64,000 bases of DNA from GCF_054482595.1 NZ_CM137008.1, one strand, 5' to 3'; counted from the first letter of the stretch, positions 1 through 64,000 are shown. The notes: a model not told the origin generated them from the sequence alone. Numbers and translations: made by a program.

Positions 1-19685: not shown

Positions 19686-20621
19686 ATGTCGCAAAATCAA
19701 GAAATTAGCAAGAAAGAACAATACAACCTGAACAAATTACAAAAACGCCTGCGTCGTAACGTGGGCGAAGCCATTGCTGACTTCAATATGATTGAAGAAG
19801 GCGATCGCATCATGGTTTGCCTCTCCGGGGGTAAAGACAGCTATACCATGCTGGAGATTCTGCGCAATTTGCAGCAAAGCGCGCCAATCAATTTTTCGCT
19901 GGTGGCTGTTAACCTCGATCAAAAGCAACCGGGCTTCCCGGAACACGTTCTGCCCGAGTATCTTGAAAAGCTGGGCGTTGAGTACAAGATTGTTGAAGAG
20001 AACACTTACGGTATCGTGAAAGAGAAGATTCCAGAGGGCAAAACCACTTGCTCACTGTGTTCTCGGCTACGTCGCGGTATCCTTTATCGCACCGCAACGG
20101 AACTGGGGGCGACGAAGATCGCGTTGGGCCACCATCGTGACGATATCCTGCAAACGTTGTTCTTAAATATGTTCTACGGCGGCAAGATGAAAGGTATGCC
20201 TCCGAAACTGATGAGCGATGATGGCAAACATATTGTTATTCGTCCGCTGGCCTACTGCCGCGAGAAAGATATTCAGCGATTTGCCGATGCAAAAGCGTTC
20301 CCGATTATTCCGTGCAACCTGTGCGGTTCACAGCCTAACCTGCAACGTCAGGTGATTGCTGACATGTTGCGTGACTGGGATAAACGTTATCCAGGGCGTA
20401 TCGAGACGATGTTCAGCGCGATGCAGAATGTGGTGCCGTCACATCTGTGCGATACCAACCTGTTCGATTTCAAAGGCATCACCCACGGTTCTGAAGTGGT
20501 TAACGGGGGTGATCTGGCGTTTGATCGCGAAGAGATCCCACTACAACCGGCGGGCTGGCAGCCAGAAGAAGATGAAAATCAGTTGGATGAGTTACGGCTG
20601 AATGTGGTTGAAGTGAAATAA
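19686..20621 (+). CDS. ttcA: tRNA 2-thiocytidine(32) synthetase
   Basis: 311 aa; PP-loop SGGKDS; CxxC cysteine pairs. Confidence 0.95.
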
Positions 20622-20624
20622 CCA

Positions 20625-20705
20625 GGATAGCGCCCGATGCGCAAGCGTATCGGGCTACTCTTATGGAGGCCGGATAAGACGCGGCCAGCGTCGCATCCGG
20701 CAATC
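20625..20705. repeat. REP/BIME elements between convergent ttcA and dbpA
   Basis: ggccggataagacgcg and gcgtcgcatccggcaat match REP consensus. Confidence 0.6.
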
Positions 20706-20749
20706 CCGAATAAGATGTTTACTCTTGCACCCGGCAATTCAACATTTCA

Positions 20750-22123
20750 TTATTTTAATAACCGCACCCGGCACGTTTTTCCTTTAATCTTCCCGCCCTG
20801 TAACTGTTTCCATGCTTTATGAGCAACAGCCTGACGGACCGCGACATAGACATGCGCCGGATGCACGGCGATTTTGCCTATATCTGCGCCATCAAGCCCG
20901 ATATCTCCTGTCAGTGCACCTAATACATCACCCGGGCGCATTTTGGCTTTTTTCCCGCCATCGATACACAACGTTGCCATTTCTGCTTCCAGCGTCACAA
21001 TGGAACTATTAGCTGGCGGCGTTTGCCAGTTAAGTTTTATCTGCAACATGTCAGAAATGATATTGGCCCGCTGTGCTTCTTCCGGAGCACAGAAACTGAT
21101 CGCCAGACCGCTATTTCCTGCACGAGCTGTACGACCGATGCGATGTACATGAACTTCAGGGTCCCACGCCAGCTCAAAGTTCACCACCAGCTCAAGCGAT
21201 TTAATATCCAGACCACGCGCAGCAACATCAGTCGCGACCAGTACACGGGCGCTACCGTTAGCAAAACGTACCAGGGTCTGATCGCGATCGCGTTGCTCCA
21301 AATCGCCGTGTAATGACAATGCACTTTGCCCTACTTCATTCAGCGCGTCGCAGACAGCCTGGCAATCTTTTTTGGTATTGCAAAACACCACGCAAGAGGA
21401 TGGCTGATGCAAGCTTAATAACCGTTGCAACAGAGGAATTTTGCCTTTACTGGATGTCTCATAAAATTGTTGTTCAATGGGTGGCAAAGCATCTGTTGAG
21501 TCAATTTCAATCGCCAAAGGATCGCGTTGCACTCGTCCGCTGATTGCGGCGATGGCTTCCGGCCAGGTTGCCGAAAACAGAAGCGTCTGTCGAGATGCAG
21601 GCGCAAAACGGATGACATCATCAATGGCATCGCTAAATCCCATATCCAGCATGCGGTCGGCCTCATCCATCACCAAAGTATTCAGCGCATCCAGTGATAC
21701 CGTGCCTTTTTGCAGGTGATCCAGCAAACGGCCCGGCGTTGCCACGATAATATGCGGCGCATGTTGCAACGAATCACGCTGCATACCGAACGGTTGACCA
21801 CCGCACAACGTCAAAATTTTGGTATTTGGCAGAAAACGCGCCAGCCGACGCAATTCACCTGCCACCTGATCCGCCAGTTCACGCGTAGGACACAGCACTA
21901 AAGCCTGGGTTTGAAATAGCGACGCATCAATTTGCTGTAACAAGCCGAGGCCAAAAGCCGCCGTTTTGCCGCTGCCAGTTTTCGCCTGCACGCGAACATC
22001 TTTTCCGGCAAGGATCGCCGGAAGCGCGGCGGCCTGCACCGGCGTCATGGTTAAATAACCCAACTCATTAAGGTTCGTGAGTTGGGCGGGAGGCAAAACA
22101 TTCAGGGTAGAAAAAGCGGTCAC
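20750..22123 (-). CDS. dbpA: ATP-dependent RNA helicase DbpA (23S rRNA-specific DEAD-box)
   Basis: 457 aa; Walker A AKTGSGKT; DEAD box VMDEAD. Confidence 0.95.
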   Translation of the reverse strand: MTAFSTLNVLPPAQLTNLNELGYLTMTPVQAAALPAILAGKDVRVQAKTGSGKTAAFGLGLLQQIDASLFQTQALVLCPTRELADQVAGELRRLARFLPNTKILTLCGGQPFGMQRDSLQHAPHIIVATPGRLLDHLQKGTVSLDALNTLVMDEADRMLDMGFSDAIDDVIRFAPASRQTLLFSATWPEAIAAISGRVQRDPLAIEIDSTDALPPIEQQFYETSSKGKIPLLQRLLSLHQPSSCVVFCNTKKDCQAVCDALNEVGQSALSLHGDLEQRDRDQTLVRFANGSARVLVATDVAARGLDIKSLELVVNFELAWDPEVHVHRIGRTARAGNSGLAISFCAPEEAQRANIISDMLQIKLNWQTPPANSSIVTLEAEMATLCIDGGKKAKMRPGDVLGALTGDIGLDGADIGKIAVHPAHVYVAVRQAVAHKAWKQLQGGKIKGKTCRVRLLK

Positions 22124-22155
22124 AATCTATTCTCGTGGTCATCGACGCAAAGTCA

Positions 22156-22326
22156 TCAGGCGCGTATCCTCGCAGATCTACGCTCACGATGCGACAATTT
22201 AATCGGTTCTTCATCGGGTGGTGGGTCAGGCATGGGTTGCGGGCGAGGGATCGGATCGGGCACTGGAACAGGATCGCCAGGAATCGGTTCAGGGACAGGA
22301 ATTTGCAAATAAATAAGTATCGTCAT
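22156..22326 (-). CDS. Candidate small proline-rich protein (56 aa), unnamed
   Basis: Hand-translated from the minus strand: MTILIYLQIPVPEPIPGDPVPVPDPIPRPQPMPDPPPDEEPIKLSHRERRSARIRA, stop TGA. GGAGGG 4 nt upstream of the ATG. Below the ORF-track length cutoff. Confidence 0.4.
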   Translation of the reverse strand: MTILIYLQIPVPEPIPGDPVPVPDPIPRPQPMPDPPPDEEPIKLSHRERRSARIRA

Positions 22327-22383
22327 ATTTCCCTCCGGTCATTGGGTGGACTCTTAAAGGGTAGACGCTGATAAATAACAGGC

Positions 22384-22505
22384 AAAAAAAAGCCGACTCA
22401 TCAAAGTCGGCGTCGTACGAATCAATTGTGCTATGCAGTAATTCAAAAAAGGAAGTAAGACAATATGGAGCGCAACGCCCATCGCTTGACGTTGCATTCA
22501 CCTGC
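22384..22505 (-). ncRNA. fnrS: FnrS small RNA (FNR-activated)
   Basis: Reverse complement reads GCAGGTGAATGCAACGTCAAGCGATGGGCGTTGCGCTCCATATTGTC...GAGTCGGCTTTTTTTT, matching recalled FnrS incl. terminator; located between zntB and dbpA as in K-12. Confidence 0.85.
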
Positions 22506-22539
22506 AAGAGAGATATTGCCCTGAATGGGTAGAGAGTTT

Positions 22540-22553
22540 ATTGACTTCGCTCA
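22540..22553 (-). promoter_or_regulatory. FNR box upstream of fnrS
   Basis: ttgacttcgctcaa approximates TTGAT-N4-ATCAA; centre about 41.5 nt upstream of the inferred FnrS 5' end. Confidence 0.55.
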
Positions 22554-22600
22554 AACTTTGCGGCGTTTTTGTATACAGACAGCCGGAAAAATTGCTTTTG

Positions 22601-23605
<1,005 letters not shown>

Positions 23606-23838
23606 TTATTTTGTAGTCTAGCCTTCTGGCCCTGTTACGCAACATCTCATCACCCCATTACCCTGAAATGATTAATAAAATTCTGTCTAAATTGAATACA
23701 AAAAGCAAAATGCTTTTCCGTATACAAACCGTGTGAAGTGTTAAATAGCGTCTATCATTATCAGAATTATCTGATCATATGACGTGGCTTTTTTGCGATC
23801 GGATAGCAACAAAAATTGATAAAAATAATGGGATCTCA

Positions 23839-25071
23839 ATGATTACGCACAACTTCAATACCCTGGACTTACTCACCAGTCCTGTCTGGATCGTTTCGCC
23901 CTTTGAGGAACAGTTAATTTATGCCAATAGCGCGGCGCGACTGTTGATGCAAGACCTCACGTTTAGTCAGCTACGAACCGGTCCCTATTCCGTCTCCTCA
24001 CAAAAAGAACTGCCGAAATACCTCTCCGATCTGCAAAACCAACACGATATTATCGAAATCCTCACTGTTCAGCGTAAAGAAGAGGAAACAGCATTAAGCT
24101 GTCGGCTTGTTTTGCGAGAGCTGACAGAAACAGAACCGGTGATTATTTTCGAAGGTATCGAAGCGCCGGCAACGCTGGGTTTAAAAGCCAGTCGCTCAGC
24201 AAATTATCAGCGCAAAAAACAAGGTTTTTATGCGCGCTTTTTTCTGACTAACTCTGCACCAATGTTGTTGATTGACCCGTCACGAGATGGCCAAATCGTC
24301 GATGCTAACCTCGCCGCGCTCAATTTCTATGGTTATAACCATGAAACGATGTGCCAGAAACATACCTGGGAAATAAATATGCTCGGGCGTCGCGTCATGC
24401 CTATCATGCATGAAATTTCGCATTTACCCGGCGGTCATAAACCTTTGAATTTTGTTCATAAACTGGCGGATGGATCTACTCGTCATGTGCAGACCTATGC
24501 CGGACCGATTGAAATTTATGGCGACAAGCTCATGTTATGTATTGTGCATGATATTACTGAGCAAAAACGGCTGGAGGAGCAGCTGGAACATGCTGCTCAC
24601 CATGACGCGATGACCGGATTACTGAATCGGCGACAGTTTTATCACATTACGGAACCAGGCCAAATGCAGCATCTCGCCATCGCTCAGGATTACAGCTTGT
24701 TGCTCATCGACACCGATCGTTTTAAACACATTAACGATCTCTATGGGCATTCTAAAGGTGATGAGGTGTTATGCGCCCTCGCCCGCACCCTCGAAAGTTG
24801 CGCTCGCAAAGGCGATTTGGTGTTTCGTTGGGGAGGCGAAGAGTTTGTCTTATTGCTACCAAGAACCCCACTGGATACCGCGCTTTCGCTGGCTGAAACT
24901 ATCCGCGTAAGCGTGGCAAAAGTGAGTATTTCGGGCTTACCACGCTTTACCGTCAGCATTGGTGTGGCGCATCACGAAGGAAATGAAAGCATCGATGAAC
25001 TGTTTAAACGCGTTGATGATGCTTTGTATCGGGCGAAAAATGATGGACGCAACCGCGTGCTGGCGGCATAA
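23839..25071 (+). CDS. dgcM: Diguanylate cyclase DgcM (PAS-PAS-GGDEF)
   Basis: ORF track 23779..25071; start at MITHNFNTLDLL gives 410 aa; GGEEF active site in RWGGEEFVLLL. Confidence 0.9.
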   Translation: MITHNFNTLDLLTSPVWIVSPFEEQLIYANSAARLLMQDLTFSQLRTGPYSVSSQKELPKYLSDLQNQHDIIEILTVQRKEEETALSCRLVLRELTETEPVIIFEGIEAPATLGLKASRSANYQRKKQGFYARFFLTNSAPMLLIDPSRDGQIVDANLAALNFYGYNHETMCQKHTWEINMLGRRVMPIMHEISHLPGGHKPLNFVHKLADGSTRHVQTYAGPIEIYGDKLMLCIVHDITEQKRLEEQLEHAAHHDAMTGLLNRRQFYHITEPGQMQHLAIAQDYSLLLIDTDRFKHINDLYGHSKGDEVLCALARTLESCARKGDLVFRWGGEEFVLLLPRTPLDTALSLAETIRVSVAKVSISGLPRFTVSIGVAHHEGNESIDELFKRVDDALYRAKNDGRNRVLAA

Positions 25072-25091
25072 GCCGCGGATGCGTCTCGAGA

Positions 25092-25655
25092 TCAACGACT
25101 GCGCTTAGCGTGGCGCTCCCAGTTTTCTTGCTTCGCCTGCGCCGTTTTACGTAGTGCGACGTAACACGCCCCGCTGCCGCCATGATGCGGTAGCGCGGTG
25201 CAATATGCCTGAACATCATCAAATTCGGTCAGCCAGCGCGCCACATAGCTGCGGACAATATTGGCATGCGATTTATCATCCCGCCCTTTACCATGAATAA
25301 TCAGCACGTTACGCAAACCATCCGCCAGGGCTTGTTGAATAAAACTGAACACCATTTTGCGGCACTCTTCCACCGGCTGGCGCAAAAGATTCAGGCTCGC
25401 CTGTTGCGGATATTTACCACTGCGCAGCTTATCCAGCACCCCATGTTGCAACCCTTCCCGCCGAAACTCCAGCGGCTGACTTAGTGGGATAATGTCGAGA
25501 AATCCGGTAGTGAGGAAATTATCAAGCTGCAGCGTGTCGATACGCTGTGGCGCACGTTGGTTACGCGTGGGATGCCAGTGGACATCGGTAGCACGTTTCA
25601 GCGGCTGGACATCTTCCATGGCGTCAAGAAACAGCGATTTGTCGTCAAGGTTCAT
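25092..25655 (-). CDS. smrA: Smr-domain DNA endonuclease
   Basis: 187 aa; C-terminal Smr domain; synteny. Confidence 0.85.
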   Translation of the reverse strand: MNLDDKSLFLDAMEDVQPLKRATDVHWHPTRNQRAPQRIDTLQLDNFLTTGFLDIIPLSQPLEFRREGLQHGVLDKLRSGKYPQQASLNLLRQPVEECRKMVFSFIQQALADGLRNVLIIHGKGRDDKSHANIVRSYVARWLTEFDDVQAYCTALPHHGGSGACYVALRKTAQAKQENWERHAKRSR

Positions 25656-25882
25656 GTTACATCCTCCCGCAATTAAGAGCGCGATATGATAACCAGACCG
25701 GGTCGGTCCAACAACGTATTACCCAAAATTCCAGTAATAAGTTCCAAATGTTGCCGATATTTTAAGCAAAATGCTTATGCATGATTATTCATTCACGATA
25801 TTAATAATGTAACTTATATTTTCGTGAAATCTGTCACTGAAGAAAATTGGCAACTAAAGGTTAAAACCGTTATAACACAGTC

Positions 25883-25977
25883 ACCGGCGCAGAGGAGACA
25901 ATGCCGGATTTAAGACGCGGATGCACTGCTGTGTGTACTATAGAGTCTGGCGGATGTCGACAGACTCTATTTTTTTA
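25883..25977 (+). ncRNA. mcaS: McaS (IsrA) small RNA
   Basis: ACCGGCGCAGAGGAGACAATGCCGGATTTAAGACGCGGATGCACTGCTGTGTGTACT...CGACAGACTCTATTTTTTT matches recalled McaS; between smrA and abgR as in K-12. Confidence 0.8.
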
Positions 25978-25984
25978 TGCAGTT

Positions 25985-26893
25985 TTAACTTTGCAGATAG
26001 CCGCATTCTCGCCGGAATTGCGTGATTAATGACGCGGTCAGTGGTGTCTGGCGACTATCACGCCGCTGAATCAAATAATAGGCCGCTTTCGGTAAAATTT
26101 CGCTAACCGGCAACATCACCAGCCCCTGTCCGTGCAAGGGATCGCAGCCCATTTCTTCAGGCAGTATGCTGAGAAAATCGCTTTTTGCCACCAGACTGAT
26201 ACAGGCTGAGAACGTCTCGCAGACTACACCGACCTGTGGCGTTTGCGCCTGATCGTCAAGCAATTCACTCAACTGTTTGTAGTAGCTGCCGTGTGGCGTC
26301 GGCATTGTCCAGCTGTAATCCAGTAACTGTTTGATCGAACGGGCACCAATGGCGGGGTGTCCCGGGCGGCAAAAGATCGCGAATTGCTTTTCCAGTAATT
26401 TCTCAAAAGTAAATTCGTGGTCGTACGATCCCTGATAATAGGTATTGATGGTGAAATCCAATTCTCCCTGACGCAATTCATTAATCATCGACACCAGTTG
26501 CCCTTCCATAATGCGTACTTTTACCTGCGGATGCTGCTGATGAAAACGAGATATGACAGCTGGCATCAGACTGCGGGAAATACTGGCCCCCATGCCGATA
26601 TTAATCTGCCCTGCCAGTTGCCCTTGTCGTTGGCGAATATCCTCTTGGGCTGCGCGCAGCTCTTCAAGAATAAGACTGGCGTGCTGATAAAAACTTTCAC
26701 CGGCATCAGTTAACGTCACGCCTTTACTACGGCGAAAAAAGAGTTGCGCCGCTAACCCTTCTTCCAGCTCCTGAATAGATTTACTCAGTGCCGGTTGCGA
26801 CATATTCAACATTCGGCTCGCTCCGCGAATGCTGCCCTGACGAGCCACTTCAACAAAAGCCCGAATTTGATGAATTTTTACCTGAAAAGCCAT
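25985..26893 (-). CDS. abgR: LysR-family regulator of abg operon
   Basis: 302 aa; N-terminal HTH (QGSIRGASRMLNMSQPALSKSIQELE); divergent from abgA. Confidence 0.9.
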   Translation of the reverse strand: MAFQVKIHQIRAFVEVARQGSIRGASRMLNMSQPALSKSIQELEEGLAAQLFFRRSKGVTLTDAGESFYQHASLILEELRAAQEDIRQRQGQLAGQINIGMGASISRSLMPAVISRFHQQHPQVKVRIMEGQLVSMINELRQGELDFTINTYYQGSYDHEFTFEKLLEKQFAIFCRPGHPAIGARSIKQLLDYSWTMPTPHGSYYKQLSELLDDQAQTPQVGVVCETFSACISLVAKSDFLSILPEEMGCDPLHGQGLVMLPVSEILPKAAYYLIQRRDSRQTPLTASLITQFRRECGYLQS

Positions 26894-27068
26894 GACGCCA
26901 CCGATAACCGTTATTTATCAGACCAAAGAAACTGGCATCTACTTTAATGCAGATGATTGTGTCAGGGTAATTTATGAACGGTTAAAACTGTGAAAAATCA
27001 GTTAGTGATAAGTAAAAACTATCGCTACGTGAACCGGGTCACACTTTTTACTGATGACGGGAAAGGTT

Positions 27069-28379
27069 ATGGAGTATTTGAATCAATTTGTTAATTCGCT
27101 TGCCCCAAAATTATCGCACTGGCGACGTGATTTTCATCACTATGCAGAGTCTGGCTGGGTGGAATTCCGCACTGCCACCCTTGTTGCGGAAGAATTGCAG
27201 CAGCTCGGCTATTCACTGGCGCTGGGCCGCGAAGTAGTTAATGAAAGTAGCCGGATGGGACTACCTGATGAACTCACTCTACAACGCGAATTCGAGCGCG
27301 CTCGTCAACAGGGTGCGCTAGCACAATGGATTGCGGCTTTTGAAGGTGGTTTCACTGGTATCGTCGCCACCCTGGATACCGGTCGCCCCGGTCCGGTGAT
27401 GGCTTTCCGTGTCGATATGGACGCGCTGGATCTCAGTGAAGAGCAGGATGTCAGCCATCGCCCCTACCGCGACGGTTTTGTGTCATGTAACGCCGGAATG
27501 ATGCATGCCTGTGGTCATGATGGGCATACCGCCATTGGGCTTGGGCTGGCGCATACCCTTAAACAGTTCGAGTCCGGACTACATGGCATCATCAAACTGA
27601 TTTTTCAACCTGCAGAAGAAGGTACGCGTGGCGCGCGGGCGATGGTCGATGCAGGTGTAGTGGATGATGTTGATTATTTTACTGCCGTGCACATTGGCAC
27701 TGGCGTACCTGCGGGCACCGTGGTGTGCGGCAGTGATAATTTTATGGCAACCACCAAATTTGACGCGCACTTCACCGGGACCGCCGCTCACGCAGGCGCA
27801 AAACCAGAAGACGGTCACAATGCCTTGTTGGCGGCAGCACAAGCAACTCTTGCACTGCATGCAATCGCCCCGCACAGCGAAGGCGCTTCCAGAGTAAACG
27901 TGGGCGTTATGCAGGCAGGAAGCGGTCGTAATGTTGTTCCTGCCTCGGCGTTGCTGAAAGTGGAAACACGCGGGGCCAGCGACGTCATTAATCAATATGT
28001 TTTTGACCGTGCACAACAAGCGATTCAGGGCGCAGCAACCATGTATGGTGTCGGCGTTGAAATTCGTCTGATGGGTGCAGCTACCGCCAGTTCTCCTTCG
28101 CCGCAATGGGTCGCATGGTTGCAAAGTCAGGCGGCTCAGGTCGCGAGGGTCAATCAGGCCATTGAACGTGTCGAAGCGCCTGCGGGTTCCGAAGATGCCA
28201 CATTAATGATGGCCCGCGTGCAGCAACATCAAGGGCAAGCCTCCTACATGGTGTTTGGCACACAGCTGGCGGCAGGTCATCACAACGAAAAATTCGATTT
28301 TGACGAGCAGGTTCTCGCTATTGCCGTCGAAACGCTGGCGCGCACCGCGCTCAATTTTCCCTGGACGCGAGGTATCTGA
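27069..28379 (+). CDS. abgA: p-Aminobenzoyl-glutamate hydrolase subunit A (M20 family)
   Basis: ORF track 27054..28379; start at MEYLNQ gives 436 aa. Confidence 0.9.
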   Translation: MEYLNQFVNSLAPKLSHWRRDFHHYAESGWVEFRTATLVAEELQQLGYSLALGREVVNESSRMGLPDELTLQREFERARQQGALAQWIAAFEGGFTGIVATLDTGRPGPVMAFRVDMDALDLSEEQDVSHRPYRDGFVSCNAGMMHACGHDGHTAIGLGLAHTLKQFESGLHGIIKLIFQPAEEGTRGARAMVDAGVVDDVDYFTAVHIGTGVPAGTVVCGSDNFMATTKFDAHFTGTAAHAGAKPEDGHNALLAAAQATLALHAIAPHSEGASRVNVGVMQAGSGRNVVPASALLKVETRGASDVINQYVFDRAQQAIQGAATMYGVGVEIRLMGAATASSPSPQWVAWLQSQAAQVARVNQAIERVEAPAGSEDATLMMARVQQHQGQASYMVFGTQLAAGHHNEKFDFDEQVLAIAVETLARTALNFPWTRGI

Positions 28380-29824
28380 TGCAGGAAATCTATCGTTTTA
28401 TCGACGATGCGATTGAAGCCGATCGCCAACGTTATACCGATATTGCCGATCAAATCTTGGATCATCCAGAAACACGTTTTGAAGAGTTCTGGTCAGCGGA
28501 GCATCTGGCTTCGGCGCTGGAATCTGCAGGCTTCACCGTTACCCGCAACGTAGGCAATATCCCAAATGCCTTTATTGCTTCGTTTGGTCAAGGCAAACCG
28601 GTTATCGCCCTGCTGGGAGAATATGACGCCCTGGCAGGTTTAAGTCAGCAAGCAGGTTGCGCGCAACCTACATCCGCGACGCCCGGTGAAAATGGTCACG
28701 GTTGCGGACACAATTTGCTGGGAACCGCCGCCTTTGCCGCTGCAATAACCGTCAAGAAATGGCTGGAACAATATGGGCAAGGCGGCACGGTGCGCTTTTA
28801 TGGTTGTCCTGGCGAAGAAGGCGGCTCGGGTAAAACGTTCATGGTTCGCGAGGGGGTATTTGATGATGTGGATGCGGCACTCACCTGGCACCCGGAAGCC
28901 TTTGCCGGTATGTTCAATACCCGCACGCTGGCAAACATTCAGGCATCATGGCGCTTTAAAGGGATCGCAGCACATGCCGCGAATTCCCCTCATTTGGGAC
29001 GCAGCGCCCTTGATGCCGTAACGTTGATGACCACTGGCACCAACTTCCTCAACGAACATATTATTGAAAAAGCGCGCGTACACTATGCCATCACAAATAG
29101 CGGCGGGATCTCGCCCAACGTGGTCCAGGCGCAGGCAGAAGTGCTTTATCTTATCCGCGCCCCCGAAATGACCGACGTGCAGCATATTTATGATCGGGTC
29201 GCCAAAATCGCCGAAGGTGCGGCATTGATGACCGAAACCACGGTTGAATGCCGCTTCGACAAAGCCTGTTCCAGTTATCTCCCGAATCGCACCTTAGAAA
29301 ATGCCATGTACCAGGCCCTATCCCATTTTGGTACCCCGGAATGGAACTCCGAAGAACTGGCTTTTGCGAGACAAATTCAGGCTACGCTCACCTCCAACGA
29401 TCGGCAAAACAGTCTGAATAATATCGCCGCAACCGGTGGCGAAAACGGCAAGGTTTTTGCACTACGTCATCGTGAAACGGTACTGGCGAATGAGGTCGCT
29501 CCATATGCCGCCACCGATAACGTGCTTGCGGCATCGACTGATGTCGGCGACGTCAGTTGGAAACTGCCTGTTGCCCAGTGTTTCAGCCCCTGTTTTGCCG
29601 TCGGTACACCGCTACATACGTGGCAACTGGTTAGCCAGGGGCGAACATCTATTGCTCATAAAGGAATGCTGCTGGCGGCGAAAACTATGGCAGCAACCAC
29701 AGTCAATCTCTTCATTGATTCAGGGCTATTGCAAGAATGCCAACAAGAGCATCAGCAAGTTACGGACACGCAACCGTATCACTGCCCTATCCCGAAAAAC
29801 GTGACACCGTCACCTTTAAAATAA
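28379..29824 (+). CDS. abgB: p-Aminobenzoyl-glutamate hydrolase subunit B (M20 family)
   Basis: 481 aa; start overlaps abgA stop. Confidence 0.9.
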   Translation: MQEIYRFIDDAIEADRQRYTDIADQILDHPETRFEEFWSAEHLASALESAGFTVTRNVGNIPNAFIASFGQGKPVIALLGEYDALAGLSQQAGCAQPTSATPGENGHGCGHNLLGTAAFAAAITVKKWLEQYGQGGTVRFYGCPGEEGGSGKTFMVREGVFDDVDAALTWHPEAFAGMFNTRTLANIQASWRFKGIAAHAANSPHLGRSALDAVTLMTTGTNFLNEHIIEKARVHYAITNSGGISPNVVQAQAEVLYLIRAPEMTDVQHIYDRVAKIAEGAALMTETTVECRFDKACSSYLPNRTLENAMYQALSHFGTPEWNSEELAFARQIQATLTSNDRQNSLNNIAATGGENGKVFALRHRETVLANEVAPYAATDNVLAASTDVGDVSWKLPVAQCFSPCFAVGTPLHTWQLVSQGRTSIAHKGMLLAAKTMAATTVNLFIDSGLLQECQQEHQQVTDTQPYHCPIPKNVTPSPLK

Positions 29825-29857
29825 CAACAACGCAAACACAACAACCGAGGAATGCCC

Positions 29858-31384
29858 ATGAGTATGTCATCCATACCGTCGTCCTCCCAATCCGGGAAGC
29901 TCTATGGCTGGGTCGAAAGAATTGGTAACAAGGTTCCCCATCCTTTTTTGCTCTTTATCTATTTGATAATCGTACTCATGGTGACGACGGCAATTTTGTC
30001 AGCCTTTGGCGTCAGTGCGAAAAACCCGACCGATGGTACGCCGGTGGTGGTGAAAAACCTGCTCAGTGTGGAAGGATTACACTGGTTTTTACCCAATGTG
30101 ATTAAAAACTTTAGCGGTTTTGCTCCACTTGGAGCGATCCTGGCGCTGGTTTTAGGTGCCGGCCTAGCGGAGCGCGTCGGCTTACTGCCAGCGCTAATGG
30201 TTAAAATGGCATCGCATGTTAATGCCCGCTACGCCAGTTATATGGTGCTGTTTATTGCTTTTTTCAGCCACATTTCTTCCGATGCGGCGTTAGTGATCAT
30301 GCCACCGATGGGTGCGCTGATTTTTCTGGCGGTGGGCAGGCATCCAGTTGCAGGTTTACTGGCCGCCATTGCAGGCGTAGGTTGCGGCTTCACGGCTAAT
30401 TTACTGATTGTCACAACCGACGTGTTGCTGTCGGGGATCAGCACGGAAGCGGCGGCTGCGTTCAATCCGCAAATGCACGTCAGTGTAATTGATAACTGGT
30501 ATTTTATGGCCAGCTCCGTAGTCGTACTGACGATTGTTGGCGGCCTGATAACCGACAAAATCATCGAGCCACGGTTAGGTCAATGGCAGGGAAACAGCGA
30601 TGAGAAACTGCAGACATTGACCGAAAGTCAGCGTTTTGGTTTACGCATAGCAGGTGTCGTATCGCTACTTTTTATTGCTGCGATCGCGCTGATGGTGATC
30701 CCGGAAAACGGGATATTGCGCGATCCGATTAATCACACCGTGATGCCATCACCCTTTATTAAAGGTATCGTGCCACTGATCATTCTTTTTTTCTTTGTTG
30801 TCTCGCTGGCTTATGGCATCGCTACCCGCACAATTCGACGTCAGGCGGATTTACCGCATTTAATGATTGAACCGATGAAAGAGATGGCGGGATTTATCGT
30901 GATGGTTTTTCCCCTAGCCCAGTTTGTCGCCATGTTTAACTGGAGCAACATGGGGAAATTCATCGCCGTGGGGCTGACCGATATACTTGAAAGTTCAGGG
31001 CTTAGCGGCATCCCGGCGTTTGTCGGTCTGGCGTTGCTTTCCTCTTTCTTATGCATGTTTATTGCCAGCGGTTCCGCAATCTGGTCGATTCTGGCCCCCA
31101 TTTTCGTACCAATGTTTATGCTACTTGGCTTTCACCCGGCATTTGCGCAAATCCTCTTTCGTATTGCCGACTCATCCGTATTGCCTTTAGCGCCGGTATC
31201 TCCTTTTGTTCCACTGTTTCTTGGATTCCTGCAACGCTACAAACCAGACGCGAAACTGGGTACTTACTATTCGTTAGTCTTGCCCTATCCGCTTATCTTT
31301 TTGGTGGTATGGCTGCTGATGTTGCTGGCGTGGTATCTTGTCGGTCTGCCGATAGGTCCGGGTATTTACCCACGTTTGTCTTAA
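29858..31384 (+). CDS. abgT: p-Aminobenzoyl-glutamate transporter
   Basis: ORF track 29852..31384; start at [11 protein letters not shown] gives 508 aa; polytopic membrane protein. Confidence 0.9.
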
Positions 31385-31394
31385 GAGAGAACGG

Positions 31395-31910
31395 ATGCTG
31401 AGATTACTTGAAGAAAAAATTGCCACGCCACTGGGTCCACTGTGGGTGATTTGCGATGAGCAATTTCGCCTGCGGGCGGTTGAATGGGAAGAGTACAGCG
31501 AACGCATGGTGCAGCTGCTGGACATCCATTATCGCAAAGAAGGCTATGAGCGCATTTCTGCCACCAACCCAGGTGGTTTAAGCGACAAGCTTCGTGAATA
31601 TTTTGCCGGTAATCTTAGCATTATTGATACGCTTCCCACTGCCACGGGGGGGACGCCATTTCAGCGCGAAGTCTGGAAAACACTGCGCACTATCCCCTGC
31701 GGGCAGGTAATGCATTATGGCCAACTGGCTGAACAATTAGGCCGCCCTGGCGCGGCGCGTGCCGTTGGTGCGGCAAACGGATCGAATCCCATCAGCATCG
31801 TCGTACCTTGCCATCGGGTTATTGGCCGAAACGGCACCATGACCGGATATGCAGGCGGAGTTCAGCGAAAAGAGTGGTTATTGCGCCACGAAGGTTATCT
31901 TTTGCTGTAA
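31395..31910 (+). CDS. ogt: O6-methylguanine-DNA methyltransferase
   Basis: 171 aa; active-site PCHRV motif. Confidence 0.9.
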
Positions 31911-32071
31911 ACATTAAACAATTTGTGCCAGCTTGTTCACACTTTTATGTAAAGTTACCCTTAACAACTTAAGGGTTTTCAAATAGATAGACATATATTT
32001 ACATCTAATATCGGAATTCTCTGCTGTTAAGGTTTGCTTAGACTTACTTGCTCCCTAAAAAGATGTTAAAA

Positions 32072-32085
32072 TTGACAAATATCAA
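32072..32085 (+). promoter_or_regulatory. FNR box in fnr promoter region (autoregulation)
   Basis: ttgacaaatatcaa fits TTGAT-N4-ATCAA, about 20 nt upstream of the fnr start codon. Confidence 0.5.
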
Positions 32086-32104
32086 TTACGGCTTGAGCAG
32101 ACCT

Positions 32105-32857
32105 ATGATCCCGGAAAAGCGAATTATACGGCGCATTCAGTCTGGCGGTTGTGCTATCCATTGCCAGGATTGCAGCATCAGCCAGCTTTGCATCCCGTTC
32201 ACACTCAACGAACATGAGCTTGATCAGCTTGATAATATCATTGAGCGGAAGAAGCCTATTCAGAAAGGCCAGACGCTGTTTAAGGCTGGTGATGAACTTA
32301 AATCGCTTTATGCCATCCGCTCCGGTACGATTAAAAGTTATACCATCACTGAGCAAGGCGACGAGCAAATCACTGGTTTCCATTTAGCAGGCGACCTGGT
32401 GGGATTTGACGCCATCGGCAGCGGCCATCACCCGAGCTTCGCGCAGGCGCTGGAAACCTCGATGGTATGTGAAATCCCGTTCGAAACGCTGGACGATTTG
32501 TCCGGTAAAATGCCGAATCTGCGTCAGCAGATGATGCGTCTGATGAGCGGTGAAATCAAAGGCGATCAGGACATGATCCTGCTGTTGTCGAAGAAAAATG
32601 CCGAGGAACGTCTGGCTGCATTCATCTACAACCTGTCCCGTCGTTTTGCCCAACGCGGCTTCTCCCCTCGTGAATTCCGCCTGACGATGACTCGTGGCGA
32701 TATCGGTAACTATCTGGGCCTGACGGTAGAAACCATCAGCCGTCTGCTGGGTCGCTTCCAGAAAAGCGGCATGCTGGCAGTCAAAGGTAAATACATCACC
32801 ATCGAAAATAACGATGCGCTGGCCCAGCTTGCTGGTCATACGCGTAACGTTGCCTGA
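32105..32857 (+). CDS. fnr: Anaerobic global regulator FNR
   Basis: ORF track 32048..32857; start at [23 protein letters not shown] gives 250 aa; N-terminal Cys cluster and C-terminal HTH. Confidence 0.95.
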
Positions 32858-33008
32858 TTTTTCCGCATAACTCACTATCCTTCTGTCATATCATTAAATT
32901 TTTCTGATTTATTGATCTGGCAGAAGGTTCATCACTGTTTCATTCACCAGATATGGGTTAATCTTTTAATTACAAACTGCGTTGACAGTTGTTGTAAGGA
33001 GACCCTGT

Positions 33009-33959
33009 ATGGCTATGTATCAGAACATGCTCGTTGTTATCGATCCTAACCAGGACGACCAACCAGCATTGCGGCGAGCTGTTTATTTACATCAACGGAT
33101 TGGTGGCAAAATTAAAGCCTTTTTGCCGATCTATGACTTCTCATACGAAATGACCACCCTGCTCTCCCCGGACGAACGTACCGCTATGCGTCAGGGCGTC
33201 ATCAGCCAGCGTACAGCCTGGATCCACGAGCAGGCAAAATATTATCTCAATGCTGGCGTTCCCATTGAAATTAAAGTGGTCTGGCATAACCGTCCCTTCG
33301 AAGCCATCATTCAGGAAGTGATCAGCGGCGGGCACGATTTGGTGCTAAAAATGGCGCACCAACATGACCGTCTGGAAGCGGTGATTTTTACGCCAACGGA
33401 CTGGCATCTGTTACGCAAATGCCCAAGCCCGGTGTGGATGGTGAAAGACCAGCCGTGGCCGGAAGGAGGCAAGGCGCTGGTGGCGGTGAATCTCGCCAGT
33501 GAAGAGCCGTATCATAATGCGCTCAATGAAAAACTGGTCAAAGAGACGATCGAACTGGCAGAACAAGTCAACCATACCGAAGTTCATCTGGTTGGCGCTT
33601 ATCCGGTAACGCCAATTAATATCGCGATTGAACTGCCGGAATTTGATCCGAGCGTTTATAACGATGCCATTCGTGGGCAACATTTGCTGGCAATGAAAGC
33701 TCTGCGGCAGAAATTCGGCATTAATGAAAACATGACGCACGTAGAAAAAGGTCTGCCAGAAGAGGTGATTCCTGATTTGGCGGAGCACTTACAGGCGGGG
33801 ATTGTGGTTCTGGGCACGGTAGGACGCACCGGTATTTCAGCAGCATTCCTCGGCAACACGGCGGAACAGGTGATTGATCATCTTCGCTGCGATCTGTTGG
33901 TCATTAAACCTGACCAGTATCAGACACCCGTTGAACTGGATGACGAAGAAGACGATTAA
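33009..33959 (+). CDS. uspE: Universal stress protein E (tandem Usp domains)
   Basis: ORF track 32982..33959; start at [12 protein letters not shown] gives 316 aa. Confidence 0.9.
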
Positions 33960-33978
33960 CGACTCTTCAATAACTGAC

Positions 33979-34008
33979 AAGGCCCGAGTTATCGGGCCTA
34001 TTTTTTAC
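33979..34008 (+). terminator. Intrinsic terminator after uspE, abutting the ynaJ stop
   Basis: ggcccgagttatcgggcc followed by tatttttt. Confidence 0.65.
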
Positions 34009-34266
34009 TTACTGCTCTTCGCCGCCAAGGAAATAAATTCCCAACGGGATTGCCAGCAACACAGTAAAGACCAGGCTATAAACAAAAATCATCGATGACT
34101 GAATCACATACATTGATGTCGTCCACTCAGACAGCGGAATATTGTACTGTTCTATAACGCCGCCGATAGTCGCGCGAGTCACAACCGACGCCGCAATAAT
34201 GAAAACCGCCAACAAACCAAAGAGAAATTTCTTCCCTTTCGCTGACTTCAGTTTCGCCATAATCAT
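34009..34266 (-). CDS. ynaJ: Small inner-membrane protein (DUF2534)
   Basis: 85 aa; two hydrophobic helices; synteny. Confidence 0.8.
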   Translation of the reverse strand: MIMAKLKSAKGKKFLFGLLAVFIIAASVVTRATIGGVIEQYNIPLSEWTTSMYVIQSSMIFVYSLVFTVLLAIPLGIYFLGGEEQ

Positions 34267-34509
34267 GATGTAATCCTTGTGCAGACAAATTTCTTGTTAC
34301 CTAAACGTAACAATACCATGACATTTCACCGTTGTCTGCTCTGAAAACCTCACCTCTTAGCTGGATTTACAATCAACGCATTGATTAGTTAGCTAATATT
34401 GCTACTTACTTCCCTGACTATTGATGATCTGAATGAATTGTCGCGGTAAAATAGCCCCGCCAGGGGTTTCCGGCATGACGACAATTATCTGGAGGAGCCT
34501 GATAAAACA

Positions 34510-35541
34510 ATGATCGCTGAACTGTTTACAAATAATGCGCTTAATCTGGTCATTATTTTCGGTAGCTGCGCAGCATTGATTCTGATGAGCTTTTGGTTTC
34601 GCCGCGGAAATCGTAAAAGAAAAGGTTTTTTATTCCATGCGGTGCAATTTTTAATCTACACCATAATTATCAGTGCTGTTGGTAGCATTATTAATTATGT
34701 TATAGAAAACTATAAACTCAAATTTATCACCCCAGGCGTTATCGATTTTATCTGTACGTCCCTGATTGCGGTTATTCTGACGATTAAGCTATTTTTGCTG
34801 ATTAATCAGTTTGAAAAACAGCAGATTAAAAAAGGTCGCGATATCACCAGTGCGCGGATTATGTCGCGCATTATCAAAATCACCATTATTGTGGTGCTTG
34901 TTCTGCTTTATGGCGAACATTTCGGCATGAGCCTTTCTGGCTTGCTGACCTTTGGTGGTATTGGTGGTCTGGCTGTCGGTATGGCCGGTAAAGATATTCT
35001 GAGTAATTTCTTTTCCGGGATCATGCTCTATTTCGACCGTCCTTTCAGTATTGGCGACTGGATCCGTTCACCGGACAGAAATATCGAAGGTACAGTAGCG
35101 GAAATTGGCTGGCGAATTACCAAAATTACGACCTTTGATAATCGTCCATTGTACGTACCGAACTCGCTGTTTTCGTCGATCAGCGTAGAAAACCCAGGAC
35201 GAATGACCAACCGCCGCATTACCACGACCATTGGTTTACGTTATGAGGATGCGGCAAAAGTGGGCGTTATTGTCGAAGCCGTACGTGAGATGCTGAAAAA
35301 TCACCCGGCCATCGACCAGCGACAAACCTTACTGGTTTATTTCAACCAGTTTGCCGACTCGTCATTGAATATTATGGTTTATTGCTTTACCAAAACCACG
35401 GTATGGGCTGAATGGCTTGCTGCACAGCAAGACGTTTATTTGAAGATTATCGATATTGTGCAGTCACACGGCGCGGACTTTGCCTTCCCCAGCCAGACGC
35501 TGTATATGGATAACATTACACCGCAGGAACAGGGGCGCTAA
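34510..35541 (+). CDS. ynaI: MscS-family mechanosensitive channel
   Basis: 343 aa; multiple N-terminal TM helices and MscS-like C-terminal domain. Confidence 0.9.
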
Positions 35542-35591
35542 ATCAGACATCACTGGCGTTATCCACAAGGGTAACGCCAGTTCCCATCACA

Positions 35592-37205
35592 TCAATGCTT
35601 CACAATATACATAGTCCGGCTGTACGCCACATCTTCCGGGTTATTAATGGGATAACCTTTCAGCCACGGCTTGATTAATCGTCCATTGGTATATTGATAA
35701 ATTGGTGCAATCGGTGCTTGCTCCATGAGGATTTTTTCTGCCGCGTTGTAATCGGCATTACGCGCTTTAACGGTATTTTCCGTCGATGCCTGGGCCAGAA
35801 CTTTGTCGTATGCCGGATTGTTAAAGCGTGAAATATTTCCTGAATGCGTTGACGTTAATAATGTCAGGAAAGTGGAGGGTTCATTATAATCCCCCACCCA
35901 TGAGGCGCGGATAACATCAAAATTGCCGGTGTTACGGCTATCGATATAGGTTTTCCATTCCTGATTTTGCAATTTAACATCTACGCCAAGGTTCTTTTTC
36001 CACATCGATGCTACAGCAATCGCAATTTTTTGATGGTTTTCTGAAGTGTTATACAAAAGCGTCAGCTTCAGCGGTTTTCGCGGACCATAACCAGCTGCGC
36101 TCAACAAAGTTTTTGCCTGCGCATTCAGTTCTTCCTGACTCATTTGTTCAAACGGCGAAGGTTCCGGCGTAAATCCGGCGGTAACATCTGGTGTAAAATG
36201 CCACGCTGGCTTTTCGCCCGTCCCTAATACTTTTTCGGTCATCAGGCGGCGATCTATCGTCATACTTAATGCCAGACGAACGCGCTGATCTGCCGTCGGC
36301 CCTTTTTGCGTGTTAAACGCATAATAATAGGTCCCGAGCTGCGGCGGCGTATAAACCTGCCCCGGAATATCCTTCAACAGCTTCTGATACATATTTTTCG
36401 GGAAGGATTCGGTGATATCAATATCCCCCGCGAGGTAACGCTTAGTGGCTGCGGATTCCTGATTAATTGGCAGGAAGGTCACTTTTTGCAGTACCGTTTT
36501 GGCGTTATCCCAATAATGGGTATTCGGTACCACGACCAGTTTTTCATTGACTACGCGTTCTTTAAGAACATAAGCGCCATTGCCGATCAGATTTCCGGGT
36601 TTCGTCCACTCTTTACCGCTTTCTACGTTGGCTTTTTGCACCGGGAAGAAGGCAAAGTTAGCGGTTAAATTCACAAACCACGGCAACGGTTTATCAAGCT
36701 GAATTTTCAAGGTATGGGCATCAACTGCGGTGACGCCAAGCTGGTCAGGCGTAGCTTTACCATCAATAATCGCCTGTGCGTTGTTGATTCCCGCCAGCGC
36801 GGCAAACCATGCAAATGGCGATAGCGTTTTCGGGTCCACCAGACGTTGCCAGCTGTAGACAAAATCTTGCGCCGTTACCGGTGTGCCATCCGCCCATTTT
36901 GCGTTATCGCGCAGGGTAAAAGTCCAGATACGGTTGTCATTACTTTTCCACTGAGTCGCAACGCCGGGGACAATCTCCCCTTTCTCGTTCTGATTCACCA
37001 GTCCTTCAAACAGATCGCGAATGACCTGAATCTCTGGCAGGCCCACGGCTTTAGCGGGATCCAGCGACGCAGGCTCATCTTTAATGTGGCGCACCAGCTC
37101 CTGCTTCTCTGCCAGTACTGTGCCGCTCGGAACTTCTGCAGCATACGAAAGAGAAATGCTGCTGACCAACAGCGCACAACACGTGACTGAAACAGAGTGC
37201 TTCAT
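35592..37205 (-). CDS. mppA: Periplasmic murein tripeptide-binding protein (OppA paralog)
   Basis: ORF track 35592..37226; start at MKHSVSVTCCALLVSSISLSYA gives 537 aa; SBP family 5. Confidence 0.9.
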   Translation of the reverse strand: MKHSVSVTCCALLVSSISLSYAAEVPSGTVLAEKQELVRHIKDEPASLDPAKAVGLPEIQVIRDLFEGLVNQNEKGEIVPGVATQWKSNDNRIWTFTLRDNAKWADGTPVTAQDFVYSWQRLVDPKTLSPFAWFAALAGINNAQAIIDGKATPDQLGVTAVDAHTLKIQLDKPLPWFVNLTANFAFFPVQKANVESGKEWTKPGNLIGNGAYVLKERVVNEKLVVVPNTHYWDNAKTVLQKVTFLPINQESAATKRYLAGDIDITESFPKNMYQKLLKDIPGQVYTPPQLGTYYYAFNTQKGPTADQRVRLALSMTIDRRLMTEKVLGTGEKPAWHFTPDVTAGFTPEPSPFEQMSQEELNAQAKTLLSAAGYGPRKPLKLTLLYNTSENHQKIAIAVASMWKKNLGVDVKLQNQEWKTYIDSRNTGNFDVIRASWVGDYNEPSTFLTLLTSTHSGNISRFNNPAYDKVLAQASTENTVKARNADYNAAEKILMEQAPIAPIYQYTNGRLIKPWLKGYPINNPEDVAYSRTMYIVKH

Positions 37206-37262
37206 AAGTTTCCCTCTAACCGACATTAAAATTGATGCGTAATTATTTGTTTCGCCTTAAAG

Positions 37263-37298
37263 AAATGCAAACAACTTCCATCAAAAAAGTGACACAGG
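37263..37298. repeat. 36-bp conserved motif, copy A (mppA upstream)
   Basis: aaATGCAAACAACTTCCatCAAAAAAGTGAcACAgGA; second copy at 41271..41307 differs at about 3 positions. Confidence 0.6.
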
Positions 37299-37541
37299 AA
37301 GCATAAAATGTTTTATGTATCAATATATTAAATCAGATTTAGTGTAAATAATCGACGCCAAAATGCGGTAAAGCACATAGAACACCGAACACTACATTCA
37401 GGCTTCGCACGTTCAAACCAGTTTTCGGTATCATAATCAGCATCTGTCGCCATTGTACGAAGAATAAAAAATAACCAAAACGTTGATAGGAACTGAGAAT
37501 ACGTTAAGAGAGAAATTAAATTAATGTATCAGCAAGTAGTG

Positions 37542-38441
37542 CTAAACAGCACCTTTATACTTCAGCCTATCTATAAATAATGAGAATGCCGAGCCAGCAT
37601 GTCGACGGTGTGGATAGTACAGGTGATAACCGGGTAAATCTGGTGTGAATTTATCCAAAACACGTATCAGTTTTTTTTCTTTAATAGCCCGCTCAACCTG
37701 ATCATAAGGTAGATACGCCAATCCATGCCCATCAATTGCAGCATCAATGATCAGGTCTATCGTATTCAGTAAAAGCTGACCTTCCATGCGAACACGAACT
37801 TCACGTCCACCGCGTATTAATCTCCAGCGATTTGCTGTACCCGATGTGGGAAGATACAAATTAATTGCCTGATGATCTATTAATTGTGACACTGACGTTG
37901 GAACACTTCGGCGAGAAAAATAATCCGGTGAGCCAACAATAGCCATTGGTATATCTGGCCCGATTCGAATGGCGATCATATCTTTATCCATCTCCCCACC
38001 CAGACGGACGCCTGCATCAAAACGTTCAGAAACGACATCGGTCAAACCATAATCAATGGTGAGCTGAATATCAATTTCAGGATGCGATTTCAGGAATGTG
38101 CGCATTGCTGGTAACAATATCGTTTTTGCTGCATGTTCTACAGTAGTAATACGTATTGTCCCGGATGGGCGGTTCTGCAGCTCGCTCAGGGATGCCAGGG
38201 CTGAATCTATGTCATGCAACATAGGGCCAAGAACAGACAAAAGATGCTCGCCCGCTTCAGTTGGAACAACGCTGCGCGTGGTTCGCGTCAGAAGCCGCAA
38301 TCCCAATCGTTCTTCTATACGACGCACTATCTGGCTTAAAGCTGACTGCGCCATGCTCAGGCGGGCTGCTGCACGAGTGAAGCTACGCTCCTCTGCAACG
38401 ACGACAAACGCCATCAGATCAGCGATTTCTTCACGCTTCAT
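37542..38441 (-). CDS. pgrR: LysR-family regulator PgrR
   Basis: 299 aa; N-terminal HTH; divergent from ycjY. Confidence 0.85.
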   Translation of the reverse strand: MKREEIADLMAFVVVAEERSFTRAAARLSMAQSALSQIVRRIEERLGLRLLTRTTRSVVPTEAGEHLLSVLGPMLHDIDSALASLSELQNRPSGTIRITTVEHAAKTILLPAMRTFLKSHPEIDIQLTIDYGLTDVVSERFDAGVRLGGEMDKDMIAIRIGPDIPMAIVGSPDYFSRRSVPTSVSQLIDHQAINLYLPTSGTANRWRLIRGGREVRVRMEGQLLLNTIDLIIDAAIDGHGLAYLPYDQVERAIKEKKLIRVLDKFTPDLPGYHLYYPHRRHAGSAFSLFIDRLKYKGAV

Positions 38442-38578
38442 TCAGTATCTCCATGCAATCTATTAATCATTTAAATGATAGGTCTAATCATGATTTTGGG
38501 TCTAATCAACTTAATGATCAATATCTATAGTGATATCACCAACCGTTAAAACGAACCGACAACTCCATGAGGAACGGA

Positions 38579-39499
38579 ATGATGAATAATAAAGTCAGCT
38601 TCACTAACAGCAATAATCCAACCATCTCTTTGTCTGCAGTGATCTATTTCCCTCCAAAATTTGATGAAACCCGTCAGTATCAGGCAATTGTGGTATCTCA
38701 CCCAGGTGGGGGCGTTAAAGAACAAACGGCCGGAACCTATGCCAAAAAACTGGCGGAAAAGGGATTTGTCACTATTGCTTATGACGCATCTTATCAAGGT
38801 GAAAGTGGCGGCGAGCCGCGTCAGTTAGAAAACCCATACATTCGTACTGAAGACATCAGTGCCGTGATTGATTACCTGACAACGCTTTCTTATGTCGACA
38901 ATACCCGAATTGGTGCGATGGGAATTTGTGCCGGTGCAGGATATACAGCCAATGCTGCAATTCAGGATCGCCGCATCAAGGCCATCGGTACCGTTAGTGC
39001 GGTCAATATTGGTTCGATGTTCCGTAATGGTTGGGAAAACAATGTGAAATCTATTGATGCCCTGCCATACGTTGAAGCGGGTTCAAACGCCCGAACCAGC
39101 GATATTAGCAGCGGAGAATATGCCGTTATGCCACTGGCACCAATGAAGGAGTCCGATGCGCCGAACGAAGAACTGCGTCAGGCCTGGGAGTATTACCACA
39201 CCCCTCGCGCGCAGTATCCAACAGCACCGGGTTACGCTACTTTGCGCAGCCTTAACCAGATTATTACCTATGATGCTTACCATATGGCGGAAGTGTACCT
39301 GACTCAGCCGATGCAGATTGTGGCGGGCAGCCAGGCAGGGAGCAAATGGATGAGTGACGACCTGTACGATCGGGCATCAAGCCAGGATAAACGCTATCAC
39401 ATTGTTGAAGGCGCAAACCATATGGATCTTTATGACGGCAAAGCCTATGTGGCTGAAGCAATTTCAGTATTAGCTCCGTTCTTTGAGGAAACTCTGTAA
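38579..39499 (+). CDS. ycjY: Alpha/beta hydrolase with Cys nucleophile motif (dienelactone-hydrolase-like)
   Basis: ORF track 38567..39499; start at MMNNK (GAGG 6 nt upstream) gives 306 aa; GICAG nucleophile-elbow motif. Confidence 0.85.
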   Translation: MMNNKVSFTNSNNPTISLSAVIYFPPKFDETRQYQAIVVSHPGGGVKEQTAGTYAKKLAEKGFVTIAYDASYQGESGGEPRQLENPYIRTEDISAVIDYLTTLSYVDNTRIGAMGICAGAGYTANAAIQDRRIKAIGTVSAVNIGSMFRNGWENNVKSIDALPYVEAGSNARTSDISSGEYAVMPLAPMKESDAPNEELRQAWEYYHTPRAQYPTAPGYATLRSLNQIITYDAYHMAEVYLTQPMQIVAGSQAGSKWMSDDLYDRASSQDKRYHIVEGANHMDLYDGKAYVAEAISVLAPFFEETL

Positions 39500-40431
39500 T
39501 GAAACATATTCAAATCCGCAATAGTGATATGGCCTGGCATATTGCTGCCAATATTCAGTTTCCACCAAATTTTGATGAGTCAAAACAGTATCCGGCGATT
39601 ATCAGCGTCCATCCTTTTGGCAGTTGTAAGGAGCAGACGTCTGGCAATATCTATGGCAAAGCATTGGCTGAAAAAGGCTATCTCGTTCTCGCTTATGACG
39701 CCAGTTTCCAGGGAGAATCTGGTGGGGAGCCTCGCTGGATAGAAGATCCGACACAGCGCGTAGAGGATATTAGCCGTGTTATCGATTATGCAGTAACTCT
39801 GCCATATGTTAATGCTGAACGTATTGGCGTGCTGGGAGTGTGTGGGGGTGGTGGCTATGCCATTAATGCCGCGCTGACAGAAAAACGAATTAAAGCAGTA
39901 GTGAGTATTACGGGTGTTAATATCGGGCGTCTTTTTCGGGAAGGTTTCAGCAATTACGATCCGATTGGCGCATTGAATGCAATGGCGTCGCAACGAACCA
40001 AAGAGGCTCGTGGTGGAGAATTACAGATCAACGAATTACTTCCCGCCAGCCTGGATGCAGCAAAATCCCATGGACTGACCGAACGCGATGTTTATGAAGC
40101 AACTGACTACTATAAAACACCACGCGGGCAACAACCGGGAGGTGCGACAAAAATGTTGTTCTCACATGCACAGAAAACGCTGGCCTGGGATGCCTTCGCA
40201 TTTACTGAAGTGTTACTGACTCAGCCGGTGATGGTAGTAGTTGGTGAAAAAGTCGGTGCCTTCGGTGCTTATCGTGATGGACTGGAAGTCTATGGCCGGG
40301 CGATGGTTTCGCAGGATCGTCAGTTAGTTTCATTACCCGATTTCTCACATTATGAACTGTATGACAAACCGGAAGCAGTTCAGGAGACGCTGGAAAAAGT
40401 TATTCCTTTTTTCAACACCCATCTGGGATAA
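39499..40431 (+). CDS. ymjD: Second alpha/beta hydrolase, paralog of ycjY (full-length counterpart of K-12 remnant ymjD)
   Basis: 310 aa; alignable with YcjY along its length (shared FPP.FDE..QY, LAYDAS.QGESGGEPR, VIDY); GVCGG motif; start overlaps ycjY stop. Confidence 0.7.
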   Translation: MKHIQIRNSDMAWHIAANIQFPPNFDESKQYPAIISVHPFGSCKEQTSGNIYGKALAEKGYLVLAYDASFQGESGGEPRWIEDPTQRVEDISRVIDYAVTLPYVNAERIGVLGVCGGGGYAINAALTEKRIKAVVSITGVNIGRLFREGFSNYDPIGALNAMASQRTKEARGGELQINELLPASLDAAKSHGLTERDVYEATDYYKTPRGQQPGGATKMLFSHAQKTLAWDAFAFTEVLLTQPVMVVVGEKVGAFGAYRDGLEVYGRAMVSQDRQLVSLPDFSHYELYDKPEAVQETLEKVIPFFNTHLG

Positions 40432-40448
40432 GTTTCATGAGAAATATT

Positions 40449-41087
40449 ATGAAAAATGTACTGATTCTTGGTGCTGGCGGTCAGATAGCCCGCCATGTGA
40501 TTAATCAACTGGCAGATAAACAAACCATTAAACAAACTTTATTTGCCCGTCAGCCAGCAAAAATCCACAAACCCTATCCAACTAATAGCAAGATTATTAT
40601 GGGAGATGTACTGAATCATGCAGCACTGAAGCAGGCCATGCAGGGACAGGACGTTGTGTATGCCAACCTTACGGGGGAAGATTTAGATATTCAGGCAAAT
40701 TCAGTGATCGCTGCGATGAAAGCCTGTGATGTTAAACGTCTGATCTTTGTTCTTTCCCTCGGTATTTATGATGAAGTTCCAGGAAAATTTGGCGAATGGA
40801 ATAATGCAGTTATTGGTGAGCCCCTAAAACCATTCCGCAGGGCTGCGGATGCAATTGAGGCTTCTGGACTGGAATATACAATTCTTCGCCCTGCCTGGCT
40901 GACTGATGAAGATATTATTGATTATGAGCTTACCTCACGCAATGAACCATTCAAAGGTACGATCGTATCACGTAAGAGTGTCGCAGCATTAATCACAGAT
41001 ATCATCGATAAACCTGAGAAACACATTGGTGATAATATAGGTATCAATCAACCCGTGACTGATGGTGACAAGCCATTATTCATTTAA
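40449..41087 (+). CDS. ymjC: NAD(P)-binding Rossmann-fold protein (NmrA/atypical SDR-like), intact
   Basis: ORF track 40437..41087; MKNVLILGAGGQIARH N-terminal dinucleotide-binding motif; 212 aa from this start. Confidence 0.7.
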   Translation: MKNVLILGAGGQIARHVINQLADKQTIKQTLFARQPAKIHKPYPTNSKIIMGDVLNHAALKQAMQGQDVVYANLTGEDLDIQANSVIAAMKACDVKRLIFVLSLGIYDEVPGKFGEWNNAVIGEPLKPFRRAADAIEASGLEYTILRPAWLTDEDIIDYELTSRNEPFKGTIVSRKSVAALITDIIDKPEKHIGDNIGINQPVTDGDKPLFI

Positions 41088-41270
41088 ATCAATTACATAG
41101 TTACCATCGTAATGTACTATGTGCAGTACGATTTATTAAACTTATTAAGGTGAACTGATCAATCCGATGCGATTAACATGTGTAGAACCAGTAAGAATAA
41201 AATACGCCATGTATATAACATTACGACTTACATCTAAGTCAGCATAATTCTAATATCTGCACATCAATAA

Positions 41271-41307
41271 AAATGCAAACAACTTCCGGCAAAAAAGTGA
41301 TACAAGA
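41271..41307. repeat. 36-bp conserved motif, copy B (mpaA upstream)
   Basis: aaATGCAAACAACTTCCggCAAAAAAGTGAtACAaGA; about 90-125 nt upstream of the mpaA start. Confidence 0.6.
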
Positions 41308-41395
41308 TCGATGACATAGCGTTGAAGAAAAGGATTTGATAATCCGCAAAATTTGCACAACACTGCCTGTAATACTTCCTGAACCAGAGACGATC

Positions 41396-42124
41396 ATGAC
41401 CGTAAACCGCCCACGCGCCGAACGCGGCGCATTTCCGCCCGGAACAGAACATTACGGACGTTCATTATTGGGCGCGCCGTTAATCTGGTTTCCGGCCACT
41501 GCAGCCAGTCGCGAAAGTGGTTTGATTCTGGCTGGCACTCACGGTGATGAAAACTCTTCGGTCGTCACGCTCTCCTGTGCTCTGCGGACTTTGACACCTT
41601 CTTTGCGCCGCCATCATGTGGTGCTGTGTGTGAATCCTGACGGCTGCCAGCTGGGGTTACGGGCCAATGCTAATGGTGTGGATTTAAACAGAAACTTTCC
41701 GGCGGCGAACTGGAAGGAAGGTGAAACGGTTTATCGCTGGAACAGCGCCGCTGAAGAACGTGATGTCGTATTACTGACAGGTGACAAACCTGGCTCCGAA
41801 CCTGAAACCCAGGCGCTGTGCCAGCTTATACACCGCATTCAACCTGCCTGGGTGGTCTCATTCCACGATCCACTGGCCTGTATTGAAGATCCCAGACACA
41901 GCGAATTAGGCGAATGGCTGGCCCAGGCGTTTGAATTGCCTCTGGTAACCAGCGTCGGTTATGAAACGCCTGGCTCTTTCGGCAGTTGGTGTGCAGATCT
42001 CAACTTGCATTGCATCACCGCAGAGTTTCCGCCCATCTCCTCCGACGAAGCCAGCGAAAAATATCTCTTTGCGATGGCAAACTTGCTGCGCTGGCATCCT
42101 AAAGATGCAATTCGCCCGTCGTGA
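41396..42124 (+). CDS. mpaA: Murein peptide amidase A (M14 gamma-D-Glu-mDAP amidase)
   Basis: ORF track 41336..42124; start at MTVNRPRAERG gives 242 aa; HGDE zinc-ligand motif. Confidence 0.85.
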   Translation: MTVNRPRAERGAFPPGTEHYGRSLLGAPLIWFPATAASRESGLILAGTHGDENSSVVTLSCALRTLTPSLRRHHVVLCVNPDGCQLGLRANANGVDLNRNFPAANWKEGETVYRWNSAAEERDVVLLTGDKPGSEPETQALCQLIHRIQPAWVVSFHDPLACIEDPRHSELGEWLAQAFELPLVTSVGYETPGSFGSWCADLNLHCITAEFPPISSDEASEKYLFAMANLLRWHPKDAIRPS

Positions 42125-43064
42125 ACTGAAGCGCCGGTTCCACATCTACCGCCAGCCAGGTCGGTCCGTCAAGATCGGCGAAACTGACCTGCGGCACCAG
42201 CGGTAAAGCGGCGCTAATGGCACGAGAGGTACACAACATGCAGCCCAGCATCAGACTGAAACCTTGTGCACGCGCTTCAGTCGCCAGCGCCAGCGCTTCC
42301 GTCAGACCACCGGTTTTATCGAGCTTAATGTTAACCATCTCATAGCGCCCTTTCAGCGCCTTCAGATTGCTACGTGTATGACAACTCTCATCAGCACAAA
42401 TCGGCAACGGATGAATAAAATTCTCCAGCGCCGCATCGTCCTGCGCAGGAAGGGGTTGTTCAAGCATCGCAACGCCTAAATCCGCCAATAGCTGGCAACG
42501 CGCCGCCAACCCTTCTGCACGCCAGGATTCATTTGCATCAACGATCAGCGTCGCATCGGGCACAGCTGTGCGAATTGCCACCATCCGCTCACTAATAAGA
42601 TGGTTATCCAGCTTCACTTTCAGTAATTTCGCGCCTGCCTGCCAGAGTGTTGATGCACTATTGGCCATCTGATCAGGCGTACCGATGACTACCGTCTGTG
42701 CAGTGATAACTGTCTCGGGAAGCGTTATGCCGATCAAATCAGCCAGCGATTGCTGCTGTTTTCGCGCGGCCAGATCCCACAATGCACAATCCAGCGCATT
42801 ACGTGCTGCGCCGGCAGGGAGAATTTTTTGCAACTCCTCCCGTGTCAGCCCTTTCTCTAATTGCGACACGACGCTCATAATTTGCGCCATTACCGAGGCA
42901 TCACTTTCTCCATAACGCGGATACGGCGTGCATTCGCCGGTGCCTTTAATACCCTCTTCTTCCAGTTCAACCACCACCACGCGCGCTTCACTGCGACTTC
43001 CCCGGGCAATCACAAACGGGGTATGTAAGGGCCAGGCTTCCTCAAATACCTTAACGGTTCTCAT
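42099..43064 (-). CDS. ycjG: L-Ala-D/L-Glu epimerase (enolase superfamily)
   Basis: ORF track 42099..43106; start at MRTVKVFEEAW gives 321 aa; 3' end overlaps mpaA 3' end (convergent). Confidence 0.9.
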   Translation of the reverse strand: MRTVKVFEEAWPLHTPFVIARGSRSEARVVVVELEEEGIKGTGECTPYPRYGESDASVMAQIMSVVSQLEKGLTREELQKILPAGAARNALDCALWDLAARKQQQSLADLIGITLPETVITAQTVVIGTPDQMANSASTLWQAGAKLLKVKLDNHLISERMVAIRTAVPDATLIVDANESWRAEGLAARCQLLADLGVAMLEQPLPAQDDAALENFIHPLPICADESCHTRSNLKALKGRYEMVNIKLDKTGGLTEALALATEARAQGFSLMLGCMLCTSRAISAALPLVPQVSFADLDGPTWLAVDVEPALQFTTGELHL

Positions 43065-43182
43065 CTTTACTCCTTGTTGTCGCGGTGGTCTGCGGATTAA
43101 GCGCAAATAGCGTTTGCTGTGTTATTGACAGTTAGCATAAACTAGGTGTGACGTTAACTATATGTAAACAGGAAAGATAATC

Positions 43183-43689
43183 ATGTCACAAACCGTTCAT
43201 TTCCAGGGCAACCCGGTTACAGTCGCCAATTCCATCCCGCAGGCGGGTAGCAAAGCGCAGACTTTTACTCTCGTAGCAAAAGATCTGTCTGACGTCACCC
43301 TCGGTCAGTTTGCGGGTAAACGCAAAGTGCTGAACATTTTCCCGAGTATTGATACCGGAGTTTGCGCCGCATCAGTACGTAAGTTTAACCAACTGGCAAC
43401 CGAGATCGACAACACCGTTGTGCTGTGTATCTCTGCCGATCTGCCGTTCGCCCAGTCTCGTTTCTGCGGCGCAGAAGGTCTGAACAACGTTATCACCCTC
43501 TCCACTTTCCGTAACGCTGAATTCCTGCAAGCCTACGGTGTGGCAATTGCTGATGGCCCACTGAAAGGTCTGGCAGCGCGTGCCGTTGTGGTTATTGATG
43601 AAAATGACAATGTGATTTTCAGCCAGCTGGTGGATGAAATCACCACCGAGCCGGATTACGAAGCAGCTCTGGCGGTACTGAAAGCATAA
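43183..43689 (+). CDS. tpx: Thiol peroxidase
   Basis: 168 aa; peroxidatic Cys in DTGVCA. Confidence 0.95.
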
Positions 43690-43693
43690 GTTA

Positions 43694-43726
43694 ATATGCC
43701 TGATGGTGTTGCACCATCAGGCATAT
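43694..43726. terminator. Palindromic hairpin between convergent tpx and tyrR
   Basis: atatgcctgatggtg ttgc accatcaggcatat; no strong U-tract. Confidence 0.45.
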
Positions 43727-43732
43727 TCGCGC

Positions 43733-45274
43733 TTACTCTTCGTTCTTCTTCTGGCTTAAGCCATATTCCCGCAACTTATTGGCAATCGCGGTATGTGAAA
43801 CGCCGAGACGTTTTGCCAGTTTGCGCGTGCTGGGATAATTGCGATAAAGCTGGGTTAATACCGAGCGTTCAAAACGGCTGGTGATTTCATCCAGCGAACC
43901 TTCCATCGCATCTTCGCCCACGGCTACCGTTGCGGCGTCATAATCCGGCAACAAAATATCCTGTGGACGCAGCTCATAACCGTCCAGTTGTGTCAGTGCG
44001 CGATAGATAGCGTTCTTTAACTGCCGCACATTTCCCGGCCACGCATAACGCGTAAGTACAGTATTCAGGTCAGCGGCCAGTTTCGGACGCGGCACGCCCT
44101 GCTCGTCGGCAAAGCGGGCGACGAACAGCTCAGTTAACGGCATGATGTCCTGCGGACAGTCACGTAGCGGCGGCAGATTGAGCGTCAACACGTTCAGACG
44201 ATAATAGAGATCTTCACGGAACACGCCTTTTTGCACCAGTTCGACCAGATTCTTCTGCGTAGCGCAAATCACCCGCACATCGACATGCACCTCATGGTCT
44301 TCGCCAACCCGACGGAAAGTGCCATCATTAAGGAAACGCAGTAATTTCGCCTGCATCCGTGGTGACATCTCACCTATTTCATCCAACAGCACCGAACCAC
44401 CGTTCGCCTGCTCAAAGAATCCTTTCTTCCCTTCCGGAGCATGACCAAACAGTTCACTCTCGACCGCATCTTCCGGTATAGACGCACAGTTCAGCGCCAG
44501 GTAAGGTTTGCCCGCTCTGGGGCTTGCCTGATGGCAGGCGTAGGCAAAGAGATCTTTACCTGTACCTGTGTCACCCGTAATCAGCAGCGGCGCGCTTAGC
44601 ATCGCCAGTTTCTGCGCCTGTTCGACAACATGCTTCATTTTCGGGCTGACGGCGACAATTTGACTGAAGGCGCTGACGTCCTGGGCGGCGACATTTTGCA
44701 ACTGGCGGCCCATACGAATCGTTGATCGCAACATCACCACCGCACCGGTCAGGACGTGTTGATCATTTTCATCCTGAAGATAAACAGGCGTAATCTCCAT
44801 CAGGAAATTCTGCCCATTAATAACGACATGCTCGTTATGGGAATCTTGCGGTTCGCTTTCCAGCCAACGTAAAAAATTAAAGCCGTTAATCAATTGTGCG
44901 GCGGTATGGTTGCGCAGGCGATCCAATTTTTGCGCAAAAAGCTGACAGCTCGCCGGGTTCGCCATATCCACTTTGCTTTTCATATCGACAGAGAGCACAG
45001 GTTCGGGCAACGCCTCCAGTAACGCGCTCAACGCCAGATGCTCACGTTCGGAAGGCATCCACGGGACAGTACGCACATCGGTAACACCTGCAATACGGCG
45101 TATTTCGGCCATCAGACTGCTGAAACTCTCAAACTCCAGTTCAGCAAAATTGAGGTAGATTCGCCCAATGGGATCAATCTCAATACCGCGTAAATCAATG
45201 CCTCTTAGCACGAGTAGATCGAGTAATTCGCGGGTCAGACCGAGTCGGTCTTCACAAAAGACTTCCAGACGCAT
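43733..45274 (-). CDS. tyrR: Aromatic amino acid regulator TyrR
   Basis: ORF track 43733..45301; start at MRLEVFCEDRLGLTRELLD gives 513 aa; central AAA+ domain (GDTGTGKD), C-terminal HTH. Confidence 0.95.
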   Translation of the reverse strand: MRLEVFCEDRLGLTRELLDLLVLRGIDLRGIEIDPIGRIYLNFAELEFESFSSLMAEIRRIAGVTDVRTVPWMPSEREHLALSALLEALPEPVLSVDMKSKVDMANPASCQLFAQKLDRLRNHTAAQLINGFNFLRWLESEPQDSHNEHVVINGQNFLMEITPVYLQDENDQHVLTGAVVMLRSTIRMGRQLQNVAAQDVSAFSQIVAVSPKMKHVVEQAQKLAMLSAPLLITGDTGTGKDLFAYACHQASPRAGKPYLALNCASIPEDAVESELFGHAPEGKKGFFEQANGGSVLLDEIGEMSPRMQAKLLRFLNDGTFRRVGEDHEVHVDVRVICATQKNLVELVQKGVFREDLYYRLNVLTLNLPPLRDCPQDIMPLTELFVARFADEQGVPRPKLAADLNTVLTRYAWPGNVRQLKNAIYRALTQLDGYELRPQDILLPDYDAATVAVGEDAMEGSLDEITSRFERSVLTQLYRNYPSTRKLAKRLGVSHTAIANKLREYGLSQKKNEE

Positions 45275-45344
45275 GGGAACCTTCACCTGAAAAAAGAACA
45301 ATTAATATGATGATATGACACTATTTGGATAGCAGGAAGGTTTC

Positions 45345-45362
45345 TGTCAACAATCATTGACA
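45345..45362. promoter_or_regulatory. TyrR-box-like palindrome upstream of tyrR
   Basis: tgtcaa-caatca-ttgaca fits TGTAAA-N6-TTTACA with two mismatches. Confidence 0.5.
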
Positions 45363-45421
45363 CAAAGACGGAAAAACGGGCACTTCGGCGTAAAGATATC
45401 CGGTCAGCACCCGATATTGCA

Positions 45422-46483
45422 TTATTTTTCGCTGGGCGTTTTGCCTTTTTGCAGCGTTTCTTTCACCTGACCGATAAGCTGACGACGGAAATCCCCGAGG
45501 CGAGGTTTGTCATCGTCAATCCACGGCAGCGGGCGGCAAAGCTCCATAGCTTTAATCCCGAGTCGTGCCGTCAGAAGTCCAGCACCAATTCCCTGAGCTG
45601 CGCGGGTAGACAAACGAGCAGCGAGATCTTGCGACATCCAGTCCATCCCCACTTCGCGCACCAGTTCGCTGGCTCCGGCAAAAGCGATATTCAGCAATAC
45701 CAGCTTAAACAGACGCAAACGGCTGTAATACCCCAGTTCAATGCCATACAGCGTGGCGATGCGATTAATTAAACGCAGATTGCGCCAGGCGATAAACGCC
45801 ATATCGACCAACGCCAGCGGGCTGACCGCAATCATCAACGTTGATTCCGCCGCCGAACGGCTGATTTCGCGCCGCGCCTGGGCATCTAAAACTGGCTGGA
45901 CCAAATGCGCATACAAACTGACCACTTCACGGTCGTTTTGCGTTTCATGGATTGAGGCATACCAGCGTTGCAGCGCTGGATGAGACTGATCAATACCCGC
46001 CTGCTGCGCCAGTTTTTCGCAAAATGCGCGGCCTTTGCCCGTGCCGTGGCTGTGCAACAAATCGCGCGCTTCGTCGCGTTCATGGGCGCGCTGTCGCAAG
46101 CGCCATAAGCGCCGCCACTCTGTTACCACAGAACCTACGCCAGCGCCGATAATCAATGCCCCAGCGGCACATCCACCCAGCGCCACCCAGTCCTGAGTTT
46201 GCCAGGCATTCATTGTCCACTGTACACCCTGCCCGACAACGCTTGCGCCAAACAGAGCCAGCCCGCCCATCACCATTTTGCGCCACAGGCTGCGTTTCGG
46301 ACGTAACGCTGCATCCATTACCGCTTCAACTTGCCCCTCTTCTTCAGGCGCTTCATCGAGCGTGGCCGGGGCAAAATTTTGCGCCTGATTTTCGTCAAAG
46401 GTCTGCTGCGCCCTGAATTTTGGATTCTGATCGACCTCCAGCGGACCGTCGAAATCAATACGTGGTTTTAACGGTTCGGTCAT
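45422..46483 (-). CDS. ycjF: DUF697-family inner membrane protein
   Basis: 353 aa; hydrophobic segments; start overlaps ycjX stop (ATGA). Confidence 0.85.
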
Positions 46484-47877
46484 CGCAATTTATCTCCTAT
46501 TAAAAATTCAAGCGCGGCATCAAGACGAATATGCGGCAGCGGTTTGTCGACATCCATCACCTGCGGGCGAAACGCTTCAAACTGGAACCCTTGCTTGTCC
46601 CAGAACGCCTGACCGGGCAAACGCGCAGGAACTTCACCGGGATAAACGGTGAGTGGCGCACCATCGCTGAGCCGGTTACCGCGCAATGCCGGAATTTTCT
46701 CGCCGTTGACGTCAATAATGCCGCTGGTGGTCGCCTGCACCGAGGCCAGCCCCAGGCAATCCATACTAATCCCTTCAAACGCCGCATTTTGCCAGGCATC
46801 CTGAATCAGTTGTTGCAGTAATGAAACCATATTGGCGTGCTGATCGATGGTCACATGGTCCGCTTTAGTGGCAGCAAACAATAGCTTATCGATAACCGGC
46901 GAAAACAAACGCCGGAACAAGGTACGCTGCCCGTAGTGGAAACTTTGCATCAGCTGCGTCAGTGCCAGACGCATATCATTAAATGCCTGTGGCCCACTGT
47001 TGAGAGGTTGCAGGCAATCAACCAGCACAATCTGGCGGTCAAAGCGCAGAAAATGATTCTTATAGAACCCCTTCACCACCTTCTCGCAGTAATAATTAAA
47101 CCGCTCGCGCAGCATTCCGGCATTGGTGTGCTTATCGGCCTGCGCCAGTTTGGACTCGCCCCAGGCATCGACATCCGGCCACGGGAAGAATTGCAGCGCG
47201 GGCGCACCTGCCATATCTCCCGGCAAGACAAAGCGCCCAGGCTGAATAAAGTGCAGCCCCTGCTGTTTACAGTGGTGGAGATAATCGGTCCACGCGGCGG
47301 CAATGTCTGCCAGCCGGTTTTCGTCGGCAGGCGCTAGCGGGTCCAGCCCTTCGCACATCATTCGCCATTTGACCGACCATTCGCCGCGCTGACCATTGAG
47401 TAAGCCCGTCATCTGGCGTGACCAGCTTAAATAGTCCTGCGCCAGCATCGGCAGGTCGAGCAACCATTCGCCGGGATAATCCACAATCTCCAGATACAGC
47501 GTGGAGGTGTCCTTGAAGTGGCGTAGCAGCGAATCGTTCGATTTAAAACGTAGCGCCAGGCGGATTTCACTGACGCCGCGCGTTGGCGTCGGCCAGGCGG
47601 GAGGATCGCCATATAACTGCGCCAGTCCTTCATCATATGTGAAGCGCGGAATGCCAAAGTCACGCTGAGGAATGCGTTTTACGCCCAGCAGGCGCTCTTC
47701 ACGCACCGCGCTTAACAGCGGCAAGCGTGCTCCGGCGTGAATATTGAGCAACTGATTGACCATCGCAGTGATAAACGCTGTTTTGCCGCTGCGGCTTAGT
47801 CCGGTTACGGCGAGGCGCAGATGTCTGTCGACACCCCGATTCACCAGCGCATTAAGTTCATTTTTAAGTCGCTTCAT
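46480..47877 (-). CDS. ycjX: DUF463-family P-loop NTPase
   Basis: ORF track 46480..47958; start at [19 protein letters not shown] gives 465 aa; Walker A GLSRSGKT. Confidence 0.85.
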
Positions 47878-48031
47878 TGCTGTCCTGTGCTGCTCTGAAG
47901 ACCAGAAAAAAATCATTCGTAAGGATATGAATGTGGGGGCCAGGCCATTGATTATCAACTGCCCGTGTTGTCATCGACGGGCGAACTCCATAAGATGTGC
48001 AGCATTCACGTTCGGACGGAGTTCCTGACCT

Positions 48032-49030
48032 ATGTCCCCTACTATTTATGATATTGCCAGGGTTGCAGGCGTATCAAAATCCACCGTATCACGCGTGCTG
48101 AATAAGCAAACTAATATCTCCCCGGAAGCGCGCGAAAAAGTGTTACGGGCCATTGAAGAATTACAGTATCAGCCAAACAAGCTGGCCCGCGCGCTGACCT
48201 CTTCGGGTTTTGATGCCATTATGGTGATTTCTACCCGTTCGACCAAAACTACGGCGGGTAATCCGTTTTTCTCTGAAGTTTTGCATGCCATCACCGCCAA
48301 AGCTGAAGAGGAAGGTTTCGACGTGATATTGCAGACGTCGCACAATCCGGCAGAAGACTTACAAAAATGTGAAAGCAAAATTAAGCAGAAAATGATTAAA
48401 GGCATTATTATGCTAAGTTCGCCAGCGGATGAGTCATTTTTTGCCCAACTTGATAAATACGATATTCCTGTCGTGGTGATTGGCAAAGTTGAAGGTCAAT
48501 ATGCCCATGTTTATTCTGTCGATACCGATAATTTTGGCGACAGCATTGCGTTGACCGATGCATTAATTGAAAGTGGGCATCAAAATATTGCCTGCCTGCA
48601 TGCTCCGCTTGATGTCCATGTTTCGGTTGATCGCGTTAATGGCTATAAGCAAAGTCTGTCCGCGCATAATATTGCAGTGCGTGATAAATGGATTGTTGAC
48701 GGCGGTTATACCCATGAAACAGCACTGCAAGCAGCACGGCAATTATTAAGTCAGTCACCGTTGCCTGAGGCAGTGTTTGCCACTGACAGCCTGAAATTAA
48801 TGAGCATTTATCGTGCGGCGGCAGAGAAAAATATTGCTATTCCGCAGCAGTTAGCGGTGGTGGGTTATAGTAATGAAACGCTGTCGTTTATTTTAACGCC
48901 TGCACCAGGCGGCATCGATGTTCCGACGCAGGAGTTAGGTCAACAAAGCTGCGAGTTATTATTCCGCTTAATTTCTGGAAAACCGTCACCACAGAATATT
49001 ACCGTTGCCACGCATATGACGCTGAAATAA
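48032..49030 (+). CDS. ycjW: LacI-family transcriptional regulator
   Basis: 332 aa; N-terminal HTH ([21 protein letters not shown]). Confidence 0.9.
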
Positions 49031-49044
49031 ATACCAGCTACCTT

Positions 49045-49128
49045 GCCTGAATGCCGGATGCGATGCTAGCGCATCTTATCCGGCCTACATTTATAGATCG
49101 GATAAAGTACTCGCGCCGCATCCGGCAA
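49045..49128. repeat. REP/BIME elements between ycjW and ompG
   Basis: atgccggatgcg...cttatccggcctaca and gcgccgcatccggcaat match REP consensus in opposed orientations. Confidence 0.6.
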
Positions 49129-49140
49129 TTTAGCCCATTA

Positions 49141-50046
49141 TCAGAACGAGTAATTTACGCCGACACCTGCATAATGGAATTTATCGCTGTCGCCTTCGTC
49201 GTGATCCTGCCACTCAAACGCGTATTCCAGCGAAACGGAAAGACCATTCTGGAAATCATAACCGTAAAATAAACCCACACGGTTAAAATCATGGCCTTCA
49301 CGTTCGATATCATCCTGCCAGTCCCAGTTACTCCAGCGATCCAGCCCAATGCGCGTATACGGCGTCACCGAGTGGTTGCCGAGCGTCAGCGGCAAATAGG
49401 CGCGAATTTCTTGCGTAGAAAACTCACCGTTATTGCGGCTGTCGTCCATATTAAAGCCGCGCTCGAGATAATAGTTCACTCGCAAGGCAACCGTTTCGTT
49501 GAAGGTATATTGCAGGCCTGTTTCCGTTTCGACTCGGGTATCAGCGTAACCGGTCGTGTTCAGATCGTTGGCAAATTTATACATCGACAACCAACCGTTG
49601 AAACGTAAATCGTCAGTCAGTTTCACATCCCAGTCTGGCGCGATTTTCCAGCGCTGCATATTCGCCGTGTCTTTACCCGGTTCATCAACGTAGTGATAAC
49701 CATAATTACGGAAACCGCCGGTCAGGCCGAAACTGAAATCATCGTTTTCGAGGAACTGATAATGCACCTCCAGCTCCGGGCGATCAAACCACGTTCCACG
49801 TTTACCCGCGCTATAATCTACCGGCCCTTCCTGATAATAGGCCAGAGCAATTCTCCACGGCCCGTTGGCGGCATTAAAATAGACTGAAGGCTCCGCCAGC
49901 CCATCCATATCTTCGCCATAACCCTCGACGTTTTCTATTTCGTACATCGCGCCGATATTAAAGTGCCAGTCGTTCCTTTCCTCGGCCTGTGCGCAGGCCA
50001 TTCCCGCACACATCACCAGTGCGGTACAGGGTAATAACTTTTTCAT
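49141..50046 (-). CDS. ompG: Outer membrane porin OmpG
   Basis: 301 aa; signal peptide; beta-barrel with C-terminal F. Confidence 0.9.
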   Translation of the reverse strand: MKKLLPCTALVMCAGMACAQAEERNDWHFNIGAMYEIENVEGYGEDMDGLAEPSVYFNAANGPWRIALAYYQEGPVDYSAGKRGTWFDRPELEVHYQFLENDDFSFGLTGGFRNYGYHYVDEPGKDTANMQRWKIAPDWDVKLTDDLRFNGWLSMYKFANDLNTTGYADTRVETETGLQYTFNETVALRVNYYLERGFNMDDSRNNGEFSTQEIRAYLPLTLGNHSVTPYTRIGLDRWSNWDWQDDIEREGHDFNRVGLFYGYDFQNGLSVSLEYAFEWQDHDEGDSDKFHYAGVGVNYSF

Positions 50047-50090
50047 TATTGTTCCTTGTATTATTCTGGGGGAATGCCTTCCCCCTGTAT

Positions 50091-51173
50091 TTAGCGAATT
50101 GCTATTTCCGTTTCTGCATCAAAGAAATGACATTTCGTCATATCAAAATGAATAGTGATATTTTCTCCTGCATGATAATCATTTAACGCACCAGCACGGA
50201 CCACTAACTCGTGCCCCCCAACCGTGGTGTAGAGCATAAATTCCGCACCGGTTAATTCTGCCACGCTAATTTTGGCGGAAATGTTATTTTCCTCTTGCGC
50301 GTCCGGATGAATATCTTCCGGACGTATTCCCATCACGATGGGCTTATGCAAACTTCCCTGTGTTTTCAGAACCGCTAATTTCTCTTCGGGAATGGTTAAT
50401 TTAAGCGTTTCCGTAACGAATTTATCGCCATCGATCGTGCCACGAATAAAATTCATCGCCGGTGATCCAATAAATCCGGCAACAAACATATTCGCTGGTT
50501 GGTTATAAACCGTTTTCGGCGCACCAACTTGCTGAACAATCCCATCCTTCATAATCACAATCCGCGTCGCCATGGTCATCGCTTCGGTCTGATCGTGGGT
50601 CACGTAGATCATGGTGGTATTCAGCTTCTGGTGCAGCTTGCTGATCTCTGCGCGCATTTGCACGCGCAGCTTGGCATCAAGGTTAGAGAGCGGTTCATCC
50701 ATTAAAAACACGCCCGCTTCGCGCACAATCGCCCGCCCGAGCGCCACACGCTGGCGTTGCCCGCCGGAAAGCGCGCCCGGCTTGCGTTTCAGGTACTCAC
50801 GCAGGCCGAGAATTTGCGCCGCCCAGTTCACCCGCTCATCAATCACCTCTTTGGCGATTTTTTGCATCTTCAGGCCAAACGCCATGTTGTCGTAAACCGT
50901 CATATGCGGATACAACGCGTAGTTCTGGAACACCATCGCTATATTGCGTGCTTTGGCTGGAACGTCATTCATTCGTTTGCCGTCGATCAACAGATCGCCG
51001 CCGCTGATCTCCTCAAGCCCGGCAATCATGCGCAGGGTGGTCGACTTACCGCAGCCCGACGGGCCGACAAACACGATGAACTCTTTATCGGCAATTTCCA
51101 GGTTGAAGTCCTTCACCACATGCACCTGGTTATCGTAGATTTTTTGAATATGTTGTAACGAAAGCTGAGCCAT
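50091..51173 (-). CDS. ycjV: ABC transporter ATP-binding protein, intact
   Basis: 360 aa; Walker A GPSGCGKST, signature LSGGQRQR. Confidence 0.9.
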   Translation of the reverse strand: MAQLSLQHIQKIYDNQVHVVKDFNLEIADKEFIVFVGPSGCGKSTTLRMIAGLEEISGGDLLIDGKRMNDVPAKARNIAMVFQNYALYPHMTVYDNMAFGLKMQKIAKEVIDERVNWAAQILGLREYLKRKPGALSGGQRQRVALGRAIVREAGVFLMDEPLSNLDAKLRVQMRAEISKLHQKLNTTMIYVTHDQTEAMTMATRIVIMKDGIVQQVGAPKTVYNQPANMFVAGFIGSPAMNFIRGTIDGDKFVTETLKLTIPEEKLAVLKTQGSLHKPIVMGIRPEDIHPDAQEENNISAKISVAELTGAEFMLYTTVGGHELVVRAGALNDYHAGENITIHFDMTKCHFFDAETEIAIR

Positions 51174-51186
51174 GTTGATTCCTTTG

Positions 51187-51846
51187 CTATACGTTTTGCC
51201 AGAAGGCCGATAACCGCGGCCAGGTGAGTGATTCCGTTGAAGGCAACAGTAATTGCGCCCCGGTTAAGCCCGCGCCGATCCCCACCGAGCGCATACCGCT
51301 GGCGTTAATGGCGTCAATGCCCGCCTGCGCATCTTCAATGCCGATACATGCCTGCGGCGGCACGCCCAGCCCGGCACAGGCAGCGAGAAAGATTTCCGGA
51401 TCCGGTTTCGAGTTTTTAAGCTGGGAAGCATCCGCGCAGAAGGTGAAAAACTCGCGCAGCTCCAGCGCCGCTAAAATCGTCGGCGCATTCAGGGAGACGG
51501 AAGCCAGCCCTACCGGAATCTGCTGTGCACGGAGCTCTGCCAGCAAATTGCGAATACCGGGCAGCACAGCATTAACCGTCAGCTCGCGCAGTGAGTGGAC
51601 GTAAAGCAGATTTTTGCGATACGCCAGTTGCGCCCGCTCCTGCGGGTTAAAGTCGCCCTCTTTGCCCCCGTGTTGCAGAATGCGCCGCAGAGACTCATCG
51701 CGGCTGATCCCTTTTAGGGATTCGTTAAACTGCGCATCAATGCTGATGCCAATTTCAGCGGCAATCTGCTGCCACGCCAGGAAATGCAGATGCGCGGTAT
51801 CGGTGATTACACCATCCAGATCGAAAATTACCCCTTGCAGTTTCAT
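51187..51846 (-). CDS. ycjU: Beta-phosphoglucomutase (HAD family)
   Basis: 219 aa; HAD motif I in [10 protein letters not shown]. Confidence 0.9.
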
Positions 51847-54110
51847 TCACCCTCCTGATGCGTGGTAGCGGTCCCATTGAAGGGCAAAATAAAATCACCC
51901 AAACAGAAAACAGATTCTTCAGCCACGGATATAAGCTGACCGTTCAAACGCAGTGAAACGGGCGCAGAAGTTCGAATCGCAATACGCTGCGCGTCGAGAG
52001 TGACCTGTAATTCGCAGCCCTGCCAGAACAGAGGGAAAGACAACTGTTGCCACTGCTCAGGTAACGCCGGATTGAGATGCAATTCACCGTCACGCACGCT
52101 CACCCCGGCAAAACCCTGAATCGCCCCCAGCCAGATAGCGCCAGTTGCGGCAGCATGGATACCATCATCACAACTATGCGGATCAGCACCAAGATCGATT
52201 TCAGTCCCCTCGCGCCAGAACTGATAACTTTGGGTCAGCAGGCCACAGCGTGCGGCAACAATGCCGTGGATTGCTTTACTTAATGACGAGTCGTGAATAG
52301 TGCGCGGTTCATAAAATTGCAGATTGGCAAGACACGATGCCGCTGAGAACTGCTCCGGCAGCATGTAATTGAGCATCACCACATCTGCCTGCTTGAGGAT
52401 CTGCATCTCGTTCACTTCTGCGCGTGAATAATCCAGCAGTATGGTTTGCTTCCCCGCCGCCGCTTTGTATTTCGCCAGGTTAATCGCCGGCTTAGCCATA
52501 AACGAATCATCCTGCGGCAAAACGCCGTCGGGCTGAATTTCTGGCAGCCGCAGTTCTTTAAGGAACATTTCGGCACGATGAATAAACGCGTCGTCGCTAC
52601 AGCCAAACTGGCGGGCAATACTCAGCGCCTGCTGGACGTTGTAATACGCCATATAGCTGGTGAAGGCGTTATTATTGACATGTTCGGTATATTCGTCAGG
52701 CCCAATAACATCATGAATTTCCAGACGGTCGTTAACCCTCACCGCGCGGCTAATCCAGAACTTTGCAGTTTCCAGAAGTAGCGCCATGCCTTCATGCGCA
52801 ATGAAACTTTCATCCCCCGTGGTCTGCCAGTATTGAATAACCGCCCAGGCGATATCGGCCACCAGATGATGTTCCGCCTGCGCCGAGGCCACTTTTTGCC
52901 GCAGCCCGGTGCGAATGTTAATGGCGGCAAAAAGTGGCGTCTCTTCTTCGCCGCTGCGCGCGCTTTCCCACGGGAATAGCGCGCCCTGCCAGCCATTGCG
53001 TCGCGCTTTCTCCTGCGCGCCAGGCAAGTTGTGCCAGCGATAACGCAGTAAACTTCTGGCAATCGTCGGATCGCTAAACAGATGGAACGGCAGCAAAAAT
53101 ACTTCCGTATCCCAGAAAACGTGGCCTTTGTAGCCTTCGCCGGTTAAGCCTTTTGCCGCAATGCTGCTACGCTCGTCGTGAGCAGGCGTCATGATGCGCA
53201 GATGATAAAGCGCATAATCTAACGCTTGCTGATCGTGCGCATCGCCGCCGTTTACCGTGATACGACGTTTCTGCCACCACTGACGCCAGTTTTCTGTTGA
53301 TGCTGCAAGAAGTTGGTCGTAACTCTGCTGCGCGCACATTTCAAGCTGGCGAAGCGACGCGCTGCCCCACTCGTCTAAAACGGCTTGCCTGTCATCCCGC
53401 CAGTCGATCCACACCAGTTTTTGCAACGTCACTGTCTCGCCTGCATGAAGCTGCGCACTGGTATGTTGCTGCAAACGGCGCTCTTTGGCGGTATAGCATT
53501 GCTGCACATCACCGCTCACCATACAGCAACAGCTGATGGCCACATCACTGCGTCCATCCTGGGTGGTGTAGATCCCCTGCATCAGATGCTGACCAAACAC
53601 CCGCACCTGGGTTTCGTCGAGATGTTGGCGACCGTGGTTGGTTTGCGTGGCGTCGATACCTGTTGAAATCAGCACTGACGCGTCGGCGTCCAGTGGCGTA
53701 ATAGTGATTTCCAGCACAATGAGCGGCAGTTGGTCTGCCGAAACAAAGCGACGGCTGGCGATGGTGTAACCTGTGCCGTTGCTGGTACGCCAGACAACGC
53801 TACGGCGTAATTCTCCACTGGCAAAGTCAAGTTCACGCTGCCAGGCTTCGCGGGATAACGAGAAAACCTCACCATTTATGGCAATCTCCATCCCCAAGAT
53901 ATCAGGCAGGTTCACCAGTTCGTTGATTTCACCTTTTCCCGCCCGATGATACAGCCCCGCCAGATACATCCCTCGCGTCTGGCGCGTGTAATCTTCTTCA
54001 TGGCTGGCGCGAAGCCCAAGATAGCCGTTCCCCTGCGCCATCAGCGATGCATACTTGTTCAGGGTATGCTGGCTCAAATGGGGTTCTGATAACGTTACTG
54101 GCCTGGTCAT
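51843..54110 (-). CDS. ycjT: GH65 disaccharide phosphorylase (kojibiose phosphorylase-like)
   Basis: 755 aa; 4-nt overlaps with both neighbours. Confidence 0.9.
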
Positions 54111-55162
54111 AATTCCACACGCGTCCCTGTTTCTGCGGATTGATACAACGCCGCCACCAGTTGCTGGATGATGTACCCCTGCTCGGCGTCGGCTATCATC
54201 ACGGGCTTGCCCTGTACGTGATTGATAAAGGCTTCCATGCTGCGCAAATGGCGGTTGTCGTCTGCCATTTCCCGTTGCATCAGCGTCATTAATTCACCGT
54301 TGTTATCGGTGTAGATATGTGCTGGAAACAGCGTCGCACCGGCTTTATCACCACAAAAGCTGACGTTCATAATCGACTGTTCGCGGATGTTGAGTGCAAA
54401 TGACGTTTCCAGCCACAGGATGCCGCCGTTATGAAATTCAATGGTGCCAAACAGCGAATCTTCGACGCTGTAAGTTGCCGGATCCCACTCGCCAAATTGA
54501 CCACAGCTCTTTTGCGTGCCGATCTTTTGAAAGCTATGCGCATTCACGCTTTTCAACGCCGGAAAGCCCAGCACATACATCGCAGCATCCAGCATATGAA
54601 TGCCGATGTCGATCAGCGGGCCACCACCCTGCAGTTCTTTATTGGTAAAGACACCCCAGCCGGGAACGCCGCAGCGACGCAGGGCGCGGGCGGTGGTAAC
54701 GTAAATCTCTCCCAAAACGCCGTTGGTCACCTGTTCACGCAGCTGTTGCGTATCGAGCGCAAAACGATGGTGAAAGTCGTAGGCCAGCACCTTGCCCAGT
54801 TTGCGCGCGGTATCGCACATTTCCCGCGCCTGTTCTGGCGTCATGGCGGGCGGTTTTTCGCACATCACATGGCAGCCCGCTTCCAGTGCCATCAGGGTAT
54901 GTTCGTAATGAAAACGGTTAGGTGAGCAGACGCTAACCACATCAGGTTTCACCGCCAGCAGCATGGCCTGCGGATCGTCCCACACGGATGCATTCCCGTA
55001 TTTTTCTGCCAGCGCCTGCGCCTGGGAAAGGCGGCTGTCACAGACAGCCACCAGTTCCAGATCGTTGCGGGTGCAGTAGTACGAAGCATGAACCTTATCC
55101 GCCACCTGGCCTGCGCCTATTATCGCGACCCGCAGCGGAGAGCTTGTCATTGCACTTTTCAC
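54107..55162 (-). CDS. ycjS: Gfo/Idh/MocA-family oxidoreductase
   Basis: 351 aa; N-terminal Rossmann IIGAGQV. Confidence 0.9.
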   Translation of the reverse strand: MKSAMTSSPLRVAIIGAGQVADKVHASYYCTRNDLELVAVCDSRLSQAQALAEKYGNASVWDDPQAMLLAVKPDVVSVCSPNRFHYEHTLMALEAGCHVMCEKPPAMTPEQAREMCDTARKLGKVLAYDFHHRFALDTQQLREQVTNGVLGEIYVTTARALRRCGVPGWGVFTNKELQGGGPLIDIGIHMLDAAMYVLGFPALKSVNAHSFQKIGTQKSCGQFGEWDPATYSVEDSLFGTIEFHNGGILWLETSFALNIREQSIMNVSFCGDKAGATLFPAHIYTDNNGELMTLMQREMADDNRHLRSMEAFINHVQGKPVMIADAEQGYIIQQLVAALYQSAETGTRVEL

Positions 55163-55171
55163 AAAGACCTC

Positions 55172-55960
55172 TTAGCAGGTACGCAACCAGGCCAACGAAT
55201 CACGGTACGCCTGGGCAGGATCTTCCGCCCGGATACGCCCTTCGTACACTACATAGCCCTGATAGTTATCCGCGCGCAGCTGTTCAAACAGCGCGTGGAA
55301 ATCCAGGGTGCCGCTGCCCGGCTGGTAGCGATGGTTATCCGCAATATGCACATGACCGAGCAGGTCGCGGTTGTCATGCAGCGCCTGCGCCAGGTTATCT
55401 TCTTCGATATTCATGTGATAGAAATCGCCGATAATCTGTACATGTTTAAGATCGTTTTCGACGATGTAACGGCGGGCATCGGCGAGGGTGTTGATCATAT
55501 GATCCTGATAGCGGTTTAACGGTTCGAGATACACCACGGTTCCGGTACGCGCGGCGACCTGTTCAAGTACGCGCAGGGAATCACTCACCATTTTACGATC
55601 GCCGTTCAGGCTGCGCGGCGAGGTCATCGGCGGTAAGCGGAAGGTAAACATGCCCCACGCTGCCGGAACGACGATACCCTTACCCCCCACTTCTGCCAGC
55701 GCTTCGAGAATGCGTTCGATCTGCTTTAAGCCATTAAGACGACGCTCTTCAATAAAGTCACCAATCCAGCCGTCATAGCCACCGCAGGCGGTGGTCACCG
55801 GTAAACCGGTTTCTTTGATTGCTGCTTTGACTTCTTCGATGTTGTTGACCAGCAGTTTGCCGTCAATCTCAAAACCATCGAAGCCCATCTCTTTGATATA
55901 ACGAAATTTCTCCAGAATGTTTTCCGGAAAGAATGCCTGATTCTGTGTGCCTATTTTCAT
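55172..55960 (-). CDS. ycjR: Sugar phosphate isomerase/epimerase (TIM barrel)
   Basis: 262 aa. Confidence 0.9.
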   Translation of the reverse strand: MKIGTQNQAFFPENILEKFRYIKEMGFDGFEIDGKLLVNNIEEVKAAIKETGLPVTTACGGYDGWIGDFIEERRLNGLKQIERILEALAEVGGKGIVVPAAWGMFTFRLPPMTSPRSLNGDRKMVSDSLRVLEQVAARTGTVVYLEPLNRYQDHMINTLADARRYIVENDLKHVQIIGDFYHMNIEEDNLAQALHDNRDLLGHVHIADNHRYQPGSGTLDFHALFEQLRADNYQGYVVYEGRIRAEDPAQAYRDSLAWLRTC

Positions 55961-55977
55961 TTTTTCATTCCTTTGAA

Positions 55978-57030
55978 TTAAAACGTAACGCCCATTTTGA
56001 TGCTCTGTTCCGGATGCTGATCGACATACTGCATGTAGCTTTCCGGGCTATTGGCAAAGGTCACTACCGGGTCGATTAAATCTTCGCAATTGAGATAACC
56101 GTTCATCAGCAGTTCCCAGCAGGTTTCTTCAATACGCTTACGGCTCCAGCGCGGATAATCCGGGTTCGGTTCGCTGCACGCGCGGGAGAAAACAATTTTG
56201 GCGTTATTGAAATGCGCTTCGCGTCCGAGGTTAAAACCTTCAGCAAATGGTTTGGCAAACGCGACATAGGAGATGGTGCCACCGTAGGCCAGACCGCGGA
56301 ACGCCGATTGCAGCGCGTCGGCATAGCCGCTGGTTTCGATAATCACATCGGCACCCTGCTTGCCGGTCAGCGTTTTGATCTCTTTGCCTACGTCAGTACC
56401 AATGGGGTTAAGGCAGAAATCCGCGCCGTGGCGACGGGCAATATCACAGCGATGGGCGATAGGATCGACGCCAATCACCACCGACGCGCCAGCGCGTTTC
56501 GCCAGTTGAATGGCAATTTGACCAATCGCGCCAAGCCCTACCACCACAACAAAATCACCCACGCGCACGTTGGCATCGCGCACGCCGCTCATGGCAAACT
56601 GCGCCGGGTCGTAACAAACGGCGTTTTTCCACGAGCTGCCTTCCGGCATTTTGCGCAGCTTGTAGTTATTCACCGCGTTAATGATGACCGTCTCGGAGAG
56701 CGGGCCGTAGCCGCATACGCTGTCGTCCACCGCGTAGTCGGTAACGTCGCTGCCGCACTCGATAATGTCGCCAACCACCATGTTTCCAAGCTGGAATTTG
56801 CCAAACTCAATGCCGCGCGGCGCATCTGCCGGACGCGGAGTGAACATCTGCCATTCGCCGTTAAAGTCTTCATCGATAAACGGGCTGGCGGCGCGGAAGT
56901 CGACCACTTCCGTTCCGTGTTTCGGTGCGCCGAAACGCACGCGGATCTTCACTTCATTGGCTAAAATCGCCCGATCTTCATACTCAACCAGCGCAGCAAC
57001 ACGCGGTGCTGTGGCTACTAACTTTTTCAT
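55978..57030 (-). CDS. ycjQ: Zn-dependent alcohol/sugar dehydrogenase
   Basis: 350 aa; GLGAIGQ NAD-binding motif. Confidence 0.9.
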   Translation of the reverse strand: MKKLVATAPRVAALVEYEDRAILANEVKIRVRFGAPKHGTEVVDFRAASPFIDEDFNGEWQMFTPRPADAPRGIEFGKFQLGNMVVGDIIECGSDVTDYAVDDSVCGYGPLSETVIINAVNNYKLRKMPEGSSWKNAVCYDPAQFAMSGVRDANVRVGDFVVVVGLGAIGQIAIQLAKRAGASVVIGVDPIAHRCDIARRHGADFCLNPIGTDVGKEIKTLTGKQGADVIIETSGYADALQSAFRGLAYGGTISYVAFAKPFAEGFNLGREAHFNNAKIVFSRACSEPNPDYPRWSRKRIEETCWELLMNGYLNCEDLIDPVVTFANSPESYMQYVDQHPEQSIKMGVTF

Positions 57031-57060
57031 TTAAAACTCCTTGTAAAGAAACTGGCCGCT

Positions 57061-57903
57061 TTAGCCCTTCACGCCACCGGCGGTCAAACCACTCTTAATA
57101 AAACGTTCCGAAAGCGCATACATAATCACCACCGGCAATGCGGTCACCAGTGAGGCCGCCATCATCCGTCCCCAGATGTAATCTGGCGTACTGAACAGCG
57201 CGTTCAGGCCCACCGGTAAGGTGAAATTGCTGGCGCTGGAGAGGAAGATCGACGCAAACAGATAGTCGTTCCACGCCACCATAAAGCAGTAGACGAACAC
57301 GGATATCAGCCCGGACATCGCCAACGGCACGGTGATGCGGAAGATAATTTGCAGACGGTTGAGGCCATCCATCATCGCCGCTTCTTCGATCTCATCGGGG
57401 ATGGTGTCGAAGTAGCTTTTCAGCATAAACACGGCGGTGGGCAGAGTTTGCGTCACCATGGTGATGATCAGCGCCATCTCAGTGTCGTAAATGCCCAGCG
57501 CGGTGATGATTTTGAACAGCGGCACCACCAGCAAAATGCCAGAGAACATATACACCGTGTAAAAGCTGGCATTGATGGTCATCCGACCTTTAAAGCGCAG
57601 GCGGGAAAGCGCGTAAGCCCCAAGAATGCCGAGGAATACCGCCACCACGGATGAAACCACCGACACCACCAGACTGTTACGGAAGTAGTCGACAAACGGG
57701 AAAATCATCGGGTTAAAAATGTCGACGTAATGCTCCAGCGTCCACTGCTGCGGCAGCAGCGTAGGATGCAGTGAGATCGCCTCTTTCGCGCCCTTGAACG
57801 AGGTCATCAGCATCACAAAAAATGGAAACAGCGTGATGATGAGAAACAGCGCCAGCCCGCAGTAAAAACCGATGCGACTGAGTGTGCGTTTATTTGTTGC
57901 CAT
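57061..57903 (-). CDS. ycjP: ABC sugar transporter permease
   Basis: 280 aa; polytopic. Confidence 0.9.
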   Translation of the reverse strand: MATNKRTLSRIGFYCGLALFLIITLFPFFVMLMTSFKGAKEAISLHPTLLPQQWTLEHYVDIFNPMIFPFVDYFRNSLVVSVVSSVVAVFLGILGAYALSRLRFKGRMTINASFYTVYMFSGILLVVPLFKIITALGIYDTEMALIITMVTQTLPTAVFMLKSYFDTIPDEIEEAAMMDGLNRLQIIFRITVPLAMSGLISVFVYCFMVAWNDYLFASIFLSSASNFTLPVGLNALFSTPDYIWGRMMAASLVTALPVVIMYALSERFIKSGLTAGGVKG

Positions 57904-58771
57904 TGAGGTTCACCCGTTTCCTGGTCAGCAGAATGACAGCGAAAATAATGATGAAGAGCACCACCGAGATCGCCGCCGCTTTTCCTAAATCATTAAAGGC
58001 AAAGGCGGTTTTGTAGAGATATACACCGAGAATATCGACCTTGGTCGTCAGCAAATAAACATCCGCGAACATGTAGAACATCCAGATGGTGCGCAGGGTC
58101 ACCACCGTCGCCAGGACCGGCATAATCGCGGGCAGCGTGACGATACGAAACCGTTGCCAGGCATTAGCGCCATCCATCTCTGCCGCTTCGTACAGCGATT
58201 TGTCGATGGTCTGCAAAATCGCCAGAAACGAGATAAAGGCATACGGGAAGTAGCGCCAGATGGCGAACAGCACCACCAGCACAAAGCTACTGCCCGGATT
58301 ATCGAACCACAGCGGTGCCTGCTCATAGAGATGCAGAAGATCGACGCCGAGGTAGTTCACAATGCCGTAGCCGTTGTTGAACATGTATTTCCAGGCAAAC
58401 ACCAGCGAAATGGACGGCGTTACGTAGGAGAGGATCACCAGCGAACGCGCGGTTTTGCGCAGACGGAACTCGCGGTTGAAAAACATCGCCACTGCCAGCC
58501 CGAGCACGGTGCTGCCCGCCACCACCAGCGCGGTATACCAGACCGTCATCCACAGCGAGTGCCAGAAGCCGGGATCGGAGAGGATACGCACATAGTTACT
58601 CACCCCAACAAAGGTTGACTCGATGTTGGGATTGAGCGGCAGACGTAAAAAACTGATTTCGATATTCGACACCATTGGCCAGGCAACCAGACCACCCAGC
58701 AGTAATAAGCTGGGCGCGAGAAGCAGCAGCGCAAAGGGCATATCGGAACGACCTGAAAAAAGCCTGTTCAT
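57890..58771 (-). CDS. ycjO: ABC sugar transporter permease
   Basis: 293 aa; 14-nt overlap with ycjP. Confidence 0.9.
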   Translation of the reverse strand: MNRLFSGRSDMPFALLLLAPSLLLLGGLVAWPMVSNIEISFLRLPLNPNIESTFVGVSNYVRILSDPGFWHSLWMTVWYTALVVAGSTVLGLAVAMFFNREFRLRKTARSLVILSYVTPSISLVFAWKYMFNNGYGIVNYLGVDLLHLYEQAPLWFDNPGSSFVLVVLFAIWRYFPYAFISFLAILQTIDKSLYEAAEMDGANAWQRFRIVTLPAIMPVLATVVTLRTIWMFYMFADVYLLTTKVDILGVYLYKTAFAFNDLGKAAAISVVLFIIIFAVILLTRKRVNLNGNK

Positions 58772-58791
58772 TGCGGATTCCTGTCCTGGGT

Positions 58792-60084
58792 TTAGTGCTG
58801 TTCGATCAGTTCATCCAGCTTTTTCTGGCTCGCTTGCAGCGTGCCAGGGAGATCGGCTTTACCCACGGTGACGTTATGCACCATGGAGCTCACCACGCCA
58901 GAACCCGTCACATCACCCATGCGGGTAAAGTTTTTATCCCCTACTGCACCAAAGACCTGAATATTTGGCAGTTCACCGATTAGCTGATTCGGTAGTTCAC
59001 CCAGCGCCTTAATAACGTCGTTGTCTTTCCAGGTGGCGGTAGTGACAACCGCTTTATTCACCGGCAGCGCAGCACCTGGCGACATCATCACCCAGTCGGC
59101 AATGTTGTCTGCCTGCTCCATAAAGGTGACAAATTTTTCAGCTGCTTCCGTCTCTTCGGTCTTTTGCCCGGCGGTAATGGTCAGCGAGGTCAACATGCCG
59201 TAGACCGCAGAGTTTTTCTCGGTTGGCACCACGAAACCGACGTTTTTCGGGTCGCCTTCTTTAATCACAGCCGGAAGGATATAGGTGGAGTAAATCGCCA
59301 TCGGCGCGGTGCCGTTCATAAAGGCGTCTTTCACTTCCATGATGTCGTTAGAACCCGGCATAGTGTTGGCAGCAAGGTCGCGGTAATAGGTCAGTGCCTG
59401 CATCATCTCTGGTGTATCAAGGGTGATTTTGCCTTCGGCGTTAAAGACGTTAGCCTGGTTGGATAACGCAAACTGGGAGAAGGATTGTTCCGTCAACACG
59501 CTTTCTGCTGTAGGCAGCGCAATGCCGTATTTTTTATTCGCCGGGTCATTCAGTTTCTGTGCAACGTCCAGCAGCTGTTGCCAGTTTTTCGGCTCCTCAA
59601 GCCCCGCTTTTGCCAGCACATCTTTGCGATACCAGATACCGCCAATCCAGGCGCTGACAGGAACACCGGTCCATGCGCTACCATCTTCGGTACGCACAAT
59701 ACGCAGTACGCCATCGTAAAACGCGCCTTCACCAACGTTGCTGATGACTGTGGCAACCGCTTTGCGATCGATAAGCTGCTCTTTGTCCATCACTTTGGCG
59801 TAGTCATGGCTGGTTTCGATCACTTCCGGCAGCGAACCGCTACGTGAAAGAGTAATGACTTTAGTGTTATAGGCATCTTCTTCCACGGGCACTTGCTTAA
59901 CGGTGATGCCAGGGTTTTCTTTTTCAAAACGGGCAATCAATTTACTGATAACGGCCTGGCGCTCCTGCTCCACCGAAGAATGCATAAATTCGATGGATAC
60001 ATTCGTTTTATTTTCTTCTTTACAGCCTGAAATCAGGGCGCAGGAAACCAGTGCTGATAACAGCACGATTTTTGATTTAATCAT
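58792..60084 (-). CDS. ycjN: Periplasmic sugar-binding protein, lipoprotein
   Basis: 430 aa; lipobox ISGC. Confidence 0.9.
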   Translation of the reverse strand: MIKSKIVLLSALVSCALISGCKEENKTNVSIEFMHSSVEQERQAVISKLIARFEKENPGITVKQVPVEEDAYNTKVITLSRSGSLPEVIETSHDYAKVMDKEQLIDRKAVATVISNVGEGAFYDGVLRIVRTEDGSAWTGVPVSAWIGGIWYRKDVLAKAGLEEPKNWQQLLDVAQKLNDPANKKYGIALPTAESVLTEQSFSQFALSNQANVFNAEGKITLDTPEMMQALTYYRDLAANTMPGSNDIMEVKDAFMNGTAPMAIYSTYILPAVIKEGDPKNVGFVVPTEKNSAVYGMLTSLTITAGQKTEETEAAEKFVTFMEQADNIADWVMMSPGAALPVNKAVVTTATWKDNDVIKALGELPNQLIGELPNIQVFGAVGDKNFTRMGDVTGSGVVSSMVHNVTVGKADLPGTLQASQKKLDELIEQH

Positions 60085-60097
60085 GAGATGTTCCTTT

Positions 60098-61777
60098 TTA
60101 TTTAATCCACATAACCTGCCAGGGGCGCAGCGTTATTTCATTACCCAATATATCAACTTCACTAATCAGATCCCGACCATGCAGATTAGTAATATTTACA
60201 TGCTGAATATTTTTACTGACATTAAACAATCCAGTCAGACAATTACCATCAGCGTTACTTCTTTGAATACGCATTACGGATGAATTAATCGTATCAATGG
60301 TAAAATTATTATCCGGATGAAACTCGTTATGGCTGCGACGAAGTGTAATTAAACGCGACAACTCATGATATACCGCATGCCTTAATGTAGCTTCATCGTT
60401 CAGTTCTCGGGTTATCTCTTTACTGTGATATTTTTTACGGTTAATCGCACGGTTATATCCGAGTTTTTCGACACCTGCGTAATCATTACGCGAGCCAAGA
60501 ATACTTTGAATATATATCGCTGGCACACCGGGGAAACTTAACAAAATCGCATGGGCGAGAATAAACCTGGCGCAACGTTCTTCATCGCTACTCTCACGGC
60601 GGCTTAACGCATCCATATAGGTCACATTTATTTCATACGGACTGCGTGTACCGTCGGGATTATTTTTCCAGTTTACTAATGCACCTTCCTGCTGTAACGC
60701 CTCGACCAGCTCTAATATTTCGCTTTCAGGCAACAAGCCCCGTAGCGGGTTTAGCCCGATGCCATCGTGAGAGGCGAGGAAGTTAAACCAGGTGGTGTTG
60801 CTGGAAGGTAGTGTCAGGTTTTGCGCCCACGCACAAAGCGCCTCAACGTTCTGTTTTTGCACCGCATGCAGCACCAGTGGCGGCAGCGAGAACTGGTACA
60901 CCATATGTGCTTCGTCATCGCCTGCGCCAAAGTAAGCAATGTTGTCTTTATGCGGAACATTGGTCTCGGTAATGATCACTGTACCTGGCGCAACGTTATC
61001 AATAATCGACCGTAACAGTTTGATAATCAGATGTGTTTTTTCCAGATGGATGCAGCTTGTTCCCGGCTCTTTCCACATAAAGCCAACGGCATCCAGGCGG
61101 ACATACTCAGCATCTTTCGCAAGGTAACAGAGTAAAACATCCACCATCGCCAGCAACACTTCAGGGCTACGGTAATTCAGGTCAATTTGATCGTCACTAA
61201 AGGTGGTCCATAAATGGCGCGTTGAATGATCGCGCATCTGGAATGGCGTTAATAACGGTAACGCACGCGGGCGAGTGACGGCGCTGAGATCGGTTTGCGG
61301 GTCAACGGCAATAAAAAAATCTTCAAAACCTGGATGCTGTTGTAAATAGTTTTTAAACCATTCACTTTTTGCCGACATATGGTTGCAGACAAAATCAAAC
61401 ATTAAATGACTGCATTCACCGAGTTGCTGAATATCCTGCCACTCCCCCGCTTCACTGGCGACCTGATGATAATCAATTACCGAAAAGCCATCATCAGATG
61501 ACCATGGATAAAACGGCAACAAATGAACATGTGAAAAAATGCTTTGCAGCCATTGATGGTAAAACTGATTAAATGTGGGTAATGGTTTTAAATCATTGCT
61601 GTGAAATTGATCGGCATAGGTAATTAACACGACATCACTTTCATCCCAGTGTTTTTTACGTCGCTGTGTAATTAATCGTTTCGCACTCTCAAGACGCGTT
61701 ACAAGTTTCTGTAAATGAGTTGCGGTAAATGTTCCACCGTAGATTTCGTCCAGGTAATCCGTAATTTTCTGTTTCAT
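60098..61777 (-). CDS. ycjM: GH13 sucrose-phosphorylase-like glycoside phosphorylase
   Basis: ORF track 60098..61804; start at MKQKITDYLDEIYGG gives 559 aa. Confidence 0.9.
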   Translation of the reverse strand: MKQKITDYLDEIYGGTFTATHLQKLVTRLESAKRLITQRRKKHWDESDVVLITYADQFHSNDLKPLPTFNQFYHQWLQSIFSHVHLLPFYPWSSDDGFSVIDYHQVASEAGEWQDIQQLGECSHLMFDFVCNHMSAKSEWFKNYLQQHPGFEDFFIAVDPQTDLSAVTRPRALPLLTPFQMRDHSTRHLWTTFSDDQIDLNYRSPEVLLAMVDVLLCYLAKDAEYVRLDAVGFMWKEPGTSCIHLEKTHLIIKLLRSIIDNVAPGTVIITETNVPHKDNIAYFGAGDDEAHMVYQFSLPPLVLHAVQKQNVEALCAWAQNLTLPSSNTTWFNFLASHDGIGLNPLRGLLPESEILELVEALQQEGALVNWKNNPDGTRSPYEINVTYMDALSRRESSDEERCARFILAHAILLSFPGVPAIYIQSILGSRNDYAGVEKLGYNRAINRKKYHSKEITRELNDEATLRHAVYHELSRLITLRRSHNEFHPDNNFTIDTINSSVMRIQRSNADGNCLTGLFNVSKNIQHVNITNLHGRDLISEVDILGNEITLRPWQVMWIK

Positions 61778-61988
61778 GTTGCCTTTCCGTGGTAGCGGTC
61801 CCATGAAACGAGAGACTACTCCGCAGAAAATAAACTGTCAATTGAGCACAAGGGTTTTAGTCACGCAGGAAATCATTTTTTACCAGGGAAAAAGCGTATT
61901 TGTGAGCTGACGCAAATAATCTATGGGGATGTAAATAAGGTGTGACAGAAAAAAAACGGCGCATAAGCGCCGCTCATGGTGAATTCTT

Positions 61989-62303
61989 TTAACCTTTGAC
62001 CTTCGGCATTGCGATGTCTTTCAGGCCACCGGCGTTCTCAACGTGGGTATATCCCATCTCGCTAAGGATCTCTTTTGCTTGCCCTGACTGGCGTCCGGCA
62101 TTGCAATACACTTTCACGGTGTCGTTTTTATCCGGAACGGCGGTGGCAATGCGCTCTTTCACTTCCTTCAGGGGAATATTGATGGCCCCCTGAACGTGCT
62201 CTTGCTGATACTGCTCTGGAACACGAACATCGATCCAGTGTTCAGCGGCGAAAACGGGCAGTGAAAACACCAGTGCCAGAGCAAGTAAGCCTTTTTTAAA
62301 CAT
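61989..62303 (-). CDS. pspE: Periplasmic rhodanese (thiosulfate sulfurtransferase)
   Basis: 104 aa; signal peptide; active-site CNAGRQS. Confidence 0.9.
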   Translation of the reverse strand: MFKKGLLALALVFSLPVFAAEHWIDVRVPEQYQQEHVQGAINIPLKEVKERIATAVPDKNDTVKVYCNAGRQSGQAKEILSEMGYTHVENAGGLKDIAMPKVKG

Positions 62304-62377
62304 GTAAGCGTCCTTCTATGGATGAAAATTGCCATCCATTATACGCCTGAGATTTAACAATTTTTGCGAAACTCCCC

Positions 62378-62599
62378 TCACCTTTTATAACGCTGTGCCA
62401 GTTTATTAGCAGCCCGACTTAACAGCGGTTCCAGCGCCACAGCCAGCAACATTTTCAGCGGTCGGCGAGCAACTGATTTTATCGCCCAGCCCGCTACACC
62501 CGCCGGGCCATAGCGCAGTGCGGTAAGAAGTACCAGCTTGCCTGCTAATTTGAAACCAGGCTTTACCTTTTGCCCGGCCTGTTGCCAGCGAGTATTCAT
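62378..62599 (-). CDS. pspD: Phage shock protein D
   Basis: ORF track 62378..62611; start at [10 protein letters not shown] gives 73 aa. Confidence 0.85.
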
Positions 62600-62607
62600 A
62601 ACTTTCC

Positions 62608-62967
62608 TCACAGTTGACGGAAACGGCTACGTAACGTGAAAGTATCGGAAGTGACATAACGTTCCATCTCGCGTAAACGCGTTTCACTTGCCGCCAGTTC
62701 ACGGTCGACTTCATCCAGCAATTCGCTGCTGGAAGGTAGCTGCTCACCAAAGGCCATGTTGTCCGGCATTGGATCAAGCGCAAATGACAAAATGATGTAA
62801 GCAACCAGGGTAAACAGCGCCAGACCGAAGAAAATCGACAGCACCACCAGGATACGCACCAGTTTTGCCGGTACATCAAAATAGTTGGCAATCCCGGCGC
62901 AGACGCCGCGGACCATGCCCTGCTGTGGAATACGCCATAATTTTTTATTGAGATTAATGCCCGCCAT
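62608..62967 (-). CDS. pspC: Phage shock protein C
   Basis: 119 aa; single TM; start overlaps pspB stop. Confidence 0.9.
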
Positions 62968-63191
62968 TAGCGATCCCTCCAGTTCGGATGTTCTGCATCA
63001 AGAATAGATTCCAGCGCCTGAATACGTTCGCGCATCCGTTTTGCTTCATCAGCCAGTTGCGCTAATCGCTGCTGCTCACTTTGCGACAATTCACTGCGAC
63101 CAGAACGATTGCTGTAATGCAGCCATAACCAGATCGGTAAAACAAACAGCACAAAAATGGTTAACGGAATAGCCAGAAATAGCGCGCTCAT
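62967..63191 (-). CDS. pspB: Phage shock protein B
   Basis: 74 aa; N-terminal TM helix. Confidence 0.9.
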   Translation of the reverse strand: MSALFLAIPLTIFVLFVLPIWLWLHYSNRSGRSELSQSEQQRLAQLADEAKRMRERIQALESILDAEHPNWRDR

Positions 63192-63244
63192 AAGTACTCC
63201 TTAGACGATGAGCGGCGGCGCGTTCGGACGCCGCCTGGATGTTA

Positions 63245-63985
<741 letters not shown>

Positions 63986-64000: not shown

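Follow-up and report, generated by a model that had tools for sequence, protein, structure and literature searches.

The window, a 64,000-nt stretch of an Escherichia coli chromosome (GCF_054482595.1, NZ_CM137008.1), contains eleven intact, co-directional open reading frames (ORFs) that fill the minus strand from position 49141 (the ompG stop) to 61777 (the ycjM start). Their order is ycjM-N-O-P-Q-R-S-T-U-V-ompG, with pspE upstream and the convergent ycjW on the other side. Many E. coli chromosomes carry this 12,637-nt segment at 100% identity, and the operon segment was found in 5040 of 5426 complete genomes. Gene order and lengths equal those in the RefSeq annotation of an identical strain and are collinear with K-12; among the ten genes of equal length, nucleotide identity to K-12 ranges from 96.5 to 99.8%, with 0-23 amino-acid differences per gene. 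The complete eleven-gene operon described in the first-pass annotation is borne out by the ORF map and by RefSeq and K-12 annotation, and the gene identities given there are right, with family and structure matches obtained for all genes and RefSeq names, NCBIfam and PDB in agreement. The locus is real, correctly named and already characterized: the operon, its enzymes, porin structure, repressor, operators and in-vitro inducer have all been published. An Rfam scan of the whole window returned no RNA family inside or adjoining the operon.

Enzymes, importer and porin

The ycjM gene (60098..61777; 559 aa) was identified from its ORF and RefSeq name as encoding a GH13 sucrose-phosphorylase-like protein (glucosylglycerate phosphorylase). 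Its best NCBIfam match is the sucrose phosphorylase model TIGR03852, at 218.9 bits under a cut-off of 334.4 bits, and its PDB matches are sucrose or glucosylglycerol phosphorylases; by sequence, the predicted fold is sucrose-phosphorylase-like and the protein is not a sucrose phosphorylase equivalog. It shares 557 of its 559 residues with K-12 YcjM, there named glucosylglycerate phosphorylase (GH13 subfamily 18). Further along, ycjQ (55978..57030; 350 aa) encodes a member of the zinc-dependent alcohol-dehydrogenase family, annotated in K-12 as D-guloside 3-dehydrogenase, and ycjR (55172..55960; 262 aa) a sugar-phosphate isomerase/epimerase TIM-barrel protein, annotated as 3-dehydro-D-guloside 4-epimerase. 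The product of ycjS (54107..55162; 351 aa, GTG start) is assigned by ORF, annotation and NCBIfam to the Gfo/Idh/MocA oxidoreductases (D-glucoside 3-dehydrogenase). The activity names of YcjQ, YcjR, YcjS and YcjM are those of the K-12 record.

The GH65 kojibiose phosphorylase gene ycjT (51843..54110; 755 aa) was recognized by its RefSeq name and by full-length homology to the kojibiose phosphorylase of PDB 3WIQ (E = 1.6e-114). The GPDE ('igpdeyteh') and HxSSLS stretches, which we take to be the GH65 catalytic-acid and phosphate-site stretches, align to 3WIQ with identical core residues. Against NCBIfam, YcjT matched NF010380 (GH65 domain) at 381.5 bits, below the cut-off of 838, and no kojibiose-phosphorylase model. 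Because the score stays under that cut-off, membership rests on 97% identity (23 amino-acid differences) to the characterized K-12 enzyme, which appears among the characterized kojibiose phosphorylases in PMC11442529. The adjoining ycjU (pgmB; 51187..51846; 219 aa) encodes a beta-phosphoglucomutase of the HAD superfamily, which scores 272.2 bits with the equivalog model TIGR01990 (cut-off 189.4) and differs from K-12 at 5 residues.

The ABC importer is encoded by four genes, ycjN, ycjO, ycjP and the ATPase gene ycjV. The first of these (58792..60084; 430 aa), identified by its ORF and lipobox, encodes a lipoprotein substrate-binding protein, whose N-terminus MIKSKIVLLSALVSCALISGC bears the lipobox Cys21, the lipidation site reported in PMC11543891. 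Annotation and NCBIfam identify ycjO (57890..58771; 293 aa) as a MalF/UgpA-like permease with 0 amino-acid differences from K-12, and ycjP (57061..57903; 280 aa) as a MalG-like permease whose protein is likewise identical. The last gene, ompG (49141..50046), encodes a 301-aa precursor of a monomeric 14-strand outer-membrane porin with 0 amino-acid differences from K-12. NCBIfam gave it no model match at E <= 1e-10, and its identity was settled through PDB, in which 2IWV, 2F1C and 2JQY align with residues 22-301 (E ~ 1e-198).

Gene junctions, boundaries and operators

Overlaps of 4-14 nt had been reported between the genes, and they occur at three of the ten junctions (ycjO/ycjP, 14 nt; ycjS/ycjT and ycjT/ycjU, 4 nt each); at the other seven, the genes stand apart by 9-44 nt, with gaps of 13, 20, 30, 17, 9, 13 and 44 nt in operon order. 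The widest gap, between ycjV and ompG, holds a GC-rich hairpin, GGGGGAAGGCATTCCCCC (50068..50085), which lacks a T tract on the operon strand. Upstream, the unit is limited by the intrinsic terminator of pspE (61954..61975, minus strand; 9-bp stem, T8). On the other side, the LacI-family repressor gene ycjW (48032..49030, plus strand; 332 aa by RefSeq and K-12 annotation) does not lie divergently, as the first-pass annotation had it: it is tail-to-tail with ompG, the two stops being 110 nt apart, and is ~12.7 kb away from the ycjM promoter. Its product differs from that of K-12 at three residues (A210S, E219K and K233Q). The 110-nt spacer between the two stops (49031..49140) contains the palindromes GCCGGATGCGGCG ... 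CGCATCCGGCA, presumably REP-like from their resemblance to the REP consensus.

A palindrome search upstream of ycjM recovered the 14-mer TGGGACCGCTACCA, an imperfect palindrome with a central CG, in exactly two occurrences, where none is expected by chance (100 shuffles). The first copy (O1; 61790..61803, minus strand) lies 12 nt 5' of the ycjM ATG, and the second (O2; 51863..51876, minus strand), an exact repeat (17-mer with flanks), lies within the ycjT 3' end, 16 nt ahead of the ycjU ATG. Both 14-mers are identical in K-12, with differing bases flanking O2. They are taken as the published YcjW operators because their positions agree with the ChIP-seq description, in which YcjW peaks mark two sites, one of them "between ycjT and ycjU" (PMC6599011). 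According to the same study, deletion of ycjW strongly derepresses ycjM, ycjT, ycjU and ompG, and YcjW is freed from DNA in vitro by 0.5-1 mM kojibiose, not by sucrose or trehalose (PMC6599011).

A scan for sigma-70 consensus promoters listed nothing 5' of ycjM or ycjU. Reading by hand gave a putative sigma-70 promoter for the operon (61813..61841, minus strand), with TTGACA at 61841-61836, a 17-nt spacer and a possible -10 element, TAGTCT, at 61818-61813 that matches only three of six positions, which is why the scan passed over it. An internal promoter was also sought 5' of ycjU, and none convincing was found there. Candidate roles for the second operator are a roadblock, control of an internal promoter, and looping.

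The ycjV reading frame and its frameshift in K-12

The ycjV gene (50091..51173, minus strand) encodes an intact MalK/MsmX-type ABC ATPase of 360 aa. In this family, one ATPase can serve several sugar importers or be exchanged among them. The intact Walker A and signature motifs that had been reported for YcjV are indeed present, within a full nucleotide-binding set: Walker A GPSGCGKS (residues 37-44), Q-loop VFQ (81-83), signature LSGGQ (135-139), Walker B VFLMDE (155-160), D-loop SNLD (163-166) and H-loop THD (192-194). The protein scores 484.3 bits with NF008653 (cut-off 432), and MsmX (PDB 6YIR; E = 8.8e-150) matches it over its whole length (residues 1-360 of YcjV, 1-365 of MsmX), so the C-terminal regulatory domain is complete. 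Full-length E. coli YcjV (WP_000057985.1) retains ATPase activity, and neither it nor MalK was able to substitute for MsmX (PMC7658222).

The first-pass annotation was also correct in calling ycjV a pseudogene in K-12. Alignment with NC_000913.3 places the lesion in a G6 homopolymer (50214..50219, minus strand; gene nt 955-960), where a 1-nt deletion leaves G5 in K-12, so that the reading frame slips at codon 319 and the final ~41 residues are lost; apart from this indel, the two alleles differ by 20 substitutions. K-12 annotation carries the result as the pseudogene pair ycjV and ymjB, and the lesion goes unmentioned in the operon papers PMC6599011, PMC11543891, PMC13053599 and PMC7658222, in which the word "pseudogene" has 0 occurrences.

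Among 4995 complete E. coli genomes bearing the segment, an exact 71-mer with the intact G6 tract was found in 4379 (~88% or more), and the G5 allele in 371 complete genomes. In a spread sample of G5 carriers (n=60), nearly all were K-12 laboratory derivatives. Intact ycjV is the normal wild-type allele, and the frameshift is essentially a lesion of the K-12 lineage. The idea that an intact ycjV is an unusual feature was rejected on these counts.

A strict confinement of G5 to K-12 was rejected as well: the allele is mostly so distributed, and it is also carried by STEC 2014C-3051, with a haplotype like that of the window, and by 08-00022, with a K-12-like haplotype. A few further large-genome strains have G5 too; in all of these carriers, either real recurrence or homopolymer sequencing error may lie behind the allele. 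Since G5 is seen on a non-K-12 haplotype, the G6 tract may be a recurrent slippage switch; this is a weaker variant of the proposal, taken up below, that the K-12 frameshift makes the operon seem cryptic.

Operon function and comparison with known systems

We put at about 93% the probability that what lies here is the ycjMNOPQRSTUV-ompG operon of E. coli in its wild-type form, together with the repressor gene ycjW, operating as follows. YcjW bound at the two identical 14-bp operators, in the ycjM leader and just 5' of ycjU, would keep the operon silent until displaced by a signal in the form of an alpha-1,2-glucoside, a part played in vitro by kojibiose. Oligosaccharides or glycosides would then enter through OmpG in the outer membrane, and the substrate would pass from the lipoprotein YcjN to the YcjO/YcjP permease, with a YcjV dimer as the predicted power source. 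In the cytoplasm, YcjQ, YcjR and YcjS would convert D-gulosides to D-glucosides via 3-keto intermediates, YcjT would phosphorolyse kojibiose-type alpha-1,2-glucosides to glucose and beta-glucose-1-phosphate, YcjU would turn the latter into glucose-6-phosphate, and YcjM would phosphorolyse glucosylglycerate. The sequence itself establishes the genes and their integrity, the motifs, the operators, the likeness to K-12, and the K-12 frameshift together with its rarity. The enzyme activities, the repression, the effector role of kojibiose and the ATPase activity of full-length YcjV are taken from the literature or annotation; we infer the identity of the imported molecule and the requirement of intact YcjV for import.

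The first of these inferences has a tentative competitor, in which the locus would serve not the catabolism of alpha-glucosides (kojibiose or glucosylglycerate) but the uptake and conversion of another glycoside, possibly plant- or microbe-derived (e.g., a D-guloside), and the phosphorylases would act only on downstream or side products. None of the sugars tried, kojibiose, glucose and maltose among them, stabilized YcjN, and a plant-derived ligand has been speculated (PMC11543891); YcjQRS correspond to guloside-to-glucoside conversion in the K-12 annotation; and K-12 does not grow with kojibiose as sole carbon source, and the authors doubt that kojibiose is the natural inducer and suggest a kojibiose derivative instead (PMC6599011). 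However, YcjW release is specific to kojibiose as against sucrose and trehalose, and YcjT, listed as characterized in PMC11442529, forms together with YcjU a complete route from kojibiose to glucose-6-phosphate. The earlier statement that the native substrate is only partly established is in line with this literature, in which YcjN responds to no sugar tried (PMC11543891) and kojibiose releases YcjW in vitro but K-12 fails to grow on it (PMC6599011).

The requirement for intact YcjV faces a rather doubtful alternative, namely that ycjV integrity is physiologically irrelevant, either because the truncated K-12 protein (ending at ~residue 322) still drives YcjOP, because MalK or UgpC substitutes for it, or because repression is too tight for the ATPase allele ever to count; the contrast with K-12 implied by a "functional uptake step" would on this view be empty. 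Only ~41 of 360 residues are lost, in the C-terminal regulatory domain, and the catalytic motifs are all spared; the poor growth of K-12 on kojibiose is not improved by deletion of ycjW (PMC6599011); and the sharing or exchange of ATPases between importers, which can occur in this family, is the theme of PMC7658222. On the other hand, of the 4995 genomes bearing the segment, no fewer than 4379 keep the full-length allele, with G5 nearly confined to K-12 derivatives, which fits purifying selection on the C-terminus, and the C-terminal strands are conserved as far as B. subtilis MsmX. In addition, the failure of YcjV and MalK to replace MsmX indicates that exchange is not universal (PMC7658222).

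An opposite and unlikely proposal would make the non-growth of K-12 on kojibiose, and the "cryptic" status of the operon, an artefact of the ycjV frameshift, with intact-allele isolates importing and growing on the true substrate; if so, the native substrate could be found by using an intact-ycjV strain or by repairing the MG1655 G-run. An assembly or sequencing artefact in a truly frameshifted strain is scarcely credible: a one-base difference in a G6 run is a classic site of long-read miscalls, but the G6 71-mer recurs in 4379 independent complete genomes, many strains sequenced independently match the 12.6-kb region at 100% identity, and the resulting YcjV C-terminus aligns with MsmX to the last residue.

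For the wild-type operon preferred here, the intact ATPase carries little weight as a discovery, the operon being published and the allele common. It does call for caution, given that operon physiology has been studied in K-12, whose ATPase gene is truncated: a failure to grow or to take up a sugar there may not extend to natural E. coli, and the search for the native substrate belongs in an intact-ycjV strain or in K-12 after repair.

The closest known counterpart is K-12 MG1655 itself (b1309-b1320), which has the same eleven genes and regulator, equal in length, arranged and oriented alike and with matching flanks (pspE upstream; ycjW-ycjX downstream), and differs in its G5 ycjV, annotated as the ycjV and ymjB pseudogenes, where the window has G6 and an intact 360-aa frame. 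Kojibiose clusters of Thermoanaerobacter brockii, Caldicellulosiruptor saccharolyticus (3WIQ) and Pyrococcus sp. ST04 share a GH65 phosphorylase, a beta-phosphoglucomutase and an adjoining ABC sugar importer, whereas the E. coli cluster has YcjM, YcjQRS and a porin in addition; E. coli YcjT is described in PMC11442529 as the only characterized kojibiose phosphorylase inactive on longer alpha-1,2-oligoglucans. MsmX of Bacillus subtilis (6YIR), a multitask sugar-importer ATPase, is the closest solved structure to YcjV and has the same motifs, whereas YcjV is encoded within its own importer operon and could not stand in for MsmX (PMC7658222). The maltose system of E. coli (MalEFGK2 and LamB) is built on the same plan as the ycj locus. 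Both pair a channel for sugars in the outer membrane with a periplasmic binding protein (structural subcluster D-I) and two permeases of the MalF/MalG type; in both, the ATPase is of MalK type, with a regulatory domain at its C-terminus, and a glucoside phosphorylase is present in the cytoplasm. The ycj locus differs in its porin, since OmpG is monomeric and non-specific, with 14 strands, and LamB a trimer; its binding protein carries a lipid anchor, its regulator is a repressor of LacI type in contrast to the activator MalT, and its phosphorylases belong to GH65 and GH13_18, giving beta- and alpha-glucose-1-phosphate. Unlike the maltose system, the ycj locus also includes three sugar oxidoreductase/epimerase genes.

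Organization and gene content of the ycj operon

The window comes from an Escherichia coli chromosome. The operon comprises eleven uninterrupted open reading frames on the minus strand, running from 61777 down to 49141, the annotated ycjM start and ompG stop, so the span claimed in the first-pass annotation stands. The genes, each supported by an open reading frame together with RefSeq and K-12 annotation, are ycjM (60098-61777), ycjN (58792-60084), ycjO (57890-58771), ycjP (57061-57903), ycjQ (55978-57030), ycjR (55172-55960), ycjS (54107-55162), ycjT (51843-54110), ycjU/pgmB (51187-51846), ycjV (50091-51173) and ompG (49141-50046). An identical strain annotated in RefSeq and K-12 MG1655 both show this gene order and these gene lengths. 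The overlaps of 4-14 nt that had been described between neighboring genes are found at three of the ten junctions (ycjO/P, 14 nt; ycjS/T and ycjT/U, 4 nt each), the other seven having gaps of 9 to 44 nt. The regulator gene ycjW (48032-49030, plus strand; open reading frame and RefSeq annotation), which encodes a LacI family protein, had been called divergent; it instead converges on ompG, with the two stop codons 110 nt apart, which leaves roughly 12.7 kb between ycjW and the ycjM promoter. The palindromes in the ycjW-ompG spacer are presumably REP-like. Between ycjV and ompG, the 44-nt spacer contains a GC-rich hairpin with a perfect 7-bp stem (GGGGGAA GGCA TTCCCCC, 50068-50085). This hairpin lacks a T tract on the operon strand and may act as an ompG attenuator or in mRNA processing or stability.

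Two glycoside phosphorylases are encoded. YcjM matches a sucrose phosphorylase model below its curated cut-off as well as GH13 sucrose/glucosylglycerol phosphorylase structures. Its K-12 counterpart, with 2 differences in 559 residues, carries the annotation glucosylglycerate phosphorylase. YcjT aligns with a kojibiose phosphorylase of solved structure (3WIQ, E = 1.6e-114) and keeps the GPDE and SSLS stretches, and YcjU scores above the beta-phosphoglucomutase equivalog cut-off. YcjQ belongs to the Zn-ADH family and YcjS to the Gfo/Idh/MocA family (annotated in K-12 as D-guloside 3-dehydrogenase and D-glucoside 3-dehydrogenase, respectively), while YcjR matches sugar epimerase/isomerase family models and is annotated in K-12 as 3-dehydro-D-guloside 4-epimerase. 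Among the transport components, YcjO and YcjP are MalF/MalG-type permeases, YcjN carries a lipobox with Cys21, the experimentally established lipidation site (PMC11543891), and OmpG, identical in sequence to its K-12 counterpart, matches solved OmpG barrels over residues 22-301.

The ycjV ATPase and its alleles

YcjV (360 aa) contains all nucleotide-binding motifs, scores above the UgpC-subfamily cut-off and aligns over its full length with MsmX (PDB 6YIR); in vitro, the full-length E. coli protein is an active ATPase (PMC7658222). The earlier statement that ycjV is a pseudogene in K-12 is correct, since comparison with the K-12 allele, 1 nt shorter, revealed that a run of six Gs (G6; gene nt 955-960, window 50214-50219) is reduced to five (G5), shifting the frame at codon 319 and introducing a stop three codons further on. 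The last ~41 residues of K-12 YcjV fall in a fragment annotated as ymjB.

The intact allele is not unusual. An exact G6 match to a 71-nt query was obtained in 4379 of the 4995 genomes holding the segment, and the G5 allele was detected in 371 genomes with a 45-nt query able to seed on that allele only. In a spread sample of 60 G5 genomes, nearly all could be recognized as K-12 derivatives from their name, source or chromosome size (MG1655, W3110, C600, DH5alpha, J53, MC4100, XL1-Blue and others), together with a few larger genomes (95-3192, OkiPb01703/01710 and PJ-T13). Two non-K-12 cases, 2014C-3051 and 08-00022, are annotated as "frameshifted" (positions 582-1663 of their ycjV-region records, L003 and L004). 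In 2014C-3051, the deletion lies on a ycjV haplotype one substitution from that of the window and is thus independent of K-12, reflecting either recurrent slippage or an assembly or homopolymer sequencing error.

Operators and a putative ycjM promoter

The palindrome search proposed for the region upstream of ycjM yielded TGGGACCGCTACCA, an imperfectly palindromic sequence centered on CG (operator O1; 61790-61803, 12 nt upstream of the ycjM ATG). An identical 14-mer, O2, lies within the end of ycjT (51863-51876), 16 nt upstream of the ycjU ATG, and the exact repeat extends to 17 nt with flanks; no third exact copy of the 14-mer was found, and 100 shuffles gave 0. Gel-shift assays have demonstrated binding of YcjW to these operators, ycjW deletion strongly derepresses ycjM, ycjT, ycjU and ompG, and the protein is freed from DNA by kojibiose, not by sucrose or trehalose (PMC6599011). 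The O2/ycjU ribosome-binding-site flank (51847-51862) reads CACGCATCAGGAGGGTGA in the window versus CAAACATCAGGAGGATGA in K-12, whereas the O2 14-bp core is the same in both. Such changed flanks around an unchanged core fit a 14-bp core that would be the constrained unit.

A plausible ycjM promoter, TTGACA-17-TAGTCT (61841-61813), was read by eye from the sequence, and would put the start of transcription a short way upstream of O1; it was not among the calls of a consensus promoter scan. The pspE terminator (61954-61975) forms the upstream bound of the ycj unit. An in-frame ATG at 61804 would lengthen ycjM by nine codons to 568 aa, the extension (61778-61804, minus strand) overlapping O1; the annotated start at 61777 is preceded, 6 nt upstream, by a Shine-Dalgarno-like GGAAAGG.

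Proposed pathway and comparison with K-12

In the best-supported model, an alpha-1,2-glucoside signal would lead to derepression, the substrate would enter through OmpG, lipidated YcjN would capture it for import by YcjOP-YcjV2, YcjQRS would turn guloside into glucoside, and phosphorolysis would proceed through YcjT and then YcjU, and also through YcjM. The transported substrate is its weak link: kojibiose and other sugars tried did not stabilize YcjN (PMC11543891), and kojibiose failed to support growth of K-12 when it was the only carbon source, its role as the natural inducer being doubted by the authors of that work (PMC6599011). The operon-related papers PMC6599011, PMC11543891, PMC13053599 and PMC7658222 do not mention the pseudogene status of K-12 ycjV. 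The lesion could therefore confound growth tests, although with a low probability, and may equally be without effect, because it leaves every catalytic motif of YcjV in place.

Among 5426 complete E. coli genomes, 5040 matched the operon (at least 80% covered in 4943 of these), many with 100% identity across its 12,637 nt. In the same collection, 386 genomes gave no megablast match, six matches fell on records labeled as plasmids, and strain 88COLEC carries ISVsa5 and IS3 insertions within the operon.

Elsewhere in the window, the 23-kb cryptic prophage Rac of K-12 (NC_000913.3 1411899-1434958, at ttcA) is absent, its flanking sequences being directly joined at 19693-19735 (99.0% and 98.8% identity). 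The small RNAs FnrS (22388-22505, minus), MicC (17457-17577, minus) and McaS (25883-25978, plus), all above Rfam gathering thresholds, follow the K-12 order.

Relative to K-12, ycjQ, ycjT and ycjU (within 51187-57030) each diverge by about 3.5%, whereas ycjM, ycjP and ycjS diverge by at most 0.6%; YcjT has 23 amino-acid substitutions, among them the non-conservative E393L and W521R. Such mosaic divergence across 51187-57030 versus 57061-61777 suggests past recombination inside the operon. What separates the locus from K-12 is ordinary variation between alleles, and the locus is the reference operon in its wild-type form rather than a variant of it.
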